Origin: Escherichia coli | GTDB taxonomy: Bacteria > Pseudomonadota > Gammaproteobacteria > Enterobacterales > Enterobacteriaceae | Strand: one strand, 5' to 3' | NCBI RefSeq assembly: GCF_003334765.1 | Contig: NZ_QOWT01000044.1 | Length of the DNA: 26,384 bases | In this document: positions 1-26,384 of the stretch, in pieces | How the letters are laid out: each line of letters opens with the position of its first letter | How positions within the stretch are numbered: position 1 is the first letter of the stretch | Translations under genes and position numbers: made by a program | The notes under the pieces: generated by a model | Seen by the model: the letters and a program-made list of their open reading frames with translations, nothing else | Database searches by the model: none | Told to the model about the DNA's origin: nothing

Positions 1-14566: not shown

Positions 14567-15448
14567 TTATCCAGCCACAAAACTCTCTTCAACACACTGA
14601 ATAAAAGTGTGCATCGCCGGGCTAACCGCTTTTCCAGCATGATGTGCGCACATGGCCGTAATGGTCTGCGACTGTTCGCCAAAAGGCAATTCAATTAATT
14701 CTCCGCACTCCAACTCTTTTGCCACCGCAAAGCGCGGTAGGTAGCTGACCCCGATATTCGCCGCGACACAACGCTTGATGCTTTCGATACTTATAAGCTC
14801 AATGGTGTTTTCCACCGTGATCCGCCGCTGACGCAGCGTGCTCTCAAATATCTGCCGGAAGACACATTGCGGTTCGTTGATAATAAAGCTACAGGCGTTA
14901 TGTCTTCCCGGCTCAGTAAAATCGACATCTGCAATTTGCGGTGAAGCCACCAGCACCAGTGATTGTTCACCCAACTCTCGTCGATTCAGAGCATCATCAT
15001 TCCCTACACGATAAAAGACGCCAACATCGGCCTCATCATTCAGTAGCGCATCACGGATCACGTAACAGTTCAGCGACTGCAACGATAAACGCACTTTTGG
15101 GGCGCGTTGCCGAAAACGCTGTAACACCTGCGGCATTCGGTAAGAGAGCAACGTTTCGCCCGAAACAACGCGTAGTTCCCCGTCCGGATCTGACTCCTTT
15201 TTGGCAGCCTCACGAAGCGTATCCATCACTCGGGTAAGTTCATAAATGTGCGGCAGCAACTTTTTTCCTTCGCGGGTAAGGCACATCCGTCGGCCAATTT
15301 TCTCAAATAACTGGACTGAAAACTCCTGCTCAAGCTGCTGAATATGAAAAGTCACCGTCGATTGTGTACAGCACAATTTTTGCGAAGCTCGCAAAAAGGA
15401 ACCCTCTTCCACCACGGTTTTAAGCGTAATAAAACGGCGCAGATCCAT
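14567..15448 (-). CDS. yfiE: LysR-family transcriptional regulator YfiE (uncharacterised)
   Basis: Track ORF trimmed to the canonical LysR start MDLRRFITLKTVVEEGSFLRASQKL... (293 aa); divergent from eamB. Confidence 0.88.
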   Translation of the reverse strand: MDLRRFITLKTVVEEGSFLRASQKLCCTQSTVTFHIQQLEQEFSVQLFEKIGRRMCLTREGKKLLPHIYELTRVMDTLREAAKKESDPDGELRVVSGETLLSYRMPQVLQRFRQRAPKVRLSLQSLNCYVIRDALLNDEADVGVFYRVGNDDALNRRELGEQSLVLVASPQIADVDFTEPGRHNACSFIINEPQCVFRQIFESTLRQRRITVENTIELISIESIKRCVAANIGVSYLPRFAVAKELECGELIELPFGEQSQTITAMCAHHAGKAVSPAMHTFIQCVEESFVAG

Positions 15449-15550
15449 AACCCCAAACCTATCGAAAATATCGAATCTAGAATATAAAAACATTCATTTT
15501 TTTAAATGTTCCGTGTCGGGTACTGTCTACCAAAACAGAGGAGATAACAA

Positions 15551-16138
15551 GTGACACCGACCCTTTTAAGTGCTTTTTGGACTTACACCCTGATTACCGC
15601 TATGACGCCAGGACCGAACAATATTCTCGCCCTTAGCTCTGCTACGTCGCATGGATTTCGTCAAAGTACCCGCGTGCTGGCAGGGATGAGTCTGGGATTT
15701 TTGATTGTGATGTTACTGTGTGCGGGCATTTCATTTTCACTGGCAGTGATTGACCCGGCAGCGGTACACCTTTTGAGTTGGGCGGGGGCGGCATATATTG
15801 TCTGGCTGGCGTGGAAAATCGCCACCAGCCCAACAAAGGAAGACGGACTTCAGGCAAAACCAATCAGCTTTTGGGCCAGCTTTGCTTTGCAGTTTGTGAA
15901 CGTCAAAATCATTTTGTACGGTGTTACGGCACTGTCGACGTTTGTTCTGCCGCAAACACAGGCGTTAAGCTGGGTAGTTGGCGTCAGCGTTTTGCTGGCG
16001 ATGATTGGGACGTTTGGCAATGTGTGCTGGGCGCTGGCGGGGCATCTGTTTCAGCGATTGTTTCGCCAGTATGGTCGCCAGTTAAATATCGTGCTTGCCC
16101 TGTTGCTGGTCTATTGCGCGGTACGCATTTTCTATTAA
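15551..16138 (+). CDS. eamB: Cysteine/O-acetylserine exporter (LysE/RhtB family)
   Basis: 195-aa ORF with GTG start, MTPTLLSAFWTYTLITAMTPGPNN..., multi-pass membrane protein. Confidence 0.92.
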   Translation: MTPTLLSAFWTYTLITAMTPGPNNILALSSATSHGFRQSTRVLAGMSLGFLIVMLLCAGISFSLAVIDPAAVHLLSWAGAAYIVWLAWKIATSPTKEDGLQAKPISFWASFALQFVNVKIILYGVTALSTFVLPQTQALSWVVGVSVLLAMIGTFGNVCWALAGHLFQRLFRQYGRQLNIVLALLLVYCAVRIFY

Positions 16139-16140
16139 CG

Positions 16141-16175
16141 AAAAAAAGCGGAAGAGGTCGCCCTCTTCCGCTTAG
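16141..16175 (-). terminator. Intrinsic terminator of grcA, shared with the convergent eamB
   Basis: GCGGAAGAGG (16148-16157) / CCTCTTCCGC (16162-16171) perfect stem with 4-nt loop, flanked by an A7 run that gives the T-tract on the minus strand. Confidence 0.75.
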
Positions 16176-16193
16176 TAACTTGCTACTTAAGCC

Positions 16194-16577
16194 TTACAGG
16201 CTTTCAGTAAAGGTACGAGCGATAACGTCGCGCTGCTGTTCCGGAGTCAGAGAGTTAAAGCGAACTGCATAACCGGATACACGGATGGTCAGCTGCGGAT
16301 ATTTTTCCGGATGCTTAACTGCATCTTCCAGAGTTTCGCGACGCAGAACGTTAACGTTCAGGTGTTGACCACCTTCAACGCGAACTTCTGGTTTCACTTC
16401 TACTGGAACTTCACGGTATTCAATGTCACCCAGTTTGCTTACTGCAACCACTTCATCTTCTGCATAACCTGCTTTTGCAACGATGCAACGCGCTTCGCCT
16501 TTTTCGCTGTCCAGCAGCCAGAAAGAGTTCAGCAGATCGTCGTTAGCGGCTTTAGTAATCTGGATACCTGTAATCAT
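16194..16577 (-). CDS. grcA: Autonomous glycyl radical cofactor (YfiD)
   Basis: Track ORF trimmed to [22 protein letters not shown]... (127 aa) with the C-terminal glycyl-radical motif RVSGYAV. Confidence 0.94.
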
Positions 16578-16684
16578 GTGATGCCTCCCCGGCAAAATTA
16601 TTTGATTTGTTCAGCCTGTCGCGGCCAATTGGTAAAACCATTGTTGCTTGAGTGTATATATACTCCTCAAACACCCTTGAATCT

Positions 16685-16698
16685 TTGATTTAAATCAA
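16685..16698 (-). promoter_or_regulatory. Promoter-proximal FNR site of grcA
   Basis: Perfect TTGAT-N4-ATCAA centred about 41 bp upstream of the predicted grcA start. Confidence 0.7.
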
Positions 16699-16737
16699 TA
16701 AAAACCACACATCAAGTATGGTCGCAAATGGATTTTA

Positions 16738-16751
16738 TTGTTTTACATCAA
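16738..16751 (-). promoter_or_regulatory. Upstream FNR site of grcA
   Basis: TTGTT-N4-ATCAA centred 53 bp upstream of the proximal site. Confidence 0.55.
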
Positions 16752-16881
16752 CTTATGCGGGTGTGAAATTTTACCAATTTACATTTTTTTGCACTCGTTT
16801 AAGTCTAAAAAATGAGCATGATTTTGTTCTGTAGAAAGAAGCAGTTAAGCTAGGCGGATTGAAGATTCGCAGGAGAGCGAG

Positions 16882-17571
16882 ATGGCTAACGAATTAACCT
16901 GGCATGACGTGCTGGCTGAAGAGAAGCAGCAACCCTATTTTCTTAATACCCTTCAGACCGTCGCCAGCGAGCGGCAGTCCGGCGTCACTATCTACCCACC
17001 ACAAAAAGATGTCTTTAACGCGTTCCGCTTTACAGAGTTGGGTGACGTTAAAGTGGTGATTCTCGGCCAGGATCCTTATCACGGACCGGGACAGGCGCAT
17101 GGTCTGGCATTTTCCGTTCGTCCCGGCATTGCCATTCCTCCGTCATTATTGAATATGTATAAAGAGCTGGAAAATACTATTCCGGGCTTCACCCGCCCTA
17201 ATCATGGTTATCTTGAAAGCTGGGCGCGTCAGGGCGTTCTGCTACTCAATACTGTGTTGACGGTACGCGCAGGTCAGGCGCATTCCCACGCCAGCCTCGG
17301 CTGGGAAACCTTCACCGATAAAGTGATCAGCCTGATTAACCAGCATCGCGAAGGCGTGGTGTTTTTGTTGTGGGGATCGCATGCGCAAAAGAAAGGGGCG
17401 ATTATAGATAAGCAACGCCATCATGTACTGAAAGCACCGCATCCGTCGCCGCTTTCGGCGCATCGTGGATTCTTTGGCTGCAACCATTTTGTGCTGGCAA
17501 ATCAGTGGCTGGAACAACGTGGCGAGACGCCGATTGACTGGATGCCAGTATTACCGGCAGAGAGTGAGTAA
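16882..17571 (+). CDS. ung: Uracil-DNA glycosylase
   Basis: 229-aa [23 protein letters not shown]... with the GQDPYH active-site motif. Confidence 0.96.
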
Positions 17572-17585
17572 ATTTGCGGGGAAAT

Positions 17586-17611
17586 GCCGGATGGCAGAGT
17601 TGCCACCCGGC
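17586..17611. terminator. Hairpin between convergent ung and yfiF; possible bidirectional terminator
   Basis: CCGGATGGCA / TGCCACCCGG imperfect stem (one mismatch) with 4-nt loop in the 47-bp gap between the two stop codons. Confidence 0.4.
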
Positions 17612-17618
17612 TGATTTA

Positions 17619-18656
17619 TCAGGCTTTATTCTGACGCCACCATTCACCAAGCAAAACGCCGGTTGCGACAGAGATATTCAGCCCGGCAACGTTGCCCGTA
17701 CCGTCAATCTTCACGCGCAGATCGTTCGGATCGCGTGCGGCATCCGGTAACCCTTCATATTCCTGACCCAGCACCAGTACCATTTTCGCTGGCAGACTAG
17801 TTTTGAACAGCGGTTTACCCTGCTCGCTGGAAGTGGTCACTACGGTGTAACCTGCCTGACGGAAATCATCCAGCACGTTAACAATGTTGTCGCCAGTAAT
17901 CGGCTGAACGTGCTCTGCGCCGCCTTCTGCGGTACGGATAGCCGCCCCCGACTCCAGCAGTGCCGCATCCTGCACCACGACACCTTTCACGCCGAAGTGC
18001 GCGCAGCTGCGCATCATGCCACCCAGGTTATGCGGGTTAGATTCGTTTTCCAGTGCCAGAACGCAATCCTGCGCGCCTGCCTGGCTTACCCACTGCTGCA
18101 CGGTTGTACCGTTACGCTTTTTGATCAAGAAGCAAACGCCGCCGTGATGTTCCGTGCCTGACGCTTTTGTCAATTCCGCTTCATCCACCACATGGTACGC
18201 TTTGCGGTTTGCTGCCATCCAGCGCAAAGCTTCTTTAAAACGCGGCGTTACACTCTGGATAAACCAGGCGCGAACAATCGCTTCCGGACGGCTCTGGAAA
18301 AGTGCCTGACATGCATTTTCGCCGTAGACGCGGGTTTCTTCCGCACGCTGACGACGCAACACTTCCGGATCAATAAAACTTTTACCACTGATGCCACCGT
18401 GATCGGCCTTTTCCGGCGTCTCATCACCCGGCGCGCGGGAAACCGTGCGCCACGGCGAATCTTCCCACTTGCGGTCACGGGGCTGACTCTGTTTGTCATC
18501 GCGGGCGGGGCGACGGCCACCGTCAGCACGAGATTTTCCTGGACGCCCGCCCCCTTTCCCGGTACGCGGGTTGTGGGTACGTTTATCAGAATCATCATCA
18601 CTGCGGACATACATCACTTTGACCTTGCCGCTTTTACCTTTCATTTCATCGTTCAT
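17619..18656 (-). CDS. yfiF: Predicted SpoU/TrmH-family RNA 2'-O-methyltransferase YfiF
   Basis: Track ORF trimmed to [22 protein letters not shown]... (345 aa); GGAG Shine-Dalgarno 9 nt upstream; basic Arg/Gly/Lys-rich N-terminal region of about 95 aa ahead of the methyltransferase domain. Confidence 0.88.
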
Positions 18657-18779
18657 GCTTTTCTCCACCAGCGCTGCGCGAAGCGCGCAGATTACCCGAA
18701 GTCCGCGCGGTTCGCCATGATTTCGTACCAAAGCCTGCGACTATCATACCTATTGAATAAAACAGATTGTTGTCTGGAA

Positions 18780-18807
18780 CAATGTCCCCGATAATATGTA
18801 ACATATT
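18780..18807 (+). promoter_or_regulatory. Candidate trxC promoter
   Basis: TTGTCT (18780-18785), 16-bp spacer, TAATAT (18802-18807), about 55 bp upstream of the trxC ATG. Sequence-only guess. Confidence 0.3.
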
Positions 18808-18862
18808 AGAAACATACCGGCGTCGTTGCCGATAAGTCTCCTTACTCATCCCGAGGTTAGTT

Positions 18863-19282
18863 ATGAATACCGTTTGTACCCATTGTCAGGCCATCAATCG
18901 CATTCCCGACGATCGGATCGAAGATGCGGCAAAATGCGGACGCTGCGGTCACGACTTGTTTGACGGAGAGGTGATTAATGCGACCGGTGAAACACTCGAC
19001 AAATTGCTGAAGGATGATCTACCTGTGGTGATCGACTTCTGGGCACCGTGGTGCGGCCCCTGCCGTAATTTCGCACCAATTTTTGAAGATGTCGCGCAAG
19101 AGCGTAGCGGTAAAGTGCGCTTTGTGAAAGTGAATACCGAAGCTGAACGTGAATTGAGCAGTCGCTTTGGAATTCGTAGTATACCGACGATCATGATTTT
19201 CAAAAACGGTCAGGTTGTCGACATGCTTAATGGCGCAGTACCGAAAGCGCCGTTCGATAGCTGGCTGAACGAATCTCTTTAA
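18863..19282 (+). CDS. trxC: Thioredoxin 2
   Basis: 139-aa ORF with N-terminal zinc-finger cysteines (CTHC...CGRC) and the WCGPC active site. Confidence 0.96.
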
Positions 19283-19288
19283 TCTTAC

Positions 19289-19316
19289 CGGGGCGCATCT
19301 TGTGCCCCGTTTTCTC
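19289..19316 (+). terminator. trxC intrinsic terminator
   Basis: GC-rich hairpin CGGGGCGCA / TGTGCCCCG followed by TTTTCTCC, 7 nt after the trxC stop. Confidence 0.6.
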
Positions 19317-19350
19317 CTCTGCGACAATGGCGTTTTTTCGACGCTCTCTT

Positions 19351-20049
19351 ATGACCGAAAACGCTGTTCTCCAGTTACGCGCCGAGCGTATTGCGCGCGC
19401 AACACGTCCTTTTCTTGCCCGCGGTAATCGCGTTCGTCGCTGCCAACGCTGTCTTTTGCCAGAGAAATTATGTCTCTGTTCGACAATTACCCCAGCACAA
19501 GCAAAAAGTCGCTTCTGTTTGCTGATGTTCGACACCGAGCCAATGAAGCCCAGTAATACCGGGCGTCTCATTGCTGATATTTTGCCTGATACCGTTGCGT
19601 TTCAATGGTCGCGTACCGAACCCTCGCAGGATTTGCTGGAGTTGGTGCAAAACCCGGACTATCAGCCAATGGTGGTCTTTCCCGCTTCGTATGCTGATGA
19701 GCAACGGGAAGTGATCTTCACACCACCTGCCGGTAAGCCACCGCTGTTTATCATGCTCGATGGTACCTGGCCGGAAGCTCGCAAGATGTTTCGTAAAAGT
19801 CCGTATCTGGATAATCTTCCCGTCATTTCCGTCGATCTTTCCCGGCTTTCTGCCTATCGCCTGCGTGAAGCCCAGGCTGAAGGCCAATATTGTACTGCCG
19901 AGGTAGCCATCGCACTGTTAGATATGGCCGGCGATACCGGGGCGGCGGCAGGGTTAGGCGAGCATTTTACCCGCTTTAAAACACGCTATCTGGCAGGAAA
20001 AACGCAACATCTGGGTAGCATCACAGCAGAACAGTTAGAAAGCGTTTAA
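19351..20049 (+). CDS. tapT: DTW-domain tRNA-uridine aminocarboxypropyltransferase (YfiP)
   Basis: Track ORF trimmed to MTENAVLQLRAERIARATRPF... (232 aa); contains the DGTW motif. Confidence 0.88.
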   Translation: MTENAVLQLRAERIARATRPFLARGNRVRRCQRCLLPEKLCLCSTITPAQAKSRFCLLMFDTEPMKPSNTGRLIADILPDTVAFQWSRTEPSQDLLELVQNPDYQPMVVFPASYADEQREVIFTPPAGKPPLFIMLDGTWPEARKMFRKSPYLDNLPVISVDLSRLSAYRLREAQAEGQYCTAEVAIALLDMAGDTGAAAGLGEHFTRFKTRYLAGKTQHLGSITAEQLESV

Positions 20050-20080
20050 AATCATTCGGTCACTTCTGCGGGAGACCGGT

Positions 20081-22741
20081 ATGAGTCAGCGAGGACTGGA
20101 AGCACTACTGCGACCAAAATCGATAGCGGTAATTGGCGCGTCGATGAAACCCAATCGCGCAGGTTACCTGATGATGCGTAACCTGCTGGCGGGAGGCTTT
20201 AACGGACCGGTACTCCCGGTGACGCCAGCCTGGAAAGCGGTGTTGGGTGTGTTGGCCTGGCCGGATATTGCCAGCTTGCCCTTTACACCCGACCTTGCGG
20301 TTTTATGTACCAATGCCAGCCGTAATCTTGCTCTTCTGGAAGAGCTCGGCGAGAAAGGCTGTAAAACCTGCATTATTCTTTCCGCCCCGGCATCGCAACA
20401 CGAAGATCTCCGCGCCTGCGCCCTGCGCCATAACATGCGCCTGCTTGGACCAAACAGTCTGGGTTTACTGGCTCCCTGGCAAGGTCTGAATGCCAGCTTT
20501 TCGCCTGTGCCGATTAAACGCGGCAAGCTGGCGTTTATTTCGCAATCGGCTGCCGTCTCCAACACCATCCTCGACTGGGCGCAACAGCGTAAGATGGGCT
20601 TTTCCTACTTTATTGCGCTCGGCGACAGCCTGGATATCGACGTTGATGAATTGCTTGACTATCTGGCACGCGACAGTAAAACCAGCGCCATCCTGCTCTA
20701 TCTCGAACAGTTAAGCGACGCGCGACGCTTTGTTTCGGCGGCCCGTAGTGCCTCGCGTAATAAACCGATTCTGGTGATTAAAAGCGGACGTAGCCCGGCG
20801 GCACAGCGACTGCTCAACACGACGGCAGGAATGGACCCGGCATGGGATGCGGCTATTCAGCGTGCCGGTTTGTTGCGGGTACAGGACACCCACGAGCTGT
20901 TTTCGGCGGTGGAAACCCTTAGCCATATGCGCCCGCTACGTGGCGACCGGCTGATGATTATCAGCAACGGTGCTGCGCCTGCCGCGCTGGCGCTGGATGC
21001 CTTATGGTCACGCAATGGCAAGCTGGCAACGCTAAGCGAAGAAACCTGCCAGAAACTGCGCGATGCACTGCCAGAACATGTGGCAATATCTAACCCGCTC
21101 GATCTACGCGATGACGCCAGCAGTGAGCACTATATTAAAACGCTGGATATTCTGCTCCACAGCCAGGATTTTGACGCGCTGATGGTTATTCATTCGCCCA
21201 GCGCCGCTGCTCCCGCAACAGAAAGCGCGCAAGTATTAATTGAAGCGGTAAAGCATCATCCCCGCAGCAAATATGTCTCTTTGCTGACGAACTGGTGCGG
21301 CGAGCACTCCTCGCAAGAGGCACGACGTTTATTCAGCGAAGCCGGGCTGCCGACCTACCGTACCCCGGAAGGAACCATCACTGCTTTTATGCATATGGTG
21401 GAGTACCGGCGTAATCAGAAGCAACTACGCGAAACGCCGGCGTTGCCCAGCAATCTGACTTCCAATACCGCAGAAGCGCATCTTCTGTTGCAACAGGCGA
21501 TTGCCGAAGGGGCTACGTCGCTCGATACCCATGAAGTTCAGCCCATCCTGCAAGCGTATGGCATGAACACGCTCCCTACCTGGATTGCCAGCGATAGCAC
21601 CGAAGCGGTGCATATTGCCGAACAGATTGGTTATCCGGTGGCGCTGAAATTGCGTTCGCCGGATATTCCACATAAATCGGAAGTTCAGGGCGTCATGCTT
21701 TACCTGCGTACAGCCAATGAAGTCCAGCAAGCGGCGAACGCTATTTTCGATCGCGTAAAAATGGCCTGGCCACAGGCGCGGGTCCACGGCCTGTTGGTGC
21801 AAAGTATGGCTAACCGTGCTGGCGCTCAGGAGTTGCGGGTTGTGGTTGAGCACGATCCGGTTTTCGGGCCGTTGATCATGCTGGGTGAAGGCGGTGTGGA
21901 GTGGCGTCCTGAAGATCAAGCCGTCGTCGCACTGCCGCCGCTGAACATGAACCTGGCCCGCTATCTGGTTATTCAGGGGATCAAAAGTAAAAAGATTCGT
22001 GCGCGCAGTGCGCTACGCCCATTGGATGTTGCAGGCTTGAGCCAGCTTCTGGTGCAGGTTTCCAACTTGATTGTCGATTGCCCGGAAATTCAGCGTCTGG
22101 ATATTCATCCTTTGCTGGCTTCTGGCAGTGAATTTACCGCGCTGGATGTCACGCTGGATATCTCGCCGTTTGAAGGCGATAACGAGAGTCGGCTGGCAGT
22201 GCGCCCTTATCCGCATCAGCTGGAAGAATGGGTAGAATTGAAAAACGGTGAACGCTGCTTGTTCCGCCCGATTTTGCCAGAAGATGAGCCACAACTTCAG
22301 CAATTCATTTCGCGAGTCACCAAAGAAGATCTTTATTACCGCTACTTTAGCGAGATCAACGAATTTACCCATGAAGATTTAGCCAACATGACACAGATCG
22401 ACTACGATCGGGAAATGGCGTTTGTAGCGGTACGACGTATTGATCAAACGGAAGAGATCCTCGGCGTCACGCGTGCGATTTCCGATCCTGATAACATCGA
22501 TGCCGAATTTGCTGTACTGGTTCGCTCGGATCTCAAAGGGTTAGGCTTAGGTCGACGCTTAATGGAAAAGTTGATTACCTATACGCGAGATCACGGACTA
22601 CAACGTCTGAATGGTATTACGATGCCAAACAATCGTGGCATGGTGGCGCTAGCCCGCAAGCTCGGGTTTAACGTTGATATCCAGCTCGAAGAGGGGATCG
22701 TTGGGCTTACGCTAAATCTTGCCCAGCGCGAGGAATCATGA
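20081..22741 (+). CDS. patZ: Protein lysine acetyltransferase (Pka/YfiQ)
   Basis: 886-aa ORF MSQRGLEALLRPKSIAVIGASMKPNRAG... with an N-terminal acyl-CoA-synthetase-like region and C-terminal GNAT domain. Confidence 0.95.
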   Translation: MSQRGLEALLRPKSIAVIGASMKPNRAGYLMMRNLLAGGFNGPVLPVTPAWKAVLGVLAWPDIASLPFTPDLAVLCTNASRNLALLEELGEKGCKTCIILSAPASQHEDLRACALRHNMRLLGPNSLGLLAPWQGLNASFSPVPIKRGKLAFISQSAAVSNTILDWAQQRKMGFSYFIALGDSLDIDVDELLDYLARDSKTSAILLYLEQLSDARRFVSAARSASRNKPILVIKSGRSPAAQRLLNTTAGMDPAWDAAIQRAGLLRVQDTHELFSAVETLSHMRPLRGDRLMIISNGAAPAALALDALWSRNGKLATLSEETCQKLRDALPEHVAISNPLDLRDDASSEHYIKTLDILLHSQDFDALMVIHSPSAAAPATESAQVLIEAVKHHPRSKYVSLLTNWCGEHSSQEARRLFSEAGLPTYRTPEGTITAFMHMVEYRRNQKQLRETPALPSNLTSNTAEAHLLLQQAIAEGATSLDTHEVQPILQAYGMNTLPTWIASDSTEAVHIAEQIGYPVALKLRSPDIPHKSEVQGVMLYLRTANEVQQAANAIFDRVKMAWPQARVHGLLVQSMANRAGAQELRVVVEHDPVFGPLIMLGEGGVEWRPEDQAVVALPPLNMNLARYLVIQGIKSKKIRARSALRPLDVAGLSQLLVQVSNLIVDCPEIQRLDIHPLLASGSEFTALDVTLDISPFEGDNESRLAVRPYPHQLEEWVELKNGERCLFRPILPEDEPQLQQFISRVTKEDLYYRYFSEINEFTHEDLANMTQIDYDREMAFVAVRRIDQTEEILGVTRAISDPDNIDAEFAVLVRSDLKGLGLGRRLMEKLITYTRDHGLQRLNGITMPNNRGMVALARKLGFNVDIQLEEGIVGLTLNLAQREES

Positions 22742-22854
22742 GTAAGGTACTGGAAATGTTGACCACTTAATCGGGACTGGTGTTATTATTGCCCGCTTAT
22801 GTCGTCTGCATTGCACAGAGGACCCTTCAATGAACAGAGAAGAAATGCACTGTG

Positions 22855-24210
22855 ATGTTGTCAAAATTTAAGCGTAATAAACATCAACAACACCTTGCCC
22901 AACTACCCAAGATTTCTCAATCAGTTGATGATGTCGATTTCTTTTACGCTCCCGCCGACTTCCGGGAGACGCTGCTGGAAAAAATAGCCAGCGCGAAGCA
23001 GCGCATTTGCATTGTCGCCCTGTATCTCGAACAGGATGACGGTGGCAAAGGCATTCTGAACGCGTTGTATGAGGCTAAAAGGCAGCGTCCGGAACTGGAT
23101 GTGCGGGTGCTGGTCGACTGGCATCGTGCACAACGTGGACGCATTGGCGCTGCGGCATCTAACACTAACGCTGACTGGTACTGCCGCATGGCGCAGGAAA
23201 ATCCGGGCGTAGATGTTCCGGTTTATGGCGTTCCAATCAATACTCGTGAAGCCCTTGGTGTTCTGCACTTTAAAGGCTTTATCATCGACGATAGCGTACT
23301 TTATAGCGGTGCCAGCCTGAACGATGTTTACCTGCATCAGCACGATAAATATCGCTACGACCGTTATCATCTGATCCGTAACCGTAAGATGTCAGACATT
23401 ATGTTTGAATGGGTTACACAGAATATTATGAATGGCCGCGGCGTTAATCGTCTGGATGATGTTAATCGGCCAAAAAGCCCGGAAATCAAGAACGATATTC
23501 GTCTGTTCCGCCAGGAGCTGCGTGATGCCGCTTATCATTTCCAGGGCGATGCCGACAACGATCAGCTTTCTGTAACGCCGCTAGTGGGGCTGGGGAAATC
23601 GAGTCTGTTGAACAAGACCATTTTCCATCTTATGCCTTGTGCCGAGCAGAAACTAACCATCTGTACGCCATACTTCAACCTGCCAGCAATCCTTGTGCGC
23701 AATATTATCCAGTTGCTGCGCGAAGGGAAAAAGGTCGAAATTATTGTTGGTGATAAAACCGCGAATGACTTCTACATTCCGGAAGATGAACCTTTCAAGA
23801 TAATTGGCGCATTGCCTTATCTCTATGAGATCAATCTGCGTCGTTTCCTGAGCCGTTTGCAGTATTACGTCAATACTGACCAGCTAGTGGTTCGGTTATG
23901 GAAAGATGACGACAACACCTATCACCTGAAAGGGATGTGGGTTGATGATAAGTGGATGTTGATCACCGGTAATAACCTGAACCCGCGCGCCTGGCGTCTG
24001 GATCTGGAAAACGCCATTTTGATCCACGATCCGCAACTTGAGCTGGCGCCACAGCGAGAGAAAGAACTGGAGCTGATCCGCGAGCATACCACCATCGTTA
24101 AGCACTATCGCGATCTGCAAAGTATTGCCGATTATCCGGTGAAGGTTCGTAAACTCATCCGCCGTTTGCGCCGTATCCGCATCGACCGATTAATTAGCCG
24201 CATCCTGTAA
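22855..24210 (+). CDS. pssA: CDP-diacylglycerol-serine O-phosphatidyltransferase
   Basis: MLSKFKRNKHQQHLAQLPKISQ... (451 aa from the ATG at 22855; a GTG one codon upstream at 22852 is also possible); phospholipase-D-type HxK motifs. Confidence 0.94.
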   Translation: MLSKFKRNKHQQHLAQLPKISQSVDDVDFFYAPADFRETLLEKIASAKQRICIVALYLEQDDGGKGILNALYEAKRQRPELDVRVLVDWHRAQRGRIGAAASNTNADWYCRMAQENPGVDVPVYGVPINTREALGVLHFKGFIIDDSVLYSGASLNDVYLHQHDKYRYDRYHLIRNRKMSDIMFEWVTQNIMNGRGVNRLDDVNRPKSPEIKNDIRLFRQELRDAAYHFQGDADNDQLSVTPLVGLGKSSLLNKTIFHLMPCAEQKLTICTPYFNLPAILVRNIIQLLREGKKVEIIVGDKTANDFYIPEDEPFKIIGALPYLYEINLRRFLSRLQYYVNTDQLVVRLWKDDDNTYHLKGMWVDDKWMLITGNNLNPRAWRLDLENAILIHDPQLELAPQREKELELIREHTTIVKHYRDLQSIADYPVKVRKLIRRLRRIRIDRLISRIL

Positions 24211-24214
24211 TCAC

Positions 24215-24243
24215 AACCCCGTCCTGTACGGGGTTTGTTTTTT
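24215..24243 (+). terminator. pssA intrinsic terminator
   Basis: AACCCCGT (24215-24222) / ACGGGGTT (24228-24235) stem with 5-nt loop, followed by TGTTTTTT. Confidence 0.75.
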
Positions 24244-24255
24244 GGAGGCCACGTT

Positions 24256-26384: not shown

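Follow-up and report, generated by a model that had tools for sequence, protein, structure and literature searches.

Conserved elements between yfiE and eamB resemble a LysR-type control region and point to regulation of the EamB exporter by YfiE

Results

The yfiE-eamB locus

The gene pair considered here lies within a 26,384-nucleotide stretch of Escherichia coli DNA (contig NZ_QOWT01000044.1), which we refer to throughout as the window. Positions 14400-16300 of the window are 100% identical to many E. coli chromosomes, where the annotation reads yfiE, eamB and grcA, and a window coordinate is obtained from an NC_000913.3 coordinate by subtracting 2699872. On the minus strand, yfiE occupies 14567-15448 and, by its open reading frame and annotated start (ATG, complement of 15446-15448), encodes a LysR-type transcriptional regulator of 293 amino acids. 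On the plus strand, the eamB (yfiK) reading frame runs from a GTG start at 15551 to 16138 and encodes a 195-residue exporter of the LysE/RhtB superfamily. The genes diverge from a common control region of 102 bp (15449-15550), as the initial annotation of this DNA had described. That annotation had also singled out two repeats in the spacer, and both lie exactly where it placed them: an inverted repeat AACATT-N10-AATGTT with arms at 15489-15494 and 15505-15510, hereafter the dyad, and a tandem repeat ATCGAA-AAT-ATCGAA with copies at 15461-15466 and 15470-15475.

The open reading frame list also holds a version of yfiE that starts at an ATG at 15493 and is 15 codons longer. We rejected this start, as the extension shows no coding conservation across relatives and contains indels whose lengths are not multiples of three. 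The added codons (15449-15493) would overlie the operator boxes described below, and the annotated start differs from this one. On the other side of the gene, between srmB and yfiE, positions 14411-14510 hold a REP element pair (BIME) composed of GCCTGATGCGCTACGCTTATCAGGCCTAC and GTAGGCCGGATAAGGCGTTCACGCCGCATCCGGCA, and it is because of this pair that a query spanning 14400-16300 matches about 40 places in each E. coli genome.

YfiE has the full LysR architecture and is a LysR-type regulator, with an HTH_1 domain (PF00126) at residues 3-62 (E = 7e-17) and a LysR_substrate domain (PF03466) at residues 87-289 (E = 2e-45). It reaches none of the curated NCBIfam cut-offs. Against the ArgP/LysG subfamily model NF002964 it scores 61.3 bits where the cut-off is 197, and against the CysB family model NF009327 it scores 73.8 bits where the cut-off is 402, with residues 1-145 alone being matched; YfiE thus falls outside both groups. 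EamB scores 411 bits against the NCBIfam equivalog NF007653, well above the cut-off of 193, and is a member of that family; its match to Pfam LysE (PF01810) spans residues 14-194. Overproduction of EamB is described in a review as causing O-acetylserine and cysteine to be exported (Franke et al. 2003, via PMC10821248), and the same review gives the yfiK deletion as being without phenotype.

Conservation of the gene pair and its spacer

In a single sequence, the two repeats carry little information. When the 102-bp spacer was shuffled with its dinucleotides preserved, an inverted repeat with 6-bp arms and a spacer of at most 20 arose in 40% of shuffles, a direct repeat of a 6-mer with a spacer of at most 10 arose in 24%, and both types arose together in 10%. 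We therefore rejected the significance of the dyad and the tandem repeat as judged from one sequence, and because shuffles reproduce such motifs so often, we relied on comparative evidence instead.

One genome per species was scanned, giving 43 loci with YfiE relatives and 39 orthologous spacers for comparison, with 22-23 genus-level orthologous spacers entering the footprint alignment. A divergent eamB stands beside yfiE at 37 loci, which is every locus where both genes are intact, and the spacer between them is 102-113 bp long. These loci cover Escherichia, Citrobacter, Klebsiella, Kluyvera, Cedecea, Yersinia, Serratia, Rahnella, Providencia, Aeromonas and Vibrio; among the YfiE relatives in this one-genome-per-species scan there was no locus from Pantoea. 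The srmB, grcA and ung flanks are limited to Escherichia, Citrobacter, Cedecea and two further Enterobacteriaceae. Because the pair is kept while the genes around it change, yfiE, eamB and their spacer move together, and we regard them as a mobile, conserved two-gene cassette across Enterobacterales, Aeromonas and Vibrio.

Conservation of the spacer itself is uneven. From the ATCGAA repeat to past the predicted eamB transcription start, ending just before the Shine-Dalgarno sequence, the spacers align with no gaps, and all variation in length is confined to the stretch between the yfiE ATG and the ATCGAA repeat. Four blocks contain the invariant positions: T15462 to A15474 in a T-N11-A arrangement, AAAACATT, a run of T residues, and a TAnnnT hexamer. 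As a neutral baseline we took fourfold-degenerate third positions in invariant yfiE and eamB codons, where the mean majority fraction is 0.45 and 0/22 sites reach 0.9.

Predicted operator and promoter elements

The tandem repeat (15461-15475) is the first of these blocks, and since TCGA is self-complementary, it is also a palindrome, TCGA-N5-TCGA. It contains a T-N11-A LysR box at 15462-15474, which we predict to be a high-affinity recognition site. Across the 22-23 genus-level sequences, A15461, T15462, C15463, A15465, A15467, T15471, A15474 and A15475 are invariant or at least 90% conserved, with T15462, C15463, T15471 and A15474 being invariant. The outer pair of the box is T/A in 22/22 sequences, and the inner pair, 15465 and 15471, is A/T in 21/22. 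A position weight matrix built on the LysR box gives 23.5 bits at this site versus 14.1 bits at the next best site in the window.

The second block, the AAAACATTC box (15487-15495), is the most conserved of the spacer and contains the left arm of the dyad; at -46 to -38 of the predicted eamB start, it would be a contact within the activation site. A15490, A15492, T15493 and T15494 are invariant, and the remaining positions are at least 90% conserved, C15491 being the sole varying base (AAAA-ATTC). A matrix spanning 15486-15503 gives 30.8 bits here versus 11.6 for the next best match in the window. Immediately downstream, the T-run (15497-15503) occupies the position of a -35 hexamer. Its bases from 15498 to 15503 are invariant or at least 90% conserved (T15498 and T15500-15502 invariant, T15503 at least 90%), and the region of the T-run holds no TTGACA-like -35 element. 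A scan of 15380-15620 for consensus sigma-70 promoters returned no matches.

A predicted eamB -10 element, TACTGT, lies on the plus strand at 15521-15526. It fits the pattern TAnnnT, with T15521, A15522 and T15526 invariant, and is preceded by G15519 (-14), which is at least 90% conserved. This combination of TAnnnT and a conserved G two positions upstream is characteristic of sigma-70 -10 elements, and from it we infer that eamB transcription starts near 15533, giving an 18-nt leader. The predicted -10 element keeps a fixed spacing to the LysR box, to the Shine-Dalgarno sequence and to the start codon. The Shine-Dalgarno sequence, GGAG at 15540-15543 on the plus strand, is 7 nt before the GTG and at least 90% conserved, as is GGAGA over 15540-15544. 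For yfiE, a candidate -10 element on the minus strand, TATTCT at 15479-15484, is moderately conserved (60-70% at the key A and T) and was missed by the consensus promoter scan; it would tentatively place the yfiE start near 15472, within the LysR box.

In the textbook layout of a LysR target, as in those of BenM/CatM, CbnR and OxyR, a T-N11-A recognition site lies near -65 and an activation site near -35. The centre of the LysR box, 15468, is at -65 of the predicted eamB start, so that, given this start, the spacer combines the divergent arrangement and the T-N11-A position that define a LysR control region. The centres of the LysR box and of the second site are 31.5 bp apart, equal to three helical turns. 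With the predicted start, this layout matches that of a textbook activator-dependent LysR target.

A LexA-box-like sequence, TACTGT-N8-ACAG, covers 15521-15538 and so overlies both the -10 element and the start predicted for eamB. Escherichia and Citrobacter alone keep this sequence, which is probably a coincidence.

Variation in the dyad

The dyad, which spans -44 to -23 relative to the predicted eamB start, can be extended as AACAT-N11-AATGTTCC to cover 15489-15512 (-44 to -21), and it overlaps the predicted eamB -35 region. Its symmetry is even (T-N10-A or T-N12-A), versus the canonical T-N11-A. The left arm is near-invariant, and full pairing, 6/6, is found only in Escherichia/Citrobacter and in Serratia/Rahnella/Symbiopectobacterium. 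In the latter clade the dyad is larger, taking the form AAACATTC-N8-GAATGTTT with 8-9/9 positions paired. Outside these two clades, 1-5/6 positions pair, and the right arm is not conserved in Klebsiella, Kluyvera, Yersinia, Aeromonas and Vibrio. One lineage has a variant of the dyad with AATATT.

Two of the paired positions change jointly (C15491T with G15508A) in three sequences, and 12/22 sequences are unpaired there. This covariation is not significant, with 148/500 shuffles scoring as high. A profile of dyad symmetry along the alignment was set aside as uninformative for the AACATT dyad, since it is dominated by complementarity between the A-run and the T-run. Among 50 loci, the exact dyad pattern is found only in yfiE-eamB spacers. 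The weight that the initial annotation gave to the two repeats thus shifts: the dyad proves to be clade-limited, though its motif recurs at dhaK-dhaR, and the tandem repeat gains importance as a deeply conserved T-N11-A LysR box.

YfiE occupancy in vivo and the dhaK-dhaR site

Prior work has found YfiE at this locus. Using tagged YfiE in cells grown in M9 glucose, Gao et al. (2021, NAR; PMC8464067, Table 2 and supplementary text) obtained four ChIP-exo sites, described one of them as a 'divergent binding peak between yfiE and eamB', and put forward YfiE as the regulator of the cysteine/O-acetylserine exporter. The paper reports no YfiE motif, no effect on eamB expression and no ligand, and in its table the yfiE-eamB site carries no flag for RNA polymerase binding in M9 glucose (PMC8464067). 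The published peak, with a signal-to-noise ratio of 12.5, is at 2713323-2713356 of NC_000913.2, the reference named in the Methods of that paper (PMC8464067), and converts to 15429-15462 of the window.

This conversion is accurate to about +/-2 bp. It assumes a shift of +1978 from NC_000913.2 to NC_000913.3, which we take from differences between the two versions and checked against two other sites, yffQ and dhaR, which agree with it. The converted peak covers the yfiE start codon and the first 14 bp of the spacer and ends on T15462, the first base of the LysR box. Its centre falls on the yfiE start codon; the LysR-box centre lies about 22 bp, and the dyad centre about 54 bp, to the right of it. 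The YfiE peak therefore adjoins the conserved boxes and pinpoints neither the LysR box nor the dyad. We rejected a reading of the peak coordinates as NC_000913.3, under which the peak would fall inside srmB, and the Methods and the other YfiE sites correspond to NC_000913.2.

The supplementary tables of Gao et al. (2021) seem to mix coordinate systems, with the YfiE list following NC_000913.2 and the YeaM/NimR list following NC_000913.3. Reuse of these tables needs the numbering to be checked regulator by regulator.

A second YfiE peak, between dhaK and dhaR, offers a point of comparison for the dyad. AACAT-N11-AATGTTCC adjoins this peak with all 13 specified bases and the spacing identical to those at 15489-15512; no such match appeared in 200 shuffles, and 0 are expected by chance. 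The dhaK-dhaR spacer (NC_000913.3 1250954-1250991) also contains a 19-bp perfect palindrome, ATGTTTCA-TAG-TGAAACAT, which is centred on the YfiE peak and runs into AACAT-N11-AATGTTCC, so that the site has three AACAT-type half-sites in total. This palindrome could serve as an operator for YfiE, or it could coincide in part with a DhaR site; our literature search found no description of a DhaR operator. The recurrence of the motif, which does not depend on conservation, is the strongest evidence in favor of the dyad and suggests YfiE half-sites of the RRAACATT type. The two-box matrices gave no good matches in scans of the other three YfiE peaks, and it took the gapped form of the dyad motif to find the dhaK-dhaR match. 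Nothing similar is present in the yffQ and tnaB-mdtL peaks.

Expression data also connect YfiE with dhaK. In a 2025 preprint (10.64898/2025.12.20.695731), over 300 genes change under CRISPRi against yfiE, and dhaK, dhaL and gldA go up; eamB is absent from its text and supplement. Because the dyad motif recurs at the dhaK-dhaR peak and yfiE CRISPRi alters dhaK and dhaL, we tie the motif to YfiE. In our literature search, Gao et al. (2021) was the one paper found to link yfiE with eamB/yfiK, and the search turned up no data on eamB expression as a function of YfiE. The initial annotation had stated that YfiE has neither an assigned regulon nor an assigned ligand; the four ChIP-exo sites and the CRISPRi data have overtaken the first half of this statement.

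Discussion

The yfiE-eamB pair is a real and otherwise ordinary LysR-exporter module, and it has already been proposed in print. The initial annotation regarded the pair as a plausible, unrecognised sensor-exporter module. Its central thought, a regulator acting on an exporter through the shared spacer, has become very probable given the retention of the pair, the conserved LysR box and -10 element, and the ChIP-exo occupancy. The word 'unrecognised' does not survive, since Gao et al. (2021; PMC8464067) had made the link. We are confident that YfiE directly controls eamB through the spacer in one way or another.

How this control might work can be set out in more detail, and we lean somewhat towards the following mechanism as a whole. 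A YfiE tetramer would bind two sites in a classical LysR-type divergent control region. The first would be the high-affinity recognition site, the T-N11-A box at 15462-15474 near -65 of the eamB start, and the second an activation site that begins at the AAAACATTC box and, in Escherichia, would extend as the dyad to AATGTTCC, from -46 to -21. The probable yfiE start falls within the recognition site, so that YfiE would be expected to repress its own gene. The eamB promoter is likely to depend on a regulator because it has a conserved -10 element and only a T-run at -35. On binding of an inducer, YfiE would be repositioned on the activation site and RNA polymerase would be recruited, leading to production of EamB. 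EamB would then export the accumulating compound, and the pair would act as a safety valve. Under this mechanism the inducer would most likely be the compound that EamB exports, be it cysteine, O-acetylserine or a derivative; that it is cysteine or O-acetylserine themselves is possible, and we hold it with considerable doubt.

The strongest competitor to activation is that YfiE mainly represses eamB, with the dyad at -44 to -23 serving as an operator that blocks RNA polymerase until an inducer releases it, in a logic akin to that of TetR. The dyad does overlap the predicted eamB promoter at its -35 and spacer region, the site was not flagged for RNA polymerase in M9 glucose though YfiE was present (PMC8464067), and knock-down of yfiE raises dhaK and dhaL at dhaK-dhaR, where the same motif is found. 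The absence of an RNA polymerase flag and the rise in dhaK speak against a simple activator model, and they fit a repressor and a poised activator equally well. Against repression stand a promoter that has no -35 match and an invariant T-N11-A at -65 with fixed phasing, which in the LysR family is the layout of an activated target. The right arm of the dyad, moreover, is gone in many genera that keep everything else. We consider repression a minority reading, to be taken seriously and rather unlikely to prevail.

It is less likely that the dyad is incidental, being AT-rich promoter sequence in a -35 and UP-like region that two divergent promoters share back to back, with YfiE reading the ATCGAA/T-N11-A box and the AAAACATTC box and nothing else. 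The frequency of 6-bp-arm dyads in shuffles (40%), the degenerate right arm outside two clades, the lack of significant covariation, and a symmetry profile ruled by trivial complementarity between A-run and T-run would all be expected if this were so. Such a view has difficulty with the 13 identical bases at equal spacing beside an independent YfiE peak at dhaK-dhaR, where 0 are expected, and with the stronger dyad of Serratia/Rahnella (8-9/9). We therefore think it improbable that the dyad plays no part in YfiE binding.

A role for the dyad in RNA, as a leader attenuator or weak terminator hairpin on the yfiE-sense strand in place of a protein site, is very improbable. The minus strand of 15484-15515 can form a 10-bp hairpin (-6.3 kcal/mol, z = -3.5) that is followed by a U-run. 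The stem is AU-rich, a terminator scan of 15380-15620 gave no matches, and an Rfam search of 15350-15650 gave none at E <= 1, on which grounds we rejected assignment to intrinsic terminators or known structured RNAs. The 5' arm of the hairpin is not conserved across genera, and the plus strand folds no better than shuffles do. The hairpin would also go untranscribed, because the probable yfiE promoter lies downstream of it.

Least probable of all is that SdiA or a global factor mainly controls eamB here and YfiE occupancy has no regulatory effect: ChIP occupancy by itself is no proof of regulation and deletion of sdiA lowered eamB mRNA 2.4-fold in one avian pathogenic strain, but that effect is small, no SdiA site has been shown, and the strict co-inheritance of yfiE, eamB and the operator across changing contexts would be puzzling if YfiE had no action here.

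The activator mechanism that we favor has precedents among other regulator-exporter pairs. In Corynebacterium glutamicum, the LysR regulator LysG is encoded divergently from the basic amino-acid exporter LysE, a member of the LysE family, and the pair acts as a substrate-induced safety valve. YfiE-EamB parallels it in layout, with a LysR-type regulator transcribed away from a LysE-superfamily exporter across a short common control region. It differs in that YfiE falls outside the ArgP/LysG subfamily and in that EamB, an RhtB-type protein, has been connected with cysteine and O-acetylserine rather than with basic amino acids; induction by the exported substrate is a proposal in the case of YfiE. 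ArgP-ArgO of E. coli is similar in that a LysR regulator controls a LysE-family exporter and responds to the exported amino acid, and differs in the subfamily of its regulator and in that the effectors of ArgP are known. To our knowledge, argP is not adjacent to argO.

With regard to cysteine, a close parallel is CefR-CefA of Pantoea ananatis, an adjacent regulator and cysteine efflux pump for which induction by L-cysteine was shown experimentally and a safety valve was proposed, according to PMC9231021 and PMC5423876 (Takumi & Nonaka 2016). Going by these descriptions, YfiE-EamB resembles it as an adjacent regulator-exporter pair for cysteine.

Measured against LysR operators in general, the spacer has the expected invariant T-N11-A at the predicted -65, a second site over the -35 region, fixed phasing, divergent promoters and probable autorepression. 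It departs from them in the even symmetry of the dyad that forms its second site, whose arm centres are 16 bp apart, and in that the two sites have no obvious half-site sequence in common. The nearest comparison is Gao et al. (2021; PMC8464067), which concerns the same regulator and the same spacer and makes the same proposal, that YfiE controls eamB.

The central idea, binding of YfiE in this spacer and its probable control of eamB, thus dates in print from 2021. What we add is modest: an operator model at the level of single bases, the conservation of the cassette, and a candidate YfiE motif common to this spacer and dhaK-dhaR. EamB is used in engineering cysteine-producing strains, and the YfiE operator together with its inducer, if known, would provide a native biosensor for the cysteine pathway and account for the times at which E. 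coli lets this valve open.

The motif shared with dhaK-dhaR invites a more speculative reading of the signal, which we think improbable. It is conceivable that YfiE senses a reactive carbonyl-thiol metabolite, such as an adduct formed by cysteine with dihydroxyacetone, methylglyoxal or pyruvate, and that through AACAT-N11-AATGTTCC it couples export by EamB with repression of dhaKLM, the operon for dihydroxyacetone kinase. The physiological substrate of EamB would then be such an adduct and not free cysteine or O-acetylserine.

Elsewhere in the window, a second exact copy of AACATT-N10-AATGTT (7356-7377), followed by CA (7356-7379), lies between rseC and lepA, some 105 bp upstream of where lepA translation begins; the expectation for 26 kb is about 0.002 exact copies. 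The published YfiE ChIP-exo sites do not include it. If YfiE did respond to a carbonyl-thiol metabolite, this copy upstream of lepA might extend the YfiE regulon.

What the first reader, a model, noticed from the sequence alone, without database searches (positions are those of the whole stretch)
18372..18656. Basic Arg/Gly/Lys-rich N-terminal extension on the predicted methyltransferase YfiF
The first roughly 95 residues (KGKSGKVKV...[37 protein letters not shown]) are low-complexity and strongly basic, resembling RGG-like RNA-binding tails, and precede a SpoU/TrmH-type domain. As far as I know, the RNA target is unassigned. The gene sits among other RNA-modification and RNA-remodelling genes (trmN6, srmB, tapT). 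A GC-rich hairpin (18674-18690) lies just upstream of its Shine-Dalgarno.
Basis: inference. Interest (0 to 1): 0.3.

Follow-up and report, generated by a model that had tools for sequence, protein, structure and literature searches.

The report
Disordered basic tail of YfiF methyltransferase
The flagged stretch encodes the real, conserved, disordered and net-positive N-terminal tail of E. coli YfiF, an RlmB-like RNA methyltransferase whose methylation target is still unknown. The tail was described in 2007 and the protein's RNA binding was shown by CLIP in 2024, so the finding is correct but not new.

Summary
The window is E. coli K-12-like. The finding covers codons 1-95 of yfiF (17619-18656, minus strand, 345 aa).

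**Observation: confirmed.**
- Residues 1-95 are predicted disordered (pLDDT about 50), hydrophilic and net +7 (pI 10).
- They precede an L30e-like domain plus a SpoU domain.
- The tail is mixed-charge (24% K+R, 17% D+E), has no RGG motif, and is not simple low complexity.
- Across 81 distinct Enterobacteriaceae sequences, 52 of 108 tail positions are invariant. These form blocks ([33 protein letters not shown]) around a hypervariable RD/RE/DRPR repeat spacer, which is shortest in Escherichia.

**Most likely role (inferred):** an RNA-tethering arm for a large-subunit rRNA or pre-50S substrate.

**Novelty:** already known.
- The basic disordered extension was published by Tkaczuk et al. in 2007.
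- OOPS and iCLIP of YfiF were published in 2024.
- The methylation site remains unassigned.

- The gene-neighbourhood argument is weak.
- The upstream hairpin is real, but what is conserved is sequence, not pairing.

**Side result:** about 45 nt of leader plus codons 8-21 are almost invariant at the nucleotide level. This is a candidate cis-regulatory element.

The parts
17619..18656 (-). yfiF coding sequence (345 aa plus stop)
   Evidence: ORF and translation. RefSeq annotation. NCBIfam equivalog NF008117 scores 667.6 bits against a cutoff of 267 and covers residues 1-345.
18372..18656 (-). Residues 1-95: predicted disordered, net +7 N-terminal tail (the finding)
   Evidence: Composition. pLDDT about 50 with no secondary structure. 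No PDB sequence relative.
18594..18635 (-). Codons 8-21 ([14 protein letters not shown]): invariant peptide block with almost no synonymous change
   Evidence: Third-position conservation is 0.95 here against 0.60-0.75 elsewhere in the gene. The [KR]V.V.Y motif recurs in distant homologues.
18501..18566 (-). Residues 31-52: conserved G/R-rich basic patch ([22 protein letters not shown])
   Evidence: Net charge is +6 per 20 residues. The patch is conserved across Enterobacteriaceae.
18468..18491 (-). Residues 56-63: hypervariable spacer, the site of RD/RE/DRKR/DRPR repeat insertions in other genera
   Evidence: Extension length ranges from 108 to 139 aa with indels only here. Mean conservation is 0.45. 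Enterobacter mori carries 15- and 30-nt tandem repeats here.
18429..18458 (-). Residues 67-76: conserved [10 protein letters not shown] motif
   Evidence: PWRT, SRA and P76 are invariant in all 81 Enterobacteriaceae sequences; S67 and V72 are conserved in at least 80%. An [ST]PW motif is present in 13 of 63 long-tailed homologues, against 0.6 expected.
18333..18404 (-). Residues 85-108: conserved linker [24 protein letters not shown], including predicted helix 97-106 that abuts the L30e-like domain
   Evidence: 14 of 24 positions invariant. Helix in the AF2 model. RxQRxEE recurs in distant homologues.
18114..18329 (-). L30e-like substrate-binding domain (SpoU_sub_bind, residues 110-181)
   Evidence: Pfam PF08032, E = 1.2e-14.
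17649..18062 (-). SpoU methylase (SPOUT) domain, residues 199-336
   Evidence: Pfam PF00588, E = 1.6e-31. Aligned to RlmB 1gz0. Foldseek top hits are RlmB, RlmR, TsnR, YsgA, AviRb and MRM3. N207, R216, E299 and N327 are conserved.
18674..18690 (-). GC-rich inverted repeat CUGCGCG-CUU-CGCGCAG upstream of the Shine-Dalgarno
   Evidence: Sequence. Folding energy -10.4 kcal/mol. Invariant except G18688 to T, which breaks a pair in about a third of taxa. The 3' arm is not kept in more distant orthologues.
18660..18702 (-). Near-invariant block upstream of the ATG (CATCGGGTAATCTGCGCGCTTCGCGCAGCGCTGGTGGAGAA), including SD GGAG at 18663-18666
   Evidence: Top-base frequency is 0.955 over 71 distinct sequences, against 0.64-0.85 for the same interval of trxC, ung, patZ and tapT. 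The core GGTAATCTKC persists at 52-63% protein identity. No Rfam match.

Best explanation
The region encodes a translated, selectively maintained, intrinsically disordered N-terminal arm of YfiF. YfiF is a paralogue of the 23S rRNA Gm2251 methyltransferase RlmB.

The arm is modular. It has four conserved short blocks: an N-terminal KVKVMYVR segment, a G/R-rich basic patch, [10 protein letters not shown], and a DPE..RRQRAEE helix that docks on the L30e-like domain. These are separated by a charged spacer of variable length.

The most likely role (inferred, not shown) is RNA tethering. The basic patch would give long-range electrostatic capture of a large structured RNA, most plausibly 23S rRNA in a pre-50S particle. 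The conserved aromatic blocks would fold on binding to make specific contacts. This would position the L30e-like and SpoU dimer for 2'-O-methylation of a still unidentified nucleotide, or for a non-catalytic assembly role.
For: **Shown here.**
- Coding selection acts on the tail. Codon positions 1 and 2 are 0.94-0.96 conserved against 0.60-0.62 for position 3 in blocks 22-55 and 64-75. All indels are in frame.
- 52 of 108 tail positions are invariant.
- Disorder is predicted for 1-95 and a helix for 97-106.
- Among 131 representative homologues, 63 carry N-terminal extensions of 60 aa or more. Median length is 124 aa, 60 of 63 are net positive (median +9), and Arg makes up 16.7%.
- Motifs are shared far above shuffle expectation.
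- The catalytic motifs are intact.
- Nearly all characterised top structural relatives with this two-domain architecture act on the large-subunit rRNA or sit on large-subunit assembly intermediates: RlmB, RlmR, TsnR/NHR, YsgA, AviRb, MRM3 and the T. brucei mitoribosomal assembly-intermediate chains.

**From papers.**
- The positively charged, presumably disordered N-extension is shared with eukaryotic members of the RlmB (COG0566B) and AviRb/RNMTL1 (COG0566C) groups (PMC1829167).
- YfiF co-purifies with ribosomal proteins and rRNA-modification enzymes (PMC3384335).
- YfiF is RNase-sensitive in OOPS and crosslinks to rRNA and tRNA. The top motif AACCUUUACW occurs once in 23S rRNA, at nt 2070-2079.
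Against: - No experiment separates the tail from the folded domains.
- The iCLIP used arabinose-induced, plasmid-borne YfiF-His. It gave peaks spread over 16S, 23S, 5S, tRNAs, tmRNA and sRNAs, so specificity is unclear.
- The tail carries 17% acidic residues and an invariant DDDSD run, which is not what a pure RNA-binding tail needs.
- Strict conservation of short blocks is equally typical of protein-docking motifs.
- To my knowledge, every known 2'-O-methyl site in E. coli rRNA and tRNA already has an enzyme: RlmB, RlmM, RlmE, RsmI, TrmH, TrmJ and TrmL. No vacant site is known.
Confidence: 0.5

Rival explanations
1. The tail is mainly a protein-docking or localisation module. Its conserved short linear motifs would bind partners such as RNase E (degradosome), RNase R, RluC or PhoL. 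The mixed-charge R/D/E repeats would partition YfiF into ribonucleoprotein condensates.
For: - Invariant short blocks are separated by a spacer of variable length, which is a typical short-linear-motif architecture.
- Orthologues carry charge-alternating DDRKR, DRPR and RGRERGRD repeats.
- Reported physical partners are Rne, Rnr, RluC and PhoL.
- YfiF is listed among RNase E interactors enriched in large particles (PMC13106914).
- YfiF was pulled down with FkpB.
Against: - The interactions come from high-throughput pull-downs that may be bridged by RNA.
- E. coli itself has almost no repeat spacer (8 residues), so the repeats cannot be essential.
- No partner-binding motif was identified.
- The tail alone has no detectable sequence relative in the PDB.
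Confidence: 0.2
2. The tail is regulatory. It would be an autoinhibitory or turnover element, such as a disordered N-terminal degron or a charge-patterned lid over the RNA-binding surface. It would tune YfiF level or activity with growth phase.
For: - YfiF RNA binding changes between exponential and stationary phase.
- An invariant acidic DDDSD run sits next to basic blocks.
- The start of the gene is under unusual nucleotide-level constraint, which suggests tight expression control.
Against: - There is no direct evidence.
- AF2 does not place any tail segment on the folded domains.
- The net positive charge of tails across 60 of 63 homologues points to nucleic-acid binding.
Confidence: 0.12
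3. The tail is a functionally neutral low-complexity appendage produced by repeat expansion, or the annotated start is wrong and the true protein begins further downstream.
For: - Low pLDDT.
- A repeat-prone spacer with DNA tandem repeats.
- An internal in-frame Met15 preceded by AAGG.
Against: - 52 of 108 positions are invariant.
- Positions 1 and 2 are far more conserved than position 3, and the frame is kept through all indels.
- ATG plus GGAG at the annotated start is conserved in essentially all of the orthologues examined.
- The NCBIfam equivalog profile spans residue 1 onward.
- The upstream in-frame TTG extension is not conserved as protein; it is frameshifted in the C. freundii group.
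Confidence: 0.03

Closest known systems
RlmB (YjfH), E. coli 23S rRNA Gm2251 2'-O-methyltransferase
   Same: Same two-domain architecture (L30e-like SpoU_sub_bind plus SpoU knot). It is the best sequence and structure match (1gz0). The motif residues are conserved.
   Different: RlmB has no N-terminal tail; the alignment starts at YfiF residue 108. YfiF scores below both RlmB equivalog cutoffs (117.8 against 160.15, and 92 against 366). YfiF's target is unknown.
Mitochondrial and eukaryotic relatives MRM1 (Pet56) and MRM3 (RNMTL1)
   Same: L30e-like plus SpoU enzymes acting on large-subunit rRNA. [quoted passage not shown] The MRM3 dimer is seen on assembly intermediates (7oi6 and 9hcd among the Foldseek hits).
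   Different: The eukaryotic extensions include targeting peptides. There is no sequence similarity to the YfiF tail.
Other bacterial L30e-like plus SpoU rRNA methyltransferases: T. thermophilus RlmR (Um2552), B. subtilis YsgA, TsnR/NHR (Am1067), AviRb (Um2479)
   Same: Same fold and dimeric architecture (TM-score 0.7-0.8 normalised to target length). All target domain II or domain V of 23S rRNA.
   Different: None has a 95-residue disordered basic tail. Sequence identity is 15-21%.
RGG/RG-motif RNA-binding tails
   Same: Disordered, Gly/Arg-rich and net positive, with a 22-residue G/R patch.
   Different: No RGG or RG repeats: 0 RGG and 2 GGR. The tail has 17% acidic residues. Conservation is sequence-specific rather than compositional.
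Basic disordered tails of bacterial ribosome-biogenesis factors and DEAD-box helicases (SrmB, DeaD, RhlE, RluB), and arginine-rich mixed-charge (RD/RE) domains
   Same: Net-positive disordered appendages on RNA-remodelling enzymes. Orthologue spacers are RD/RE/DRPR repeats. This resemblance rests on my own knowledge, not on a test.
   Different: The YfiF tail is N-terminal and built of invariant blocks. E. coli has almost lost the repeat spacer.

Membership tests
SpoU/TrmH (SPOUT) RNA 2'-O-methyltransferases | SpoU_methylase domain detectable by profile | tested here: met
   PF00588, E = 1.6e-31, residues 199-336.
SpoU/TrmH (SPOUT) RNA 2'-O-methyltransferases | Three conserved motifs with the catalytic Asn/Arg (motif 1), Glu (motif 2) and Asn (motif 3) | tested here: met
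   N207 and R216, E299 and N327 are conserved in 81 orthologues and in the 103-sequence set. E. coli deviates from the family consensus at P318D, E324A and S325G.
SpoU/TrmH (SPOUT) RNA 2'-O-methyltransferases | Knotted alpha/beta fold | tested here: met
   The AF2 model has pLDDT above 90 for 101-345. Foldseek matches RlmB, RlmR, TsnR, AviRb and TrmH at probability 1.00. This is prediction only.
SpoU/TrmH (SPOUT) RNA 2'-O-methyltransferases | SAM-dependent 2'-O-methyl transfer to a defined RNA nucleotide | not testable with these tools
   No site is reported in any held paper.
RlmB (Gm2251) equivalog | Score above the curated equivalog cutoff | tested here: not met
   TIGR00186 scores 117.8 against 160.15. 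NF008386 scores 92 against 366.
YfiF equivalog (NCBIfam NF008117 / PRK10864) | Full-length match above cutoff, including the N-terminal extension | tested here: met
   667.6 bits against 267. Protein residues 1-345 match profile positions 1-344.
L30e-like NTD plus SpoU rRNA methyltransferases | SpoU_sub_bind (L30e-like) domain N-terminal to the SPOUT domain | tested here: met
   PF08032, E = 1.2e-14, residues 110-181.
RGG/RG-motif RNA-binding region | Clustered RGG or RG repeats (at least two RGG within a short distance) | tested here: not met
   Regex scan of residues 1-110 finds no RGG and only GGR at 36 and 46.
Intrinsically disordered basic RNA-binding tail (functional class) | Predicted disorder and net positive charge | tested here: met
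   pLDDT 47-52 for residues 1-95. Net +7, pI 9.98.
Intrinsically disordered basic RNA-binding tail (functional class) | The tail itself binds RNA | not testable with these tools
   OOPS and iCLIP were done on the whole protein only.
Structured cis-regulatory RNA (for the upstream hairpin and leader) | Base pairs supported by compensatory changes, or a match to a described family | tested here: not met
   No Rfam hit. RNAalifold finds 1 of 29 pairs with a compensatory change. The only frequent change in the hairpin breaks a pair. The leader MFE z-score is 0.10.

The most novel reading that the evidence does not exclude
The start of yfiF carries an undescribed cis-regulatory element. About 45 nt upstream of the ATG (core GGGTAATCTKCGCGC, kept down to 52-63% protein identity) plus codons 8-21 are almost frozen at the nucleotide level across Enterobacteriaceae. 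This could be an anti-Shine-Dalgarno or operator RNA through which YfiF (an RNA-binding protein) or another factor controls its own translation. Alternatively it could be an atypical promoter with a GC-rich discriminator that ties this orphan methyltransferase to growth-rate control. In parallel, the tail's invariant KVKVMYVR and SPWR blocks would be specific docking motifs for a pre-50S site. That would make YfiF an assembly factor whose catalytic target is substoichiometric or absent.
Probability: 0.2. Interest if true: 0.5.

Novelty: already known. Interest (0 to 1): 0.2.

Why it matters
YfiF is, to my knowledge, one of the last two SpoU-type methyltransferases in E. coli without an assigned substrate (the other is LasT). 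Its deletion slows growth (PMC11066096). Knowing what the tail contacts would narrow the search for the substrate, or show that the protein works as a ribosome-assembly factor rather than as a modifier.

The finding as stated adds nothing to published knowledge. What this check adds:
- a block-level map of the tail, showing which residues to mutate;
- evidence that the spacer is dispensable in length;
- a strongly conserved leader and early-CDS element that any expression or complementation construct should take into account.

Tried and rejected
1. **Upstream TTG start (370-aa ORF).** Rejected. The upstream 'peptide' is frameshifted in the C. freundii group, and its conservation is at the DNA level.
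2. **Alternative-frame ORF 18248-18610 (minus strand, 120 aa) as the cause of synonymous constraint.** Rejected. Its ATG is lost (ACG) in C. braakii and Kluyvera, and its open length varies from 12 to 181 codons.
3. **Leader as a mimic of rRNA.** No shared word of 10 nt or more with the rrn operon. The single 9-mer match is within shuffle expectation.
4. **Known RNA family.** No Rfam match at E up to 10 other than chance snoRNA and lncRNA hits.
5. **Stable, conserved leader structure.** The MFE z-score is 0.10 and there is no covariation. The predicted pairing between the SD and codons 17-20 is broken by the common U to A variant.
6. **Sigma-54 promoter (TGGC-N10-GC).** The spacing fits in Salmonella, Enterobacter and Klebsiella. 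The GC element is absent in E. coli K-12, Pluralibacter, Trabulsiella and Kluyvera. The sigma-70 scan found nothing.
7. **The tail fused to other domains, or present as a free protein.** A search with residues 1-108 returned only short sequences, many of them annotated as partial YfiF. There was no PDB relative.
8. **Functional gene cluster with trmN, srmB and tapT.** Not conserved beyond Enterobacterales.
9. **Taxonomy of distant long-tailed homologues.** Cluster look-up gave almost no names.
10. **GeZi et al. 2021.** This paper, on the YfiF replication-timing phenotype and the 'dormancy factor' idea, is not held.

Full report
**Identity of the locus.** The window matches E. coli chromosomes at 100% identity. 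The segment 17500-18900 is present in all 5426 complete E. coli genomes and is annotated ung, yfiF ('tRNA/rRNA methyltransferase') and trxC. The minus-strand ORF with ATG at 18656 and stop at 17619-17621 gives the 345-aa YfiF. The finding's coordinates, 18372-18656, are exactly codons 1-95, and the quoted peptide is correct.

- Residues 1-95 contain 23 K+R, 16 D+E and 13 G. Net charge is +7, pI 9.98 and GRAVY -1.70. Residues 109-345 have pI 6.66 and GRAVY -0.21.
- Pfam finds the L30e-like SpoU_sub_bind domain at 110-181 and SpoU_methylase at 199-336.
- The best solved relative, RlmB (1gz0), aligns only from residue 108 onward.
- AlphaFold2 with a 103-sequence alignment gives pLDDT 47-52 and no secondary structure for 1-95. 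A helix follows at 97-106, and pLDDT is above 90 for the two domains.

Two qualifications apply.
- The tail is a polyampholyte. Only residues about 25-60 are strongly basic, and there is an invariant DDDSD run.
- It contains no RGG motif, only two GGR.

**Anatomy and selection.** I recovered 80 orthologous loci from Enterobacteriaceae, at 74-99% protein identity, and aligned them. The tail is modular.
- Residues 1-55 are nearly fixed: [40 protein letters not shown].
- Residues 56-63 are a hypervariable site. Other genera carry 3-31 extra residues there of DDRKR, DRPR[SD] or RGRERGRD-type repeats. Escherichia has the shortest version.
- [10 protein letters not shown] is almost entirely invariant.
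- Residues 77-84 are variable and acidic.
- [31 protein letters not shown] is nearly invariant.

In numbers, 52 of 108 tail positions are invariant. The L30e-like domain has 59 of 76 and the SpoU domain 65 of 161. Codon positions 1 and 2 are 0.94-0.96 conserved against 0.60-0.62 for position 3 in blocks 22-55 and 64-75. All indels keep the frame. The tail is therefore translated and under purifying selection. The spacer expansions are DNA tandem repeats of 15 and 30 nt in Enterobacter mori.

**Wider family.** A search of 1.84 billion cluster representatives gave 355 hits at E below 1e-30.
- Of 131 near-full-length homologues among the top 150, 63 have N-terminal extensions of 60 aa or more. 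Median length is 124 aa and the maximum is 368 aa.
- 60 of 63 are net positive (median +9). The median fraction of charged residues is 0.38, and Arg makes up 16.7%.
- A subset shares the tail motifs far above shuffle expectation: [ST]PW in 13 of 63 against 0.6 expected, an N-terminal [KR]V.V.Y strand-like motif in 8 against 0, and R.QR.EE in 10 against 0.6.
- Some tails are long arrays of DRPR or RRDDRPRFERDGE repeats.
- Searching with the tail alone finds only short sequences, many of them annotated as partial YfiF, and nothing in the PDB.

**What the protein is.**
- NCBIfam places it in the YfiF equivalog NF008117 (667.6 bits against a cutoff of 267). The profile spans the tail.
- It falls below both RlmB cutoffs.
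- The catalytic motif residues N207, R216, E299 and N327 are conserved.
- Foldseek's best PDB matches are RlmB, T. thermophilus RlmR (Um2552), TsnR/NHR (Am1067), B. subtilis YsgA, AviRb, the human and mouse MRM3 dimer on mitoribosomal large-subunit intermediates, and T. brucei mitoribosomal assembly-intermediate chains.
- Nearly all characterised enzymes among these top matches work on large-subunit rRNA. This is the main basis for inferring a 23S or pre-50S substrate.

**What is already published.**
- Tkaczuk et al. 2007 (PMC1829167) describe YfiF as a gammaproteobacterial duplicate of RlmB. [quoted passage not shown] They list YfiF as an unproven 2'-O-ribose methyltransferase.
- Sergiev et al. 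2012 note co-purification with ribosomal proteins and rRNA-modification enzymes.
- The 2024 Mol Syst Biol paper (PMC11066096) reports several results.
  - YfiF is RNase-sensitive in OOPS.
  - Its RNA binding changes with growth phase.
  - Its deletion has the strongest growth defect among the new RNA-binding proteins.
  - iCLIP gives crosslinks to rRNA, tRNA, csrB/C, arrS, chiX and its own mRNA.
- That iCLIP used arabinose-induced pBAD YfiF-His. Its motif table spreads over 16S, 23S, 5S, many tRNAs, tmRNA and sRNAs.
- The exact top motif AACCUUUACU occurs once in 23S rRNA, at nt 2070-2079.
- None of these papers dissects the tail or identifies a methylated nucleotide.
- To my knowledge, all known Nm sites in E. 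coli rRNA and tRNA are assigned to other enzymes. YfiF remains an orphan.
The proposed CLIP has been done, and the observation itself is not new.

**Mechanism.** I favour (confidence 0.5, inferred) a tethering arm.
- The G/R patch would provide electrostatic capture of a large RNA.
- The invariant aromatic blocks (Y16, W69) would fold on binding.
- The helix at 97-106 would link the arm to the L30e-like RNA-binding domain.
- The variable spacer would act as a length-tolerant linker.

The main rival (0.2) is protein docking or condensate partitioning. Rne, Rnr, RluC and PhoL are reported partners. A regulatory or degron role (0.12) cannot be excluded. A neutral appendage or a wrong start codon is essentially refuted.

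**Neighbourhood claim.** trmN (12155-12892) and srmB (13024-14358) lie beyond yfiE, eamB, grcA and ung. tapT lies beyond trxC and is transcribed divergently.
- In other Enterobacterales the block (trxC)-tapT-(patZ)-pssA stays next to yfiF.
- In more distant homologues the neighbours are ribH-nusB, pssA alone, or unrelated genes.
- This is synteny by descent, not evidence of functional coupling.

**The hairpin and the leader.**
- The inverted repeat at 18674-18690 is real: 7 bp, loop CUU, -10.4 kcal/mol. About 5% of shuffles of the intergenic region give such a stem.
- Across 71 distinct enterobacterial sequences the whole block 18660-18702 is almost invariant. Top-base frequency is 0.955, against 0.64 (trxC), 0.79 (ung), 0.81 (patZ) and 0.85 (tapT) for the same interval in the same genomes. 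The roughly 10 nt just upstream of the block vary freely.
- Codons 8-21 show almost no synonymous change: 0.95 against 0.60-0.75.
- The only frequent substitution in the hairpin, G18688 to T, breaks a pair. It shifts the predicted fold to one that pairs UCUUC with the GGAGA Shine-Dalgarno.
- In orthologues at 52-63% identity, a core related to GGGTAATCTKCGCGC persists while the 3' arm does not.
- There is no covariation, no Rfam match and no unusual stability.

It may be an RNA operator or anti-SD element. It may instead be promoter DNA: TGGCGA, a 17-bp spacer, TAATCT and a GC-rich discriminator, which would place the TSS inside the hairpin loop. The TSS is not known to me, so I leave this open. 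The Dub-seq paper's unexplained yfiF-trxC fragment synergy, which its authors attributed to the intergenic region, may be related.

**Verdict.** Novelty: already known. Interest is low (0.2). The conserved leader and early-CDS element and the block map of the tail are the only new leads.

Noticed in passing
window 18660-18702 and 18594-18635 (minus strand): Nucleotide-level near-invariance of about 45 nt upstream of the yfiF ATG and of codons 8-21 across 71 distinct Enterobacteriaceae sequences. Conservation is 0.955 in the leader and 0.95 at third positions, against 0.64-0.85 for neighbouring genes' leaders and 0.60-0.75 for other third positions. A core related to GGGTAATCTKCGCGC persists at 52-63% protein identity. 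It is either a cis-regulatory RNA or promoter DNA.
   Followed up: partly
window 17586-17611: An 11-bp inverted repeat (GCCGGGUGGCA-ACUC-UGCCAUCCGGC, -22.6 kcal/mol) lies in the 47-bp gap between the convergent ung and yfiF genes. It is probably a shared bidirectional terminator.
   Followed up: partly
window 18740-18790: A conserved block with repeated ATAG elements (ACAAT..GTTTTATTCAATAGGTATGATAGTC) lies between yfiF and trxC. From my own knowledge it looks like the OxyR site of the trxC promoter. It was not tested here.
   Followed up: no
window 17679-17703 (YfiF residues 318-325): In motif 3 of the SpoU domain, the enterobacterial lineage has Asp/Asn/Glu where 70 of 103 family members have Pro (IPGTG becomes IDGTG). 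Escherichia also has Ala-Gly where the family has Glu-Ser before the invariant Leu-Asn. Whether this affects SAM binding or activity is unknown.
   Followed up: partly
L091 1100-1700 (source of P0005): In one orthologue, the called protein starts in the wrong frame. The YfiF-type N-terminus ([22 protein letters not shown]... followed by GRGDRDRDGQR repeats) is in another frame. The frame changes within or just after the repeat-rich part of the tail, from either an assembly error or a real frameshift. Repeat spacers of this gene are error-prone in assemblies.
   Followed up: partly
window 18248-18610 (minus strand, +1 frame relative to yfiF): A 120-codon open frame overlaps the tail-coding region. 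It is a by-product of the R/D/G-rich codon composition and is not conserved: the start is lost and its length varies from 12 to 181 codons.
   Followed up: yes
L084 4567-6134: In one distant homologue, the YfiF-like gene follows ribH-nusB on the same strand with a 14-nt gap. This suggests co-transcription with an rRNA antitermination factor.
   Followed up: no
L090 3001-4824 (P0007): An orthologue next to tapT and patZ carries a 368-residue tail made of about ten copies of a roughly 30-residue unit (RRDDRPRFERDGERKPRFNDDRRSEGRGEG). This is an extreme expansion of the spacer.
   Followed up: partly

Follow-up and report, generated by a model that had tools for sequence, protein, structure and literature searches.

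The closest described systems to the upstream ORF examined here are the overlapping small ORFs (smORFs) of Escherichia coli, a class that comprises pssL, yoaL, baxL, argL and evgL. The source for pssL is Weaver et al. 2019, 'Identifying small proteins by ribosome profiling with stalled initiation complexes' (bioRxiv 10.1101/511675), in which it was predicted from Onc112 and retapamulin ribosome profiling and placed under 'smORFs function as leader peptides'. pssL has the architecture of the class, as it overlaps the 5' end of pssA by 17 nt in another frame. The yoaL-yoaE pair is alike in that an out-of-frame smORF lies over the 5' end of the next gene, a reporter for which falls when the smORF is silenced; it differs in that the yoaL effect is described as strong whereas that of pssL is only 30% (bioRxiv 10.1101/511675). 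baxL-baxA and argL-argF share the same overlapping architecture but act with the opposite sign, since silencing either smORF raises downstream expression (bioRxiv 10.1101/511675).

An upstream ORF that overlaps a downstream start is also found at rseD-rpoE, within the window analysed here, a 26,384-nt stretch of E. coli DNA. According to the annotation, rseD ('rpoE leader peptide', b4725; 10137-10292, minus strand) overlaps the rpoE start by 4 nt. It has 51 codons and ends at the start of rpoE, whereas the 13-codon pssL runs 14 nt into pssA before it stops. Translation of rpoE is reported to be coupled to that of rseD. The leaders trpL, hisL, tnaC, secM and ermCL resemble pssL in being short ORFs that influence a downstream gene. 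Unlike them, pssL has no regulatory codon run, no arrest motif, no alternative terminator structure and no conservation as an ORF. It is not a leader of the attenuation or arrest type.

The ORF at 22830-22871 had been offered as a new lead. It is already known as pssL (b4782, YP_010051192.1, 'protein PssL', NC_000913.3 2722702-2722743), an annotated and experimentally supported mini-gene of E. coli K-12 to which it is identical in sequence, position, frame and length, and the experiment proposed for it is already in print. Positions 20000-24600 of the window are base-for-base identical to NC_000913.3 at an offset of 2,699,872; indels relative to MG1655 lie near both ends of the window. A 501-nt segment around pssL matches K-12 at 100% identity, and every one of the 5426 complete E. 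coli genomes contains it. The pssL feature is carried by the curated K-12 record only and by none of the PGAP-annotated records listed, so those who read the sequence alone will go on rediscovering it, and the practical lesson of the case is one of annotation. In the literature searched, E. coli pssL is mentioned only by Weaver et al. 2019 and by one citing paper. The present comparison adds context to the known gene, namely its restriction to a clade, the position of its Shine-Dalgarno (SD) sequence in a hairpin arm, and the conserved block in which it lies.

The anatomy of the ORF is as originally predicted. AGAGGA is separated by a 7-nt spacer, CCCTTCA, from the ATG at 22830, which opens a 13-codon frame encoding the peptide MNREEMHCDVVKI and closed by TAA at 22869-22871. 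The pssA ATG lies 25 nt 3' of the pssL ATG in the other frame. The pssA ribosome-binding site had been called weak, and it is: the strongest pairing of the 15 nt upstream of the start (-18 to -4) with the 3' end of 16S rRNA is -2.7 kcal/mol and ranks 24 among the 29 annotated window starts scored. By the same measure the pssL SD ranks 15 of 29, about the median. Motifs of this type occur at chance frequency. ATGs with an SD at least as strong as that of pssL number 59 in the window vs 65 ± 12 in dinucleotide shuffles, and ORFs of 8-50 codons preceded by such an SD number 24 vs 40 ± 8. The reality of pssL therefore rests on the published experiments and not on the motif. Features of the region are listed in Table 1.

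Table 1. Coordinates of features in the pssL-pssA region, numbered from the first base of the window.
Feature	Position	Strand	Basis
Putative extended -10 (TGtTATTAT) of the pssL-pssA transcript	22781..22789	+	Sequence
5' stem-loop H1, GUC.UCUG / CAUUGCA loop / CAGA.GAC	22801..22823	+	MFE -8.5 kcal/mol, 93% of ensemble
AGAGGA, pssL Shine-Dalgarno	22817..22822	+	Duplex -5.8 kcal/mol
Conserved mRNA block: pssL, pssA start and first ~27 pssA codons	22825..22935	+	Alignment conservation
pssL CDS, 13 codons plus TAA, MNREEMHCDVVKI	22830..22871	+	Identical to pssL b4782 / YP_010051192.1
Purine tract CAGAGAAG, within AACAGAGAAGAAA, pssL codons 2-5	22835..22842	+	Invariant in 47/47 aligned sequences
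Second in-frame pssL ATG (Met6)	22845..22847	+	Sequence, species comparison
Predicted stem H2: 22847-22860 pairs with invariant CAACAACACCUUGC (22885-22898, pssA codons 11-15)	22847..22898	+	MFE -9.3 kcal/mol
Potential start codons GTG-ATG-TTG; annotated pssA start is ATG 22855	22852..22860	+	Invariant in all aligned species
pssA, phosphatidylserine synthase	22855..24210	+	Pfam PLDc domains on homologues

Because pssA is essential, epitope tagging of pssL was impossible (bioRxiv 10.1101/511675). A chromosomal pssL-lacZ translational fusion, which carried the 5' UTR and first codons under PBAD and was assayed in LB with arabinose, was clearly expressed, and a stop codon at the pssL start diminished its expression (bioRxiv 10.1101/511675). 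In a pssA-lacZ fusion with the whole leader, the same start-to-stop replacement led to 30% lower activity, which the authors suggested was caused by loss of translational coupling (bioRxiv 10.1101/511675). The stop codons in these replacements were 'amber or ochre', the one used for pssL not being specified in the text. A later citing paper describes the effect of pssL on pssA as positive. Published work thus shows initiation at ATG 22830, the ORF having been picked from the Onc112/retapamulin data, and the pssA-lacZ fusion with a mutated 22830 ATG that was suggested with the original prediction is already in print as the 30% decrease (bioRxiv 10.1101/511675).

Two roles had been envisaged for the ORF. 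Delivery of ribosomes to pssA is the one favoured by the drop in pssA-lacZ when pssL is silenced, and the data support a modest positive coupling of pssL to pssA. The effect is small and comes from a single measurement with a heterologous promoter in one medium (bioRxiv 10.1101/511675). The second role is repressive, in that ribosomes on pssL would occlude the pssA start and lower its translation. The geometry permits it, as the pssL frame crosses the pssA AUG, and the overlapping smORFs baxL and argL do act negatively (bioRxiv 10.1101/511675). Occlusion predicts that pssA expression rises on pssL silencing, but the published result was the opposite (bioRxiv 10.1101/511675), and we regard a repressive uORF as barely tenable. 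The broader proposal of a translational control point is not established, since the effect is small and seen in one condition, no signal is known to tune it, and the start codon is missing in 31/80 species even though the bases around it hardly vary.

pssL might instead be a true regulatory leader peptide, with the speed or stalling of ribosomes on it tuning pssA translation; the rare AGA codon might be one such stalling site, and a metabolite or a signal from the membrane one such trigger. It overlaps the start of an essential lipid-synthesis gene, and Weaver et al. group it with leader peptides, as noted above. Output of pssA is also sensitive to initiation-site recognition, as is evident from pssR1, a mutation in the anti-SD of the rrnC 16S rRNA with which expression of pssA is increased (Bartoli et al. 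2017, cited in bioRxiv 10.1101/511675). Yet neither a regulatory codon run nor a known arrest motif is present in MNREEMHCDVVKI. No terminator-like site occurs in 22300-23100, that is, none between patZ and pssA. Rfam searched at permissive thresholds returned no cis-regulatory family, the sub-threshold mir-6 match on the minus strand being due to chance, so that no terminator/antiterminator or SD-sequestering switch was matched by a curated RNA family. A condition-dependent effect of pssL was not found in the literature searched, and the start codon is missing in 31/80 relatives. A regulatory leader peptide is very unlikely.

The pssL-pssA transcript has a putative promoter upstream of the hairpin. 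TTGACC at 22759-22764 lies 19 nt upstream of the putative -10, and the transcription start would fall at about 22795-22799. TAT[T/C/G]AT of the -10 is kept in 80/80 species. A consensus promoter scan of 22300-23100 found nothing; the scan disallows spacers longer than 18 nt, and that of the candidate is 19. The promoter assignment is inferred from sequence. Because no terminator lies between patZ and pssA, read-through from patZ into pssA is also possible. A 44-codon frame bridges the patZ stop and the pssL stop in Salmonella and Citrobacter. In E. coli it is in another frame, and this long bridge ORF was rejected as probably due to chance.

The locus was compared among the 80 closest relatives kept by a genome scan; these are representative Enterobacteriaceae species whose PssA is 87-100% identical, to which Salmonella was added through a member of the PatZ cluster, an indirect route. 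The set ends short of Serratia, Yersinia and Erwinia. A protein search gave the same identity band, and P0046 was E. coli-like and uninformative. Where E. coli has the pssL start, 49/80 species have ATG, 24 have ATA and 5 have TTA, and 2 have a frameshift, so that 31/80 species have no start codon for pssL; ATA is the natural allele of Klebsiella. A usable SD (-5.8 kcal/mol) and the ATG occur together in 23/80, which are all Escherichia, all Citrobacter and one Enterobacter. Salmonella pssL is intact and identical. Enterobacter, Lelliottia, Leclercia and Silvania keep the ATG without the SD, and Klebsiella, Raoultella, Kosakonia, Phytobacter, Trabulsiella and Yokenella have no pssL start. Outside the species with both elements, AGAGGA is replaced by AGACAA, AGATAA or AGAAGA. 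Met6 is ATG in Escherichia, Citrobacter, Intestinirhabdus and one Klebsiella, and ACG, TTG, CCG or similar elsewhere. In Enterobacter mori, TTC in place of TTT at 22866-22868 changes the TAA to CAA and lengthens the frame by 2 codons. Escherichia, Salmonella and Citrobacter keep the full set of SD, two ATGs and stop codon.

Over the 80 species, then, pssL is not conserved as an ORF with start, frame and stop in its relatives. On an NJ tree of pssA positions +120 to +1290 at least 8 changes of state fall on the pssL start codon. The combination of SD and ATG arose in 2 places on this tree from a root with no uORF, a polarity of gain over repeated loss that is tentative because the tree is from a single gene, midpoint-rooted and without an outgroup. 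The complete uORF, SD and ATG together, thus appears tentatively to be a derived feature of the Escherichia-Salmonella-Citrobacter clade. Its absence from many close relatives makes a conserved regulatory role unlikely.

The near identity of the peptide across genera raises the question of whether PssL is a functional 13-residue small protein that acts in trans, PssA and the membrane being conceivable targets. The same identity persists where there is no start codon; xNREE[T/M]HCDVVKI is retained in species in which the pssL start is ATA or TTA. Since this untranslatable 'peptide' is equally conserved, amino-acid selection separable from nucleotide constraint was not found among the 80 species. 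Constraint at the nucleotide level on the pssA initiation region, together with that on the PssA N-terminus, accounts for the conservation of the peptide. PssL is moreover short, acidic and not hydrophobic, no tagged product is possible, and it has no reported function (bioRxiv 10.1101/511675). From these comparisons the peptide is probably not functional in itself, and action in trans is extremely unlikely.

The pssL SD sits in the 3' arm of the predicted 5' stem-loop H1. Equivalent hairpins fold in Enterobacter, Klebsiella, Lelliottia and Phytobacter. When the stem was imposed on alignment A1, 83.8% of cells were paired vs 35-53% with slid partners; these cells are sequences and not independent events, which may be few. 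At one pair, 26 sequences have C-G and 15 have U-A. RNAalifold did not call H1, which was specified by hand for the pairing test. The compensatory change from C-G to U-A turns AGAGGA into AGACAA or AGATAA, which argues that selection kept the stem and not the SD. In window numbering, C22803T with G22821A gives the Enterobacter state, in which H1 is preserved. A CsrA site at AGAGGA, which contains GGA, was considered and rejected, as the motif lies in the stem and not in a loop and is unconserved outside the clade.

Downstream of H1, the pssA start lies in a nearly invariant block. Conservation per column runs at 0.94-1.00 over -30 to +50 of pssA and remains high until about +80. Third-position conservation in the first 15-codon window of pssA is 0.937, rank 1 of 416 sliding windows, vs 0.631 ± 0.045 elsewhere in the gene, where the downstream maximum is 0.718. 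Among degenerate codons for an invariant amino acid, the third base is invariant in 10/20 within the first 27 pssA codons vs 3/244 elsewhere. Of 5426 E. coli genomes, 5418 share an identical 66-nt pssL segment, vs 5088 for the adjacent 66 nt. Among the few variable columns inside the block are those of the Met6 codon and of the last base in the pssL ATG. Because the block extends far past the pssL stop, pssL is not the explanation for it.

Pairing between the purine tract CAGAGAAG and the wild-type anti-SD is only weak, at -2.7 to -2.9 kcal/mol. The tract is probably the real, non-canonical ribosome-binding or standby tract of pssA. We advance as possible, and no more firmly than that, the reading that the ~110-nt block (about 22825-22935), with pssL as a clade-specific add-on, is an undescribed cis-acting element that sets PssA synthesis by non-SD initiation. 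Its components could be the purine tract, the GUG-AUG-UUG cluster and the stem to the CA-rich downstream segment. It is also conceivable that a trans-acting factor targets the block; sRNA regulators of pssA were sought in the literature, and the only matches were false ones (PssaG reporters). With U for C as base five of ACCUCCUUA, the predicted pairing to the purine tract becomes stronger, -6.7 vs -2.9 kcal/mol, and that to the pssL SD weaker. If the cis-element reading is true, the purine tract would be where the anti-SD mutation pssR1 takes effect.

The stem to the CA-rich segment is the predicted H2, which leaves the pssA start triplets mostly paired in the predicted ensemble. RNAalifold recovers H2, and its core pairs are all invariant, so covariation speaks neither for nor against it. 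The stability of H2 is not better than that of shuffles (z -1.05), nor is the folding energy of the whole leader (z -0.25). Changing the pssL start from ATG to TAG is predicted to raise the cost of opening the pssA TIR from 5.18 to 6.46 kcal/mol, and changing it to TAA gives 5.33; for ATA, the Klebsiella codon, the predicted rise is 0.3 kcal/mol. The published pssL stop mutation may therefore act on pssA in cis.

The main rival to coupling follows from this prediction. An ATG might by accident lie 7 nt past a hairpin arm resembling an SD, so that translation of pssL would be incidental, low and of no adaptive value; the 30% lower pssA-lacZ activity would then come from the mutated codon acting in cis on leader folding or standby. 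SD-plus-ATG mini-ORFs occur at chance frequency, as described above, and AGAGGA is kept or lost with hairpin pairing and not with SD function. The pssL start codon, with its repeated changes of state, is among the few variable positions in an otherwise invariant block, and the TAG replacement alone is predicted to add 1.3 kcal/mol to TIR opening. If the ochre codon was used, however, the predicted cis effect is negligible (+0.15 kcal/mol). The initiation peak was also strong enough to be picked from profiling (bioRxiv 10.1101/511675). Retention of the SD, ATGs and stop in the clade and in 5418/5426 E. coli genomes also counts against incidental translation, weakly, as the whole block is invariant. 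We consider incidental translation with a cis effect doubtful, and the alternative that most needs to be weighed.

We think it fairly probable that pssL is a translated uORF that gives pssA a modest boost by coupling, with a nonfunctional peptide, and that it is a clade-restricted layer on an older conserved leader. According to the coupling model the pssA start, GUG-AUG-UUG, would have almost no Shine-Dalgarno and be partly paired through H2 with an invariant, CA-rich stretch that lies 30-40 nt downstream. On its way along pssL from 22830 to 22871, a ribosome would have to melt the 5' arm of H2. A ribosome terminating on pssL has a footprint of ~22854-22881, still over the pssA AUG, its stop being 14 nt past the AUG. 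Termination at that point would leave the site open, with re-initiation or entry of a new 30S subunit within reach. The outcome would be a modest boost of pssA, about 1.4-fold, with about 70% of pssA initiation independent of pssL. The main work would be done by the older conserved leader, made up of the 5' hairpin, the purine tract and the start-codon stem, with the uORF layered on top. Counting against the coupling model, H2 is unchanged in the species that lack a pssL start, and their supply of PssA is presumably sufficient all the same.

PssA carries out the committed step to phosphatidylethanolamine, the main membrane lipid of E. coli, and its place in lipid synthesis makes post-transcriptional control of PssA of interest. 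The main question about pssL is answered in print: it is translated and has a modest positive effect. It is a clade-restricted, weakly acting translated uORF in the deeply constrained initiation region of pssA. The conserved pssA initiation block, with its possible link to pssR1, might be the part that still repays work.

The pssA start codon lies within an mRNA block that is almost without variation across 80 Enterobacteriaceae species. The constancy of the block in these species includes the synonymous sites of pssA codons 1–27. When third-position conservation was ranked in 15-codon sliding windows along pssA, the opening window was first of 416. Among degenerate codons specifying an invariant amino acid, the third base is invariant in 10/20 within the first 27 codons versus 3/244 elsewhere. 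At its start, pssA has three potential start codons in succession, GTG-ATG-TTG, which do not vary in any of the aligned species. The block reaches far beyond pssL, the 13-codon ORF overlapping the pssA start, and is accounted for by neither pssL nor any Rfam family.

Features in the window discussed in the text
Feature	Position	Strand	Basis or remark
rseD, rpoE leader peptide	10137-10292	-	annotated; overlaps rpoE start
mini-ORF MSKVLEMLTT*	22738-22770		overlaps patZ stop codon (ATGA)
TTGACC, 19 nt upstream of -10	within 22759-22789	+	sequence
putative extended -10 TGtTATTAT	22781-22789	+	sequence
hairpin H1	22801-22823		conserved, 5'-proximal
conserved mRNA block	22825-22935		spans pssA start
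GTG-ATG-TTG	22852-22860		at pssA start
yfiS (b4783)	about 26055-26117	+	annotated

Among the matches listed, the pssL feature is absent from PGAP-annotated E. coli records and the curated K-12 record is the sole one with it. Sequence-only scans will therefore go on marking the ORF as unannotated. In length the window equals NC_000913.3 2699873-2726256 of MG1655, but the two are not identical: there are 395 positional mismatches, which are due to small indels close to both window ends, and none within 20000-24600. Thus, the window derives from a close relative of MG1655 and not from the reference. Two further annotated small ORFs, rseD and yfiS, are present. yfiS reportedly originates from the same 2019 study as pssL. 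Its locus tag directly follows that of pssL (b4782) in the curated record.

An additional mini-ORF overlaps the patZ stop codon and is preceded by GAGGA at a distance of 5 nt. One additional T in Salmonella and many Citrobacter brings a GTG overlapping the patZ stop into the pssL frame, so that an open frame of 44 codons connects the patZ stop with that of pssL (4158-4292 in the comparison locus L083). Because the frame is not the same across genera, this arrangement probably arose by chance.

Sequence inspection suggests that the TTGACC and extended -10 elements together are likely the pssA promoter. TAT(T/C/G)AT of the putative -10 is retained in 80/80 species. A consensus promoter scan gave no match to this element, which was overlooked because of its spacer length. 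Since the interval between patZ and pssA lacks a terminator, read-through transcription into pssA is also possible. H1 is located a few nt downstream of the inferred start of transcription. The proposed Shine-Dalgarno sequence of pssL is the 3' arm of this hairpin. One compensatory pair was observed, in which C-G (26 sequences) is replaced by U-A (15 sequences). H1 may serve as a 5' stabilising stem-loop.
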